From assembly GCA_049840735.1 (NCBI GenBank), contig JASGJN010000022.1, positions 160,001 to 224,000 of the forward strand: a stretch of 64,000 bases of DNA, written 5' to 3'. Made by a program: the position numbers and the translations under genes. The notes under the pieces are model-generated. The model was not told where the DNA came from, did no database searches, and saw only the letters and a list, made by a program, of their open reading frames with translations. Shown piece after piece: positions 1 to 64,000 of this stretch. Within the stretch, counting starts at the first letter, position 1; each line of letters opens with the position of its first letter. This DNA comes from Anaeromyxobacter sp. (lineage in GTDB: Bacteria; Myxococcota; Myxococcia; Myxococcales; Anaeromyxobacteraceae).

Positions 1-364
1 GGAGCGACTTGCGCCCCACGGCGACCAGGCGCCCGTCCGCCAGCAGGGCCGCCGAGTTGTAGACCCCGGGGGGCGGGGCGCCCTCGGGCGCCTCCGGGAA
101 CCCGAACACCACCGCCACCCCCCGCGACCACTCCGCCGGGGCAGCCAGCTCGGCCAGGGTGGCCTGCCCCCGCGCCAGGAACTCGGGCAGATCCAGGAAG
201 TCCCGCGGCGGGTAACCGCACAGCGCCAGCTCCGGGAAGACCACCAGCGTGGCGCCGGCGGCCCGCGCCTGGGCCGTGGCCTGCCGGATGCGGGCGGCGT
301 TCCCGGCGAAGTCCCCCACGGTGGTGTTCACCTGGGCGAGCGCGATGCGGACGGTCGTGGCCAT
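1..364 (-). CDS. nadE: Glutamine-dependent NAD+ synthetase, N-terminal nitrilase/glutaminase domain (runs off window start)
   Basis: Manual translation: MATTVRIALAQVNTTVGDFAGN...LVVFPELALCGYPPRDFL...YNSAALL...RKSL, typical NadE CN-hydrolase N-terminus. Confidence 0.85.
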   Translation of the reverse strand, partial: MATTVRIALAQVNTTVGDFAGNAARIRQATAQARAAGATLVVFPELALCGYPPRDFLDLPEFLARGQATLAELAAPAEWSRGVAVVFGFPEAPEGAPPPGVYNSAALLADGRLVAVGRKSL

Positions 365-391
365 GGCCGGAGATGCTACAGTAACCGCGCC

Positions 392-1264
392 ATGGCGCGC
401 CGCATCCTCGTCGCCGACGACTCGCTCTCCGTCCTCGCGGCGGTTCGCCGCGCGCTGGAGCCGGCGGGGTACGAGGTGGAGGCGCTGCCCCTCTCCGCCG
501 TCCCGCCCGCCGAGCCCTTCGGCGCCGCCGTGGTGCGCGGCACCGCCGCCGGCGCTCCGCTGGTGGCCCGGCTGCGCGCCGCCGACCCGCTGCTGCCGGT
601 GCTGGCCCTCTTCCACGACGAGGACGAGGCCGCGCAGCACGTGGCCAGTCCGGAGGCGGCCGGCGTGCTGGTGGGGCCGCTGCTGGCGCAGGCCGTGGTG
701 GGGGCGGTCCGCGCCGCCGAGGCGCTCGGCGACGCGCGCCGGCAGGTCCGCGCGCTGGAGGCCGGCCCGGCCGCCGCCCACGAGCTGGCCTTCTTCAAGC
801 GCATGATGCTGCTGGAGGTGAAGCGCTCGAAGCGCTACCGCTTCCCCGTCTCGCTCGCGCTGGTGGCGGTGGACGGCTGGCCGGCCCTCTCGGCCGGGCT
901 GGGCGCCGCCGGCAGCACCGCGCTCCTCTCCGAGCTGCTGGGGCTCCTCACCGCCTCGCTGCGCGACATCGACCTGGCGGTCCCCTTCGGCGAGGACCGC
1001 TTCGTGGTGCTCCTCCCGCACACGCCGCCCGAACAGGCGCTGGGCGCGGCGCGCCGCCTGGTCCGCAGGCTGCGCGATTGCGACGCCCAGCCCGCCCTCA
1101 CCGTCAGCGCAGGCGTGGCCGGCCACGCCGGCGAGGGCGCGCTCTCCTTCGGCGCCCTGGTCAAGCAGGCCGCCGCCGCGCTCACCCGCGCCCGCGCCGA
1201 GGGCGGCGACCGGGCCGAGCCGGCCGGGCCGCCCCCGCCGCGCAGCCGCATCTCGATGGGCTGA
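392..1264 (+). CDS. Receiver-like + degenerate GGDEF domain protein
   Basis: ILVADDS N-terminus; C-terminal EVKRSKRY..SLALVAVD..LRDIDLAVPFGEDRF..TVSAGVA GGDEF fold. Confidence 0.8.
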   Translation: MARRILVADDSLSVLAAVRRALEPAGYEVEALPLSAVPPAEPFGAAVVRGTAAGAPLVARLRAADPLLPVLALFHDEDEAAQHVASPEAAGVLVGPLLAQAVVGAVRAAEALGDARRQVRALEAGPAAAHELAFFKRMMLLEVKRSKRYRFPVSLALVAVDGWPALSAGLGAAGSTALLSELLGLLTASLRDIDLAVPFGEDRFVVLLPHTPPEQALGAARRLVRRLRDCDAQPALTVSAGVAGHAGEGALSFGALVKQAAAALTRARAEGGDRAEPAGPPPPRSRISMG

Positions 1265-1270
1265 GCGACC

Positions 1271-2248
1271 GTGCGCGCCCCGGTCCTGCTGGCGCTGCTC
1301 GGCGCCGCGCTCGCCTGCTCCCGCCCGGCCCCGCCGCTGCCGCCCGTCCGCCTCTTCGCCGGGCCCGGCCTCCCCGGCGCCGTGGTGCGGGAGGGCGCCG
1401 CGCGCGCCGGCCTCGCGGCGGTGACGCTGGTGGACTCGCCGGCGCAGGCTGAGCTGGTCTGGGTGGCCGATCCGGTGCAGGCGCTGGCGCTGGGCGAGCG
1501 GCTGGTGCCCGGCAGCGCCGCCGCGCCGGCCGGCGTCGACCACCGCTGGCTCGACCCGCAGGCCCGCTTCGCCCCGGGGCCGGCCCGCGCGCGCGTGCTG
1601 GTGGTGGCGCCCCGCGCGGCCCTGCCGTTCCAGCCGGTCAACGCCCGCGACCTGGCCGATCCGCGGCTCGCCGGCCGCGTCGTGCTGGCCCACCCGGCCC
1701 GCGGCGACGGGCCGGTGACGCTGGCCGCGCTGGCGCTCCGCTACGGCGACCGGAGCGCCGACCGCTTCCTGCAGCTGCTGGCGGCGAACCGGCCGCAGGT
1801 GGTGGAGACCGACGCCGAGGCCCGGGCCGCGGTGGCGCGCGGGCGCGCCGCGCTGGGCTGGACCAGCTCGCTGGAGGGCGCCGCCGGCGCGGCCAGCGCC
1901 GCTGGCCTGGAGGTGGTCTATCCGGACCAGGCCGGCGCGGGCGCGGTGGTGCTGCCCACCGCCGTGGCGCTGCTCTCCGGCGCCGGTCCGGACGCGAGCC
2001 TGCTGGCCGGCTGGCTGACGTCGCCGGCGGCCGAGCAGCTGCTGGTGGCGCGCGCGCCGGGCCTGCTGCCGCTCCGGCCCGAGGTGCCGGTGCCGGTCGG
2101 CGTCGAGCCGGCCGGGAACCTGCGCTGGCTGCGCCTGGACTGGGACCGGCTGGCCGAGACCACCCGCCGGCTCCAGCCGGATCTCGAGCGCTGGCCGGAC
2201 GCCTTCACGCAGGGTCCTGGCCTGTCCGGGGCGCGGCCTCGTCCGTGA
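1271..2248 (+). CDS. ABC transporter substrate-binding lipoprotein (Fe3+/thiamine-type)
   Basis: Lipobox ALAC; DLADPRLAGRVVLAHP and VVYPDQ..G motifs of AfuA-like SBPs. Confidence 0.7.
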   Translation: MRAPVLLALLGAALACSRPAPPLPPVRLFAGPGLPGAVVREGAARAGLAAVTLVDSPAQAELVWVADPVQALALGERLVPGSAAAPAGVDHRWLDPQARFAPGPARARVLVVAPRAALPFQPVNARDLADPRLAGRVVLAHPARGDGPVTLAALALRYGDRSADRFLQLLAANRPQVVETDAEARAAVARGRAALGWTSSLEGAAGAASAAGLEVVYPDQAGAGAVVLPTAVALLSGAGPDASLLAGWLTSPAAEQLLVARAPGLLPLRPEVPVPVGVEPAGNLRWLRLDWDRLAETTRRLQPDLERWPDAFTQGPGLSGARPRP

Positions 2249-2677
2249 TCAGCCGAGCCGGTCTGGCGACCCCGCGGGGACGCGGGTTCACGTTCAGTGA
2301 CGGGCCGCGACACCAGGGCCGCCTCGGTCGGGGCGCGACGAGACCCGTGCGAGCAGCGCAGCAGCGCGACTCGATCGCGGTGTTTTCACCCGCCGTCTGT
2401 TGTGCTGATAGGTGCCCCAAGGGAGGCAGTTCTCACACATTCTCAGTCTTCCGACCCCCTGGACCCGCACGGGAGGTAGACGGGAATTCACCTGTGAGAC
2501 CATGGCCTTATGAAATAGTTGGTAAAGGGGGGTGGCAACCGGAGGGGGCGTTATTATCGTCCCCATCGCTGGCGACGGCCGACCGAGCAGGGGTGCGCCG
2601 AGGGCACTTCGAGTCGTGCGGCCGTAGCGAAGCCAGCAACAAAGCCCCCAGCGGGGCAACCGGGGAAGGAAAGCACC

Positions 2678-3014
2678 ATGGCCCAGATCGATATCGAGAT
2701 TCCTGACGCCGTTCGCGGCCAAGTTCATGGAGGGCACGAGCCTCACGCCCGCCGAGCGCGCCGAGGTCCTCCGCATCGCCCAGGGCTTCGCCTGCAAGGA
2801 CTCCGCAGCCGCCGCCGGCGTGTCGCCCGAGACCATCCGGGCGCGCCGCAAGCGCATCTACCGGAAGCTGGACGTCCCGGGCTCCGGCGAGCTCCTGGCC
2901 AGCCTGCTCTCGCTCTCGCTCAAGATGCTCGCCAAGGGCGAGCGGATCGAGCCGCGTCCGGTCGCTCCGGCGCAGCCGCAGCAGGCGGTGGCCCAGCCTG
3001 CCGTGATGCGCTAG
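2678..3014 (+). CDS. Small LuxR-type HTH regulator (apparent +1 error at 2698-2702 GATTC)
   Basis: RBS GGAAGGA + ATG; removing one T gives [36 protein letters not shown]...[20 protein letters not shown]. Confidence 0.75.
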
Positions 3015-3039
3015 CGCTCCGTCGCAGCCACAGCAGCAC

Positions 3040-3070
3040 GAAGGCCACCGCGGGGGCGCGGTGGCCTTTC
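3040..3070. terminator. Hairpin between convergent genes, probable terminator
   Basis: AAGGCCACCGCG-GGGG-CGCGGTGGCCTT perfect stem. Confidence 0.7.
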
Positions 3071-3148
3071 GTGTTCCTGGGCTTCCTGATCCCGGGCCCG
3101 CAGTCCGGCCGCCCCGCCCTGGCGAGCGGGACGGCGCGCCGCTGGCGC

Positions 3149-5153
<2,005 letters not shown>

Positions 5154-5295
5154 GGTGTGCTCCTCTAGGGGAAACGAGATGTTCCGGCTGGTTGTCCTTC
5201 AACGGACGCGCCCGATCAAGGGGAGAAGCCGGGGCCTGTGCGCCTGGAGGTCGGCTTGACAGGGCCGCGAGCGGCGCCATGTTGGGCGTCAGCCC

Positions 5296-5733
5296 ATGAC
5301 CATCCGGAAAGACTACATCCTGCGCATGATCGAGGAGCTGGCGACGGCCGTGGCCCGGGCCATGGGGTTCCGTCGCCAGGGGCTCCTGGACGAGGCCATC
5401 CGGGTGGTCGAGGAGGCCTCCCGGAGCGTGGTCGGCATGGACCTGGAGCTGGCCGGCGCGGTGGACGCCGCCACGCTGGCCGGCATGCTGACCGATCCCT
5501 CGCGGATGGCCGCCCTGGCCCGCCTCATGCTCGAGCGGGCCGAGATCGCCGCCGACCTGGGCGACGGCGCGCTGGATGCGGCCTGGCGCCGCCGGGCGGT
5601 CGAGCTGTGGCTGGAGGCCTTCGCCGCCGGGGGCGAGGCGCGCCTGGACGCGGTGGCGCGGGAGGCCGTGGTCACCGCCCCGGAGGACGCGCTCTCGCCG
5701 CGCGCCCGGGCGCTCCGGGCGCAGCTGGGCTGA
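5296..5733 (+). CDS. Hypothetical helical protein (DUF6483-like)
   Basis: MTIRKDYILRMIEEL N-terminus; upstream TTGACA at 5256-5261. Confidence 0.6.
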   Translation: MTIRKDYILRMIEELATAVARAMGFRRQGLLDEAIRVVEEASRSVVGMDLELAGAVDAATLAGMLTDPSRMAALARLMLERAEIAADLGDGALDAAWRRRAVELWLEAFAAGGEARLDAVAREAVVTAPEDALSPRARALRAQLG

Positions 5734-6498
5734 CTACCACCAGCGGCGCCGCCGCCAGCCGGACGGCGACAGGAGCAGCACCGCCAGCCCCACCGCCAGC
5801 GCCACGGCCGGCCCGCGCCCGCCGCGCAGACCGCCGGCCAGCCCCCAGCCCGCCAGCCCCAGCAGCAGCACCCCGGCGCCCACCGCGGCGGGCACCTGCC
5901 AGGCCTCCGGCAGCAGCCGCAGCACCTTGAGCCCCAGCGGCGTCCCGTCATGCCCGCCGCGCCAGCCGCCTCCCCAGCCGCCGTCGAGCCCATCCAGCCG
6001 GCGCCGCTCCAGCTGGCCCACCTCGCGCGCCATCGACTCCGCCGCCGCGCGCCGGGCCTGCGCGGCCTCGGCCCGGGCCTGCTCCTCGGCGGCGCGGCGG
6101 TAGGCGTGCTGCTCCTCGGCGCGCGCGTCCTCGGCCTGCCGGTCCTGCCAGAGCCGCTCGTTGTAGGCGTGCTGCTCCGGCGTGTCGAGGTCGGCGCTGC
6201 AGCCGCCGCAGCGGGTGACGAAGAGGCCGTTCTCCATCCCGCAGCGCAGGCAGCGGTTGACCGGGCGGCGCCCGGCGGTGTCCGCCAGCTCGATGACCGG
6301 CTCCGGGTCCGGGCCGAAGCGGCCCAGCTCGGCGCCGCTGCGGCGCGGGGGGGCCGGGGCCGCGGGAGGGCGCGGACGCTCCACGCCCTCGAAGCGATCC
6401 GCCACCGTCGAGTCGTCGTCAGCCGCTGGCTCGGGCTCGCCGTCCGGCCTGCGGGCGCGCTCGAGGTGCAGGAAGCGGCGGAGCTTGCGGTCGGACAC
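5734..6498 (-). CDS. Hypothetical protein with zinc ribbon, coiled coil and C-terminal TM helices
   Basis: CLRCG..CGGC, Ala/Glu-rich helix, two hydrophobic segments; directly downstream of the AAA ATPase. Confidence 0.65.
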   Translation of the reverse strand: MSDRKLRRFLHLERARRPDGEPEPAADDDSTVADRFEGVERPRPPAAPAPPRRSGAELGRFGPDPEPVIELADTAGRRPVNRCLRCGMENGLFVTRCGGCSADLDTPEQHAYNERLWQDRQAEDARAEEQHAYRRAAEEQARAEAAQARRAAAESMAREVGQLERRRLDGLDGGWGGGWRGGHDGTPLGLKVLRLLPEAWQVPAAVGAGVLLLGLAGWGLAGGLRGGRGPAVALAVGLAVLLLSPSGWRRRRWW

Positions 6499-6501
6499 GG
6501 G

Positions 6502-8059
<1,558 letters not shown>

Positions 8060-8183
8060 CCAGGCCAGTCTAGCAGAGCGGCGCCGGGGCGCCTGTGGCA
8101 GGAGGTGCGACCCGTGCCCTGCGCCCGCCGCGGGCCCCAGCGGGCCGCGACCCGCGGTACGGCTCCGCGGGTAACCTGCCGGC

Positions 8184-9125
8184 GTGCGCGCCATCCTCTA
8201 CGACCGCTACGGCCCCGCCTCGCTGCTCCGGCTCGCCGAGGTGCCCGAGCCCGGCCCGCTCCGGCGCGGCCAGGTGCGCCTGCGGATCGCCTGCGCCGCG
8301 CTCAACCCGAAGGACGCGTTTGTCCGCAAGGGGCGCTTCCGCGCGCTGAGCGGGAGCGGCTTCCCGAAGCGCTGCGGCGTGGACGCCGCCGGCGTGGTGC
8401 TGGAGAGCCGCGCGGCGCACCTCGTCCCCGGCCAGCGCGCCTTCGGCTTCCTGGAGGAGTGGCGGCTCCGGCGCGGCACGCTGGCGGAGCAGGCGGTCTT
8501 CGAGGGGCACGAGCTGGCGGCCACCCCGGACGGCGTGGACGACGCCGCCGCGGCCGGCATGGCGCTGGCGGGCTCGACCGCGCTCCAGGCGCTCCGGGAC
8601 CTGGGGCGGCTCCGGCCCGGGCAGCGGGTGCTGGTGAACGGCGCGTCGGGCGGGGTGGGCACCGCGGCGGTGCAGCTGGCGAGGCTCTTGGGCGCGGAGG
8701 TGCACACGCTCACCGGGCCGGCCAACCGGCCCCTCTGCGCCGAGCTGGGCGCGCACGCCGCCTGGAGCTACGAGGAGGACGCGTGGAAGGGGCAGGGGCC
8801 GTTCGACCTCGTCTTCGACGTGTTCGGCAACCTGGCGCTCGCCGGGCTCCGCCCGCTGCTGGCGCCCGGCGGCCGGTTCATCAGCACCGTCCCGACGCCC
8901 GGGCGGCTCTTGCGCGAGGGGCTGGCCCGGCTGACCGGACGCGGCGAGCGGCTGGTGGTGGTCCGCCCCCGGACGGCCGACCTGGCGCAGCTCGCGGCCT
9001 GGCTCGCCGGCGGCCGGGTGCGGACCATCATCGACGCGCGCTTCGCGCTCGCCGACCTGCGCGCGGCCTTCGCGCGGCTGGAGAGCAAGCGGACGCGGGG
9101 GAAGATTGTCATCGACGTGGGCTGA
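8184..9125 (+). CDS. NAD(P)-dependent oxidoreductase, MDR/quinone oxidoreductase family
   Basis: ALNPKD, VLVNGASGGVGTAAVQLA, C-terminal RGKIVI. Confidence 0.9.
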   Translation: MRAILYDRYGPASLLRLAEVPEPGPLRRGQVRLRIACAALNPKDAFVRKGRFRALSGSGFPKRCGVDAAGVVLESRAAHLVPGQRAFGFLEEWRLRRGTLAEQAVFEGHELAATPDGVDDAAAAGMALAGSTALQALRDLGRLRPGQRVLVNGASGGVGTAAVQLARLLGAEVHTLTGPANRPLCAELGAHAAWSYEEDAWKGQGPFDLVFDVFGNLALAGLRPLLAPGGRFISTVPTPGRLLREGLARLTGRGERLVVVRPRTADLAQLAAWLAGGRVRTIIDARFALADLRAAFARLESKRTRGKIVIDVG

Positions 9126-9128
9126 ACC

Positions 9129-9581
9129 TCAGCCCTTGCTCCCCCGCTCCAGCCAGGCCAGCGTCACCTTCCGCCCGTCCACGTCCAGCGCCGCCACCGC
9201 CCCCGGCTTGACCTCCAGCTCGCGCCCGGCCGCGTCGCAGATCACCTCGGCGAACTCCGGGTTGTGCCCCACCAGCGCGGTCCCGGTTCCGGCGGCCCGG
9301 ACCAGCGAGAGCACGTCGCGCGCGCTGGCGGCGCCCGAGGCCAGCCCCGGCTCCTCCTCGACCGGCGCGCCGGTGGCGCCGGCCAGCAGCTCGGCGGTCT
9401 GGCGGGCGCGGACGAACGGCGAGGTGACGATCCTCTTCACCGCCAGCCGCTCGCCCAGCTCGGCCAGCCCGCGGTTGAAGCGGGCCCGCCCCTCGGGCAG
9501 GAGCCGCCGGGCGGCGTCGCCCTGGGCGTGGTGCCCCTCGGCCTTGGCGTGGCGGATTAGGTAGACGCGGCGGGCGGTCAT
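9129..9581 (-). CDS. sixA: Phosphohistidine phosphatase SixA family
   Basis: LIRHAKA, TSPFVRARQTA, LVGHNP. Confidence 0.85.
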   Translation of the reverse strand: MTARRVYLIRHAKAEGHHAQGDAARRLLPEGRARFNRGLAELGERLAVKRIVTSPFVRARQTAELLAGATGAPVEEEPGLASGAASARDVLSLVRAAGTGTALVGHNPEFAEVICDAAGRELEVKPGAVAALDVDGRKVTLAWLERGSKG

Positions 9582-9597
9582 GTGCGCTCCCGGCGGC

Positions 9598-10926
9598 TCA
9601 GGTGCCGGCCACCATCACGCCCTCGAACACCAGCGTGGGGGTGCGCACCGAGCTGTAGGGATAGGGATTGTCGCCCACCGCCGCCAGCCGCTTCCAGAGG
9701 TCCAGCAGGTTGCCGGAGAGGTTCATCTCGCCGAACGGGCCGGCCAGCTGGCCGTCCACGATTCCGAAGCCCTGCACGCCCAGCGACAGGTCGCCGGTGG
9801 TGGCGTTGGAGTTGCCGCCCAGGAAGCCGGTCACCAGCAGGCCGTCCTTCACGTCGGCGAGCAACGCGGCGCGGCCCTTCACGCCCGGCGTGAAGACCAG
9901 GTTGGAGGGTCCGCCGGTGGTCGGCGCCATGCCGAGCTTCCGCCCGTAGTAGGTGTCCACGTAGTAGTCTCTTCAGCACCCCCGCCTCGACCACCGCGAA
10001 GCGGTGCGCCGCCAGCGCCTCGCCGTCGTGCCGGCGCGAGCCGAGGCCGCCCTTCAGGAAGGGGTCGTCGGTCATGGTGAGCAGCGGCGAGGCGACCGCC
10101 TGCCCCAGCTTGCCCTCCAGGAAGCTCCGCTTCTGCTGGAGCGCACCGGCCCCCGTGGCCTGCAGGAACGCGCTCACCAGCCGCCCCGCGGCCCGCCGGT
10201 CCACCACGATGGTGCGGGTCCCGGTGGCCACCTTGCGGGCGCCGACGCGGGCGGCGGTGCGCTCCATCGCCTGCCGCCCGATCCCGGCCACGTCGCCGAG
10301 ATCGGAGGCGTGGTGGCCGCCCCTGGCGTCCCAATCCTCCGGCCTCCGGCCGTCGGGGTCCCGGACCGAGGCCTCGGCGCCGAGGCCCAGAAGGTGGTCG
10401 AGCGCCGGGTGGCCTCGAAGCCGTCGGAGTGGACGCGGGCCACCTCGGACAGGTTGTCCGAGTACGCGGCGGTCGCCGAGAGCAGCGCCCCGGCGCCCGG
10501 CGCGGCGCGGGCCGCGGCCTCGATTCGCTGGACCAGCGCCCGGCGGCGGGGCGCATCGACGGCGGCGTGGCCCGGGTCCTCCAGCTCGAGCTCCACCGGC
10601 GGCGCGAGCTTCAAGGCGCGCTCCGGCAGCTGCCGGGCCGGATCCTCCGAGAGCACCCGGGCCAGCGCCACCGCGTCCTCGACGAAGCGGGAGAGGGCGT
10701 CGGGCCGGAGGTCGCTCGTGACCACGCGCGAGTAGCGGCCGTCGACGTACAGCTCCAGCGCCAGGGCGCGGCTGGTGGCCTCGGAGAGCTTCTCCAGCTT
10801 CCCGTCGCGCCAGGAGACCTCGACGTCGCGGTCGCTCCCGAGGGTGGCGGCCGCCGCGGCGGCGCCGCTGCGGGTGGCGAGGGTGACGGCCTGGCGGGCG
10901 TCGTCGAGCAGCGATGGGGTCTTCAT
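9598..10926 (-). CDS. pmbA: TldE/PmbA family protein (frameshifted near 9965 and 10385)
   Basis: RDGKLEKLSEA, SFLEGKLGQAVASPLLTMTDDP, NATTGDLSLGVQGF, C-terminal TPTLVFEGVMVAG across frames. Confidence 0.8.
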
Positions 10927-10935
10927 CGGTGGCTC

Positions 10936-12482
10936 CTAGCCCTGCTTCGCCTGCCCGCCAACGGTGATGGACGAGACGCGGACGGTGGGGATGCCCTGCG
11001 AGACCGGCACGCTCTGGCCGTCCTTGCCGCAGGTCCAGCCGCCCTCGTCGATGACCAGGTCGTTGCGACCATGTCCATCTGCTCGAGGACCTTGGGCCCG
11101 TTGCCGATGATGTTCATGTCCTTGACCGGCCGGGTGAGCTTGCCGTCCTCGATGAGGTAGCCGTTCTTCACGTAGAAGGTGAAGTCGCCGGCGCCGATGT
11201 TCACCTGGCCGTTGGTGAAGTTCTCGCAGTAGATGCCCTTCTTCACGCAGCCGATGATCTCCTCGCGCGCGTGGGGCCCGGGCTCCATGTAGGTGGAGCG
11301 CATGCGCGGCATCGGCGCGTGGCTACGATTCCCGCCGGCCGTTGCCGGTGGGCTTCAGCTGTAGTGCTTGGCGCTGATGGGGTCGTGCAGGTAGGTGGTC
11401 GAGCACGCCGTTCTCGACCAGGCGGGTCTGCCGGCCGAGTTCCCCTCGTCGTCCACGTTGAGGGCGCCGCGTGGCGCGGACGGTGCGCGTCGTCGACGAT
11501 GTTCACGAACGGCTCGGCGATCGGCTTGCCGACCTTGTCGGTGTAGATGGAGATGTCCTTGCGGTTGAAGTCGGCCTCCATGCCGTGGCCGATGGCCTCG
11601 TGGAGGAGGATGCCGGAGGAGCCGGCGGCCAGCACCACCGGCATCTCGCCGGCTCGGCGCCGACCGCGTCGAAGAGGATCATGGTCCGCTGACCGCCTGG
11701 CTCGACCAGCCGGTCGAGCCGCTCCTGCGTGTAGAACTCGATCCCGTCGCGGGCCGCGATGTTGTAGTCGTCCGACTCCCGCCGCCCGCCCTGCTCGGCG
11801 GTGCAGGCCACGGTAGGCGCGGGTCATGGGCTGCACGTCCTCCATGATGCGGCCGCGCGAGTCGGCGATCAGCACCGCGCCGGCCTGGTCGCTGAACGAG
11901 ACCGTAGACCTTCAGGATGCGCCTGTCGGCGGCGAAGGCCCGCGCGTTCAGGTCCCTGAGGAAGGGCAGCTTGGTGGCCGGCCGGACGTCCTCCCAGCGC
12001 GTCTCGGACCGGGTAGCGGTCCGGCGAGCGGCCCTCGACGTGGAAGCTCCGCGGGGAGCGGACCTTCATGCGCGGCGGGCGTCGGAGATGGCCGCGGCGG
12101 TGCGGGCGCAGGCGGCCAGCGCGGCCGGCGAGAGGTCCTCGGTGTAGCCGTAGCCGGTCTGGTCCCCCTTCACCACCCGGACCCCGGCCCCCAGCTCCAC
12201 CCGGATGCCGGCCCGGTTGACCGCGCCGTCCTCCAGGATGAGGTCGTTCACGATCCGGTGCTGCACGAAGACGTCGGCCGCGTCGCCGCCTCGCTCCATC
12301 GCGACGGCCAGCGTGTCGGCCAGCAGCCTCTCGGTGATGCCGAAGCGGGCGAAGTAGCCGACCGCGCCGGTCCTGGCCTCGGCGCGGGCCGCGGTGAGGA
12401 GCGCGCCGGCGGAGAGGGCCGCCAGGCCGCCGCCGGTGAGCTCGAGGAACCTCCGCCTGCCGAAGCCGTCGTGCCGGTCCAT
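10936..12482 (-). CDS. tldD: TldD family metalloprotease with Tat signal (multiple frameshifts 11050-11950)
   Basis: GILLHEAIGHGMEADFNRK, MPRMRSTYM, FTNGQVNIGAGDFTF; N-terminal GRRRFLE. Confidence 0.85.
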
Positions 12483-12596
12483 GGGCGCTCCTGGGGGAGA
12501 AGGGCCCCGGCATTCTGCCCCAGCGGGCGGCCGCCTGCACGTCCGGGATCTCCCCCAGGGCCCCGCCCCCGTCGAGAGCAGCCGCCCTGGCCCGCC

Positions 12597-13367
12597 TCAC
12601 GGCGCGCGCGACCCGGGCCCCGCCACCGCCTCCGCCCCCACGATCAGCCCCACCACCTCGTCGGCCGTGGTCTCCTTCGCGACCAGCTCGCCCACCTTCT
12701 GCCCGCGGCGCAGCACGGCGATCCGGTCGGCCACCTCGAAGACGTCGAACATCTGGTGGCTGATGAGGATGATGCCCAGCCCTTGCGCCTTGAGCGTGCG
12801 CACCAGGTCGAGCACCTTGCGCTGCTCGGCGATGCCCAGCGCGGCGGTGGGCTCGTCCATGATCAGCACCCGGGCCTTCCAGTAGATGGAGCGCGAGATG
12901 GCCACGGCCTGGCGCTGCCCGCCGGAGAGGTTGCGGATGGTGGCGCGGAGCGAGGGGATGTGGATGTCGAGCCGGTCCAGGACCTTCTGCGCCTCCTCCC
13001 GCATGGCCGCGTCGTCCAGCACCGGGAGGAACCCCAGCCGCTTCCTGAGCCGCTCGCGCCCGAGGAAGATGTTGGCGCCCACGTCCAGGTTCTCGGCCAG
13101 GGCCAGGTCCTGGTAGATGGTCTCGATGCCGGCCGCCAGCGCGTCCATGGGCGTGGCGATGCGGGCCGGGTTCCCCTCGATCAGGATTCGCCCGGCGTCC
13201 GGCGGGTAGACGCCGGAGATCATCTTGATGAGGGTGGACTTGCCGGCGCCGTTGTCGCCCAGCAGCGCCAGCGCCTCGCCCGGCCGCACGGCGATGGAGA
13301 CCTTGTCCACCGCGGTCAGGCCGCCGAAGCGCTTGGTCAGGTCCCGGGTCTCGAGCAGGAACGCCAC
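12597..13367 (-). CDS. Sugar ABC transporter ATP-binding protein
   Basis: GDNGAGKST, LSGGQRQ, IMDEPTAAL. Confidence 0.95.
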   Translation of the reverse strand: MAFLLETRDLTKRFGGLTAVDKVSIAVRPGEALALLGDNGAGKSTLIKMISGVYPPDAGRILIEGNPARIATPMDALAAGIETIYQDLALAENLDVGANIFLGRERLRKRLGFLPVLDDAAMREEAQKVLDRLDIHIPSLRATIRNLSGGQRQAVAISRSIYWKARVLIMDEPTAALGIAEQRKVLDLVRTLKAQGLGIILISHQMFDVFEVADRIAVLRRGQKVGELVAKETTADEVVGLIVGAEAVAGPGSRAP

Positions 13368-13371
13368 GGCC

Positions 13372-14449
13372 TCACCTCCCCTGCGCCGGGAAGGCGCGCT
13401 CCACCACCACCGCGCCCACCAGGATGGCGCCCACCAGGATGTACTTGTCGAAGGTGGGCGTGCCGGACATGCGCAGCCCCAGCTCCAGCACGGCGATCAC
13501 CAGGCAGCCCACGACGGTCCGGCCCACCGTCCCGGAGCCGCCGAACATCGAGGCCCCGCCGATCATCACCGCGGCGATGGCGTCGAGGAGGCTGGAGGCG
13601 CCGGCGTCGGCCTTGCCCGAGACGTACTTGAGCGCGTAGACCACCCCAGCCAGCGAGGCCAGCAGCGAGGAGAGGGCGTAGACGCCCAGCAGCCGCCGCC
13701 GAACCGGGATCCCGGCCCGGACCGCGGCGTCGCGGTTGCCGCCGATGGCGTACACGTGCCGCCCGAAGCGCGTGCGTGCCAGCAGGAACGCCAGCGCGGC
13801 CAGCACCAGCGCCGCCAGCACCACGATGGTGGGGACCAGCGCCAGCACCTCCACGCCGCGCTCCACCTCCGGGCGCCGGAAGAACGACACCTGCCCGCCC
13901 GGCGCCAGGTAGACGAGGTGGCCGCTGCCCAGGTCGGCCGCCAGCTGGGGCAGCCCCATGGCGTAGATGCCCTCGATCACCAGCTCGGAGACGCCGTGGC
14001 AGACGCCCAGCATGGAGAAGGTGGCGATGAAGGGCGGCACGTCCAGGTAGGCCACCAGCCAGCCGTTGACCAGCCCGGGCAGGAGCCCCAGCAAGAGCGT
14101 GACCACCACGCCGAGGAGCAGCGCCACCAGCGGCGGCGCGCCGTGGCCGGCCAGGCCGGAGATTACCTCGGTGGCCACGATTCGACGCGAAGCCCAGCAC
14201 GTAGCCCACCGAGAGGTCGATGCCGCCGGTGATGACCACGAACAGCTCGGCGGTGGCCAGCAGGAAGATCTCCACCCCGTAGAAGAGCAGGATCTGGGCC
14301 GAGTCCAGGCTGGCGAAGCCGGGCGTGGTGAAGGAGAACCAGGCCAGCTCCAGCCCCAGGAAGAGCAGCAGCCAGCGGCCGGCCAGCAGCGCCCGCGCCC
14401 GCGCGGCGGCCGAGGCGGCCGGGCCAGCCTGCAGCGCCGCGCCGCTCAT
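13372..14449 (-). CDS. Sugar ABC transporter permease (apparent +1 error at 14179-14183 GATTC)
   Basis: VVITGGIDLSVG, VPPFIAT, RTRFGRHVYAIGGN, IAAVMIGGAS. Confidence 0.9.
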
Positions 14450-15579
14450 GTGCCCGCCTCGAACAGGTCCGGGAAGAGCCGGTCGATCACCACCGCCAGG
14501 ATGAGCAGCACCCCCACCACGATGTAGCGGTAGAAGGGCTGCACGCCGGAGATGGCCAGCCCGTTCTCCATGAAGGCCAGCACCAGGACGCCCACCGCCG
14601 AGCCCAGGATGCGCCCCTTGCCGCCGGAGAGGCTGGCGCCGCCGATCACCACCGCGGCCACCGCGAACAGCTCGTACATGGCGCCGAAGGTGGTGTAGTT
14701 GCCGATGCCGGTCTGGAAGACGTTGAACACGCCGGCCAGGCCGGCCAGCGCCGAGGAGAGGACGTAGACCCGCACCAGGTGGCGGTCCACGTCGATGCCG
14801 GCGCGCACGGCCGCGTCCAGGCTGCCGCCGATCGCGTAGGTGTGCCGCCCGAAGCGGGCGCGGCGCAGCAGGAAGGCCAGCCCGCCCAGCACCACCCCGA
14901 CCAGCAGCAGCGAGCCGGGGACGGCGCGCACCAGCTCGCGCACGCGCGCGTCCGGGAACCCCTCCGGCTTGCCCAGGAAGGACACCCACTGGCCGGGCAG
15001 GATCCAGAGCAGGTAGCCGTTGCCGATGCGCGGCAGCTCCGGCGGGAGGCCCGCCACCGGGAAGCCCTCGCAGAGCCGGAGCGCCAGGCCGTTGGCCATC
15101 CCCCACATGCCCAGCGTGGCGATGAAGGGCGGCACCTTGAAGCGCGTGATCACCAGGCCGTTGACCAGGCCGGGCAAGAGCGAGAGCAGGAGCGCCGCGC
15201 CGGCGCCCAGCGCCATGGCCGCGCCGGGCGAGGCGCCGCCGGCCGCCAGCCGCTGCATCAGCGTGGCCGCCATCACCGAGGTGAGCCCGGCCACGAAGCC
15301 GACCGACAGGTCGATCCCGCCGGAGATGATGACGAACGTCTCCGCCGCCGCCAGCAGCAGGGGCAGGGTCTGCAGGTGGACCACGTTCTGGAAGTTGGCC
15401 AGGGAGAGGAAGCCCCTGCCCGTGATGCTGAAGACCACCAGCATCACGAGCAGGAAGCAGGCGGCCCAGTTGCGGGCCACGGCCCGCCCGGCGCCGGTGG
15501 CGAGCAGCCCCTCGGTCCAGCGCGCGCGGCCGGCGCGCGGCGGGCGGGCGGCGGTCCCACCGGCGGACGCGGCGGTCAT
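14446..15579 (-). CDS. Sugar ABC transporter permease (RbsC-like)
   Basis: IISGGIDLSVG, VPPFIATLG, FGRHTYAIGG, AAVVIGGASLSGG. Confidence 0.92.
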   Translation of the reverse strand: MTAASAGGTAARPPRAGRARWTEGLLATGAGRAVARNWAACFLLVMLVVFSITGRGFLSLANFQNVVHLQTLPLLLAAAETFVIISGGIDLSVGFVAGLTSVMAATLMQRLAAGGASPGAAMALGAGAALLLSLLPGLVNGLVITRFKVPPFIATLGMWGMANGLALRLCEGFPVAGLPPELPRIGNGYLLWILPGQWVSFLGKPEGFPDARVRELVRAVPGSLLLVGVVLGGLAFLLRRARFGRHTYAIGGSLDAAVRAGIDVDRHLVRVYVLSSALAGLAGVFNVFQTGIGNYTTFGAMYELFAVAAVVIGGASLSGGKGRILGSAVGVLVLAFMENGLAISGVQPFYRYIVVGVLLILAVVIDRLFPDLFEAGT

Positions 15580-15583
15580 GCGG

Positions 15584-16552
15584 CTACTTGTAGATGTACT
15601 GCTGCATCTTGGGGTCGTCCACGTTGGCCTTGGTGAAGAACTCGAAGCCCGGGATGATCTTCTTCGGCACCTTCACGCCCTTCCGGTCGGCCAGGTACTT
15701 CACGCCCCACTCCACCGCCAGCGAGCCCATCTCGGCCGGCTTCTGCGCCAGCACCAGGTCCACCTGTCCCTTCTACGCCGCGATCAGCTCCTGGGTGGCG
15801 TCCCAGGAGGCGATCTTCACCGCGCCGGTCAGGCCGGCGTTCACCACCGCCTGGTAGGAGCCCTGGGCCGAGAACACGTTGACGCCGAAGATGCCGGCGA
15901 TGTCCTTGTCCCGCTGCAGCGCGGCCAGGGTCTGCTCCTGCGCCTTCTGCTGCACGTCCTGGCACCACTCGACGCCGACCAGCGTCAGGCCCGCCTCGGC
16001 GGCGCCGGCCTTGAAGCCCTTCACGCGCCCGGCCACCGACGAGGTGTCCGGGTTGGTGGCCTGGACGAACACCTTGCCCTTGCCGCCGACCAGCTTGGCC
16101 AGGTGCAGCGCCATCTCCTTGCCGCCCAGCTCGTTGTCCGAGCCGATGTACGAGAGCGGGAAGTCGTAGTCGCTCTTCTTGCTGTAGTCGCCGTCGCCCA
16201 GGAACGTGTCGACCGTGATGATCTCGACGCCCTTGGCGTAGATGGCCTTGAGCGGCGCCTTGAGCGCGTCGGTCGAGGTGGGGGCGATGAGCAGCAGGTC
16301 GAACTTCTGCCGGTTGACGGTGGCCTGCAGGATGGGGATCTGGTTCTCGGGGCCCCAGGCCTTGGGGTACTCGGCCACCACCAGCTCGGCGCCGAGCGCC
16401 GCGGCCTTGGCCCGGATGCCCTTCTCCATCGTGAAGTAGAACGGGTCCGCCACGCCCGGCATGAAGAGGATCCTGGGCTTCGCGGCCTGCGCGGCCCCCG
16501 GCACCAGCGCGAGGCACAGCGCGAAGGCGAACGGCACGAGCAGCTTTCTCAT
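15584..16552 (-). CDS. Sugar ABC transporter substrate-binding protein (frameshift near 15773)
   Basis: Signal peptide MRKLLVPF..AQA; DPFY, IGSDNELGG; C-terminus VDLVLAQKPAEMG in another frame. Confidence 0.88.
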
Positions 16553-16779
16553 GGAAGTCTCCCCCGGCGGGATGGAGTCCGCGCCGCGGGGCGGAGCATC
16601 CCGCTTCCGCCGCAGCGCGGCCACACGCAGCTTTGCGGAGCCCCGGGTGTGACGGTGGGTGACGGGCGCCCCGCGGGACGTCCTTGGCCCCGTACACACC
16701 AGTAAGCGTGACTCCGCCCGGTCCGCGGCTTGTCGGCGTTCGGGTACACTGGGGGCCGCCACACGTACCGGGGGTCCGC

Positions 16780-18274
16780 ATGCTTCATCGCCTGCCGTGG
16801 TCCACCGCCTTTCTGGTCCTCGCCGCCTGCAACGCCTCCTCCGGCGGCAGCGGCCCGCCGCCCTGGACCGGCGACGATCCGCCTGCCACCTGCGCCGTCC
16901 CGGAGGCGCCTCGCGACGTCTCGGCCCCGGACCACGTGGTCGGCGACGGAACGCCCGGCAGCTGCACCGCCGCGGCGTTGCAGGCGGCCGCCACCGCGGG
17001 CGGGACCATCGTCTTCGACTGCGGGGCGGACCCGGTCACGGTGACAGTCGCCAGCCCCATCGTCTTCACCCGCGCGGCGGTGCTGGACGGCGGCGGGAAG
17101 GTCACGCTCTCCGGCGGCGGCGCCAGCCGCATCCTCTACCTGGACTCCGGCTACGACCAGGCCGGTCCGCGGCTGGTGGTGCAGCGGCTCACCCTCCGCG
17201 CCGGCCGCAGCCCGGCCGCGGGCGACGACACCGCCCGGGGCGGCGGCGCCATCTACCGCGACGGCGGCAGCCTCAGCGTCATCGACTGCGTCTTCCTGGA
17301 CAACCGCGCCCCGGCGTCCGGCCAGGACGTGGCCGGCGGCGCCATCTACGGCTTCGGCGGCGGCGAGACGGTCATCACCGGCTCGGTCTTCTCCGGCAAC
17401 CAGGGCTCCAACGGCGGCGCGGTGGGGAGCCTCAACGGCGACCTGACCATCGTGAACAGCGCCTTCGAGGACAACGCCGCCACCGGCTCGGGCGGCAACC
17501 CGGGCGACGGCGGGTGCGGCGGCGCCGTCTACATGGACGGCGGCGGCGAGGCCGCCACGCTCTGCGGCGTGTCACTCACCGGCAACCGCGCCGGCGCCAT
17601 CGGCGGCGCCTTCTTCCGCGTCTCCAACGACCACACCGGCACGCTGGCCATGGATCGCTGCACGGTGCACGGGAACACCGTCACCCCCTCCGACCGCGGC
17701 AACGCCGGCGGGCTCTACCTGGAGGGCCTGGCGCTCACCGTGACCCGCTCAACCATCTCCGGCAACCAGGCCTTCTACAACGGCGGCCTCTGGATCAACC
17801 GCGGCCAGGCGCAGCTCGCCAACGTGACCATCGCCGGCAACGTGGCCACCGGCTCCAACGGCGGCGGGCTCTGGCTGGGGAACGCTCCCGCCGGCGTGCT
17901 GCTCAACTGCACCATCGCCGACAACCACGCCATCGGGCAGGACCAGAATCGCCGGCGCCATCTTCGGCGGCGGCCTCTCGCTCAGGAACACCATCGTCTC
18001 CGGCAACACCGCCATGTGGGTCCCGGGCTGCAACGCCGTCCACGGCGACGGCGGCGGCAACGTGCAGTGGCCGGACGGCGCGCTCTGCGCCGCCGGCGCG
18101 GCGGTGGTCGATCCGCAGCTCTCCGCCCTGGCCGACAACGGCGGTCCCACCGCCACGCTGCTGCCGGCGGCGACCAGCCCGGCCCGCGCCCGGGGCACCG
18201 GCTGCCCCGCCACCGACCAGCGCGGCCAGGCGCGGGCGGAGCCCTGCACGGCAGGGGCGGTGGAGGTGCCGTGA
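16780..18274 (+). CDS. Beta-helix (pectin lyase-like/polymorphic membrane protein repeat) lipoprotein (apparent +1 error at 17946-17950 GAATC)
   Basis: Lipobox LAAC; repeated GGAI..FxxN motifs; C-terminal DPQLSALADNGGPT..TDQRG (choice-of-anchor-Q-like). Confidence 0.8.
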
Positions 18275-18307
18275 CTCGGGCGTTTGAGGTGCCGTGACTC
18301 GGGCGTT
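18263..18307. repeat. 22-bp tandem duplication spanning the stop codon
   Basis: GAGGTGCCGTGACTCGGGCGTT at 18263-18284 and 18286-18307. Confidence 0.9.
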
Positions 18308-18412
18308 GAGCACCACACACCAGGAGCGTCCACGCCTGGGCAACGTCCGTACGGTGCGGAGAGCGAGGGCCCGCATCAGCTGGCCCTCGCTGACCTTGAA
18401 CGCCTCGCTCTG

Positions 18413-18887
18413 CTACGCCGACGCAGCAGCCTTGGCAGGCGCTGAGGCAGCTTCCAGCTGGTTCTGGACAGCGCGCCGGAACGCGTCGGGCTCGCTGATG
18501 TTGGCGAACGGAGTCCGTGTGCTGCCCGTGCCGTTCACAACGATCGTTCCGTAGCCAAGGATACGGCCCAGGATCCCCTGGTTCACTGCAACGCCCTCGA
18601 CCTTCGTCAGCAGAGTCTCCAGCGACTGCCGCCGAATGAACCCCACCTTGATCATGACGCGCTTGCTGGTCACACCGAACTCTGCCGTGCTCATGCTGAG
18701 GTAGGCGATAGCCCCAGAGGCTGCCGCAACCGCGAGGCACAGAGACCCGAAGCCGTATGCGCCCATGGCGAACATTAGCAATCCGAAGGTGCCCCAGCCG
18801 ATTGCTCCTCGAAACTCGAATCCAGTGAAGCTTGGCTCGGTAGACGACCACTTCACCAATAGTGATATTCTCGTCGATATAGGACAA
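18413..18887 (-). CDS. Membrane protein with bacterial PH domain (YdbS/bPH_2-like; apparent +1 error at 18818-18822 GAATC)
   Basis: TTG start after GAGGGG; MSYIDENITIGEVVVYRAKLHW(I)EF.., EFGVTSKRVMIKVGFI, QGILGRILGYGTIVV; AT-richer codon usage. Confidence 0.8.
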
Positions 18888-19096
18888 GGGGTTCCCCTCG
18901 ATTGGGCGGCAGCGCCCTGGTTTGACCCAGCGTCGCATCGCCTGCGTCGGGCCGCCGTGACAGTGATCAATATTGCCATGCGCGCGGCCGTCCCGATGAC
19001 GTCGCGTGATGCAGGACCTGCGCTTCCTCAAGCGAACTCGAACTGGTGCTCGTACTCTTCGCCAGATCGCGAGGCGGTGCCTTGTTGCGTTGCCCG

Positions 19097-22000
19097 TCAC
19101 CCGCTCACCAGCAGCGCCACCGGAAACTCCTCCAGCAGCCCCGCCACCTGCAGCGCCTCGCCCTGATGCTCCGCCCCGGTGACCACGTCGCGCCAGCGGC
19201 CCGGCAGGCCGGGCAGCGGCAGCGTCCCCTCCCAGCGCGGCGCGCCGCCGCCCTGCTCGGCCAGCGCCAGCGTGAGCCGGGGGGCCACGCACAGCGCGGC
19301 CCGCCCCTGGTGCAGGCGGGCGAAGGCGAAGAGGTGCGCCGCGTGCGGCCCCGCCGCCGCCAGCGGCCGGTGCTCGCCGTGCAGGAAGAGCGCGCGATCG
19401 GCGGCGCGGGCGTGCAGCCCGCAGTGCAGCAGCAGCAGCTTGGCGCGCCCGTCCGGCAGCGCCCCCGGCGCCGACACCTCGCGCACCAGCGCCCGCCGCG
19501 CCTCCGGGCCCTGCGAGAGCCGCCCCTGCAGCGCCTCCAGCAGGTGCCGGCGGTGGTCGTAGTCCACCGGCCGGCGGTTGTCCGGGTCCACCAGGGACAG
19601 GTCCCACAGCTCGGTCCCTTGGTAGACGTCCGGCACGCCGGGCGCGAAGAGCTTCACCGCCACCTGCGAGAGCGAGTGGCGCCGCCCGGCCTGCGCGGCG
19701 CGGCCGGCCAGCGCCGCCAGCCCGTCCAGGAAGGGCCGCGAGGAGAGGGCCCGCGCCACGAAGGTCCGCACCGCGGCCTCGTACTCCTCGTCGGGGTTGG
19801 TCCAGCTGGTGTGCCGCTTCCCCTCGCGCAGCGCCTTCTGCATGTATTGCTGGATCCGCTCCACGAAGGCGGCGTGGTCGGGCGTGCCGGGCGCGAGCCC
19901 CTGGTCCGGGAAGGCGCCGATCAGCGTCTGGTAGAGCAGGTACTCGTCGCGGCGGTCCGGCGCGGTCCGCCCCTCCTTGCGCAGCGCGTGGGGGCGGTTC
20001 TGCCGCGACCAGCGGGTGAAGGCGGCGCGGAAGTCGCCGGGCAGCTCCGAGAGCGCGTCGATGCGCAGCCGGACGTCCTCGCTCCGCTTGGTGTCGTGCG
20101 TGGAGGTGGCGGAGAGCGAGCCGGGGAAGCGGGCCTGCCGGTCGGCCAGGAGCCCGTGCACCTCCCCCGGCGAGACGCCGAAGCGGCGCGGCTCGCCGCC
20201 CACCTCGTTGAGCGAGACCAGCCGCACGTAGCGGTAGAAGGTGGTGTCCTCCACCGCCTTGGCCGTCACCGGCCCGGTCACCTGCTGCAGCCGCAGCGAG
20301 AACTCCAGCCACTCGCGGCGGGCCTCGTCGGCCAGGCCGTCTGGGTAGCGCTGCAGGATCACGTCGCGGAGGAAGTCGTAGATGGAGGGGTCCACCACCG
20401 GGCTGCGCCGCCGCGCCCGGGCGATGGTGGCCTCCACGGTGGCCCGGTCGCGCTCCTCCACCTCGCCGCGGCGGGTGACGTAGGTCCGGTAGATGGGGAA
20501 CAGCGCCACGTACTCGACCAGCGCAGCGCTGAGCTCGTTGAGCGTGAAGTCGCGGGTGCGCCGGTCGGTCTCTGAGAGGCGCGAGAGCCGGTGGGCCAGC
20601 ATGTTGACCTCGCTCGACATCGAGGCCGACATGATGAGCCGCTTGGCCTCGGCGGCCACCTCGCGCGGATCCTCGCGCCCGCCGGCCACGCGCGCGTGGA
20701 GCGTGTCGAAGGCGCGCTCGGCGGCGGGATCCACGAAGAGGCCGTTCACCGCGGCCAGGAAGTCGTAGCCGGTGGTCCCGTCCACGTCCCAGCCGTCCGG
20801 CATGCGCTCGGGGTGGACCAGCACCTTCTCCACCACCACGTAGAGCGGCCGCAGCGGGAGCCGCCCCGCCTCCAGCTCGGCGAAGAGCCGCTCCAGCGCC
20901 CGCGCCTCGGCGGCCGCGTCCAGCGGCGCGCCCTCCGCCGCCGCCAGCAGGCGGACCCGCTCCAGCAGGTGCGAGGCCTGCAGCCGGCGGAAGTAGGCGG
21001 GCGGCACGTAGAGGCCGTCGGGGTGGTCGATGCGCAGGCCGGTGGCCTTGCCCTCGCGGATGAGCCCCAGCACCACCCGGTGCGCCTCGCCGAAGACCGC
21101 CGGGTCCTCCATCTTGAGCGCGGCCAGCCCGTTCACGTCGAAGAAGCGGCGGTAGTTGATCTCCTCGCCGGCCACGCGCCAGAAGGCGAGCCGGTAGGGC
21201 TGCGCGTCGAGCAGCGCCTGCAGCGCGTCGAAGGAGCGCGGCTCGCCCGGGGTGCCGTTGAGCGCGGCCACGTTGCCGTCCACGTGCGCGCGCACCGCCT
21301 CGCTGGCCTCGCAGACCGCGGCCAGCCGGCGCTTCGCCACCTCCTTCTCCCGGGCCCGCTCGGCCACCGACTCCGGCGTGGGCTCGTAGCGCGGGGCCAG
21401 CTTCTCCAGGGCGGAGCAGATCGACTCCAGCTCCTGCACGTGCGGGTCGTCCGGCCCGGCCGCCTCCCTGAGCGCGTCCAGCCGGAGCCGCAGCACCTGG
21501 GGCACCGAGCGCGGCGTGACCGGGAAGGCGTGGTCCCAGTAGCGGATCAGGAAGGCGCCGCCCTCGCGCCCGAGCTTCAGCTCGCCCCGCTCCAGCACGC
21601 GGCCGAACTGGTCGCCCAGCACCGGGATCAGCACCTTGCCGGCCAGCTCGGCCTTGATCGGCGCCCAGTCCACGTCGAAGGCCCGGGCGTGGATGGAGGC
21701 GCGGCCGTTCTCCAGCAGGTCCATCCACCAGGGGTTCTGCGGACCGATCCCCATGTGGTTGGGGACGTAGTCGAGCAGGATCCCCATGCCGCGCGCCGCG
21801 CAGGCCGCCGCCAGGCGCGCGTAGCCCTCCTCGCCGCCCAGCTCCGGGTTGATCCGGCCGTGGTCCACGACGTCGTACCCGTGCGTGGAGCCGGGCGCGG
21901 CGGCGAGGATGGGGGAGAGGTACAGGTCGGTGATGCCCAGCGCGTGCAGGTAGGGCACCACCGCGGCGGCGGCGTCGAACCCGAACCCGGCGTGGAGCTG

Positions 22001-22108
22001 CAGCCGGTAGGTGGAGGCGGGGCGCGGGGTGATCCCCTCGCCCCGCGTGAGCCCCCGCCTCAACGCCTCGAGCAGCGCCTCGATCCGGCCGACGTCGACC
22101 GCCCCCAC
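19097..22108 (-). CDS. treY: Malto-oligosyltrehalose synthase
   Basis: [70 protein letters not shown]. Confidence 0.96.
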
Positions 22109-22156
22109 CCCGCCTCCCCCCGCCGATCCAGCGCGCCGCCCTGCGGCGCCCGCCCG

Positions 22157-23727
22157 CTACGGGCGACCCTGCGGGACCCGGCGGTGGCGGACGGACAGCG
22201 CGAGCAGCCGCTCGCGCGTGGCCTTGTCCGCGGCCAGGGCCGCGCAGTCCATCGGCATCCGGTACGTCCAGTTCTGGTCGGTGACCGTGCCCGGCACGTT
22301 CACCCGCTCGCGCGCGCCGAGCAGGTCCTGGAACGGCACCAGGGCCAGGTCGGAGCCGGCGCCGTAGATCATCTCCAGCAGCGCGTCGCGCACGCCCGTG
22401 TCGAAGGTCTTCGCGTCGCGGGCGCGGAGCGCCTCGAGCTGCGGCAGCTGGTGCATCGAGCGCCGCTCGTGCTCGGGCAGCGCGTCGTACCAGTCGGCGA
22501 CGGAGTCGGTGTCGTGGGTGCCGGTGGTGGCCACCGAGACGGCCGGCCACTTGGCCGGATCACGCCAGGGCTCGCCGGGGAGGTTGTAGTCCTTCTCCCA
22601 GCGCTGCACGCGGTAGCCGGGGATGCGGAGCCGCTCCAGGGAGTGGCGGACGAAGTCCGGCACCACGCCCAGGTCCTCGGCCACCACCGTGGCGCCCTCG
22701 GAGCAGATGCCCAGCACGGCCTCGCCGTTGCGCAGCTGCGCCGGCTCGTTGTCCGGCACGAAGCGGGCCGGGCCGCCGTCGTTCGGGAAGTGATAGGTCC
22801 GGTAGATGCCCACCACGTGGTCCACGCGGTAGAGGTCGTACAGGTCCGCCATGCGGCGGGCCCGCTCGCGGATCCACGGGTAGCCCTCGGCCGACATCTT
22901 GTCCCAGCGGTAGACCGGGAGCCCCCAGTCCTGGCCGGTGGGGCTGAAGGCGTCGGGCGGCACGCCCACGCGGGCGTCGAGCCGGAAGTCCTCGCGGCGG
23001 GCCCAGACGTCGGCGGAGTCGCTGGCCACCATGAAGGGCAGGTCGCCGCCCAGCTGCACGCCGTGGCCGTTGGCCTCGCGGCGCGCCGCGCGCCACTGCT
23101 CCTCGCCCACCCACTGCAGCCAGGTCTGGAAGAGGATCTCGCGCGAGTGGCGGGCGCGGGCGTCGGCCAGCGCAGCCGCGTCGCGATCGCGCAGCGGGGC
23201 CGGCCAGTCCAGCCAGCCGCGGCCGGCGAACTCGCGGTCGTGCAGCGCCACGAACAGCGTGTACTCCTGCAGCCAGGAGGCCTCGTCGCGGGCGAAGAGC
23301 TCCAGGCTCCTGGCGCGCGCGGTCTTCTTGCTCCACTCCTCCTTCTCGAACCGGTCGAAGGCGATCTGGAAGGCGCGGAGCTTCAGCGCGCGGACCTCGT
23401 CCCAGCGCACCTGCGGCGCGGCGCGGACCGCGGCCAGCCGCTTCCGCTCGTCGGCGGTGAGCGCGTCCTCGCCGCCCGCCTTGCGGAAGTCCTCCAGCGC
23501 GGCCGGCGAGACGTAGACCGGGTCGAGCGCGAAGGCGGAGAGCGCGCCGTACGGGCTGGTCTGGCCGCGCGAGGCCTCGTTCACCGGCAGCAACAGCACC
23601 AGCGAGAGACCCGAGTCCTTCGCCCAGCGGGTGAAGGGGACGAGATGGGGATCTCGCCGACGCCCCAGTCGGACTTGGAGCGGAGGGAGAAGAGGGGGAG
23701 GAGGACGCCTGCCTGGCGGGTGGTCAT
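22157..23727 (-). CDS. malQ: 4-alpha-glucanotransferase (apparent -1 error at 23644-23646)
   Basis: AGVLLPLFSL, SPYGALSAFA, GDLPF, GVPPDAFSPTGQDWGLP, YRVDHVVG, VAEDLG, TGTHDT, NVPGT. Confidence 0.93.
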
Positions 23728-23840
23728 GGGCGCGTAACCTGTTGGAGTTCCACCCCGCCCACAAGTTCGGTCTTGTGGCGCGAGGGGGCACCGGGATATC
23801 AGACTCGGCGCCCTGAAGGCACCCATCTTTCGAGGGGACG

Positions 23841-24812
23841 ATCACGACCACCCGCGGCCGCTTCGCCCCGTCTCCGACCGGCCCGCTCCACCTCGGCAAC
23901 GCCCGCACAGCGCTCCTCTCCTGGCTGTCCGCGCGCGCGCAGGGTGGCGTCTACCTCATGCGCGTCGAGGACCTGGACGGACCGCGGGTCCGCCCCGGGC
24001 TCGAGACGGCCATCCTGGAGGAGCTGAGGTGGCTGGGGCTGGACTGGGACGAGGGGCCGGACGTGGGCGGCCCATGGGCCCCCTACCGGCAGTCGGAGCG
24101 GCTCCCGCGGTACCGTGACGCACTGGACGTGCTGAGGCGCGCAGGGCGCGCCTATCCCTGCTTCTGCTCGCGCGCCGAGATCGCCGCGGTGTCGCAGGCG
24201 CCGCACGGGCCATCGGACGAGGGGCCCCGCTACCCGGGCACCTGCCGTGACCTCTCGGCCGAGGAGGTGGCGCGGCGCTCGGCCGCGCGCCGCCCTGCCT
24301 GGCGTTTCCGGGTGCCGGACGGGGAGGTGTCCTTCGAGGACGGCGTGCACGGGCCGCGGACCCACGACGTCGCGGCCGAGACCGGCGACTTCGTGATCAT
24401 GCGCGCCGACGGGGTGCCGGCCTACCAGCTCGCGGTGGTGGTGGACGACGCCGCCATGGAGGTGAGCGAGGTGGTGCGCGGCGACGACCTGCTCCCGTCC
24501 ACCGCGCGGCAGCTGCTGCTGTACCGCGCGCTCGGCCTGCCCGAGCCGCGCTTCGCCCACGTGCCGCTGGTGGTGGGGGAGGACGGGACGCGGCTCGCGA
24601 AGCGGCACGGCGCGCTCTCGCTGGGCGAGCTGCGCGCCCGCGGCGCCGATCCCCGCCGCGTGGCCGGCCTGCTGGCCCACGCCTCCGGCCTGACCCAGGA
24701 CGCCGGGCCGGTGGAGCCGAGGGCGCTGGTGGAGGGGTTCGCAGTGGGGCGGCTCCCGAGAGGGCCAGCGCAGCTCGCGAAGGCGGAGGTGGAGGGGCTG
24801 CTGGAACCGTGA
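23841..24812 (+). CDS. gluQ: Glutamyl-Q tRNA(Asp) synthetase
   Basis: GRFAPSPTGPLHLGN upstream of the listed ATG, RVEDLD, AYQLAVVVDD, VVRGDDLL, RLAKRHG; short, no anticodon domain; start codon uncertain. Confidence 0.9.
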   Translation: MTTTRGRFAPSPTGPLHLGNARTALLSWLSARAQGGVYLMRVEDLDGPRVRPGLETAILEELRWLGLDWDEGPDVGGPWAPYRQSERLPRYRDALDVLRRAGRAYPCFCSRAEIAAVSQAPHGPSDEGPRYPGTCRDLSAEEVARRSAARRPAWRFRVPDGEVSFEDGVHGPRTHDVAAETGDFVIMRADGVPAYQLAVVVDDAAMEVSEVVRGDDLLPSTARQLLLYRALGLPEPRFAHVPLVVGEDGTRLAKRHGALSLGELRARGADPRRVAGLLAHASGLTQDAGPVEPRALVEGFAVGRLPRGPAQLAKAEVEGLLEP

Positions 24813-24858
24813 CCCTGATCTCCGCCTTCCCTTGAAGGGACCCATTTCACGGACGGTC

Positions 24859-26049
24859 TCACCCCAAGGGCGCACGCGCTGGAGCAGGTGAAAGGGAGAG
24901 GGAGGGGATGAAGGCAGCCATCTTCTCGCGCCCGTAGGCGCCCACCGCCGCCCACTGGTTATGCGGACGGCAGCGGAGCCGAAGGTTGCGGGCGGTCGGC
25001 GGCCCGCCCTTCGCCTCCGGGTCGATGTGGTCCAGCTCCAGCTGCCAGCGGCTGCCGCAGCGGCGGCCGTCGGGCGAGACATAGGAGCAGCAGCCGCCGT
25101 CGCGCGCCCAGACCTCCCGCCGGACCTCGGCGGTGACGGTGCGAGGGTCGAAGCGGTACGGCGTGGCGATGAGGGGCACAGGCGCGTCGTCGCCCGACAA
25201 ACACTCGGACCCTGCCGAAAGGTCGGCGTCCACTGGCGCCGCAGCCGCAGCGTTCGTCGGCTCCGCCGCCCCCTTCCGCTTCGCATGCTTCTCGACCGCG
25301 CAGCTGATGGCCTCCTTGAGGACGTCCGCCAGGTTGCCGTCGGGAATCTTGTGGGAGAGGAGGTTGCGAAGGGTCTCGAGCTCGGCGCGTGCGTCGTCGT
25401 CCAGCGTGACCCGCAGCGACCACTGCTCGGCGTTGACGGGCCGAAGCTCGGGCCGGCTCTGGGCAGGGGAGGGAGCAGCGAGCACGAAGGCGGGCTCCGA
25501 GGAGACGGCCGGCTCCTGAGGCCGGGACGGAACCGCCTCAACCGACGCGGTCACCAGTGCAGTCACACCCGTTGGATCCACCGGACGGGGCTGGGGGGCG
25601 GCAGGGGGCTGAGAAGGGAGCCGACGTACCCCGTCCTTCGGCGCCTCGCGCGGCTTGATGGTGACGACCAGCCGCTCCACCTCGGCCTTGGACTTGAAGC
25701 CCGCGTTCCCGACCAGCTCCTCCAGGTTCGCCTCCGTCAGCACCTCGCGCAGCATCCCCAGCGTGGTGAGCGTGAGCCGCCCCTCTCGCAGCGGCGCCTC
25801 GAGGGAAGGGAACCGGGCGAGGAGACGCATGGTCGTGATGCGCCGGTACGCGCCGTCCTCGGAGAGGTGCAGCGCCTCCCGGCAGTACGCCCACAGCGAC
25901 GGGAACCCCTGGTCCAGGTAGAGCTTCCGCCGCTCGACCTCGGCCAGCACCAGCAGGAACTCGACCTTGATGCCCCGCTCGTCCGCAGCGAGCGACCGCA
26001 GGTGAGCGATGAGGGAGACGTTGTCCAGCGCATCGAGTCGAGCAGCCAT
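24859..26049 (-). CDS. HNH endonuclease with DUF222-like helical N-terminus
   Basis: RBS GGAGG then ATG at 26049; C-terminal RDGGCCSY..RC..ELDHIDPEAKGG..NLRLRCRPHN. Confidence 0.88.
   Translation of the reverse strand: MAARLDALDNVSLIAHLRSLAADERGIKVEFLLVLAEVERRKLYLDQGFPSLWAYCREALHLSEDGAYRRITTMRLLARFPSLEAPLREGRLTLTTLGMLREVLTEANLEELVGNAGFKSKAEVERLVVTIKPREAPKDGVRRLPSQPPAAPQPRPVDPTGVTALVTASVEAVPSRPQEPAVSSEPAFVLAAPSPAQSRPELRPVNAEQWSLRVTLDDDARAELETLRNLLSHKIPDGNLADVLKEAISCAVEKHAKRKGAAEPTNAAAAAPVDADLSAGSECLSGDDAPVPLIATPYRFDPRTVTAEVRREVWARDGGCCSYVSPDGRRCGSRWQLELDHIDPEAKGGPPTARNLRLRCRPHNQWAAVGAYGREKMAAFIPSLSLSPAPARAPLG
24861..24891. repeat. Direct repeat copy 1 (24 bp exact, 29/31 extended)
   Basis: ACCCCAAGGGCGCACGCGCTGGAG-CAGGTGA; second copy at 26426-26456. 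Confidence 0.9.
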
Positions 26050-26340
26050 GGCGTGCACCTCCAGCAGGTGCAGCCATCCTAACCGCGGATTTCGAGGGGC
26101 CCGCGGAGGCCCCTGGCGCATCGCCTGGCGCGAGATCTCGAGACCCCCTCTCCGCCCCCTCCCGCGCCTCCCCGCGCGCCGCAGGGATCACGAAGAGCGC
26201 TGCAGGAGAGCCGCTTCCTGCAGCCCCGTCCCGCGGAGACCGCCCCGCGCCCATTTCACGTCAAGCGAAATCTTCGCAATGCCTCGACACGCCCCACCTG
26301 CGCTTGCTCCAGCGCGCGGGTGACCTTGTTGGCGCCTGGG

Positions 26341-26387
26341 CTTCGACTCCGCGAGCCCTGCGGGCTCGCTACGCTCAGCCCGAACGG
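26341..26387 (+). repeat. REP-like palindromic repeat
   Basis: CTTCGACTCCG-hairpin-CTACGCTCAGCCCGAACGG, family seen several times in this window. Confidence 0.85.
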
Positions 26388-26425
26388 ATCCTTATCAGCA
26401 ATGACCTGACCCCACCACGGATTTG

Positions 26426-26456
26426 ACCCCAAGGGCGCACGCGCTGGAGTAAGTGA
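26426..26456. repeat. Direct repeat copy 2
   Basis: ACCCCAAGGGCGCACGCGCTGGAG-TAAGTGA. Confidence 0.9.
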
Positions 26457-26642
26457 CTGGCAGTTGACTCGAAGGGCTAGGCCCCCGGACAGCCGCGGCC
26501 GGAACCGCTCCGCTGTCAGCGCCCGAAGTCTCGCCGACTCACACCCGGACTGTCAGCGATGTCTTGACTGGGACCGACTGGTTCCCACTTGAGACGCCCC
26601 TCTTGCGCCTGCTCTGGAGCAGGCGCACCCGAAGTGAACACG

Positions 26643-27365
26643 CCCCTGTCCGTCCCCGTCCCCGTCCCCGCCACCCGTCCCCGTCCCCGCCACCCGTCCC
26701 CGTCCCCGCCATCCGCCCCCGCCCCCGCCCCCCGCCCCCGCTCCCGCCCCGCCCCGCTCCCGCCCCGCCCCGCTCCCGCCCCGCTCCCGCCCCGCTCCCG
26801 CCCCGCTCCCGCCCCGCCCCCGCTCCCGCCCCCGCTCCCGCCCCCGCTCCCGCTCCCGCTCCCGCTCCGCTCCCGCCCCCGCTCCCGCCCCCGCTCCCGC
26901 CCCCGCTCCCGCCCCCGCTCCCGCCCCCGCTCCCGCTCCCGCCCCCGCCCCCGTCCCCGTCCCCGTCCCCGTCCCCGCCCCCGCCCCCGTCCCCGTCCCC
27001 GTCCCCGTCCCCGTCCCCGCCCCCGCCCCCGTCCCCGTCCCCGTCCCCATCCCCGTCCCCGCTCCCGTCCCCGTCCCCGCTCCCGTCCCCGTCCCCGCTC
27101 CCGTCCCCGTCCCCGCTCCCGTCCCCGTCCCCGTCCCCGCCTCCCGCTCCCGCCCCCACTCCCGCTCCCGCCCCCACTCCCGCTCCCGCCCCCACTCCCG
27201 CCCCCGTCCCCGCTCCCGTCCCCGCTCCCGCTCCCGCCCCCGCCCCCCCACTCGCCCCCCCACCCGCCCCCCCACCCGCCCCGCCCACCCGCCCCCCCAC
27301 CCGCCCCCCCCACCCGTCCCCACCCGCCCGTCCCCACCCGCCCCGCTCCCCCCTCCCCAGCCCCA
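26643..27365. repeat. C-rich low-complexity hexamer tandem tract
   Basis: Runs of CCCCGT, CCCGCT, CCCCGC and CCCCAC units with very few A. Confidence 0.95.
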
Positions 27366-27497
27366 TTCACCCCTCGTCAACACAGCCCCGCCCACGGCGC
27401 CGGGGCAGGGGTTCCCCGGCGCCCTGTTCCGGCGGCAGGGTCACAGGCTAGACCCCGATGCCCGACACCCTCGCCCGTCACCGATTAGAACCCCCCC

Positions 27498-28058
27498 ATG
27501 CTCCGCGCCCCCACCTCTCCGCTCTGGCTCCCCATCGCCCTCGCCGACCTCCCCGCCACGCTGCAGGACCACGCGCACTGCGAGAAGAAGGCCGCCGCCA
27601 GCGCGCTCAAGCTGGTCGCCGACCACCCCGAGCGCGCAGCCCTGGTCCGCTCGCTGGCCCGCCTCGCGCAGGAGGAGCTGAACCACTTCCTGCAGGTCCT
27701 GGCCGAGCTCTCCGCCCGCGGCCTGACGCTGCCGCCCGACGGCGGCGATCCCGACGCGCAGGCGCTCCTCAAGCACGTCCGCAGCGGCGCGCCGGGCCGC
27801 CTCGTCGATCGCCTCCTGGTGGGCGCGCTGATCGAGGCGCGCAGCTGCGAGCGGCTCGAGCTCCTCGCCGGCGCGCTCCCCGAGCCGCGCCTGCGCGAGG
27901 TCTACGCGCGGCTCGCGCAGTCCGAGGCCGGGCACGAGCGGCTCTTCGTGGAGCTGGCGCGCGAGGCCGGGCCGGACGCGGACGCGCGCCTGGCCGAGCT
28001 GGCCGAGGCGGAGGCGGTGATCGTGGCGGGGTTGCCGCTCCTGCCGAGGATCCACTGA
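27498..28058 (+). CDS. miaE: tRNA-(ms2io6A)-hydroxylase
   Basis: DHAHCEKKAA, LAQEELNHF, DRLLVGALIEARSCER, SEAGH di-iron motifs. Confidence 0.93.
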   Translation: MLRAPTSPLWLPIALADLPATLQDHAHCEKKAAASALKLVADHPERAALVRSLARLAQEELNHFLQVLAELSARGLTLPPDGGDPDAQALLKHVRSGAPGRLVDRLLVGALIEARSCERLELLAGALPEPRLREVYARLAQSEAGHERLFVELAREAGPDADARLAELAEAEAVIVAGLPLLPRIH

Positions 28059-28130
28059 GCGGCGAAGCGTCCTGCACCGCTCGCCGGGAGACACCGGGCG
28101 AGCGGCCCGTGCTGCGTGAACGCGGCCGCG

Positions 28131-28361
28131 CTAGGCGGCGCGGAGGCCGAGCGGCTTGAGCGCGCCGGCGCCCTGGGCCAGGCAGGCCTCGAAGGCGTCG
28201 CGGGTGCGGGGCGCGATGCCGTTCTGCGCGTCGAAGGCGGCGAACTCGGCCACGGCGCGCGCCAGCGCGGACAGGCCGGAGCTGGCCTGCGCAGGGCCGG
28301 TGAGCGGGTCGTACTCGTCGTAGGCCCGGAGGTACAGGAGGTGGAGCTGGGCGCTCGTCAC
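28131..28361 (-). CDS. Small hypothetical protein (76 aa)
   Basis: GTG start after [28 protein letters not shown]..; GC3-rich codons. Confidence 0.55.
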   Translation of the reverse strand: MTSAQLHLLYLRAYDEYDPLTGPAQASSGLSALARAVAEFAAFDAQNGIAPRTRDAFEACLAQGAGALKPLGLRAA

Positions 28362-28548
28362 GGTGGTCCTCTCTCCGGCCACCCACCCGCCCACGCCCGC
28401 CCTCGCACTGCAGCCGGACACCCATATCGTGACCATCCTGGCGGGCGAGCGCAAGCCCACCTGGTGTCTGGCAGCCAGGTCTTCCAGGACCGTCACCGCG
28501 GTGAGGCGCGGGCGTCGCAGGGGGTGGAAGACCACCCCTGCGCACCTC

Positions 28549-30933
28549 TCACGGTCCCCCCGACCGCACGACGAAGTCGTCGAAGTGCACCCCAGCCGTG
28601 TAGGTCCAGAGGCCGGCCTGGCCCGGGCCGCCGATGGCGCTGGGGCTCGCGTCGGTGGCGCTGAGCCGCGCCACCCCATCCACCGTCACGGTCAGCGTCA
28701 CCGGCCCCGCCCCGATCGCGCTGAGCCCCAGCCGCAGGAAGGCGGAGCGGTCGGTCACCACGCCCGGCAGCTCGCCCAGCACGGTGGGCCTGCCGGCCAG
28801 CAGCCGGCGGATCTGGAGCCGGCCGCTGGCCAGCAGGATGGCGTCGTACCGGTCGCTGGTGGAGGCGGCGCCGCGCACGAAGACGCCCGCCTCCTGCGAG
28901 GCTCCCGGCTGCACCCGCGCCTCGGCGGTGCAGTCGAGGCAGGCGGGCGCGCCGGTGGCCGTGGCGCGGTCGGGGGTGTCCGCGGCCACCGAGACCGCTG
29001 TCGTCCCGTCCGCGCGGTACGCGCCGCGCAGCGTCCAGGCCGAGCCCAGCCCGTCCTGCACCCGGTCGAAGGCGTCGGTGAAGATCGTGTCGCCGCTGGG
29101 CGGCGGCGGCGGCGGGGGAGGAGGGGGCGGAGGGGGAGGCGGCGGCGGCGGCGTGACGCCGCCGGCGGCGCTCAGCGCGAAGTCGTCGAAGCGGACGCCG
29201 GGCGAGTAGGTCCAGAGCCCGGCCCAGCCCGGCCCGCGCACCTGCGCCGCGCTGGCGTCGCTGACCTGCAGCCTCGCCACGCCGCCCAGGGTCCCCACCA
29301 GCACCACCGGGTCGGCGCCGGTGGCCGAGAGCCCCAGCCGCGTCCAGCCGCCCGGGTTGACGAGGCCGCTCGGCGCCTGCGCCAGCACCGTGGGGGCCCC
29401 GTTCACCAACCGTCTCAGCAGCAGCCGGCCGTCCGGGACGATCAGCAGGTCGTAGCGGCTGGAGCTGTCCGCCGCCCCGCGCACGAACACCCCCGCCTCC
29501 GGCGCCCCGCCGGACTGGACCGAGACCTCGGCCAGGCAGTCGGCGCAGGCCGCCGCGCCGGTGGCGGTGGCGCGGTCGGCGCCTCCGGCGGTGGAGACCG
29601 CGTTGCCGTCGGCCGCGTAGCCGCCGCGCACCGTCCAGCTCGAGCCCAGGCCCGGAGCGGTCCGGGCGAAGGCGTCGGTGAAGAGGACCGTGCCAGGGGG
29701 CGGCGGCGGCGGGGGAGGGGGAGGGGGTGGCGGCGCCGCGCCCGGCGGCCAGGGAAGGACCGACGCCACCTCGTTCCCGGCCACGCCGTCGGCCGGCTGC
29801 GAGGCGTAGAGCACCGGGACGCCGGTGGCGGCCGCGACGGTCGGGTCGAGCGCCTCGGCCGCGGCCGGGTAGCACTTGAAGGTGGCCGCCCCGTCCACCA
29901 CCACCTCGGCCCCGAACCCGCCCGCGCCCATCACCCGCGCCACCAGCGCCACGTTCGAGCCGGCCACCACCGGCTTGTTGTAGAAGACCACCAGCTGGTC
30001 GCCGAGCCGGGTGGTGGCGGGCTGGATGGCCCAGTCGGCGCTGCCGGCCAGCAGCGTGGCCGCCCCGAAGCCGCTCCCGTCGAAGCGGCGGTACCAGAGC
30101 CGCTCGTCCTCGCTCTTGTAGGCCAGGTCGATCCCGCCGGCGCCGTCCGGCGCGGCCGAGAGCGCGGCCCCGTGGTAGATGCCCTCCGGGAAGGCCACCT
30201 GCTCCGCCCCCCAGCTGCCCAGCGGATCGCCGTCGCTGCGCACGCGGTAGCGCGCCGGCGTGCCAGCGTCGTGGCCGTCGTAGACCGCCAGCACCCGCCC
30301 GCCGCTGGCCAGGATCCGGCCGCCGCCGCGGACCGGGAGCCGCGCCAGGTCTGGCTGGTCGGAGAAGGTGGCGCCGCCGTCGGCGCTGACCGAGACCACC
30401 GCGGTCGAGGCGCCGCCGCTCTCCAGCCGGAAGGCCATCACCCAGAGCCGCCCGGCGCCGTCTCGGGTCAGCTCGGCCCGGTAGTAGCCGGTGCCGTCCG
30501 AGGGCGAGTCGCGCACCCGCACCGGCGGCTGCGGCGAGAGCCGGCCGGTGGCCGGGTCGAGCCGCCACCACTGGAACCAGACGTCGTACCGGGCCGAGGC
30601 CAGGTTGGCCGACTCGACCGAGTAGACCATGGCCACGTCGCCGCCCACCTGGACCAGGTCGGCCTCGTCACGGATCGACCAGTCCGGCTGGATGTCGGCC
30701 TCGTAGCTCCAGCGGACGAGGTCCGCCGAGCGCATGAAGCAGAGCCCGCGCCCGTCGTTGCCGTCGCGCTGGATGGCCACCAGCCAGTACGGCGCCAGGC
30801 CCGGCGCCGCCACGCGCACCAGGTGGCGCTGGGCGGGGAGGGTGAGCTCGTTGCCCCACACCAGCGGGGCGACGGGCGAGGCAGCGAGCAGCGCCGGGAG
30901 GAGCAGGCCGGCGGCGAGCGAGGGGAAGGGCAT
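28549..30933 (-). CDS. Secreted protein: BNR/sialidase-like N-terminal domain, poly-Pro linkers and two repeated beta-sandwich domains
   Basis: Signal peptide; SADGGATF Asp-box; two repeats FTDAF..GLGSxWT..GVxFDDF, each preceded by a poly-Pro run. Confidence 0.75.
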   Translation of the reverse strand: MPFPSLAAGLLLPALLAASPVAPLVWGNELTLPAQRHLVRVAAPGLAPYWLVAIQRDGNDGRGLCFMRSADLVRWSYEADIQPDWSIRDEADLVQVGGDVAMVYSVESANLASARYDVWFQWWRLDPATGRLSPQPPVRVRDSPSDGTGYYRAELTRDGAGRLWVMAFRLESGGASTAVVSVSADGGATFSDQPDLARLPVRGGGRILASGGRVLAVYDGHDAGTPARYRVRSDGDPLGSWGAEQVAFPEGIYHGAALSAAPDGAGGIDLAYKSEDERLWYRRFDGSGFGAATLLAGSADWAIQPATTRLGDQLVVFYNKPVVAGSNVALVARVMGAGGFGAEVVVDGAATFKCYPAAAEALDPTVAAATGVPVLYASQPADGVAGNEVASVLPWPPGAAPPPPPPPPPPPPPGTVLFTDAFARTAPGLGSSWTVRGGYAADGNAVSTAGGADRATATGAAACADCLAEVSVQSGGAPEAGVFVRGAADSSSRYDLLIVPDGRLLLRRLVNGAPTVLAQAPSGLVNPGGWTRLGLSATGADPVVLVGTLGGVARLQVSDASAAQVRGPGWAGLWTYSPGVRFDDFALSAAGGVTPPPPPPPPPPPPPPPPPPSGDTIFTDAFDRVQDGLGSAWTLRGAYRADGTTAVSVAADTPDRATATGAPACLDCTAEARVQPGASQEAGVFVRGAASTSDRYDAILLASGRLQIRRLLAGRPTVLGELPGVVTDRSAFLRLGLSAIGAGPVTLTVTVDGVARLSATDASPSAIGGPGQAGLWTYTAGVHFDDFVVRSGGP

Positions 30934-30981
30934 GGCCCTCCTCAAGCTCGCCGCCCCGGCGCCGGGCCGACAGGCCCCGGT

Positions 30982-33704
30982 TCAGCGCTGGCCGGTGGGC
31001 TCGCCCTTCAGCGCGCCGTCCACGCCCGCCTCCACCGGCGCCGGCAGCCCCGCCTGCTGCAGCTGCGGCAGCACCCTGGCCCGATCGCCCACCAGCACCA
31101 CCGTCAGCCCGCCAAAGCCGTAGGGACCGCTCCGCGCCTCGGCGACCGCCGCGGCGGCGTCCACGCGGGCGAGCGCCGCCGCGTCGGCCGCCAGCGCGCC
31201 CGCCGGCCTCCCCTCCCGCACCGCGCCGGCCATGAAGGCCGCCAGCGCGTGGCTGGTGCCCGCCGCCTCGACCAGATCGTGGCGGACCAGCTCGCGGGCC
31301 TTGGCCGTCTCCTCGCTGGTCGGGCCGCCGGCCGCCAGGCCGTCCAGCTCGCGCCGCAGCTCCACCAGCGCCGGGCCGGTCACCTCGGTCTGCACCGAGG
31401 TCAGGGTCGCGAAGGTGGCCTGGCCGCCCTCCACCTGGAAGCCGCTGCGGACGCCGTAGGTGTAGCCGTGCTGCTCGCGCAGGTTCTGGTTGAGGCGCGA
31501 GGTGAAGGAGCCGCCCAGCACGGTGTTGACCGCGCTGCGCACCGCCCGCGCCGGCTCGTCCAGCACCTCTGCCGGGCGGACCGCCACGATGAACGTCTGC
31601 GGCGCGCCGGGCCGGTCCACCAGCACCAGCCGCCCGCCCGGCGCGGGCCGGGCCGGCGGCAGCGCCAGCGCGGGCGGCGCGCCGGCGCCGCGCCAGTCGC
31701 CCAGCCGCGCCTCCAGCGCCTTGCGCAGCGCCGCCACCTCGAAGTCGCCCGCCACCACCAGCACCGCGCCGCGCGGGTCGAGCAGCCGCGGCGCCAGCGC
31801 CGCCAGGTCGGCGCGCGTGATCCCGCGGACCGTCTCCGCCCAGCCGTCCACCGGTCGCCCGCGGGGATCGTCCCGTCCCCACAGCGCCGCCGCGGCCACC
31901 ACCGGCCCCAGCAGATGTGGGTCATCCGGGCGCGCCTCCACCCGGGCCAGCGCCAGCGCCGCCTCGCGGGAGCAGTCGCTGGCGGTCAGGTTGGGCCGGC
32001 GCGCGGCGTCGGCCAGCAGGTCCAGCGTGGGCAGCAGGTTGGCGGAGAGGCCAGCCACCGACAGCTGCAGGAAGCCCGGGGTGGCGCTGGCCTCGAAGCT
32101 CGCGCCCAGCGCGCCCGCCGCGTCGGCGAAGTCCGGCCCGCTCCGGCCGCCCGCGCCCGAGGTGAGCAGCTCGGCGAGGATGGAGGCCAGCCCGGCCTGC
32201 TTCGCCGGGACCGCCCGGGCGCCGCCGGGGAAGAGCAGGTGCGCGGTGAAGAGGCCGGTGCCGGGGAGCGGCACGGCGCGGACCTCGACGCCGCTCGCCA
32301 GCTGGAAGACGGACGGAGCCGGCGGCTGGAAGGGGCGGGCGGCCAGGTCGGCCGGGCGGGCGTCGGGGATCTGGCCGGCCGCGCCGGCCGGGAGCACGCG
32401 CAGGTCGAGCCGGCCCGCGCCGAGCGAGCGGGCCGCGTCGCGCAGGCCGGCGGCGGTGGCGCGCTGGTAGCGGGCCAGGTCCAGGGCGAAGCCGTCCGGC
32501 ACGCCCAGGTAGGTGCGGTACAGGTTGAGCCGGTCGGCGCGCCGGGTCAGGTTCTCGCGCGCCGAGAGCAGGCCCAGCTGCGCCTGCGCCTTCACCCGGC
32601 GCAGCTCCGGCGCGGTGGGCCCCTTCTCCGCCAGCTGCGCCACCGCCGCCAGCACCTCGCGCTTCACCTGCTCCAGGTCGGCGCCGGGCGTGCCGGTCAC
32701 CTCGATCCGGAAGAGCGAGCCCAGCGCCCGGTCCTCCTGGTAGACCGCCACCGACTCGGCGATCCGGAGGTCCTGCACCAGCCGCCGGACCAGCCGCGAG
32801 GAGAGGCCCTCGCCCAGCACGTCCGCCAGCAGGTCCAGCTCCGCCGTGCCCGGCGCGAAGGCGGCCGGCGCGTGCCAGGCCAGGATCAGCTTCGGCAGCT
32901 CCACCTGATCGGTCACCACCCGCCGGACCTCGCGCGTGAGGCGCGCCGGCGCGGCGGCGGCCGGCGCCGGGGCGGGCGCGGCCGGGATGGCGCCGTAGAG
33001 CTGCTCGACGAGCGGCCGGACGGCGTCCGGGTCGAAGTCGCCGGCCACCACCAGCGTGGCGTTGGCGGGCACGTACCAGGACCGGAAGAAGTCCTTCACG
33101 TCCTGGAGCGAGGCGGCCTCCAGGTCGGCGTGGCTGCCGATCACCGGGTGGTGGTACGGGTGGCCGGGGGGGTACATGGCCTCCGGGACCACCAGCTCGG
33201 CGGCGCCGTAGGGCGTGTTCTCGTAGGACTGCCGCCGCTCGTTGCGCACCACCCCGCGCTGCAGGTCCACCTTCTCCGCCGTCATGGCGTCGGCCAGGGA
33301 CTGGAACCGGTCGGCGTCCAGCCAGAGCAGGGTGGGCAGGAGCGTCGAGGGGCCCCAGCTGAAGTAGTTGGTCCGGTCCTCGCTGGTGGAGGCGTTGTTG
33401 GCGCCGCCCCCGACTCCATCAGCACGTCGAACTGGTTCCCCGGCACCCGCTTCGTGCCCATGAACATCAGGTGCTCGAACAGGTGGGCGAAGCCGGTGCG
33501 GCCCGGGGCCTCGTCCCTGGAGCCGACCTGGAACCAGGTGTTCAGGGTGACCTGCGGCAGCCGGTGATCCGGGTGCAGCATGACCGTGAGCCCGTTGGGC
33601 AAGGTGAAGACCCGCACGTCCAGCGGGGGAGGGACAGCGGCGGGGCGGGACGCCTGGGGGGCGGCCGCCAGGAGCAGCGAGAGCGATAGCGCGAGCGAGG
33701 TCAT
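30982..33704 (-). CDS. M16 family zinc peptidase (frameshift in C-run near 33410)
   Basis: TLPNGLTV, GFAHLFEHLMFMGT (HxxEH), SRLNQNLREQHGYTYG. Confidence 0.92.
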
Positions 33705-33918
33705 CGGATGTTCCCCCGGGGACCGCCGCAGCCTACCGCCAAACCCCGTGCGGCGGTTCAGCACGTACCCGCGTGAACCCGCGGCGTGGTAGAAGCCCAC
33801 GGTGCGTCAGAAGCTTGCCATGATCGCGGCGGCTGCCACCTGCGCCTTCCTCCTCGCTGCAGCGCTCCTGCTCGCCTTCGCGCGGGGGCTCGCGCCGTGA
33901 AGAATCACCTACGAGGGC

Positions 33919-35229
33919 GTGGCGCGGTCGGGCCTCTGGGTCGGTCTCTACATCCTGCTCGCGCTGTACCCGCTGCTCTGGCTGGCGGCCTCGCCGCTGG
34001 GCACGCGCGGGTTCCAGCAGGAGCTGGGCGCGGCGCTGGGCTTCCTGGCGCTCTCGACCATGGCCATGCAGTTCGCCCTGACCGCGCGCTTCAGCTGGAT
34101 GGCGCCGCCGTTCGGGACCGACCTGGTCTACGCCTTCCACCGCTACATCACCGCCGCCGCCATCCTCTTCGCCGCCCTGCACCCGCTCTTCATGCTGGAC
34201 TGGGACGTGGCCTGGGTGGCGCAGAGCCTGATCCCCTCCGGCTGGTACGAGGCCTCCCTCGCGGCCGGCGTGCTGGCGCTCTACGCGCTGATCCTCCTGG
34301 CGGTGACCTCCTTCTGGCGGCGCCAGCTCCGGCTCGCCTACGAGCCCTGGCGCTACCTGCACATCGTCTTCGCCGTGCTGGCCGTCTGCCTGGGGCTCTG
34401 GCACGCGGTCAGCTCCAAGCAGCTGCTGGGCAACACCGTCAGCCGCGTGATGTGGGTGACCTGGACCCTGCTCTGGGCCGGCCTGATCGTCCGCGTCCGC
34501 GTGCTGAAGCCGCTGCTCCTGCTCCGCCGCCCGTACAAGGTGACCGGCGTCCGCAAGGAGCACGGCGGCGCGGTCACGCTGGTGCTCGATCCCGACGGCC
34601 ACGACGGCTTCCGCTTCCGCGCCGGCCAGTTCGCCTGGCTGACCCTGGGCCGCTCCCCCTTCGCCGGCGCCGAGCACCCCTTCTCCATCTCCGGCTCCGC
34701 CCAGCGCGCGCCGCGCGTGGAGCTGACCATCCGCGCCCTGGGCGACTTCACCCGCGCCGTGCAGGAGACCAGGCCCGGCACCCGCGCCTACGTGGACGGC
34801 CCGTTCGGCTCCATGTCGCTCGACGCCGTGCCCGACGCCGACCGCTACTTCTTCGTGGCCGGCGGCATCGGCATCGCCCCCTGCGTCTCCATGCTCCGCA
34901 CCCTCGCCGATCGCGGCGACCGGCGCCCGCACACCATCGTGTACGGCACGCTGGACTGGGAGCACACGCCGCTGCGCGAGGAGCTGGCCGAGCTGGCCAG
35001 CCGGCTCGACCTCAAGGTCGTGCACGTGCTGGAGAAGCCGCCGCTCGGCTGGCTGGGCGAGGTCGGGATCATCACGCAGGACCTGCTCGACCGCCACCTG
35101 CCCCGCAGCGGCCGCCGCGTCTGCTTCATCTGCGGCCCGCCGCGGATGATGGACGCGACCGAGCGCGCGCTGGCCCGGCTGGACGTCCCGCTGGAGGACA
35201 TCCACTCCGAGCGGTTCGATCTGGTGTAG
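33919..35229 (+). CDS. Ferric reductase-like TM domain + FAD/NAD-binding oxidoreductase
   Basis: TM His residues (FHR, LH, WRYLH, WH), EHPFSIS, DGPFG, AGGIGIAP, ICGPPRM. Confidence 0.9.
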   Translation: MARSGLWVGLYILLALYPLLWLAASPLGTRGFQQELGAALGFLALSTMAMQFALTARFSWMAPPFGTDLVYAFHRYITAAAILFAALHPLFMLDWDVAWVAQSLIPSGWYEASLAAGVLALYALILLAVTSFWRRQLRLAYEPWRYLHIVFAVLAVCLGLWHAVSSKQLLGNTVSRVMWVTWTLLWAGLIVRVRVLKPLLLLRRPYKVTGVRKEHGGAVTLVLDPDGHDGFRFRAGQFAWLTLGRSPFAGAEHPFSISGSAQRAPRVELTIRALGDFTRAVQETRPGTRAYVDGPFGSMSLDAVPDADRYFFVAGGIGIAPCVSMLRTLADRGDRRPHTIVYGTLDWEHTPLREELAELASRLDLKVVHVLEKPPLGWLGEVGIITQDLLDRHLPRSGRRVCFICGPPRMMDATERALARLDVPLEDIHSERFDLV

Positions 35230-35240
35230 GGCGGGGCACC

Positions 35241-35505
35241 CTAGGCCGGCGGCTCCGCCGTGTCCTGCTCCAGCTCGGTCGAGTCCGGGCTGGCCAGCAC
35301 CTCGCGCGCCTTCTCGGCCTCGTCGGCCGAGACCAGCAGCGCCAGGCCGCCGTTCGCGAGCGCCACCGGCGGCAGCAGCGACGCCAGCGGCTTGTCCTGC
35401 ACCACCGCCTCGAATCCCCTCCGCGTCGAGCAGCATGCGCGCCACTTCCGCCTCGGAGAGGTTCTCGAAGGTCGCGATGGCCACCAGGTCCCGGTCGTCG
35501 AGCAT
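35241..35505 (-). CDS. DUF2007-like small protein (apparent +1 error at 35412-35416 GAATC)
   Basis: Restored: LVAIATFENLSEAEVARMLLDAEGIEAVVQD..GGLALLVSADEAEKAREVL. Confidence 0.8.
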
Positions 35506-35645
35506 GGGCTGCCTCCTGCCCATCGTCCACCCGGGGGCGTCGATCGGGGCACCCCGGGCCACCCCTCCGCACGGGGCGTGTCCAGCCGGTAGCGGCCGCA
35601 GCCGAATCCGTTGCCCGCCGCCCAGCGCGCGACCATGCAAGCGGG

Positions 35646-36170
35646 ATGACCAATCTCGCCCGCCTGCCCGCGCGCGATGAGCAGGGCGCGATCCGCGTCG
35701 TCATCGAGTCGCCCCGCGGCGCCACCGTGAAGCTCAAGTACGACACCGGCCTCGGCGTGATGACCGTGTCGCGCCCCCTGCCGCTCGGCCTCTCCTACCC
35801 GTACGACTGGGGCTTCGTGCCCGGCACCCGCGCGCCCGACGGCGACCCCGTGGATGCGCTCGTCTACTGGGACGTGCCCAGCTACCCCGGCGTGGTCGTC
35901 CCCTGCCGCGCCATCGGCGTGGTGCGGCTCGAGCAGGACTCGAAGACCAACGGGCGCGTGCGCAACGACCGGATCCTCGCCGTGCCCGTGAAGCACCCCC
36001 GCGGCGACGGCCTCGAGTCGCCGGACGACCTGCCCGCCCGCGTGCGCGACGAGATCGCCCAGTTCTTCCTGTCCGCGATCTTCTTCGTGCCAAAGAACCC
36101 CGCCCTGCTCGGCTGGGGTGGGCCCGAGGAGGCCGCGCTACTGGTGGACGGCAGCGCCGGAAGCCCCTGA
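35646..36170 (+). CDS. ppa: Inorganic pyrophosphatase (family I)
   Basis: VVIESPRG..KLKYD, YPYDWGFVPGT..PDGDPVD, RNDRILAVP. Confidence 0.88.
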   Translation: MTNLARLPARDEQGAIRVVIESPRGATVKLKYDTGLGVMTVSRPLPLGLSYPYDWGFVPGTRAPDGDPVDALVYWDVPSYPGVVVPCRAIGVVRLEQDSKTNGRVRNDRILAVPVKHPRGDGLESPDDLPARVRDEIAQFFLSAIFFVPKNPALLGWGGPEEAALLVDGSAGSP

Positions 36171-36270
36171 ACGGTCAACGTTCGTTGACCTGCGCCAGAT
36201 CAGAATCGGCCCCCGCCCGCGATCGCATGCTTCCAGATCGGCGCCAGGTCGGCGCCAGGAGCCAGCGGAC

Positions 36271-36672
36271 ATGATCGAGTGGACCCCGGATCTGGCGGTC
36301 GGCATCGACGAGATCGACGCCCAGCACCAGGAGCTGTACCGCCGCGCGGAGCGGTTCATCACCGGCCTCTCGGAGTCCAACCGCCAGGACGTCGGCATCC
36401 TGCTGTCGTACCTCCGCCTTTACTGCGTCACGCACTTCGGGGCCGAGGAGGCCTGGATGCGCGACATCGGCTACCCCGGCTACGACCAGCACAAGGCCGA
36501 GCACGACGGCTTCGTCGAGCACCTGCTGCAGCTCTCCGCCGAGCACGAGCGGCGCGGCGCGCCCGGGCTGCAGCCCATGCGCGTCGGCAGCTGGCTCTCG
36601 CGCTGGCTCGAGACGCACGTCTCCGGGACCGACAAGGCCTTCGCCCAGTTCGTGCTGGCAAGAAGCGCGTAG
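36271..36672 (+). CDS. Bacteriohemerythrin
   Basis: WTPDLAVGIDEIDAQHQEL, HFGAEE, HKAEH, WLETHVSGTD. Confidence 0.92.
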   Translation: MIEWTPDLAVGIDEIDAQHQELYRRAERFITGLSESNRQDVGILLSYLRLYCVTHFGAEEAWMRDIGYPGYDQHKAEHDGFVEHLLQLSAEHERRGAPGLQPMRVGSWLSRWLETHVSGTDKAFAQFVLARSA

Positions 36673-36787
36673 CGCGGGCCGCAGCCCCGGCGACGCTTCC
36701 GGATCACGCCCGCGATCTCACCCGGCCCGCCCAGGCCCTCGCACCGCGCGTGCGCAGGGCGCCGCCCCGGGCTACGCTTCCCGCGCC

Positions 36788-37891
36788 ATGACCCTGGCCG
36801 ACCGGATCGCGCCCATGCTGCGCCCCGCCGGCGGCGGCGTGCACCTCGTCTCCACCGGGAAGGCCGAGCAGCAGGCGCTGCAGCGGCAGCTCTACGGCGC
36901 GGCCGACGAGGCCCAGGTGGCCGCGCGCTGGCGCGAGGACCTGGCGCGCGCCGCCACCGCCCGCGCCGTGCTGCTCGGGATCCCCTCCGACGTCGGCGGC
37001 GGGTTCCAGCGCGGCGCCAACCTCGGCCCCGCCGCCATCCGCGCCCACCTGGCCGCGCACGAGGCCGGGCGGCTCGAGCGGGCCCGCCGGGCCGGGCTGG
37101 TCAATCTCGGCGACGTCTTCGTGGTGCCGCAGCTCCTGCACGACGAGATGCTGGCCAGCGCCCAGCTGGCCGCCTCGCGCCGGGCGCTCTACCCCGACCT
37201 CCCCGAGGCCGCCCGCGAGGCGCTGCCCGTCTCGCCGCTCTCCATCGCCGAGCGGGTGCTGGGCGAGGTGCTGGCGGTGAACCCTGAGGCCAAGGTCTTC
37301 GCGCTGGGCGGCGATCACTCGGCCGCCTGGCCGGCGGTGAAGGCGCTGGCCGCCGCGCGCCCCGACCTCGGCGTCGTGCAGATCGACGCCCACACCGACC
37401 TGCTGGCCGAGCGGCTGGGCGTCCGCTACTGCTTCGGCACCTGGTCCTTCCACGCCAACGAGCTGCTCGGGCGCGGGGGGCGGCTGGTGCAGGTCGGCAT
37501 CCGCGCCTCCGGCCGCGACCGCGCGCACTGGGAGTCCACCCTGGGCGTGCGCCAGTTCTGGGCCGCCGAGGTGAACCGCGCGCCGGGCGCCGCGCTGGAC
37601 GGGATCGTGGACGCGGTGAAGCGGAGCGGCGCACGGGCGGTCTACTTCTCGAACGACATCGACGGCACCGACCAGGCGCACGCCGACGCCACCGGCACGC
37701 CCGAGCCGGGCGGCCTCGAGCCTGGGCTGGTGCTGGCGCTGATCGAGCGGCTGGGGCGCGAGGTCGGCCTGTGCGGCGGCGACGTGATGGAGGTGGCGCC
37801 CGGGATCGCGCGCACGCCGGAGGGCGGGCCCCGCACCGTGGGGCTGGCCGCCCGCTACCTGCTGGCGACGATCGACGCGGCGCTGCGCTAG
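36788..37891 (+). CDS. Arginase/agmatinase family ureohydrolase
   Basis: GGDHS, DAHTD, SNDIDGTD, TGTPEPGG. Confidence 0.9.
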   Translation: MTLADRIAPMLRPAGGGVHLVSTGKAEQQALQRQLYGAADEAQVAARWREDLARAATARAVLLGIPSDVGGGFQRGANLGPAAIRAHLAAHEAGRLERARRAGLVNLGDVFVVPQLLHDEMLASAQLAASRRALYPDLPEAAREALPVSPLSIAERVLGEVLAVNPEAKVFALGGDHSAAWPAVKALAAARPDLGVVQIDAHTDLLAERLGVRYCFGTWSFHANELLGRGGRLVQVGIRASGRDRAHWESTLGVRQFWAAEVNRAPGAALDGIVDAVKRSGARAVYFSNDIDGTDQAHADATGTPEPGGLEPGLVLALIERLGREVGLCGGDVMEVAPGIARTPEGGPRTVGLAARYLLATIDAALR

Positions 37892-38202
37892 GCCGAGCCG
37901 GCCGTCGGCTTCCGGCCGACGAGCCGGCCGAAGATCGCGCTCACGCCCGCGCCGATGGTGCCGCCCACCACCGCGAAGAGCGAGCCGACCGCGGCGATGC
38001 CCACGAACTTCCCGAACCAGAGCAGGGCCACGCCCACCGCGGCGCCCTCCGCCGGCGCGCCCAGGATCCCCTCCGCCAGCAGCTTGCCGGCGTACTCGCC
38101 GAAGTAGAGGGCGGCCCGCAGGCCCACGAAGGCGAAGACCACCAGCGCGATGAGGGCGCCGATGAACGAGGCGAGGCGGTGCTTCTTGTGGGTCGGATCC
38201 AT
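37888..38202 (-). CDS. Small membrane protein
   Basis: RBS GGAGGAG + ATG; hydrophobic Gly-rich helices. Confidence 0.65.
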   Translation of the reverse strand: MDPTHKKHRLASFIGALIALVVFAFVGLRAALYFGEYAGKLLAEGILGAPAEGAAVGVALLWFGKFVGIAAVGSLFAVVGGTIGAGVSAIFGRLVGRKPTAGSA

Positions 38203-38356
38203 GGTGGTGCGCTCCTCCGGTGGGCCGGGTCCACCGCCCGAGCGGCGGGAGAGGCCCAGGGCCCGGGCAGTTTGCCACGGAGGGCCCCCTGGCGCCGAGA
38301 GGCCCGGCCCGGGGCCGCGCGACCCCACCCCCCGGGCCCCGTGTTAACTTCCGCCG

Positions 38357-39403
38357 GTGAACGCCTTCAAGCCACACCTCGCCACCGTCGCCGACTACCC
38401 GTACGCCAAGGTGGACGCGCGGGTGAAGCTGGACCAGAACGAGAGCCCCGAGGACCTCCCCGCCGACCTGAAGGCCCGCGCCCTGGAGCGGCTGGCCCGG
38501 ATCCCCTGGAACCGCTACCCCGAGCTGCACGCCGAGGACGTGCGGGCGGCGGTGGCGGCGCACGAGGGCTGGCCGGAGGAGGGCATCGTCCTCGCCCCCG
38601 GCTCCAACTTCTTCTGCCTGGCGCTGGCCGTGGCCTGCCGGTCGGTGCTCGATACCGTGCCCGCCTTCCCGTACTACAAGGGCGGCGCCCAGGCCGCCGG
38701 CACGCCCTGGCGCGGCGTGCCGCTGGGGCCGGACTTCTCGCTCCCCGTGGCGGCGCTGGAGGCCGCGCTGGACGAGGGGCCGCCCGGCGCCTTCTTCCTC
38801 CCCAACCCGCACGCGCCCACCGGCCGGCTCTTCGAGACCGGCGAGGTGGAGCGGCTGGCCCGCCGGGCCGCCGATCGCGGCTGGGTGATGGTGATCGACG
38901 AGGCCTACCAGCTCTTCTCCGGCACCGACGCGCGGCCGCTGGCCCGCGCCTTCCCCAACGTCGCGGTGCTGCGGACCTTCTCCAAGGGCTGGTGCCTGGG
39001 CGGCGTCCGCGCCGGCTACCTGCTCACCTCGCCGAAGGTGGCCAGCGTGGTGCGCGCCTGCCTGCCGCCGTTCTGCATCCCGGCCCACACCGCCGCCATC
39101 CTGCTCACCGCGCTGGAGGCCCCCGGCTTCCGCGCCGCGATGGGCGAGCGGATCCGGGCCGGCCGGCAGCAGCTGGCCGAGGGGCTGGCCGGCCACCGCA
39201 GCTGGCGCGCCTTCCCGTCGGCCGCGAACTACCTGCTGGTCCGGACGCCGGACGCCAAGGCCGCCTACGACCACCTGCTCTCGCGCGGCATCCTGGTGCG
39301 CCGCCAGGATCACTACGCCGGCCTGCAGGGCTGCATCCGCATCTCGGTGGGCACGCCGGAGGAGAACGCGGCGCTGCTGGCGGCTGCGAAGGACGCGCCG
39401 TAG
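38357..39403 (+). CDS. hisC: Histidinol-phosphate aminotransferase
   Basis: KLDQNESP, NRYP, PNPHAPTG, IDEAY, LRTFSK, RISVGTPEEN. Confidence 0.88.
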   Translation: MNAFKPHLATVADYPYAKVDARVKLDQNESPEDLPADLKARALERLARIPWNRYPELHAEDVRAAVAAHEGWPEEGIVLAPGSNFFCLALAVACRSVLDTVPAFPYYKGGAQAAGTPWRGVPLGPDFSLPVAALEAALDEGPPGAFFLPNPHAPTGRLFETGEVERLARRAADRGWVMVIDEAYQLFSGTDARPLARAFPNVAVLRTFSKGWCLGGVRAGYLLTSPKVASVVRACLPPFCIPAHTAAILLTALEAPGFRAAMGERIRAGRQQLAEGLAGHRSWRAFPSAANYLLVRTPDAKAAYDHLLSRGILVRRQDHYAGLQGCIRISVGTPEENAALLAAAKDAP

Positions 39404-39538
39404 GCGGCGCCCGTCATGGTTCGACTCCGGCCGGCCTGGGCAGGGCCGGCCGGTTCGACCGCCGGCCTACGCTGCTCGGAAATGCCGGATCGAGAAGCGA
39501 GCCTGTCTCCGGGCGAGAGGACCAGCGAGAACGCCTGT

Positions 39539-39586
39539 CCTTCGACTCCGCGCCCGCTGCGCGGGCGCTACGCTCAGGACGAACGG
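39539..39586 (+). repeat. REP-like palindromic repeat (degenerate copy also near 39420-39472)
   Basis: CCTTCGACTCCG-CGCCCGC TGC GCGGGCG-CTACGCTCAGGACGAACGG. Confidence 0.85.
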
Positions 39587-39685
39587 TTCCTGCGGCGCGC
39601 GCGCTCGAGCCTTGTTCCGCAGGCATTTCATCACGAGCGGGAGGCGAGGCGCGCGCCGCGCCTCTCCCGAGGCCTGAGGCCGCCT

Positions 39686-41096
39686 CTACTCCAGCAGCCC
39701 CTTCACCGCCTCGACCACGCCGTCGCGCGCGACCAGCTGCTGCTGCTGGGCGGCCATGATCTTCACCGCCACCTGGCCGTCGGCCTTCTCCTTCTCGCCC
39801 ACGAAGACCGCCAGCTGGACCTTGCGGGCCTCGGCGTACTGGAGCTGCTTCCCCAGCTTGTCGGCGCTGGGGTAGAGCTCGGTCCGGACGCCGGCGGCGC
39901 GCAGGGCGGCCGCCAGCTGCAGGGCGTCGGAGGTGGTGGAGTCCTCGAGGCGCAGCACCATCACCTGCGCGGCGGCGGAGAGGTCGGGGAACATCTTCCG
40001 CTCCGCCATCACCACCAGGATCCGCTCCAGCCCCAGCGAGAAGCCCACCGCCGGGACCGGCTGCTTGAGGAACATGCCGATGAGCTCGTCGTAGCGGCCG
40101 CCGCCGCCGAGCGAGCCGGCCAGGTCGGGGACCTGCACCTCGTAGATGGGGCCGGTGTAGTAGGAGAGCCCGCGCGCCAGGCTGGGGTCGAGCGAGAGCC
40201 GCCTGCCGCAGGGCGTGCCGGCGGAGAGCGCCAGCATGCGCCGCAGCTCCTCCACGCCGCGCGTGCCGTTGGCCGAGCCCTGCACCGCGACCGCCAGCCG
40301 GTCCAGCACCTCGCCCGCCTCACCGGAGGCGGAGAGGGCGATTCTCAAGCAGCTTGGCCGCCGCGGCCGGCGCCACGCCGCGCTGCTCCAGCGCCGCCTG
40401 GACCTCGGCGGGCGGCACCTTGCCCAGCTTGTCCAGCTCGGTGATGGCCAGCACCTCGTGCTCCACCGGGATGCCCGCCGCCTCGATCACGCCGCGCAGC
40501 AGCGCCCGGTGGTTGAGCCGGATCCGGTAGTCGTCGAAGCCCAGGCGGTCCAGCACCTCGCAGACCGCGCTGGCCACCTCGACCTCGCACACCAGGTCCT
40601 TGGAGCCGACGATGTCCACGTCGCACTGGTAGAACTCGCGGAAGCGGCCGGCCGCCGGCCGGTCGGCCCGCCAGACCGGCTGGATCTGGTAGCGCTTGAA
40701 GAACTTCGGCAGCTTCGACTGGTACTCCGCCACCACGCGCGCCAGCGGCACGGTCAGGTCGTAGCGGAGCGCGCTGTCCGCCAGCGAAAGCTCGTCCCTC
40801 TTGAAGGTGGCCCGGGCCTCGTCGGCCGAGGCGGCGGCCGGCTGGCCGCGCACCTTGTCCAGCGACCGGCCCAGCTCGGCCCCGCGGTGCAGGATGCGGA
40901 AGATGAGCTGGTCGCCCTCGTCGCCGTACTTGCCGAGCAGCGTCTCCAGCCGCTCCATGGCCGGCGTCTCCAGCGGCTCGAAGCCGTAGCGGCCGTAGAC
41001 GTCGCGGACCACCTGCAGCACGTGCTCGCGGCGGCGCACGTCCTCGGGCAGGAAGTCGCGGGAGCCCTTCAGCGGGGCGGTGTTCTCCTTGGCCAT
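39686..41096 (-). CDS. hisS: Histidine--tRNA ligase (apparent +1 error at 40340-40344 GATTC)
   Basis: KGSRDFLP, LRYDLTVPLAR, VWRADRP..GRFREFYQCD, LARGLSYYTG, GGGRYD, GFSLGLER. Confidence 0.95.
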
Positions 41097-41181
41097 GTCG
41101 ATGCTCCTCCAGCGGGAGGCGCATGCTAGCCGAAGTCGGCGGCGTTTGCGCGCGACCCAGCGCCTTCGCTGGAGCGGCCGG

Positions 41182-41217
41182 CCTTCGACTCCGCCTGCCC
41201 TGAGCCTGCCGAAGGGC
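41182..41217. repeat. REP-like palindrome variant
   Basis: CCTTCGACTCCG..CCTGAGCCTGCCGAAGGG. Confidence 0.6.
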
Positions 41218-41259
41218 CCAGGCTGACCGGACCCGGTGGGCCGTGTCCCTTGGCAGCTG

Positions 41260-42813
41260 CTACCCCTTCCACCCCCGCACGAACTCCACCAGCGTGCGCA
41301 GCGCGAAGCCGGTGCCGCCGGTGGCGATGTAGCCCCGCTCCTTGCCGGTGTGCGACGGGCCGGCGATGTCGAGGTGGGCCCAGGGCACTTCCTTCGCGAA
41401 CTTCTTGAGGAACAGGGCCGCCGCGATGGCGCCGCCCCAGCGCTCGCCGGTGTTCTTCATGTCGGCGCGATCGCTCTTGAGGTTCTCCTCGCAGACCTCG
41501 GTCAGCGGCAGCCGCCACACGTCCTCGCCGGCCGCGCGCGCGGCCGAGAGCACGCCCTCCACCACCGCGCCGTCCGGGCCGAACAGGCCGGCGGTGGTGT
41601 TGCCCAGCGCCACCATGCAGGCGCCGGTCAGCGTGGCCACGTCGATCATGGCGGCGGGCTGGAAGGTCTTGCCCGCCCAGGCCAGCACGTCGCCCAGCAC
41701 CAGCCGCCCCTCGGCGTCGGTGTTGGTGATCTCCACCGTCTGGCCGTCGAACGCGGTCAGCACGTCGGAGGGCTTGTAGGCCTTGCCGCCGGGCATGTTC
41801 TCGCAGGCGCCCAGCACGGCGTGGACCGGGAAGGGCGGCGCCAGCTCGGCGATCACCCTCATGGCGCCCAGCACCGCGGCGCTGCCGGCCATGTCGCTGT
41901 GCATGGTGACCATGCTCTCGGTGGGCTTGAGCGAGAGGCCGCCGGAGTCGAAGGTGATGGCCTTGCCCACCAGCACCACCGGCGCCCTCTTCGCCGCCGC
42001 CCCCTTGGGCAGGTAGCTCACCCGCACCAGCCGCGGCGGCTCGGCCGAGCCGCGGGTCACGCCCAGGAAGAGCCCCATGCGCAGCGCCTGGATCTCGCGC
42101 GGCCCGCGCACCTCCACCTGCAGCCCGGCCTCCTTCGCCAGCGCGGTGGCCGCGCCGGCCAGCAGCTCCGGCGTGCAGTCGGCCGGCCCCAGGTTGACGA
42201 GGTCGCGGGCCCAGCCCACCGCGCCGGCCAGCGCGCTGCCCAGCTCGGCCGCGGCGCGGACGTCGGCCGCCTTCTCCAGGCCGGCCGGGACGGCCACCGC
42301 CAGCGCCGCCAGCCCCTGCCCCCGCTTCTCCGCGACGGTGCGGTAGCGGTCGAAGCTGTAGGCGCCCAGGAGCGCCCCCTCCACCAGCGCGCGCACCGCG
42401 CCGGCCAGCTGGTCCGCCTCCACCGCCGGCGGCGCCAGCGCCAGCGCGCGCCCGCCGGAGCGGGCCGCGGCGCGGGCCACCTTGCCGGCCGCCATGCGCA
42501 GCGGCTCGAAGCCGGCCCGGGCCGCCTCGACCAGCCGCGCCCTCGACCCGAGCCCCATCAGCACCACGCGGCGGGCCGGCAGCCGGCCCAGCGGCGTGAG
42601 CACCAGCTCCTGCCCGGCCTTGCCCTCGAACTTCTCGGCCTTGGCGGCCGCCCGCGCCGCGCCCTCCAGCGCGGCGTCGAGCGCCTTGAGCCAGCCGCCG
42701 CCGGCGCCGCGCAGCTCCTCCTCCAGGACCGGCAGGGCCAGCGTGTCCGCCTCGACCTCCAGCGCCGGGGTGCCCGTGACCTTCACCGCCGTCCCGCTCT
42801 TGCCGCGCGCCAT
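41260..42813 (-). CDS. pepA: Leucyl aminopeptidase (M17)
   Basis: VGKAITFDSGG, DMAGSA, NTDAEGRLVL, ATLTGAC, WAHLDIAG. Confidence 0.95.
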   Translation of the reverse strand: MARGKSGTAVKVTGTPALEVEADTLALPVLEEELRGAGGGWLKALDAALEGAARAAAKAEKFEGKAGQELVLTPLGRLPARRVVLMGLGSRARLVEAARAGFEPLRMAAGKVARAAARSGGRALALAPPAVEADQLAGAVRALVEGALLGAYSFDRYRTVAEKRGQGLAALAVAVPAGLEKAADVRAAAELGSALAGAVGWARDLVNLGPADCTPELLAGAATALAKEAGLQVEVRGPREIQALRMGLFLGVTRGSAEPPRLVRVSYLPKGAAAKRAPVVLVGKAITFDSGGLSLKPTESMVTMHSDMAGSAAVLGAMRVIAELAPPFPVHAVLGACENMPGGKAYKPSDVLTAFDGQTVEITNTDAEGRLVLGDVLAWAGKTFQPAAMIDVATLTGACMVALGNTTAGLFGPDGAVVEGVLSAARAAGEDVWRLPLTEVCEENLKSDRADMKNTGERWGGAIAAALFLKKFAKEVPWAHLDIAGPSHTGKERGYIATGGTGFALRTLVEFVRGWKG

Positions 42814-42917
42814 CGTCCGTCGCCTCCGTGGTGTGGAGACGGTGAACTAACACGGGCGCGGCCGGCGCGCGCGCGCCCGGGAGGGCGATTCCCCCGGCTT
42901 CTCCAGCGATCGCCCGG

Positions 42918-42955
42918 TTGACGCCGGCGGGTGAGGGTATTACCTACGAAAGTAA
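42918..42955 (+). promoter_or_regulatory. Probable TA promoter/operator
   Basis: TTGACG at 42918-42923; AT-rich TTAC-N8-GTAA inverted repeat at 42940-42955. Confidence 0.5.
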
Positions 42956-42972
42956 GAAACGGAGACTCCTCG

Positions 42973-43206
42973 ATGCGCATCACGGCCAAGGGGCAGGTGA
43001 CCATCCCGGTGGAGATCCGCGAGAAGCTGGGCCTCCTTCCCAACACCGAGGTCGAGTTCGAGCTGGACGGGAAGGGTGTACGCATCCGGCGGGCCAAGGA
43101 GAGCCGCAAGGCCAGCCGAGGTGCGGCTGCCGTCGCCCGGCTCCGAGGCCGCGGCACGGTCCGGATGAGCACCGACGAGATCATGGCGCTGACCCGGGGC
43201 GAGTGA
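42973..43206 (+). CDS. vapB: AbrB/MazE-type antitoxin (VapB)
   Basis: MRITAKGQVTIPVEIREKLGL; overlaps the toxin start (TGATG). Confidence 0.9.
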   Translation: MRITAKGQVTIPVEIREKLGLLPNTEVEFELDGKGVRIRRAKESRKASRGAAAVARLRGRGTVRMSTDEIMALTRGE

Positions 43207-43608
43207 TGGCCGTCCTGGTCGACAGCAACGTCCTCATCGACATCGCCACCGAGGACCCGGCGTGGGGCGAATGGTCCGCGCGAGCCCTCGAGCGTGCCGC
43301 CGACGAGACCGCCCTCGTCATCAACCCCATCATCTTCGCGGAGGTCTCCGTCAGGTTCGAACGGATTCGAGGAGCTCGAGGAGGTCCTTCCTCCCGAGGT
43401 CTTCCGCCGTGAGGCGCTGCCGTACCAGGCAGCGTTCCTGGCCGGGAAGAGCTTCCTCGCCTACCGGCGCCACGGCGGTCAGCGCCCTGCCCCCCTCCCC
43501 GACTTCTACATCGGGGCGCACGCCGCCGTGGCAGGCCACCAGCTGCTCACCCGGGACGCTACCCGCTACCGGACCTACTTCCCGCGGCTGGCGCTCATCG
43601 CGCCCTGA
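43206..43608 (+). CDS. vapC: PIN-domain VapC toxin (apparent +1 error at 43364-43368 GATTC)
   Basis: VLVDSNVLID, INPIIFAEVS, PDFYIGAHA, LLTRD. Confidence 0.9.
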
Positions 43609-43670
43609 GACGGCTGGCGACGCGATCCGCTGCGTCTACCGCGCCCGCTAGCGCGAGCCGGCGACCCGCC

Positions 43671-45416
<1,746 letters not shown>

Positions 45417-45477
45417 GGACGCCGGATTGTACCCTGGTCCGGGGACCAGGCCGTGACGTGAGGGGAAATCCTACCGT

Positions 45478-46647
45478 TCACCACCCCTGCGCCGCCGCCG
45501 GCCGCGCCCCCACCGCCGCCTGGAGCGCCCGCTCCAGCCGCTCCGCCACGTGGCTCCAGAGGAACCGGCTGGCCACCCGGGCCCGGCCCGCCGCCCCCAT
45601 GCGCCGGGCGCGGAGCGGATCGGCCACCAGCCGCGCCAGCGCCGAGGCCAGCGCCACCGGATCGCCGGGCGGCACCAAGAGCCCGGTCTCGCCGTCGGCC
45701 ACGATCTCCGGCACCGCCTCGACGCGGGTGGCCACGCAGGGCACGCCGCAGGCCATGGCGTCCAGGTAGGCGATGCCGAACGGCTCGCGCAGCGTGGGGA
45801 CGCAGAGGACGCTGGCCTGGGAGAAGAGCCCGGGCAGCTCCTCCAGCGGCACCGGCCCCAGGTGGAAGGCGTTCTCCGGCAGAGGCGGCGGCCGGGGCGG
45901 CCCGGCGATCAGCAGCCGCGCCTTGGGGTGCTGGCGGCGCAGGCGCACGAAGGCGTCCAGCAGCACCGTCCCGCCCTTGCGCGTGAAGTCCTTGCCGGCG
46001 AAGAGGATGGTCCGGCCGTCGTCGCGCCGCGGCGCCCGGGCCGGGAAGACGTTGGCGCCGGCGCCCACCACCCGCACGCGCGCCGGGTCCACGCCGTAGT
46101 CGCGCAGCAGCGAGCCGGCCACGTGCTCGGAGAAGGTCGCGATCAGCGCCGCGCCGCGGTAGGCCTGCGCCTCTCGCCGGCGCCAGCCCTCGCCGTAGTC
46201 GGCCGGCGCCGGGAGGCCCGCCTGCGGCCAGGCCGGGCCGCGCATGCCCAGCGCGCGGGTGTGGTCGAGCAGCAGCGCGTAGGGGAAGGGCGGCGGCAGC
46301 CCGGGCGCGAAGAGCGCGCCGTTCTGGAGCACGATGTCCGGCGCCGGCCGCATGGTGCGCAAGAGCTGCCCGGCGCGGCGCGAGTGGGCGTCCCAGGCGA
46401 AGGTGGTGTTCCAGCGGTGCTGCAGGGCCTGCCGGCCGAAGCGGACGGCGGCGAGCGCCAGGTGGGCGAGCACCAGCGGGTGCGGGCGGGGCCGGCGCGA
46501 GGTCGCGTCGCGCGGCTCCAGCTCCCCGGTGGCGGCCACCAGCCGCAGGTCGTGGCCGCGCTCCACCAGCGCGCGCGCCACCGCGCCCGTGACGCCGCTC
46601 TGGGCGCCGTAGTGGACGTAGGCGATGTCGAGCCGGCCTGGGCGCAT
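45478..46647 (-). CDS. Glycosyltransferase family 4
   Basis: FAGKDFTRKG, EPFGIAYLDAMACGVP, VPEIVADGETGLLVPP. Confidence 0.9.
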   Translation of the reverse strand: MRPGRLDIAYVHYGAQSGVTGAVARALVERGHDLRLVAATGELEPRDATSRRPRPHPLVLAHLALAAVRFGRQALQHRWNTTFAWDAHSRRAGQLLRTMRPAPDIVLQNGALFAPGLPPPFPYALLLDHTRALGMRGPAWPQAGLPAPADYGEGWRRREAQAYRGAALIATFSEHVAGSLLRDYGVDPARVRVVGAGANVFPARAPRRDDGRTILFAGKDFTRKGGTVLLDAFVRLRRQHPKARLLIAGPPRPPPLPENAFHLGPVPLEELPGLFSQASVLCVPTLREPFGIAYLDAMACGVPCVATRVEAVPEIVADGETGLLVPPGDPVALASALARLVADPLRARRMGAAGRARVASRFLWSHVAERLERALQAAVGARPAAAQGW

Positions 46648-46769
46648 CCGCTCCCCCCGGCCAGAAAGGTGCGGCCCGGGGGCGAGGAGGGGAAGCCGTG
46701 TGGGGCTCGCGCCCGGGGGACGGGCGGGGAGGCGGGCGGTCCGGGGGCGCGGGCGACAGGGACCCCTGG

Positions 46770-46809
46770 CCTTCGACTTCGGGCCTGCAGGCGCAGGCCC
46801 TACGCTCAG
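46770..46809 (+). repeat. REP-like repeat, left part, interrupted by the IS
   Basis: CCTTCGACTTCG-hairpin-CTACGCTCAG; the remainder GCCGAACGG resumes at 48239. Confidence 0.85.
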
Positions 46810-46896
46810 ATGGAATGAAGCGGCTGGCCTCCACCTCGGGGTGGTGGCACGAATGCCCCACAACGCGGTCAGAGCCGCAGAGAGTGGAGACCAGCC

Positions 46897-47928
46897 GTGG
46901 ACCATATTGGCATCGACCTGCACAAGAAGGACAGCCAGCTTTGCATCCTGAACGCGGAGGGCGGGGTTCTGGAGGTGCGGATCCCCACCCGGGCCGACCG
47001 GTTCGCCGAGGTGCTCGCGAACAGGCCGCGGGCCAAGCTCCTGCTGGAGGCCTCCACGGAAAGCGAATGGGTGGCGCGGCACATCGAATCGCTCGGGCAC
47101 GAAGTGATCGTGGCCGACCCGAATTACGCGCCGATGTACGGGACGCGGACGAGGCGGGTAAAGACCGATCGGCGAGATGCCCGAGCGCTGGCCGAGGCTT
47201 GCCGTTCAGGGACCTACCGAGCGGCCCACCGGAGGTCGGAATCCAGGCGGACGGTCGCTGTCCGCTTGTCGGTGAGAGACACGCTGGTCCGCACCAGGTC
47301 GCGGTTCATCACGGTGACCCGGACGTCCTTGCGGAGCCATGGGCTACGGGCCCCGAGCTGTGAAGCCGAGCACTTCGCGCGGGTGGTGTTGGAGATGGCC
47401 CTGCCGGACGAGGTCCGCGACGAGGTCGAGCCGTTGCTGCTGATGTTCGACACGCTGAACGCCCGGATCGCCAAGGCCGACGCTGACCTCGAGGCCATCG
47501 CCCGCGACAGCGCAGTGGTACGGAGGCTCACGACGGCGCCAGGCGTGGGCGTCGTGACGGCCATTGCGTACGACGTCGTCATCGATGATCCCAAGCGCTT
47601 CCAGAGTGCCCAGCAGGTGTCCGCCTACTGCGGCCTGGTCCCTAGCGAGCTGAGCTCGGGCGAGAAACAGCGCAAGGGGCGGATCACCAAGACCGGCAAC
47701 GCCAGGGTGCGCTGGCTTCTCGTCCAGGCCGCGCACTGCGTCTTGCGCAGCAAGAGCGCAGAGTCGCTGCCGCTGCGCGAATGGGCGGGGAAGATCCACC
47801 GGCGGAGGGGACGCGCAGTCGCCGTCGTGGCGCTGGCGCGCAAACTCTCCGGAATCCTGTTCGCGATGATGAGGGACGGGAAGGACTTCGACGGCAGCCG
47901 CACCTGCAGGGGAAACGCGATGGCCTAG
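46897..47928 (+). CDS. IS110 family DEDD transposase/recombinase
   Basis: IGIDLHK, LLEAS, KTDRRDA (DEDD); PGVG, GLVP..SSG (catalytic Ser), GRITKTGN. Confidence 0.96.
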   Translation: MDHIGIDLHKKDSQLCILNAEGGVLEVRIPTRADRFAEVLANRPRAKLLLEASTESEWVARHIESLGHEVIVADPNYAPMYGTRTRRVKTDRRDARALAEACRSGTYRAAHRRSESRRTVAVRLSVRDTLVRTRSRFITVTRTSLRSHGLRAPSCEAEHFARVVLEMALPDEVRDEVEPLLLMFDTLNARIAKADADLEAIARDSAVVRRLTTAPGVGVVTAIAYDVVIDDPKRFQSAQQVSAYCGLVPSELSSGEKQRKGRITKTGNARVRWLLVQAAHCVLRSKSAESLPLREWAGKIHRRRGRAVAVVALARKLSGILFAMMRDGKDFDGSRTCRGNAMA

Positions 47929-47969
47929 ACGACCGAAATCGGACCCAGTCGGGCGGACGCCGGGCCGGA

Positions 47970-48160
47970 GATCCGGGAGTGAGGCGAAAGCGGGTTTCGA
48001 GACAGGGTGAGCGCGAGTTCGGCCTTGGCTGGTCACCAGGAACGGCCGTCGCTCAGATGGCGCCCCCTGCTCGAATCCCCCACTGCGCCGGCGGCACTGC
48101 CGCCCCTGTCGAGCGCGAATAGAAGGCTGATGGAACTCGCGTTCGCCTGACTCCCTGACC
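47970..48160 (+). ncRNA. Putative bridge/seekRNA of the IS1111-type element
   Basis: Stems 47975-47988/48142-48155 and 48012-48020/48133-48141; target matches GTTCGGCCT and CGCTCAG; donor match ATAGAAG; boundaries approximate. Confidence 0.7.
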
Positions 48161-48256
48161 GATGGCCAACCAGCGCCGCCCAGGCTTCAGGACAAACGAC
48201 ATCACCGGCCCTTGACCGGGGACGCCGCTTCATAGAAGGCCGAACGGCCCGGCCAC

Positions 48257-48304
48257 CCGTTCGGCCTGAGCGCAGCCGCCGCGGAGCGGCGGCGGAGTCG
48301 AAGG
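48257..48304 (-). repeat. REP-like repeat, inverted partner copy
   Basis: Minus strand reads CCTTCGACTCCG-hairpin-CTGCGCTCAGGCCGAACGG. Confidence 0.88.
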
Positions 48305-48341
48305 CCAGGCGCGGCTCGGCGGTCGTTGCGGCGCCGCTGGA

Positions 48342-48710
48342 CTACGCGTCCTTGGGCCGCTCGCCGTGGCGGGCGGTGACGACGGTGTGGATGCCGCCGC
48401 GGACCATGAAGTCGCCCACCACCTCGAGCCAGCGCGGCGCGATGGCGGCCACGATGTCGTCGCAGATGCGGTTGGTCACCGCCTCGTGGAACGTGCCCTC
48501 GTCGCGGAAGCTCCAGAGGTAGAGCTTGAGGCTCTTCAGCTCCACGCACTTCTCCGCCGGGATGTAGCGGATCCGGATGGTGGCGAAGTCCGGCTGGCCC
48601 GTCATCGGGCACACGCAGGTGAACTCCGGGCACTCCATCGCGACCTCGAACGGGCGCCCGGGCTTCGGGTTGGGGAAGGTCTGCAGCTCGCGGGAGGGCT
48701 TGGTGGCCAT
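48342..48710 (-). CDS. queF: NADPH-dependent preQ0 reductase (type I)
   Basis: PEFTCVCPMTGQPDFA, ELKSLKLYL, FHE, RGGI. Confidence 0.96.
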   Translation of the reverse strand: MATKPSRELQTFPNPKPGRPFEVAMECPEFTCVCPMTGQPDFATIRIRYIPAEKCVELKSLKLYLWSFRDEGTFHEAVTNRICDDIVAAIAPRWLEVVGDFMVRGGIHTVVTARHGERPKDA

Positions 48711-48852
48711 GAACCAGTAAATCCTTCAGAAGGAGCCCGAGTGGGGAAATCGCCTACCCAGGGCTGTCGCCTTTTCCAAACGGCGACGGGAAAAACTACA
48801 GCCTCGGCGCTATCGGTCGCGCCAAGCCCCTGTAACGCCGCGGCCGAGGCGA

Positions 48853-48868
48853 AGGCAAGCGGATTGCT
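48853..48868 (+). promoter_or_regulatory. Putative sigma-54 (-24/-12) promoter
   Basis: GG-CAAGCGGATT-GC, exact GG-N10-GC spacing with TTGC. Confidence 0.6.
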
Positions 48869-48900
48869 TTGGAGGAGGTCGAGCCCGAACTGGAGGGAGC

Positions 48901-49095
48901 ATGAAGACCACCGGCACCCGCCGCACCCTGCGCAGCGCCCCCAAGCGTCTGGTCACCACCATCGGCAATCTGATCTCCGCCGCCTACGAGGCCGCCCCCG
49001 GCATCGGCGACAAGAAGCTGGAGCGCGCCCTGCGCCTGCTCACCCGCTCCCCGCTGGCCCGCCAGCTCAATCCTCACGTGGAGTTCGTCCGCTAG
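48901..49095 (+). CDS. Small basic hypothetical protein (64 aa)
   Basis: Strong [13 protein letters not shown]3-rich codons. Confidence 0.7.
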   Translation: MKTTGTRRTLRSAPKRLVTTIGNLISAAYEAAPGIGDKKLERALRLLTRSPLARQLNPHVEFVR

Positions 49096-49402
49096 CGTCC
49101 GACCCTCGACGCTGCCGGGCGGTACGCCGGCCGCGCGGGCGCTCCTGGCTGAATCCCACGCGCCGGACCCGGCCGCCCCTCCGGGTCCGGCGGCTGCATT
49201 TCTCCCCGCCGAGCCACCTCCGGGCACCCTCCCACCGCCGCCTCCCACCGCCGCCTCCCACCCCCACGGACGGCCCGCGCCCCGGGCGCGCGCTGCCCGG
49301 AGTCCAGGCAGCCGCGAAGGTCGCGCACCGACCCCGAGGCGGGTATCCTCCGCCGCCGCAGGCCAGAACCGCGCACCCGCGCGGCATCGCCGCGGAGGCC
49401 CC

Positions 49403-51488
49403 GTGACCGCACCCCTCGAGACGACCCCAGCGCCCACCGGCCTGCCGGAAAACGCCTTCCGCCCCCTCGAGCCGGGCGAGACCTTCCGGCCCATGGTGCC
49501 GGCCAGCGCCTCGCCGCCCGAGCTGACCGTCCGCTCGGTGGTGCAGGGCGTGATCTGGTCGGCGGTCTTCTCTGCGGCGGCGACCTTCATCATCCTGAAG
49601 CTCGGCCAGGGGATCGAGTCGGCCATCCCCATCTCCATCCTGGCGGTGGGCGTCTCGGCGCTGCTGGTGCAGGTGCTGAAGGCTCGCGGCTCCACGCTGC
49701 TGGAGAACGTGAACGTGCTGGCCTGGGGCGCCACCTCCGGCATCGTGGCCGGCGGCTCGGTCTTCACCATGCCGGCCATCTTCATCCTGGGCCTCGAGGG
49801 CCGGAGCAGCTTCTGGCAAATCTTCCTGGTGCCGCTGCTGGGCGCGGTGCTGGGCGTGTTCCTGCTGGCGCCCTTCCGCCGCTACTTCACCCACGACCTG
49901 CACGGCAAGCTGCCCTTCCCCGAGGGGCGCGCCACCACCGAGATCCTGGTGGCGGGCAACAAGGGCGGCGACAGCGCCATCACCCTGGCCTGGTCGGCCG
50001 GCCTGGCCGCGGCCTTCGACTTCGTCGGCCCGTCGATGAAGGGGTTCTCCGACACCTTCTCGACCGCCGCCATCGGCGCCTTCTCCACGCTGACCCACAA
50101 GGTGAAGGCGGTCTTCTCCATGAACACGTCCGCGGCCATCTTCGGCCTCGGCTACATCATGGGCGTGGACTACGCCGCCATCATCCTGGCCGGCTCCTTC
50201 ATCTCCTACTTCGTGCTGGTGCCGATCTTCGCCTGGGTGGGGCCGCACCTCGCGACCCCGCTGCTCCAGGGCGGCGCGCCGCTCGCGGAGCTGCCGTTCG
50301 ACGGGATCTTCAGGGACTACGCCCGCCCCATCGGCATCGGCGGCATCTTCGCGGCCGGGCTGCTCTCCATCCTCAAGATGTCGCCGGTGATCGGCCAGGC
50401 CATCAAGGTGGCCGTGGGCGAGGTGATCCGGCTGGCCCGCGGCGCCGGCTCGGTGGCCTCCTCCGAGCGGACCGACCGCTCCATCCCCATGGCCGGGGTG
50501 CTGGGCGGCATGGTCCTCACCACGCTGCTCACCTTCCTCTACTTCCGCTTCGCGGTGCTGGCGGACGAGCCCGGCGCCACCCGCCTGGCGCTCCTCTCCG
50601 CGCTGCTCACGCTGGGCATCTCCTTCCTGTTCGCGGCGGTCTCGGCCTGGGCCATCGCCATGATCTCCATCACGCCCATCTCCGGCATGACGCTCACCAC
50701 GCTGATCGTCACCGCCGTGCTGCTCTCGGCCATGGGGCTCAAGGGGCAGAGCGGCATGCTGCAGACGCTCCTCATCGGCGGCGTGGTCTGCACCGCGCTC
50801 TCCATGAGCGGCTCCCTGGTGACCCAGTACAAGATCGGCTACTGGCTGGGCTCGACGCCGCGGCGGAATCGAGTGGGGCAACATCATCGGCTCGGTGGTG
50901 GCGTCGCTCTTCACCACCGGCACCATCTTCCTGATGGCCAAGGTGTACGGCTTCACCGCCTCGCCCGAGCACCTGCACCCCATGGCCGCGCCGCAGCCCA
51001 ACGCCATGGCGGCGGTGCTGACCGGCGTGATGGGCACCGGCGACGCCCCCTGGTTCCTCTACGGCCTCGGCGCGGTCTTCGCGGTGGCGGCCGAGATGTG
51101 CGGCGTCTCCGGCCTGGCCCTGGCGCTGGGCATGTACCTGCCCATGGACCTCAACTCGCCGCTGATCCTCGGCGCGGCCACGGCCTGGCTGCTCAAGCGG
51201 TCGTCGAAGGACGAGAAGGTGGCCGCCGCCCGCCACGAGCGCGGCACGCTGATCGCGTCCGGCTTCATCGCCGGCGGCGCGCTCATCGGCGTCATCACCG
51301 CGCTGCTCCGGTTCCTCGAGGGCCAGTTCGGGATCACCCTCATCCCCGACCTGACCCACCTGCCCGGCCTCGGGCCGGTGCTGGAGGGCTGGGCCAACTG
51401 GTCCGGCCTGGGCGCGTTCCTGCTGCTGGGCGGGTTCGTGTACTGGATCAGCCGCCGGTCGGCGAAGGAGCCGGAGGGGCAGGCATAG
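49403..51488 (+). CDS. OPT family oligopeptide transporter (apparent +1 error at 50866-50870 GAATC)
   Basis: ESAIPISIL, LENV, LPFPEG, TPISGMT, GYWLGSTP, APQPNAM, LGMYLP, ASGFIAGG. Confidence 0.92.
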
Positions 51489-53107
51489 GCGCGCGCTGCC
51501 GCCGCCGGCGCAGCGCGTCCCAGGCCTCGTGCAGCCGCAGCCGGTCGGCCGGGGCCACGCCCACGCCGGCCAGGACCCGCCCGTCCTGCGCCTGCAGGAT
51601 GGCCTCGGGGGGCAGGCCGCGCAGGAACGCGCGGTCGAGGGTCTGCAGCGGCAGCTTGCGGGCCGGGAGCGGCAGCGCCAGCCGCTCGAATCTCGGAGGG
51701 GACCAGCTCCAGCACGCCGCCGCCGTAGTGGCGCCCCTCCAGCTCGGCGGTGAGCGCGGTCAGGCTGTTCACGAAGGCCGCCACCAGCTGGCCGGGGTCG
51801 GTCCCGCCCTGCGGCACCAGCCGGTAGGCGGTGTCGGTGGTGAGCGCGCCGGCCTCGTTGAGCACCAGCCGGGGCAGGTCGTGGGCGCGCTTCAGCAGGC
51901 TCACGGGAGCGGGCCAGACCGAGGGCACCACGTACCAGGGCGAGCGGGTCCGGCACTTGTAGCGGCGCGGCAGCCCCTGGGCTTCACCCAGCGCCAGGTA
52001 ATGGCGCAGGCCGGGCGGGTGGCGGTCACCGGCGCGGGAGAGGTCGAGGAAGTGGGCGGGCAGGCCGCTCTTGCGGTTCTCCTCCTGGCGACGCGCGTCG
52101 TGGATCACGCCCCGCACGTGCTCGCTCCGGCCGAACATGGGGCGCGCGTACGCGTGCAGGCCGTGGGCCTCGACGGTGGCGTCGTCCACCAGGAAGAAGG
52201 CGTTGGCGCCGGTGACGATCCCCACGTCCACCTCGGCCGCCTCGCCCAGCCGGCGCACGCCCGGCGCGGCGGAGAGGCCCTCCAGCAGCGCGCGGGTCCG
52301 CTCCGGCAGGAACAGCGTCATCCACTTGCCGCCCAGCCGGTCGCCGGGGACGCAGGCCGCGCGCCGGAAGAGCCGCTCCGGGCTGCCGCGCAGGAAGGCC
52401 GCCCCGCGCACCGCCACCACGCCCACCTCGGCGGGCGGCGCGCCTGCGGCGGCGCGCTCGCAGAGGAGCAGCACCGTGCCCTGCAGCGCGTCCTCGAACC
52501 AGAGCTCGGCCGGGTCGACCACCACCACCCGGCTGCAGCCCGCCACCAGCGCCTCGCGCAGCGCCCCGGCGTGCAGCACGTGCAGGAGCTCGGCCGGGAT
52601 CACCATGGCCAGCCGGCCGCCGGGGCGCAGCTGGCGCAGCGCCGCCAGCACGAAGGGCACCCACAGGTTCACGTGGCGTGTGAAGGGCAGGCCAGCCTTC
52701 GCGAAGAGCTGCTCGGCCCGCTGCTGGGCCTCCTCGGACAGGAACTGGTAGCGGACGTAGGGCGGGTTCCCCAGCGCCGCGTCGAAGCCGGGGCGGGCGT
52801 CGTCGTGCGCGAGCGCCCAGGCCAGCAGGTCGCCCTGCAAGACCGTGGCGCGCAGCCCGGCCGCGCGCGCCGCCTCCCGGGCCTTGGCGGCCTCCTCTCC
52901 CTGGAGCTCGATCCCCAGCAGCTCGCCGTCGAAGCGCGGCGCCTCGGCGGCGACCGCCCGCAGGAAGGCCCCGTCCCCGCAGGAGGGCTCGAGGATCCGG
53001 CGCGGCCGCGCCGCGAGCACCCAGCGCGCCAGGAAGCGCGCCAGCGCCGGCGGCGTGTAGTAGCCGCCGCGCAGCTTGTCTGCGGTCTGGTGCTCGAGGA
53101 AGTCCAT
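51448..53107 (-). CDS. Gamma-class N6-adenine DNA methyltransferase (apparent +1 error at 51688-51692 GAATC)
   Basis: GGYYTP, ILEPSCGDGAF (motif I), GNPPY (motif IV), EGRHYGGGVLELVPSE(IERL). Confidence 0.88.
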
Positions 53108-53146
53108 CGGGGCGGGAGAGCCTAACGCAATCCCGGCCCGAGAGGC

Positions 53147-54491
53147 TCAGAGCACCTGATCGATGGTGACCACGTCCACCAGCCCCAGCACGTTGTAGAT
53201 GGCGGGGATGACCTTCTCCGGCGGGTGCTTGCGCCGCAGCTCGGCCACCTTGTCGGTGCCGGCGCGATACGCCGGCAGGTACATGCGCCCCAGCAGCGGG
53301 TGGCGGCCCCAGGCGCCGGAGAGCTTGTCGGCGCGCTCGTCCGACACCAGGTAGTCGTTGCGCAGCACCTTCGCCACGTCCGCCTGCTCCTTGCCTTCCT
53401 TCCAGGTGAGCCAGGAGGACTGGTTCTTGGCGTCGTCCTGCAACAGGGCCAAGAGCGTGCCGATCTGCGTGTCGTCGTCCGGCAGCTCGTGGATCTCCTT
53501 CACGCCGTACGCCATCAGGATGGCGTTGTTGGCGATGCCCTCTGAGAGCGAGGCGCCGCGGGTGTTCATGGTGAGGACGGTGGCCTCGAACCCCAGCTTC
53601 TTCTCGACGTAGAGCCCCTGCGCCAGCGCGAAGTTGGTGACGTGGCCCGGCACCACCTCGTGCGACACCAGCTGGATGAACTCGGGGTAGGAGATCTCCA
53701 GCGCCGCGTTGATCTCGTAGGTGGCCTCGTACTGCGGCGAGCGGTCGGCGTTGCGGGCCCGGCCCACGTAGTTCATCGAGCCGGAGAACCAGGCGTTCTC
53801 GATGGGCAGGAACTGGATGTTGGCCCGCGGCACACCGTGAAGCGAGGCGGGCAGGTACGGGACCACGTGGCGCCGCGTCCCCTCCTCCAGCTGCGCAATC
53901 AACGCGTCCGCCATCTGCTTGATCGACTTCTTCGGGACCAGCCGCTCCTTGCGCCAGGCGTCCACCGCCGCCAGCAGCTCGGCGGGCGAGCCGGTCTTGT
54001 ACCCGGCCTTCGAGAGCAGCCGCGCCAGCAGGTCCTTCTTGGCGGCCGGCTGCGAGGGCTCCGGCGGGCGGCCGGTGGAGCCGATCACGCACCGCTCGTA
54101 GGCCACCTTGGGCCCCTTGCCGCGCAGCTCCTGGACCAGCTCGTACATGACCTGGCAGCACTCCGCCTGGCCCACGAGGTAGGCGCCGCGGAGGCCGCCC
54201 AGCGCCTTTCCCTGCGCGCCCATCTCGGCGATGGCCCCCTGCACGTCCACCGCCGCCAGGTAGGCGTCGATGGCGGCGTGGTCAGGCGCCTTGGCGGCGA
54301 TGCCGCCGGTGTCCCGCAGCCGGGCGGCGGCGGGGTGGGTGTAGGCGGCCGGCAGCGGCTCGTCGGAGTACCAGGAGTCGGCGATGAACCGGCCGACGCC
54401 CGAGGGGTTCATGACGTCCCCGCCCCATAGCGTGTCGAATCCCCAGGATCGCGGTGGCGGTGGTGCTGGCCAGCTGGGCCTCGGTGGGCAT
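53147..54491 (-). CDS. Hypothetical protein, DUF885/gluzincin-like (apparent +1 error at 54437-54441 GAATC)
   Basis: SHEVVPGH followed by LSEGIAN; restored N-terminus MPTEAQLASTTATAILGIDTLWGG. Confidence 0.7.
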
Positions 54492-54694
54492 GGGGCGGGT
54501 CCTTTCACAGACCGGGGGTCGGGAACGGCGGGGACATTAACACCGGGCCCGCCCGTCCGCCGTGGATGTTGGGACGGGGGCTGCGCCCCCGCCCCGCCAG
54601 CAAAGCTGGCGGGGCCCCCACCCCGGCTTTGTTTCCGATTCGTGATCGCTCGTCTAGACTGCGCGACCAGCCAGGACCCCCGCCCGGAGCCACG

Positions 54695-56698
54695 ATGGAC
54701 GCGCCCTCCCAGACCTCGCTGCCCGAGAACGCCTACCGCCCGCTCAACCCCGGTGAGACCTACCAGCCGATGGTCCCGGCGACGCAGTCGCCGCCGGAGT
54801 CGACCTGGCGCTCGGTGCTGTGGGGCCTCCTCTTCTGCGCCATCTTCACCATCGCCTCGGCGTACTCAGGCCTCAAGGTCGGCCAGGTGATGGAGGCGGC
54901 CATCCCCATCTCCATCCTGGCCATCGGCCTGGCGCGGGTGTACGCGCGCCGCTCCAGCGTGCTGGAGAACGTCATCATCACCGGCATCGGCGGGAACTCC
55001 GGCGCGGTGGTGGCCGGCGCCATCTTCACGCTGCCGGCGCTCTACATCATGAAGCTCGACCCGCACCCCTGGCAGACCATCTTCATCTGCCTGGCCGGCG
55101 GGGTCCTGGGCGTCCTCTTCCTGATCCCGCTCCGCCGCTACTTCGTGCGCGAGACGCACGGGCAGTTCCCGTACCCCGAGGCGACCGCCATCACCGAGGT
55201 GCTGGTCACCGGCGAGAAGGGCGGCTCCCAGGCCAAGCTGCTGCTCCAGGCCACCGGCGTGGCCATGGTCTACGACTTCTTCGTCACCACGTTCCAGGTC
55301 TGGAAGGAGTTCATCGACTTCCGGTTCCTCCCGGTCGTGAACGGCCTCGCCCAGAAGGCGAAGATGACCCTCTCCTTCGACGGCGTGGGGTTCATCCTGG
55401 GGCTGGGCTACGTGATGGGGCTCCGCTCCTCCATGCTGCTCTGCGCCGGCGGGGTCCTCGCCAACCTGGTGCTGGTGCCGCTCATCTGGTTCATCGGGCA
55501 GCGGCTGCCCGACGCCGTCTACCCGGCCACCATCCCCATCTCGCAGATGGACGCGAACCAGATCTTCCGCGGCTACGTCCGCTACATCGGCGTGGGCGCC
55601 ATCGCCACGGCCGGGATCTTCGGCATCCTCAAGTCGCTCCGGATCATCGCCGGCTCCTTCGGCATCGCCGTGAAGGCGTTCCGCTCCGGGGGCGAGGCGC
55701 AGCTGGCGCGGACGGATCGCGACGTCTCGGTGATGACCATCCTCATCGGCGTGGTGGTGGCCACGCTGCTGGTGGCCGTGTTCATGGGCTCGCTGGGGGC
55801 CTCGCCGGCCGTGCTCGTCATCGGTGTGCTGCTCATCCTGCTGTTCTCCTTCTTCTTCACCACCGTGGCCGCCAACGCCATCGCCACCACGGCCCGCAAC
55901 CCGGTCTCGGGCATGACCATGCTGACGATCATCTTCTCGTCGGTGGTGCTGCTCCGGTTCGGCCTCTCCGGCCAGACGGGCATGTTCTTCGTCATGGCCA
56001 TCGCCGGCATGGTCTGCACTGCGCTCTCGGTCTCCGGCCAGACCATCACCAATCTCAAGACCGGCTACTGGCTGGGGTCGACGCCGGCGGCGCAGGAGCG
56101 TGCGAAGTTCCTGGGCCTGGTGGTGGCCGCGGTGGCGGCCGGCCTCACCATCGCGGCCCTGTCGGTGACCTACCAGTTCGGCGAGGCGCTGGAGGGGGAC
56201 GGGCGCCCGGTGCTGGTCGCGCCCCAGGCCTCCATCATGCAGTCGCTGGTGCAGGGGTTCATGAGCCAGCAGCCGGTGGCCTACCTGCTCTTCGGCGTCG
56301 GAGCGATGCTGGCCATCATCCTGGAGATGCTGAAGGTGCCGGCGCTCACCTTCGCCCTGGGCATGTACCTGCCGCTCGAGCTCAACTCGCCGGCCCTGGT
56401 CGGCGGCTTCCTCCACCACCTGGTGACCCGGCGTGCAGACAGGACCGGCGGCGAGGCCGGCCAGTCCATCCGCGAGAAGGGCGTGATCATCGCCTCGGGC
56501 CTGATGGCCGGCGGCGCCCTGGGCGGCGTGCTCGGGGCGGGGCTGCGGCTGGTCCCCGGCTACAGCGAGGACCTGATCCGCACGCCGTTCTACGGGGACG
56601 AGGCCATCTCGCAGTCGGTGAGCACCGTGGCCTTCCTCGGCCTGTGCCTCTACCTGTGGTTCGGCTCCGTCCGGAAGGCCAAGGCCGCCCGGGCCTGA
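54695..56698 (+). CDS. OPT family oligopeptide transporter
   Basis: YSGLKVG, EAAIPISIL, FPYPEATA, NPVSGMT, LKTGYWLG, APQA, LGMYLP. Confidence 0.93.
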   Translation: MDAPSQTSLPENAYRPLNPGETYQPMVPATQSPPESTWRSVLWGLLFCAIFTIASAYSGLKVGQVMEAAIPISILAIGLARVYARRSSVLENVIITGIGGNSGAVVAGAIFTLPALYIMKLDPHPWQTIFICLAGGVLGVLFLIPLRRYFVRETHGQFPYPEATAITEVLVTGEKGGSQAKLLLQATGVAMVYDFFVTTFQVWKEFIDFRFLPVVNGLAQKAKMTLSFDGVGFILGLGYVMGLRSSMLLCAGGVLANLVLVPLIWFIGQRLPDAVYPATIPISQMDANQIFRGYVRYIGVGAIATAGIFGILKSLRIIAGSFGIAVKAFRSGGEAQLARTDRDVSVMTILIGVVVATLLVAVFMGSLGASPAVLVIGVLLILLFSFFFTTVAANAIATTARNPVSGMTMLTIIFSSVVLLRFGLSGQTGMFFVMAIAGMVCTALSVSGQTITNLKTGYWLGSTPAAQERAKFLGLVVAAVAAGLTIAALSVTYQFGEALEGDGRPVLVAPQASIMQSLVQGFMSQQPVAYLLFGVGAMLAIILEMLKVPALTFALGMYLPLELNSPALVGGFLHHLVTRRADRTGGEAGQSIREKGVIIASGLMAGGALGGVLGAGLRLVPGYSEDLIRTPFYGDEAISQSVSTVAFLGLCLYLWFGSVRKAKAARA

Positions 56699-56907
56699 CC
56701 GCCCTGGCCCCCGCCCGAGTGGCCGGGGTACCGGTCCGCTGACCTGGGGCTGCGGAGCCCCAGGCGGTCGCACGGCCCGATCGCGCCTTTCCCGGCCCTC
56801 CGCGCGAGGTGCTCGCGGCACGTGCACTGCACGCCCTGCACGTGCGTCGGCGGCCCACGCTGGCCCACCCGTGATCGTGTACGGGCCCCGGCGCGCGGAG
56901 ACAGCTC

Positions 56908-59658
56908 ATGCGCAACGTTCGGATCGGGACCATGGTCGCCCTGGCCATGGGGAGCCTGGTGGTGCTGCTGGGCGTGCTGGCGGCCACCTCCTGGTTCTCG
57001 CTGGAGCGTGAGGCCAAGGTCCGCCAGCAGCTCTCCGAGGAGACCTACCCCGCGGTCCAGGCCTTCGACACGCTGATGGCCGCGCAGGCCCGGGAGCAGC
57101 AGGCCCTGACCGCGCTGCTGGTCCCCGAGCTGCGCGACCGCGCCCGCGACGCCGCCCACAAGAGCCTGGCCGACGGCCGCTTCGAGATGGACGCCAGCCT
57201 GTCCCGCCTCGACAAGCTGCCCCGCACCCCCGAGATCGAGGCGGCCTGGACCGCGGACAAGGCCGCCGTCAACGCCTGGATCGCCTCCACCGAGACCATC
57301 GTAGACTCCGTCCAGCCCTACGAGGACCTGCTGGCGCAGCTCGACCCGCCGGCCAAGCCGAAGGAGCTGGCCGAGGCGCGGGTCGCCGCCTGGGAGGCGT
57401 ACGGCCAGAGCCTGGAGGCGTTCAAGGAGGCCGACGCGCGGCTGGTGGCGGCGCGCCAGGCGGTGCTCTCGCAGTCCGGCGAGTCCAAGGCCGCCGCCCT
57501 CTCGGCCGAGCGGAAGACCCGCGTCGCGCTGGTGGCCACCGCCGCGGCCATCCTGGTGCTGGGCGTGCTGCTGACCGTGCTGATCCGGCGCGCGGTGGCC
57601 CGGGCCGTGACCGGGCTGGTCCGCGAGGCCGGCGCGCTGGGCGAGGCGGTGGAGGCCGGGCAGCTCGGGGCCCGCGCCTCGGCCGAGCACGTCCAGGAGG
57701 AGTTCCGCCCGGTGGTGGAGCGCATGAACGAGGTCATGGACGCCTTCGCGCGCCCCATCGCCGTGACGGTGGAGGCGCTCACCACGCTGGCCGCCGGCGA
57801 GGCCCCGGCCTACATCGAGGAGCCGTACGCCGGCGACTTCGACAAGATCAAGACCAGCGTCAACGACCTGATCCGCGTGGTGAAGCAGCGCGGCAAGGAC
57901 CTGGACCTGCTCATCGCCGCGGCGGTGGAGGGGCGGCTCGACTACCGGGCCAATCCCTCGAGGTATCAAGGCGGCAACGCGCGCCTCATCACCGCGCTCA
58001 ACCAGATGCTGGACGCGCTGGTGTCGCCGCTCCAGGTGGCGGCCGGCACCGTGGACCGGATCGCCCGCGGCGACCTCCCGCCGCCCATCACCGCCGAGTA
58101 CCGGGGCGACTTCGACCTCCTCAAGCAGAACCTCAACACCTGCGTGGCCGCAGTCCACGCGCTGGTGGAGGACGTGCAGCAGCTGGCCGGCGCCGCCGTG
58201 CGGGGCCAGCTCTCGGTCCGCGCCGACCCGTCGCGCCACCTGGGCGAGTTCCGCGCGGTGGTGGAGGGGCTCAACGCCACGCTGGACGCGGTGGTGGGCC
58301 CGGTGGACGTGGCCGCCCGCGCGGTGGAGCAGATCGCGCGGGGCGAGATCCCCCCGCCCATCCCCGAGCAGGCGGGCGACTTCAGCCGGCTGCGGGACAA
58401 CCTCAACACCTGCATCGCCGCGGTCAACGCGCTGGTGCGCGACACCGACCTCCTGGCGCAGGCCGCGCTGGAGGGGCGCCTCTCGGTGCGCGCCGACGCG
58501 GCCCGCCACCAGGGGCAGTTCCGCGAGGTGGTGGAGGGGGCCAACCGGACGGTGGAGGCGCTGCTGGCGCCGGTGGTGGAGTCCACCGGCGTGCTGGAGC
58601 GGCTGGCCGCCCGCGACCTGCGGGCGCGCGTGACCGGCTCGTTCCCCGGCGACCACGCCCGCGCCAAGGACGCCGTCAACCGGACCGCCGAGGCGCTGCA
58701 CGAGGCGCTCTCGCAGGTCTCGGCGGCGGTGGACCAGGTCTCCGGCGCCTCGGCCCAGATCGCCTCCTCCTCGCAGGCCGTGGCCTCCGGCGCCTCCGAG
58801 CAGGCCTCCTCGCTGCAGGAGACCACCAGCTCCATCGGCGCCGTGGCGCAGATGATCGAGCGCGCCACCGACCACGCCCACGCGGCGGACCGGATTGCCA
58901 GGACCGCGCGGGCGGCCGCCGACGAGGGGACCGCCGCGGTGGACCACCTGCAGCAGACCATGGGGCGGATCAAGGCCTCGGCCGAGGGGACCAGCCAGAT
59001 CATCCGCGACGTCTCGGACATCGCCTTCCAGACCAACCTGCTGGCCCTCAACGCCGCCGTCGAGGCGGCCCGGGCCGGCGACGCCGGCCGCGGGTTCGCG
59101 GTGGTGGCCGAGGAGGTCCGCTCGCTGGCCATGCGGGCCAAGGAGGCGGCGGGCAAGACCGAGGAGCTGATCCGGCAGTCGGTCAAGGAGACCGAGCAGG
59201 GCGAGCAGGCGGCGCGCCAGGTCTCCGGGCAGCTGGCGCAGATCCAGCAGGGCGTCTCCAAGGTCAGCGACGCGGTGGCGGAGATCGCCGCGGCGGCCCG
59301 CGAGCAGAGCTCGGGCATCGCCCAGGTCAACCGGGCGGTGACCGAGATGGACAAGGTCACCCAGCAGAACGCGGCCTCGGCCGAGGAGTCGTCCTCGGCG
59401 GCCAGCGAGCTCTCCAGCCAGGCCGCCGATCTGGCCAGCATGGTGAGCGCGTTCCGGCTGGAGCAGGGTGGGCCCTCCGCCGGCCCTCGCGCCGTGGCCG
59501 GCGCCCCGCGGCGTCCGGCCCTGGCACCCGCCGCGGCGGCCGCACCCGCCGCGCCGGCCAGGCCGGCCAGGCCGGTCACGCCGGCCGGGCGCGCCCCGAC
59601 CGCGGGGGGAGCGGATCCGTTCCCCATGGACGACCCGGGGGAGATCAGGGACTTCTGA
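56908..59658 (+). CDS. Methyl-accepting chemotaxis protein with poly-HAMP array
   Basis: Two TM segments, repeated HAMP units, [31 protein letters not shown]-terminal pentapeptide EIRDF. Confidence 0.95.
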
Positions 59659-59714
59659 GGAGGCGCGGCTCCAGGTCCCCTAGCCTGCCAGCCCCGACCC
59701 GAGGCCCGGCGGCG

Positions 59715-59798
59715 CCCTTCGACTCCGCCGCGGCCTCGCCGCGGCGACGCTCGGGGCGAACGGGCCTCCGAGGCCGTTCGGGCTGAGCCCCTCGAACG
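59715..59798. repeat. REP-like repeat plus truncated inverted partner
   Basis: CCCTTCGACTCCG-hairpin-CGACGCTCGGGGCGAACGG, then CCGTTCGGGCTGAGC. Confidence 0.8.
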
Positions 59799-59820
59799 AC
59801 CCAGGCACCCACCGGTGGAC

Positions 59821-60303
59821 CTACCGGTGCGGACGCGAGCCGCTGCCTGTGAGGCCGCCGCTCCGGCCGGCGCCCGTCGGGGCCTTCCGCGCGGCGGCGC
59901 GCTGCGCGGCCTGGGCGCGGATGCGCCGGGCCATGGGGCCGTCCACCTCGCGCACGTGCTCGCGCAGCCAGGCGCTGAGCCAGCTGGCCAGCTCCAGCAC
60001 GCCGCTGAGGCTGGGCGCCTCGTTGAGCGCGCGCACCTGGTGGAAGTACTGATCGGCGAAGGCCCGGTGCAGCCGCGCGTGCGCCTCGCGGTACGGATCG
60101 CGGGCCAGCTCCATCTCCGCCTCCTCGGCGGCGAAGTGCTGGGCGGTGTAGCGGCGCAGGCCGGCCAGGATGGCCGGGACCTGCTCCAGCGCGCGCTGCT
60201 TCATGGCCTCGCGCAGCGTGCCCACCAGCCGGTAGAGCTCGCGGTGCTGCCCGTCGATGTCCGCGACGCCGGACGACAGGTCCTCGGTCCATTCCCCAGC
60301 CAT
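59821..60303 (-). CDS. Bacteriohemerythrin
   Basis: WTEDLSSGVADIDGQHREL, HFAAEE, HARLH, WLREHVREVD. Confidence 0.9.
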   Translation of the reverse strand: MAGEWTEDLSSGVADIDGQHRELYRLVGTLREAMKQRALEQVPAILAGLRRYTAQHFAAEEAEMELARDPYREAHARLHRAFADQYFHQVRALNEAPSLSGVLELASWLSAWLREHVREVDGPMARRIRAQAAQRAAARKAPTGAGRSGGLTGSGSRPHR

Positions 60304-60453
60304 GATCAGAGCGTAACCAGCCGCGCGTGGGCTGTCTGCCGGGCGGCTGCTGACACCGCGGCGCGGGACGGGACAGGCTCTCGCACGCGGATGCTCGGTC
60401 CGCGCGGGGCGGGCGCCGGGCGCGGCAGGTCCCCTGCCCGCCAGACACCCGAA

Positions 60454-60624
60454 TCAGAACAACAGGGCGATCCCCCCCGGCGCAGGGACGAGGGTGACGC
60501 CCTTCACCAGCCGCGACTGGAGGAGCGGCACGCTCACGCCCACCGCCGTGCCCGCGGCCGCGCCGGCCAGCACGTCGGTCATCCAGTGGGCGGGGGCGCG
60601 GCGCGCTCGCGGCCGGCGGGTCAC
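60454..60624 (-). pseudogene. PAP2 phosphatase remnant (internal deletion)
   Basis: GTG overlaps the upstream TGA; MTRRPRARRAPAHWMTDVLAGAAAGTAVGVSVPLL..IALLF, only the last PAP2 motif remains. Confidence 0.65.
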
Positions 60625-61529
60625 GGCGGGCCGACCACGTCGAAGAAGTCCGGGCGATCGGTCTCGATCACGTCCGGCGCGGCGGCCCAGGTGTCGAGGA
60701 GGTCCTGGTCCTCGTTGATGGTCCAGAGGATGACGCGCTTCCCGGTGCCGTGGATCCCGGCGACCACGCTGGCGTCCATGCGCTCGCTGCCGGGGGCGTA
60801 CTTGAAGGAGATGCCGGTGGCGCCGCGCTCGTGGGCCGCGCCCAGCGGGGCGTCCACGTCGCCGAGCGAGACCACGAAGCTGTAGAGCGGCGTGCGCTTG
60901 TCCACCACGCCGTCGAGGAAGTTGAGCTGCGAGGTCTCCGCCAGCACGCGGCCGTCGAGCTGGTGGAGCCGGACCAGCCGGTCCACCTCGTTGGCCATGT
61001 GCTTGGCCTCCTCGACGCCGATGGAGCGGCAGTACTGCCCCTTGATGTCGAGGGAGATCAACTTCTCCGGCTGGAGCCCGGAGATGGCCTGGAAGACCTC
61101 GTCGACGCGGACGTAGTGCTGGATGCAGGTCTCGGAGGAGCCGGCCGCGCAGGGCTGGCCGCCGTCGCAGTAGGCCACGGCGTCGATCTGCGCGTCGGAC
61201 AGGTCCTGGAAGCAGCCGATCTGGTTGCCGGCGCAGTCCAGCGTCTCGTTGTCGTGGCCCAGCCAGAGCGTCTTGTCGGCGGTGATCTGGATGTCCACCT
61301 CGGCCCCGTCGAGCGTCTCGAAGCCGTGCAGCACCGCCGGCAGGGTGTTGGGCATGCAGGACAGGCCGGGGCCGCAGTCATGGCCGCCGCCGCGGTGCAT
61401 CAGCACCACGGTGGGGCTCCAGCCTTCGACCGGCGCGTCGGGCAGGTAGTCGAACTTGGAGCAGCCGCCCAGCAGCAGCCCCGCGGCCAGCGCGATCAGC
61501 GGCCGAAGCGGTAGACGAGATCCAGGCAT
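60621..61529 (-). CDS. Glycerophosphodiester phosphodiesterase family lipoprotein
   Basis: Lipobox LGGC; MHRG, NTLPA, GAEVDIQ, LGHD, DIK, WTIN, IETDRP. Confidence 0.85.
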   Translation of the reverse strand: MPGSRLPLRPLIALAAGLLLGGCSKFDYLPDAPVEGWSPTVVLMHRGGGHDCGPGLSCMPNTLPAVLHGFETLDGAEVDIQITADKTLWLGHDNETLDCAGNQIGCFQDLSDAQIDAVAYCDGGQPCAAGSSETCIQHYVRVDEVFQAISGLQPEKLISLDIKGQYCRSIGVEEAKHMANEVDRLVRLHQLDGRVLAETSQLNFLDGVVDKRTPLYSFVVSLGDVDAPLGAAHERGATGISFKYAPGSERMDASVVAGIHGTGKRVILWTINEDQDLLDTWAAAPDVIETDRPDFFDVVGPP

Positions 61530-62110
61530 AGGCTCGGGTTCCAGTGCGTGGGGTGGGCGAAGTTGTCGTCCTGCTTCCGGTGCGAGTCGAGGGCGAAGCT
61601 GAAGGCCACCCCGGCGTCCAGCTTGAGCGAGAAGCGCGCGTCCAGGTCCTTCACCAGGTAGCCGCCCGCGATGATCGACATGTTCTTCCAGTCGTAGTTG
61701 GGGTCGGACTCGGTCCAGTAGAGCGCCTTCAGGTCCCAGCCCCACTCCAGCGTCTTGATGCGCTCGCCCAGCGCGTGGGCGAAGGCCAGGCCCAGGGAGG
61801 TGGAGTGGGAGTTGCCGGTGAAGCCGAACCCGACCAGCCCCTCGAACGCGGCCCGCTCGTCCAGGTGATAGCTGGCGCCGGCGTGGATCACCTCGTAGAA
61901 GCCCACGCCGCCCAGGGCCGCCCAGCCCCTGCGCACCACCGCGGGCGCGGCCAGCGGCGTGGCGGGCTGCCCGGGGGCCGGCGCAGGGGCCGGCGCCGCG
62001 GCGGGCGGGTCGGCGGGGGGAGTGGCCGGCTCGTCGGCGCGCGCGGCAGGGCTCGCGGCGGCGCCCAGCCACAGGAGGACCGCCCAGGGACGGATGCGCA
62101 TGCCACGCAT
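61496..62110 (-). CDS. Putative small outer-membrane beta-barrel protein
   Basis: Signal peptide, Pro/Ala linker, alternating amphipathic strands, C-terminal LDLVYRF; start uncertain. Confidence 0.65.
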   Translation of the reverse strand: MRGMRIRPWAVLLWLGAAASPAARADEPATPPADPPAAAPAPAPAPGQPATPLAAPAVVRRGWAALGGVGFYEVIHAGASYHLDERAAFEGLVGFGFTGNSHSTSLGLAFAHALGERIKTLEWGWDLKALYWTESDPNYDWKNMSIIAGGYLVKDLDARFSLKLDAGVAFSFALDSHRKQDDNFAHPTHWNPSLCLDLVYRFGR

Positions 62111-62150
62111 GGTGACAGCCGGGGCCGTCCCGGCAAACAGGACCAAGGGC

Positions 62151-63089
62151 CTAACGCGATCGCACGCTGGCCGACAGCTCCAGGTAGTCCAGGAAGTCGC
62201 TGCGATCGGTGAGGATCACGTCCGGCGCCATGCCCCAGGCCGGCGCGATGTCCTCCACCTTGGCCTGCGGGTCCGGGACCGGCCAGATGATCACCCGCAG
62301 GCCGCGGTTGCGGAGCCCCGCCGGGAAGGACGGGTCGAGCGGCTCGCTGGTGTAGCGGTAGGAGATGCCGTCCGCGCCCTCGCGATCCGCGTCGGCGATG
62401 ATGGGATCGGCCTCGGCGTACCCCTCCACGAACAGGTAGGTGGGCGTGCCGTTGTCCTTGAAGCGGCGCATGAAGGTCACGTAGTCCGACTCGACCAGCA
62501 GCCGCCACTCCATGCCGTGGGCGCGGGTCAGCGCGTCGATCCGGTCGGCCATGGTCTTCGACTCGTCCAGACCCAGCGAGCCGCAGAGCTGGTCCTTCAC
62601 GTCCAGCGCCAGCAGGTCCTGCGTCAGGGCCGGGTCGGTGGAGAAGCGCTGGAAGACCTCCTCCAGCCGGACGTAGTGCTGCACGCAGCCGTCGCCCTCC
62701 GGGTCGGTGCAGGGCTGGGCGGTGGCGACGTCGCAGCTGGCCACCGCGTCGATGGCGGTGTCGCGCAGCTCCTGGAAGCAGCCCACCACCGCGCCGGCGG
62801 TGGCGCCTCCCAGCGGATCGCTGCAGTCGTAGACGTCGTTGTCGTGGCCCAGCCAGAGCGTGCCGTCGCGGCTCAGCTGCAGGTCCATCTCCACGCCGTC
62901 GTAGAGGCTGGCGCCGTAGAGCATGGCCGGCATGGTGTTCTCGCGGATCTCCGGGTTGTTGGCCCCGGCCCCGCGGTGCATGAGGATCAGCGGCCGGTCC
63001 AGCGGCTCCACCGGCCCGCGATCCACCTGGGTGAACTGATCGCAGCCGCCGGCGAGGAGGGCGGCCAGCGCGAGCGCGCGTCTCACCAT
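62151..63089 (-). CDS. Glycerophosphodiester phosphodiesterase family lipoprotein
   Basis: Lipobox LAGGC; MHRG, ENTMPA, GVEMDLQ, LGHD, DVK, ILTDR. Confidence 0.85.
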   Translation of the reverse strand: MVRRALALAALLAGGCDQFTQVDRGPVEPLDRPLILMHRGAGANNPEIRENTMPAMLYGASLYDGVEMDLQLSRDGTLWLGHDNDVYDCSDPLGGATAGAVVGCFQELRDTAIDAVASCDVATAQPCTDPEGDGCVQHYVRLEEVFQRFSTDPALTQDLLALDVKDQLCGSLGLDESKTMADRIDALTRAHGMEWRLLVESDYVTFMRRFKDNGTPTYLFVEGYAEADPIIADADREGADGISYRYTSEPLDPSFPAGLRNRGLRVIIWPVPDPQAKVEDIAPAWGMAPDVILTDRSDFLDYLELSASVRSR

Positions 63090-63694
63090 GTGTCGAACCT
63101 GTACCTGAGCTCGAGCCCGGCGAAGCCGTTCCAGCGCGTCGGGTACTCGAAGTTGACGTTCTGCTTGCGGTCCGCGCCCACGTCGAAGGTGAGCGCCACG
63201 CCGGCGTGCGGGACGAGGAAGAGGTCAGGCCGCAGCTGCATGGCGCCGTACGCGCCCAGCTCGAGGGTGACGAGCTTCCAGTCGTAGTCGGAGGTGGAGC
63301 GCGTCCAGTAGAGCGCCCGGGTCAGCAGGCCGGCGTCGGCGAGGGTCACGCCCGCACCCGTGGGGAGCCGGGGCGCGGCCCAGAACGCGTAGCGCCAGTC
63401 GAGGCCGGCGGTGTACGTGTCCTCGCCGCCCGTGCCGAGGCTGGAGCCGAGCAGCGCGCCGATGGAGGAGCGCGGGCCGGGCTGGTAGGAGCCGACCACG
63501 TAGAAGCGCTCGTAGCTCGCGGCGCCGCCGTGGACCTGCCAGGCGTGGTTCCAGTCCGGCGCGGCCGGCTCGGCCGCTGGCGGGATGACGGGCGCTGCGG
63601 CCGCCGCCTCCGCCGGTGGCCCGGCGCCTTCCTCGGCCAGCGCCGGCGGCGCGAGGAGGAGCGCCAGGACGGCCAGTGCGCTGCGTGCGGACAC
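63083..63694 (-). CDS. Putative small outer-membrane beta-barrel protein, paralogue of 61496-62110
   Basis: Signal peptide; shares ALYWT..YDWK, GVA..RKQ..NF..PT.WN and YRF with its paralogue. Confidence 0.65.
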   Translation of the reverse strand: MSARSALAVLALLLAPPALAEEGAGPPAEAAAAAPVIPPAAEPAAPDWNHAWQVHGGAASYERFYVVGSYQPGPRSSIGALLGSSLGTGGEDTYTAGLDWRYAFWAAPRLPTGAGVTLADAGLLTRALYWTRSTSDYDWKLVTLELGAYGAMQLRPDLFLVPHAGVALTFDVGADRKQNVNFEYPTRWNGFAGLELRYRFDTW

Positions 63695-63800
63695 GGAACT
63701 CCCTTCCCGCAGGCCGGACCATCCGACCTGCTGCGCCCACTATAGGAGAGCGGGCCCGGGCCGGAACCGGGACCAAGGTCGCACGCGGCACGGGAGCGCC

Positions 63801-64000
63801 CTAGAGCCCCGTGGCGCCGCCGGCCGGCGCGGGGCGCGGGGTGGGGCCGACCGGCTGGACCAGCGGGGCGGGCCGGCCGGCGAACGTGTACAGGTGGTAG
63901 CGCCCGGCCTGGCCGGCGGGGCGGAAGCTCCCCGCGATGGCCTGCACCACCGGCGTGCCCAGGTGGCGCGGGTTGGGGCCGGCCAGGTCGGGGTGCTCGA
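63801..64000 (-). CDS. C-terminal end of a gene that starts beyond the window
   Basis: Open frame EHPDLAGPNPRHLG..GRYHLYTF..GL* with GC3-rich codons. Confidence 0.5.
   Translation of the reverse strand, partial: EHPDLAGPNPRHLGTPVVQAIAGSFRPAGQAGRYHLYTFAGRPAPLVQPVGPTPRPAPAGGATGL

Follow-up and report, generated by a model that had tools for sequence, protein, structure and literature searches.

The window, by which we mean the whole 64,000-nucleotide stretch of Anaeromyxobacter sp. DNA analysed here, contains between a gluQ-like gene and miaE a cassette of about 2.58 kb with a single gene on the minus strand. Its features are listed below by window position, with strand where one applies.

23844..24812, plus strand: host gluQ-like gene, left flank (tRNA-synt_1c match; start position uncertain)
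about 24856..27438: whole cassette, ~2.58 kb, delimited by homology among copies
24856..24891, plus strand: left partial unit of the 41-bp repeat, at the ragged downstream cassette end, encoding the last codons and stop of the opposite-strand gene
24859..26049, minus strand: gene of 396 aa with predicted helix-turn-helix (HTH), ribbon-helix-helix (RHH) and HNH parts (Pfam and structure model)
26050..26300, minus strand: conserved leader with ribosome-binding site (copy alignment)
26303..26316, minus strand: inverted half-site of the repeat, varying among copies
26334..26388: host REP-like palindromic repeat (267 genome matches)
26426..26477, plus strand: 41-bp array, one full unit (26426–26466) and a decayed second unit
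26604..26639: symmetrised site, a perfect 11-bp palindrome followed by CAC-N5-GTG
26640..27350, plus strand: C-rich expansion of simple repeats that differs from copy to copy
27353..27438: conserved upstream terminus with a hairpin of 10-bp stem (27396–27423) and a sharp end at GGCAG
27498..28058, plus strand: host miaE, right flank

The cassette and its copies

The preliminary description of this locus had placed the element at 24841..26630. These limits were too narrow, as homology among copies continues to the hairpin terminus, and because this terminus ends at 27438 the cassette extends over about 24856–27438 and the right-hand repeat is internal to it. The upstream terminus is sharp, common to the copies and ends in GGCAG (position 27438 in the window); downstream, the copies stop at differing points within ~25 nt of the left repeat. 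The empty gluQ–miaE junction expected in relatives was found: gluQ lies directly upstream of miaE in 10 of the 19 relatives with miaE, 650–750 bp from it in six, with no HNH hit between them, and not within 1.5 kb of it in three, one of which has a distant HNH homologue there.

The suggestion of a mobile element is supported in so far as this is a multi-copy selfish element: the three refuting conditions that were checked, on copy number, motifs and synteny, did not hold. The genome holds 13 cassette copies (12 full and one internally deleted, 1.2–2.6 kb each) at unrelated loci, most of them between host gene ends, with a common layout and with motifs conserved among copies. Each copy has one gene and no transposase, and 12 of the 13 genes are intact and open; a few distant relatives of the gene lie elsewhere in the genome, beyond these copies. 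A multi-copy selfish cassette is well supported under every reading except a host-driven or domesticated one. The 12 intact genes form one clade (SH-aLRT 100) in a quick tree from which broken genes and the internally deleted copy were excluded, and their pN/pS values of 0.34, 0.16 and 0.25 for the three protein domains demonstrate purifying selection. The two most similar copies share 95% protein and 94% DNA identity. Segment by segment, the 13 copies form a mosaic. The statistics for conversion tracts are weak, as 2 of 66 pairs reach the permutation floor.

Upstream of the gene, each copy is laid out as leader, variable REP, 41-bp array, C-rich expansion and terminus. The leader is conserved in length over ~190 nt up to an invariant GTCAA. 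The REP at 26334–26388, whose 267 genome matches are of at least 40 nt, is a passenger, because in some copies other REP forms replace it or none is present. At 12 further loci the terminus and part of the upstream region occur without the gene. One variable pair of the terminal hairpin is complementary in 20 of 23 cases, with all four pair types represented, and the three mismatched cases favour no strand; we read the terminus as a selected DNA hairpin.

Repeats, candidate sites and the encoded protein

The direct repeat reported to enclose the HNH gene is an exact 24-mer at 24861 and 26426, its only two occurrences in the window (29/31 when extended), against a longest exact repeat of 15 nt in 200 shuffles of 24800–26630. 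Other observations of the preliminary description also held: the last codons of the gene (26049–24859, minus strand) fall in the left 24-mer copy, where the gene stops; a partial inverted copy with the sequence given there lies at 26303–26316; and the palindrome at 26604–26627 has perfect 11-bp arms around a 2-nt spacer. For a second direct repeat, CCCATTTCACG, both positions (24841 and 26250) are real and its significance was not upheld: its 11 nt are the usual longest repeat length in shuffles of 24800–26630, 140 of 200 of which yield a repeat of at least 11 nt, and it is absent from the left end of the other copies. In a spacer-specific test 5 of 200 shuffles equalled it, with 13 loci tested. 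As an element end or target duplication it was rejected, being at chance level.

The direct repeats had also been put forward as element ends, which they are not, because the right copy is an internal array unit ~1 kb short of the real end. Their use as recombination ends that release an excision circle was rejected, since at none of the gene-less loci does an array follow the left-end junction, and no full copy has array-upstream sequence on its left. The accompanying suggestion that the repeats are nuclease or protein sites fits the evidence in its protein-site form; the repeats are likely to be binding sites of the cassette's own protein and not cassette ends.

Across the genome the 24-mer has 62 matches at no more than four mismatches (19 exact), of which 13 are left ends, 44 lie in cassette arrays and five at gene-less loci. 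Its right-hand copy opens a tandem array of near-identical 41-bp units, which number 0–12 across the 13 copies and each contain a half-site and an AC-N5-GT dyad. The half-site also occurs as a palindrome, at 26604 in the window and twice in the copy at C13:369420, in the same layout with CAC-N5-GTG. Five other genomes contributed 40 loci, 26 of which have a similar AC-N5-GT dyad upstream of the gene; in the two closest genomes it usually follows a related half-site. Only this genome has the exact 41-bp unit: exact repeat scans of metagenome and genome collections, which may lack very close records, found nothing, and a DNA search of 36 other genus genomes gave no convincing match to it. Five copies bear an ATTC variant of the repeat at the left end, and four of these also have it in the array; the seven others with arrays lack it there. 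The variant tracks the HTH segment, where the predicted recognition helix begins with EGGA and not with EDGA/EDSA; because it is largely confined to one clade, this co-variation is weak evidence, worth about one event. We infer that the 41-bp unit is a binding site of the cassette protein, which would recognise the half-site and the AC-N5-GT dyad at three places: the leader, the array and the last codons of its own gene.

The 396-aa product matches the HNH family PF01844 at 22.1 bits (Pfam cut-off 21.4) and DUF222 (PF02720) weakly and below threshold, at 15.8 bits against a cut-off of 24.4 (E = 0.009). DUF222 was matched at E ≤ 0.05 by 13 of 114 relatives, the best at 4e-7, and a neighbouring Atlas cluster (score 0.93) contains 12% DUF222. 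The AlphaFold2 model (mean pLDDT 81.8) has three ordered parts with disordered linkers between them, namely a predicted ParB/KorB-like helix-turn-helix at ~aa 23–133 followed by a Pro/Ala linker, a predicted ribbon-helix-helix at ~aa 207–261 followed by another linker, and a predicted zinc-type HNH at ~aa 303–376. Residues 23–133 align with the DNA-binding domains of ParB, KorB and Spo0J at Z 7.0, 6.9/6.4 and 5.9, respectively (three ParB-family chains, Z 5.9–7.0, rmsd 2.8–6.5 over 91–108 residues). Folded alone, aa 207–261 retrieve mainly RHH proteins among the top 50 hits (Z no higher than 5.2; for NikR, 46 residues superpose at rmsd 1.7), and aa 300–376 align with HNH enzymes at Z up to 7.5. 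Fold Z-scores are middling overall (4–7.5); Foldseek returned no hit at E ≤ 0.001, and a sequence search of solved structures returned nothing below E 0.05. Residues H341, C321, C331 and C360 are invariant in all 114 relatives, and H363, N364 and N355 occur in 113, 112 and 88 of them. Neither the model nor Pfam gives a RuvC-like region, IscB matches being limited to aa 307–373, and the model contains no ParB N-terminal CTPase region. The product is predicted to be a DNA-binding, DNA-cutting protein with HTH and RHH folds and an intact HNH. A first search of 18 other genus genomes gave matches to its family in every one, between 3 and 41 apiece. The nearest named homologues belong to Anaeromyxobacter or Anaeromyxobacteraceae.

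Tn5-type ends in relatives and a strand-skewed flank

In five relatives (G017, G007, G031, G032 and G012) the gene family lies between 19-bp inverted ends, for which a consensus was built from 83 ends. It is present in 39 of 40 end-marked loci from G031, G032 and G012, the G031 share covering 29 of 35 pattern hits. Flanks match at 8 or 9 of 9 positions in 29 of the 30 loci with both ends when a 1-nt shift is allowed, a count that has no matched control and includes G032 sites in tandem tracts; in exact register, 10 of the 30 match, against 15 of 870 cross-pairs. These counts establish a target duplication of ~9 bp around the end-bound elements of relatives, the targets of which are REP hairpins and simple repeats. 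The Tn5 outside end, as printed in the accessible part of PMC2566895, shares 10 of 19 positions with the end consensus by hand count. Two identical IS in G032, with Tnp_DNA_bind and DDE_Tnp_1 domains, have similar ends and the same target tract, and related IS ends in seven genomes agree with one HNH-element end variant at 13–17 of 19 positions. A search of 37 genus genomes for an IS50-like transposase succeeded in only 10 of them. It was not found in G031, G017, G007 or G012, four genomes rich in end-bound copies, nor, with that query, in the present genome (94% complete), where other DDE_Tnp_1 genes are present. A Mutator-type transposase was rejected as the partner, being a mere fragment in G031 and absent from G017 and G007.

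The sister group of the 13-copy clade holds end-bound elements of G032, G007 and G017 (support 81, quick tree); automatic end labels on the tree were noisy, and only the genome-level presence of ends was used. In or near the 13 copies themselves the Tn5-type 19-bp end is absent (the highest matrix score was 6.7, where the training median is 32.6), no target duplication was detected (best 5–8 of 9 over 81 register choices each) and the 300–400-nt downstream arm of end-bound relatives is missing throughout. Copies in G014, G006 and G009 are likewise devoid of Tn5-type ends and target duplications. Two filled/empty comparisons involving G014, G006 and G002 reveal no duplication and the loss of a 30–48-bp spacer, and the end-less copies of these three genomes are old, because they occupy orthologous sites. 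These copies erode in place: the junctions of two filled orthologues differ, and two orthologous copies lack part of their sequence. The upstream end in G014/G006 is a fixed motif repeated several times, like GGCAG here. In the present genome a tandem repeat lies within 40 nt outside 11 of 22 termini, compared with 1.5% of random sites; 81 of 267 REPs have a nearby tandem repeat when both sides are counted.

Host DNA just outside the upstream end carries a strand-skewed scar, measured as a C/(C+G)-type ratio at fourfold-degenerate host sites on the plus strand. Up to 200 bp outside this end, 178 C and 56 G give a value of 0.76, and C exceeds G in 9 of 10 loci, those with fewer than eight sites having been dropped (3 of 13; the gene caller missed some flanking genes). 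The skew decays to 0.57 at 200–400 bp and 0.52 farther out, against a background of 0.50–0.53, and none of 20,000 background draws reaches 0.76. Left flanks stand at 0.43, and REP flanks are slightly skewed (0.55 right, 0.44 left). Gene-less termini give 0.69, which fits a protein acting in trans and also fits a domesticated or host-driven reading. End-less copies in G014/G006 and G009 have a decaying skew of 0.67–0.78, their left flanks also being C-rich (~0.6–0.7) with no decay, in sets that include orthologous, non-independent loci; end-bound copies in G017/G007 have no skew (0.50–0.52). In the window, C makes up 0.72 at the silent sites of the first 60 miaE codons, compared with 0.33–0.69 in 19 orthologues; for miaE alone the changes number nine G>C and four C>G, a modest effect.

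Routes of spread and known systems

Our best explanation, to which we assign about even confidence, is that the cassette is a non-autonomous passenger of Tn5-type ends that has lost these ends and whose protein nicks near its own upstream end. The ancestors of the 13 copies would have been moved in trans by an IS50-like transposase, and the copies would then have lost their Tn5-type ends in place. The protein would bind the 41-bp unit and nick near the terminal hairpin, with repair synthesis following. Repeated nicking and repair could drive growth of the 41-bp array and expansion of the simple repeats, and the same events could produce the flank skew, the erosion of ends and gene conversion among copies. 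Set against this passenger reading, the present genome shows no trace of a Tn5-type end, no target duplication and, as searched, no IS50-like transposase. Random erosion fits poorly, because all 13 copies stop at one terminus and are without the downstream arm. Self-mobilisation, which the preliminary description had proposed, is only a possibility; the relatives show a route by a trans-acting transposase.

Transposase-free self-spreading is the main rival, a less likely reading that we hold tentatively. Here the protein would bind and nick donor sites and host repair would copy the element into a new site, from the fixed hairpin terminus to a ragged stop shortly beyond the left repeat. The sharp shared upstream end with its ragged downstream counterpart (~25 nt) points this way, as do the 12 gene-less loci that retain the upstream part only, the reiteration of the terminal motif outside the end here and in G014/G006, and the uniform disappearance of ends and downstream arm from all 13 copies. 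Three separate end-less lineages are each multi-copy, the two filled/empty pairs from G014, G006 and G002 have no target duplication, and by eye the repeated IS ends of this genome do not match the cassette ends, all of which agrees with self-spreading. It is weakened by the absence of a recent copy (the closest pair being 94% identical), by the age of the end-less copies at orthologous sites in G014, G006 and G002, whose junctions are eroding, and by the Tn5-type ends of the sister clade; an HNH domain is also not known to have strand-transfer chemistry, which counts against it. Similarly doubtful is the broader proposal of a new element class, in which a ParB-like HTH/RHH/HNH protein would ride Tn5-type ends, escape from them, spread by nick-primed copying from the hairpin terminus, amplify its own sites into helically phased arrays and scar neighbouring host genes strand-specifically. 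If true, it would explain how DUF222/13E12-like HNH genes spread without a transposase.

An improbable reading makes the gene a regulator or nuclease that responds to damage and is either domesticated or neutral, its repeats serving as autoregulatory operators and the expansions and skew arising from host processes at hairpins. Purifying selection and the position of most copies between host gene ends agree with such a role, REP sites give weaker forms of the same signals, and mycobacterial 13E12 genes are LexA-bound and damage-induced according to the accessible part of PMC3381160. Lineage-specific expansions at unrelated loci, with the family in 18 of 18 genus genomes searched, and the IS-like ends in relatives argue the other way.

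Mobilisation in trans by an HUH enzyme (Y1/RAYT or IS91-like) or a reverse transcriptase recognising the terminal hairpin appears very unlikely. The hairpin is conserved with compensatory change and sits at one cassette end, with no fixed flank motif by eye; ends and target duplications are absent, and the genome has six Y1 matches and one reverse transcriptase. However, the reverse transcriptase locus and the five of six Y1 loci that were compared have no sequence in common with the cassette, and the reverse transcriptase, which carries a protease-like domain as a fusion, in our reading resembles those of retrons. An IS91 search gave no match anywhere, its controls included. Retro-transposition was rejected, the single reverse transcriptase of the genome being unlinked.

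The structured or RNA-associated element envisaged in the preliminary description found no counterpart in the data. For the leader (12 copies, both strands) the structure conservation index is 0.32–0.36 and the consensus energy equals that of column shuffles, single-sequence folding z-scores lie mostly between −2 and +2, and Rfam gave two weak, meaningless hits only; a structured RNA in the leader was rejected on all three counts. A sigma-70 scan gave no promoter match. An RNA-guided system, with the array or leader supplying a guide or scaffold RNA as in IscB/omegaRNA, HEARO, CRISPR or TIGR, is scarcely credible: the HNH is structurally near that of IscB (Z 6.1–6.8) and a repeat array lies beside the nuclease, but the 37 array units scored differ at scattered positions only, each position dominated by one or two bases and with no spacer, the leader folds no better than shuffles and has no meaningful Rfam match, the model has no RuvC, and the mismatched cases of the terminal hairpin show no strand preference.

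Among known systems, the cassette works like the mycobacterial 13E12 repeats (REP13E12, DUF222 + HNH), which are also multi-copy and dispersed, with a C-terminal HNH and without a transposase. Accessible passages on them describe 87 conversion events in 10 of 14 regions (PMC13061034) and recombination among copies with inversions (PMC13157036); these passages report no 41-bp arrays, Tn5-type ends, target duplications, flank skew or HTH + RHH layout. The N-terminus of 13E12 proteins is DUF222-like, whereas the DUF222 match here is weak (E = 0.009). Passenger derivatives of the IS50/Tn5 group (IS4 family) resemble the relatives in their 19-bp ends and ~9-bp duplication; the copies in this genome differ in having neither, and their passenger gene encodes a nuclease that comes with iterated sites of its own. 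IscB/TnpB (OMEGA) of IS200/IS605 is likewise a nuclease riding an often non-autonomous IS, and for TnpB the accessible part of PMC10690162 describes homing-like retention by the cutting of vacant sites. In contrast to these, we detected no RuvC and no guide or scaffold RNA, targeting is apparently by protein domains, and the carrier end (in relatives) is DDE-type, not HUH-type.

Free-standing HNH homing endonucleases also join an intact HNH motif to DNA-binding modules, and the GVE2 and Gme HNH enzymes have a fold similar to that modelled for the cassette HNH (Z 6.1–7.5). The cassette differs from them in occupying 13 unrelated intergenic loci and not one allelic site, and in having its candidate sites inside the element and not in an empty allele. 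The alignment of the modelled N-domain with ParB, KorB and Spo0J and the spacing of the direct repeats at about four helical turns recall ParB/parS and iterons, whereas the model has no CTPase region, the cassette has no ParA or Rep gene, and an HNH is fused. Among the literature titles and abstracts searched (few subscription journals, without ISfinder), none reports flank skew, arrayed sites or ends of the Tn5 type for DUF222-like HNH genes.

DUF222-like HNH genes abound, forming 6,110 clusters at E ≤ 1e-30 in a 50%-identity library, and their mycobacterial members are recombination hot spots described as having no defined function. The genus offers a testable route of spread: some lineages have IS50-like ends together with a candidate transposase, and others have end-less expansions. 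The flank scar is measurable and separates end-less from end-bound kinds, and the 41-bp unit is a defined candidate site; if the protein nicks at such a site, it would be a compact site-specific nickase with a modular DNA-binding part. Upstream of the G009 relatives only, a GAAC-N4-GTTC-like box, a candidate LexA-type motif, was seen by eye.

Sequence upstream of the HNH genes

The ~190 nt at window 26075–26265 and the corresponding segments in relatives are constant in length but divergent in sequence across four subfamilies; an invariant GTCAA bounds them on one side and, close to the start, a promoter-like box on the other. At loci L057–L060 of genome G009, a GAAC-N4-GTTC-like box lies immediately 5' of the HNH gene; we take this box to be a candidate LexA-like site, which would parallel the LexA control of mycobacterial 13E12 genes. 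The site variant found 5' of the HNH genes of G017 and G007 is CTATCGC-NN-GCGATAG, and palindromes of this type occur seven times in G000, the genome holding the window, with two near gene-less copies of the cassette's upstream terminus and another preceding a distantly related HNH gene.

CTATCGC-NN-GCGATAG-type palindromes in G000 (contig:position)
C26:12776
C26:476050
C26:552594
C20:224266
C21:353089
C13:763972
C17:152780

Insertion sequences and REPs

IS50/Tn5-like insertion sequences of the genus (L183:1187-2700 in G032; L219-L223; L229) carry 19-bp ends resembling those of the HNH elements. Those of G032 are inserted at (GGGGTC)n tracts, and one directly adjoins the end of an HNH element.

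The REP family represented at window 26334–26388 numbers 267 copies in G000, often adjoined by tandem repeats, and the flanking host genes display a slight symmetric strand skew (0.44 left, 0.55 right). Related REPs bound a 1.5-kb repeat present in five copies in the same genome.

miaE and other genes

Two similar TAGA-type promoter-like boxes lie 5' of miaE (window 27447–27500), the proximal one resembling the orthologues' box but with G-to-C changes. In G011, a distant HNH homologue (L080; 28% identity) is located ~740 bp upstream of miaE, apparently an independent insertion close to the same gene.

Upstream of gluQ, window 19097–23908 encodes, as we read the translations, putative malto-oligosyltrehalose synthase-like and 4-alpha-glucanotransferase-like proteins. 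The sole reverse transcriptase match in G000 (L243:885-2528, 547 aa) appears, on our reading of its sequence, to be retron-like and fused to a protease-like C-terminal domain.

What the first reader, a model, noticed from the sequence alone, without database searches (positions are those of the whole stretch)
46770..48304. IS1111-type element whose bridge/seekRNA guides match its own REP target
Seen: removing 46810-48238 restores CTACGCTC-AG-GCCGAACGG, nearly identical to the intact inverted REP next door (CTGCGCTCAGGCCGAACGG). The 3' non-coding end is predicted to fold (GGGAGTGAGGCGAA 47975-47988 with TTCGCCTGACTCCC 48142-48155; CGCGAGTTC with GAACTCGCG). It contains GTTCGGCCT (48017-48025, reverse complement of the target right arm plus core), CGCTCAG (48050-48056, target left arm plus core) and ATAGAAG (48119-48125, donor end plus core). 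Known: IS110/IS1111 recombinases are RNA-guided, and IS1111 members have sub-terminal IRs and a 3' RNA. Inference: this is an intact RNA-guided recombinase with readable specificity for this genome's REP family. I could not find the second donor guide; GAATC at 48073 may be a miscall.
Basis: partly seen in the sequence, partly recalled or inferred. Interest (0 to 1): 0.88.

Follow-up and report, generated by a model that had tools for sequence, protein, structure and literature searches.

The report
IS1111-type element with readable guide RNA
This is an intact jumping gene of a known RNA-guided kind whose RNA spells out the repeat it lands in; comparison with relatives suggests it uses the well-studied IS621 'bridge' mechanism with the recombination site turned back to front.

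Summary
Confirmed; a new member of a known kind (IS1111 group, IS110 family). The scan lists 72 earlier findings with the same key words on other DNA. Five copies sit in CGCTC|AG|GCCGAAC, one variant of an abundant REP repeat (97 of 447 empty REP-context sites). Across 69 homologue clusters the two target guides and the 3' donor guide track each element's own flanks and ends; the left-arm guide survives tree-aware tests. Added reading: taken in reverse complement, the site has a CT core, a 9-nt 5' guide, a 5+2-nt 3' guide followed by handshake bases, and each guide starts two bases after a conserved G, as in IS621. The 'reversed guide order' of IS1111 would then be an inverted site, with the bottom strand exchanged first. 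I did not find this in print; the handshake covariation rests on few independent changes. No expression data.

The parts
46765..46807 (+). Left part of the interrupted REP (CCTTCGACT motif, stem-loop, CTACGCTC); left target arm CGCTC = 46803-46807
46808..48236 (+). IS1111-group element, 1429 bp, with 7-nt left and 3-nt right extensions beyond the sub-terminal repeats
   Evidence: 7/3 rule from PMC11187229
46808..46814 (+). Left terminal extension AGATGGA: element-borne AG core (46808-46809) plus start of the donor arm
   Evidence: left core AG in 59 of 60 clusters, right core AG in only 42 of 60
46815..46824 (+). Left sub-terminal inverted repeat ATGAAGCGGC
46820..46896 (+). Structured 5' leader; outer stem predicted to cover the ribosome-binding site and start codon
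   Evidence: predicted fold and alignment of homologous left ends; not tested for covariation
46897..47928 (+). DEDD recombinase, 343 aa; D7, E51, D91, D94, S254
   Evidence: Pfam PF01548 and PF02371, NCBIfam NF033542 249.5 bits, cut-off 140, motif positions, S254 aligned with the serine of IS621's SG motif
47972..48158 (+). Predicted bridge/seek RNA (about 185 nt, exact ends unknown): outer stem closing a multiloop with the target-binding arm and the donor hairpin
48017..48025 (+). 5' target guide GTTCGGCCT, complementary to core plus 7 right-flank bases (equivalent of IS621 LTG if the site is read backwards)
   Evidence: 435 of 530 matches vs 240 +/- 10 permuted, 53 clusters, best of three registers
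48050..48056 (+). 3' target guide CGCTC + AG, same sense as left flank plus core (equivalent of IS621 RTG)
   Evidence: 39, 48, 51, 50, 53 of 57 at flank positions -5..-1, 14 and 12 of 57 at -7 and -6; tree-aware test
48057..48058 (+). Candidate target-loop handshake bases AT, equal to the first two bases of the element after the core
   Evidence: 56 and 53 of 60 match the donor, 14 of 120 match the target; 1-4 independent contrasts only
48075..48083 (+).
   Evidence: invariant G48073 and A48075 in 62 of 62; family-level duplex test 0 of 20000 permutations, own donor only 8th of 20 for this element
48119..48125 (+). 3' donor guide ATAGA + AG, same sense as the right end plus core
   Evidence: 298 of 300 matches vs 264 permuted; the one variable position 59 of 60
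48126..48127 (+). Candidate donor-loop handshake bases GC, equal to the first two target bases after the core
   Evidence: 76 of 120 match target, 4 of 120 match donor; covariation not replicated in the second set
48212..48217 (+). TTGACC, candidate -35 box of a junction promoter
   Evidence: TTGAC at 19-20 nt from the right end in 41 of 60 clusters, at 14-15 nt in 10, absent in 9; -10 across the junction is weak (GAAGAT)
48224..48233 (-). Right sub-terminal inverted repeat (GCCGCTTCAT on +), followed by the 3-nt extension AGA 48234-48236
48237..48245 (+). Target-derived AG plus right target arm GCCGAAC
48257..48309 (-). Intact inverted REP partner; itself a perfect match to both target guides

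Best explanation
An intact, recently active IS1111-group insertion sequence. Its DEDD/serine recombinase binds an RNA made from the 3' non-coding end. Two guides in that RNA open the 14-bp target CGCTC-AG-GCCGAAC, found almost only in one variant of this genome's REP repeat; two further guides read the joined ends of the circular element. The geometry is that of IS621 with the site inverted relative to the gene: in reverse complement the target is GTTCGGC-CT-GAGCG and the donor ATTCCAT-CT-TCTAT; the 5' guide of each loop reads 7 bases plus core, the 3' guide 5 bases plus core and then two handshake bases that pair only after strand exchange (4 of 4 after, 0 of 4 before, in this element), which would favour insertion over excision. 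The first cut and exchange would be on the bottom strand, between left flank and AG, so the element carries its own AG in at the left and leaves the target's two bases at the right. Shown here: family, ends, copies, target, covariation of three guides. Inferred: RNA expression, circle, promoter, strand order, handshake function, use of the 5' donor guide.
For: Protein family and catalytic residues. 5 of 5 copies in the same 14-mer; two copies 100% identical at different sites; chance that five random REP insertions all hit this variant about 0.005 among G..GAAC sites, 0.0006 among all REP-context sites. Covariation in 41 first-set clusters and again in 28 clusters fetched later; left-arm guide stops sharply after 5 bases and holds in tree-aware contrasts, e.g. 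position -3: 10.5 of 13 contrasts same way, 0 opposite, p about 0.001; among 24 near-identical RNAs of cluster L007 the 5' guide changes with the right flank. Three conserved helices: 99% of cells paired, 5 pairs with changes on both sides vs 1.6 shuffled, 0 of 500. IS621 numbers from PMC11208158: LTG 50-58, RTG 74/77-80, HSG 81-82 and 166-167, conserved G48, G72, G121, G155, cut 3' of CT, second core base stricter than first. Here G lies two bases before all four guides (62, 60, 62, 62 of 62); 9 of the 10 IS621 donor positions named in that text equal the reversed donor; target cores are AG 42, AA 13, GG 4, AT 1 of 60, so the base equivalent to T9 is the stricter one; in 15 of 15 clusters with different cores at the two ends, AG is on the left. 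IS4321 (27% identity, L191) shows the same layout. Single-strand integration reported for CazIS110-1 (bioRxiv 10.1101/2025.10.25.684509) would explain the one-sided core.
Against: No expression, circle or activity data. The 5' donor guide pairs poorly with this element's own end (-2.9 kcal/mol, 8th of 20 donor types) and shows no signal inside the T-start clade, which has only 3 donor types. The 5' target guide pairs in three registers (25, 22, 6 of 53), and 13 of 15 non-AG right cores go with the shifted register, so the geometry is looser than in IS621. Handshake covariation rests on few events: first base 1 supported contrast; second base 2 of 4 same way, 0 opposite, p = 0.5; donor-loop second base 21 of 36 vs 12.0 in the first set but 8 of 24 vs 8.1 in the second, and 2.2 of 10 contrasts. 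The right-end guide's variable base has only 2 supported contrasts. One-sided cores could also reflect selection for AG at the left end. Two of the four IS4321 guides were placed by eye; L193 fits with one-base offsets; L192 and L194 could not be parsed. ISPpu9, an IS110-group element with an upstream RNA, also has an AG core (PMC12288879), so AG alone does not mark an inverted site. Unconstrained folding pairs parts of the guides.
Confidence: 0.75

Rival explanations
1. Seek-only model: the RNA guides target choice, but the element's ends are recognised mainly by the protein at the sub-terminal repeats; the donor-matching stretches are partial or vestigial and IS1111 chemistry differs from IS621's.
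For: An 82-nt target-only RNA sufficed for ISEc11 movement and the authors caution that the two families may differ (PMC11187229). The 5' donor guide is degenerate in this element while the 10-bp repeats are conserved in nearly all homologues. Few independent changes support the donor guides.
Against: The 3' donor guide matches the right end at 298 of 300 positions with three states at the variable base; L019 has AA cores at both ends and AA in both RNA loops; the 5' donor segment gives a family-level signal that repeats in the second set (41 of 20000) while a neighbouring control segment gives none. bioRxiv 10.1101/2025.10.25.684509 explains target-only activity as partial transfer.
Confidence: 0.15
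2. Dual match: base pairing to the guides is needed but the REP hairpin or cruciform beside the site is a second determinant, as reported for ISPpu10. Compatible with the best explanation.
For: All five sites have the REP stem-loop immediately left of the target; the restored site folds into a three-armed structure with the target in a 16-bp stem; stem-loop loss cut ISPpu10 integration to 44% (bioRxiv 10.64898/2026.03.19.712850).
Against: 97 of the 101 perfect 14-mers are in REP context anyway, so the five insertions cannot separate sequence from structure; homologues use many different targets, whose structure I did not test.
Confidence: 0.3
3. The matches are chance or captured flank sequence, and target choice is by protein alone.
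For: Short words in a 73% G+C genome; no RNA data.
Against: Expected counts 0.002-0.02 per word; guides change with flanks across homologues in both sets and across tree contrasts.
Confidence: 0.02

Closest known systems
IS1111-group elements with a 3' seekRNA: ISEc11, ISKpn4, ISPst6, ISPa11 (PMC11187229); IS4321 (locus L191)
   Same: DEDD transposase of 330-350 aa with GL-P----SG motif; sub-terminal repeats with 7-nt left and 3-nt right extensions; long non-coding end downstream; top-strand match 5' of bottom-strand match; ISPa11 also targets REPs.
   Different: Distant sequence (best plasmid hit 35.5%, IS4321 family 27%); repeat is 10 bp against the usual 11-13; different target; donor guides and candidate handshake bases, which the parts of that paper I read do not describe, can be placed here.
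IS621 / ISCro4 bridge recombinases (PMC11208160, PMC11208158, PMC13626964)
   Same: Catalytic set D-E-D-D plus serine; REP target; four guides in the order target loop then donor loop; in reverse complement the same CT core, 7+2 and 5+2 guide lengths, G two bases before each guide, handshake dinucleotides (AU/GC here, AU/GU in wild-type IS621).
   Different: RNA downstream of the gene; site inverted relative to the gene; donor guides in a multiloop; long sub-terminal repeats; natural 3' target guide already 7 nt; 5' guides flexible or degenerate. Only weak sequence likeness (E 9e-13).
ISPpu10 and ISPpu9 of Pseudomonas putida (bioRxiv 10.64898/2026.03.19.712850; PMC12288879)
   Same: IS110-family elements that insert into REP sequences next to a stem-loop.
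   Different: IS110 group: RNA upstream, no long sub-terminal repeats; ISPpu10 has a CT core in gene orientation, ISPpu9 an AG core.
Nearest sequence relative, locus L001 (67% amino-acid identity)
   Same: Same left junction and identical 3' target guide TCGCTCAGAT.
   Different: 5' target guide GGCTCATCCT predicts a different right arm of the same repeat type; its right flank is missing from the contig, so this is untested (L071 shows a like pairing with its flank present).

Membership tests
IS110 family | [quoted passage not shown] | tested here: met
IS110 family | Specific target, one orientation, no true target duplication | tested here: met
   5 of 5 copies at the same site and orientation; homologues with non-AG targets show the second AG is not a duplication
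IS110 family | Circular intermediate with abutted ends | not testable with these tools
   no sequencing run listed
IS1111 group | Sub-terminal inverted repeats with 7-nt left and 3-nt right extensions | tested here: met
   10-bp perfect repeat, AGATGGA left, AGA right; criteria
IS1111 group | Long non-coding end downstream of the gene, short upstream | tested here: met
   308 nt downstream, 89 nt upstream
IS1111 group | Transposase of 330-350 aa with GL-P----SG motif, grouping with IS1111 in a tree | tested here: inconclusive
   length 343 and motif met; no tree with named IS1111 and IS110 references was built
IS1111 group | Junction promoter from -35 in the right end and -10 at the left end | tested here: inconclusive
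   conserved TTGAC, weak -10 in this element
seekRNA / bridge RNA systems | Two target guides, top-strand match 5' of bottom-strand match, covarying with the target | tested here: met
seekRNA / bridge RNA systems | Two donor guides | tested here: inconclusive
   3' guide met; 5' guide supported across the family, weak in this element
seekRNA / bridge RNA systems | RNA is made, binds the recombinase, is needed and can be reprogrammed | not testable with these tools
   needs experiments
IS621-type geometry | Handshake dinucleotides that pair with the partner DNA after exchange | tested here: inconclusive
   post-exchange match 109 of 120 and 76 of 120, pre-exchange 14 and 4 of 120; too few independent contrasts

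The most novel reading that the evidence does not exclude
The reversed guide order that was taken as a sign that IS1111 and IS110 may work differently is only an inversion of the recombination site relative to the gene. IS1111 bridge RNAs follow the IS621 code read backwards, including CT core, guide lengths, the G two bases before each guide and handshake bases; the bottom strand is exchanged first, left of the core, and only that exchange is fixed in genomes, which explains the 7-nt/3-nt end asymmetry of the group. This gives a design rule for programming IS1111 recombinases, including their insertion/excision bias.
Probability: 0.55. Interest if true: 0.6.

Novelty: new member of a known kind. 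Interest (0 to 1): 0.38.

Why it matters
The element itself is ordinary after 2024: RNA-guided IS110/IS1111 elements and REP targeting are established. It is a clean natural example (about 100 empty perfect sites and about 350 near-miss REP variants in one genome, useful for a specificity test). The wider value is in the homologue set: many natural retargetings let one map all four guides and candidate handshake bases in an IS1111-group clade. If the inverted-site reading holds, it settles an open point between the seekRNA and bridge-RNA descriptions, predicts which strand is cut first, and transfers IS621 design rules to a group for which my search found no solved structure.

Tried and rejected
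It would also bury four guide bases. Rejected. GAATC as a miscall: rejected. Ends 46810-48238: same restored site, but homologues favour 46808-48236. ATAGAAGGCTGA matching the right junction over 11 of 12 bases: only the first two bases after the core show any trend; the rest is conserved scaffold. Complementarity between the leader motif ACGCG(C/G)TCA and the RNA's GAGCGCG: better read as part of a hairpin inside the leader (by eye, no control). Solo ends or stand-alone RNA copies in the genome: none; 5 hits, all in the five copies; three one-mismatch hits to the left end look like chance. Rfam: no match. Sequencing runs: none was listed, no RNA holder listed; not evidence either way. A REP-associated Y1 transposase for this repeat: six weak PF01797 matches, none flanked by clusters of the motif. 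Close relatives in the genus: none in 36 genomes at E 1e-60 with 5 candidates scored per genome. Generality check on four annotated plasmid elements: two parsed, two failed. Print searches for the inverted-site or IS1111-handshake reading; not found in the passages read.

Full report
Observation. The window lies in a 6.67-Mb, 73.5% G+C genome. The ORF 46897-47928 encodes 343 aa with PF01548 and PF02371, NCBIfam NF033542 at 249.5 bits against a cut-off of 140 and D7, E51, D91, D94, S254 (serine aligned with that of IS621's SG motif). A perfect 10-bp sub-terminal repeat lies at 46815-46824 and 48224-48233, with 7 bases outside it on the left (counting AG) and 3 on the right, the rule given for IS1111 in PMC11187229. 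The three guide words are expected 0.002, 0.021 and 0.002 times in a 308-nt end; 47970-48160 folds at z = -4.0.

Copies and target. The genome holds five copies, 98.6-100% identical; three have the full ORF, two are frameshifted (167 and 182 aa). All five have CTACGCTC-AG on the left and AG-GCCGAACGG on the right with different outer flanks. Of 447 empty CGCTCAG sites with the REP motif upstream, 114 continue GGCGAAC, 97 GCCGAAC, 73 CCCGAAC, 40 GACGAAC; five of five in the GCC class has a chance of about 0.0006, or 0.005 counting only the 305 G..GAAC sites. The GCC class is the one that matches the 5' guide fully. The perfect 14-mer occurs 101 times empty against 0.12 expected; 97 of these are in REP context. 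The exact 19-mer occurs in 1 of 36 other genomes of the genus and the element in none of them at E 1e-60 with five candidates scored per genome.

Homologues. I fetched 80 loci from genome contigs, 19 from other genomes of the order and 80 from metagenomes. With the window, 180 were examined; 148 gave the RNA anchor pattern, 32 did not and were dropped; they form 70 clusters at 90% RNA identity; L113 was dropped as mis-parsed, leaving 69, of which 41 contain first-set loci and 28 only later loci. The anchor pattern demanded conserved scaffold words and A[GA] at the target-loop core, so conservation of those letters is partly built in; the guides were free. An unbiased scan of 10544 column-site pairs in the first set put left-flank -1..-4 against 48051-48054 and right-end -4 against 48120 on top (z 6.9-7.9). 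In all clusters the left flank matches 48050-48054 at 39, 48, 51, 50, 53 of 57 and drops to 14 and 12 at positions -7 and -6; 267 of 399 against 117 permuted; second set alone 95 of 140 against 43.5. On a FastTree of 69 transposases, contrasts go the same way at -1, -2, -3 and partly -4 (p 0.001-0.04 for the commoner bases; of 28 base-position tests those at -5 did not reach 0.05 by median p, and -6 and -7 showed nothing). The 5' target guide matches the right flank at 435 of 530 against 240, best of three registers, and 164 of 200 against 98 in the second set; the registers are 25 as in the window, 22 shifted towards the left flank, 6 the other way. Within cluster L007 (24 loci) four 5' guide types go with matching right flanks in most loci, 8 of 9 bases in one type and a one-base slip in another. 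The 3' donor guide matches the right end at 298 of 300 against 264, but four of its five positions hardly vary and the fifth has two supported contrasts.

RNA structure. An alignment of 62 of the 69 clusters (seven with a long insertion in the inner stem left out) gives three helices: 48011-14 with 48060-63, 48027-29 with 48045-47, 48085-89 with 48111-16; 99% of cells pair, five pairs change on both sides against 1.6 shuffled (structure derived from the same alignment). With the guides held open the RNA folds at -86.7 against -97.4 kcal/mol unconstrained. The donor guides thus lie in a multiloop, as PMC11208160 says of many IS1111 elements.

The fourth guide. G48073 and A48075 are invariant in 62 of 62. 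The 12 bases 48073-48084 pair better with the element's own left end than with others across the family (0 of 20000; second set 41 of 20000; non-T clade 8 of 20000; T-start clade no signal, three donor types); a neighbouring control segment shows nothing. Several homologues spell it almost fully (L060, L086, L014). In the window element it is poor: own donor 8th of 20. It is the same in all five copies.

The IS621 geometry read backwards. PMC11187229 notes that guide order is reversed between the families and that the mechanics may differ. PMC11208158 gives for IS621: LTG 50-58, RTG 77-80 extendable to 74, LDG 123-130, RDG from 157, conserved G48, G72, G121, G155 and A43, A67, A116, A150, handshake bases 81-82 and 166-167, first cut on the RTG-bound strand 3' of CT, and a stricter second core base. 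Reversed, the window target is GTTCGGC CT GAGCG and the donor ATTCCAT CT TCTAT; nine of the ten IS621 donor positions named in that text agree. Here each guide starts two bases after a G (62, 60, 62, 62 of 62), with an A five or six bases before that G for three of four. The 3' guides read exactly five flank bases plus core; the next two bases equal the partner DNA: target loop 109 of 120 against the donor and 14 of 120 against the target, donor loop 76 of 120 against the target and 4 of 120 against the donor. In this element all four pair after exchange and none before; wild-type IS621 has three and one (PMC13626964). Left cores are AG in 59 of 60 (the AA exception, L019, has AA in both RNA loops); right cores are AG 42, AA 13, GG 4, AT 1; in 15 of 15 clusters with unlike cores AG is on the left, and where the target has GG the 5' guide reads CC, so this is the true target. 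That puts the ends at 46808-48236 and fits a first exchange on the bottom strand left of the core. IS4321 in L191 shows a 9-nt 5' guide, an 8-nt match to the right junction and G two bases before all four guides, two of them placed by eye.

Against this reading. Much of the handshake match is conserved identity rather than repeated change: one supported contrast for the first base, two of four for the second, and the donor-loop signal did not repeat in the second set. The 5' guide shifts register, mostly in the elements with non-AG cores. Selection could keep AG on the left. ISPpu9 has an AG core with an upstream RNA. One of four plasmid elements fitted well, one with offsets, two were not parsed. 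Nothing here shows RNA, circle or activity.

Literature seen. PMC11187229: parts 1-5 of 9 of the text (abstract to start of methods). [quoted passage not shown] PMC11208158: passages and sections 7, 8, 12. PMC13626964: abstract, outline, passages. PMC13604230: passages and tables section. PMC12288879, bioRxiv 2024.01.24.577089, 2025.10.25.684509, 2026.03.19.712850, 2026.01.12.699009, 2025.05.14.653916, 2026.08.31.748434: passages only; preprint supplements closed. Searches did not show the inverted-site or IS1111-handshake reading; subscription papers are mostly outside the library. The label attC for some homologue targets and the host's likely taxon rest on recall, not on a call.

Verdict. 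Observation confirmed, interpretation supported with three corrections. New member of a known kind; interest 0.38. The most novel reading (IS1111 as IS621 with an inverted site, bottom strand first, readable handshake bases) has probability about 0.55 and would deserve about 0.6.

Noticed in passing
window 46820-46896 and left ends of about 60 homologue clusters: Conserved three-helix 5' leader (GGCTGG...CCAGCC outer stem over the ribosome-binding site, GTGG..GC/GC..CCAC hairpin, GCGG/CCGC or GCGC/GCGC hairpin); may be a translational control element or a recombinase-binding site.
   Followed up: partly
L026, L003, L015, L117, L127 and related Gemmatimonadota loci: A clade of homologues inserts just inside palindromes bounded by CCTAAC...GTTAGG, which look like integron attC sites (label from recall); these have AA right cores and a shifted 5' guide register.
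   Followed up: partly
right ends of 60 homologue clusters: The TTGAC box sits at two distances from the right end, 19-20 nt (41) or 14-15 nt (10), about half a helical turn apart; the nearer class forms a good -10 (TAGGAT type) with the left end, the farther class, including this element, a poor one.
   Followed up: no
G000 genome-wide; window 39531-39589 and 48257-48309: About 450 copies of a CCTTCGACT-hairpin-CGCTCAG REP in four main right-arm variants, many in tandem arrays (C10, C20, C26); the exact GCC variant is nearly absent from 36 genomes of the genus; no flanked Y1 transposase found.
   Followed up: partly
G000 C26:118176-119612 and C4:42302-43733: Two frameshifted copies with short duplications; differences between copies are almost all C/T or A/G and two (48030, 48110 equivalents) fall in the RNA outside the guides.
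   Followed up: no
L024, L025, L028, L063, L072, L141, L165: The inner stem-loop between the two target guides carries 10-25 extra bases without change of guide spacing to the anchors, so this arm tolerates insertions.
   Followed up: no
window 49403-51488: An oligopeptide-transporter-like membrane protein gene appears split over two frames near 50900 (label from recall; not scanned).
   Followed up: no
window 42931-43608: A small AbrB-like gene followed by a PIN-like toxin gene that appears split over two frames (labels from recall; not scanned).
   Followed up: no
window 45478-46646 and 48342-48710: The element lies between queF (Pfam PF14489) and a glycosyltransferase-like gene (label from recall), both on the minus strand, without breaking either.
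   Followed up: partly
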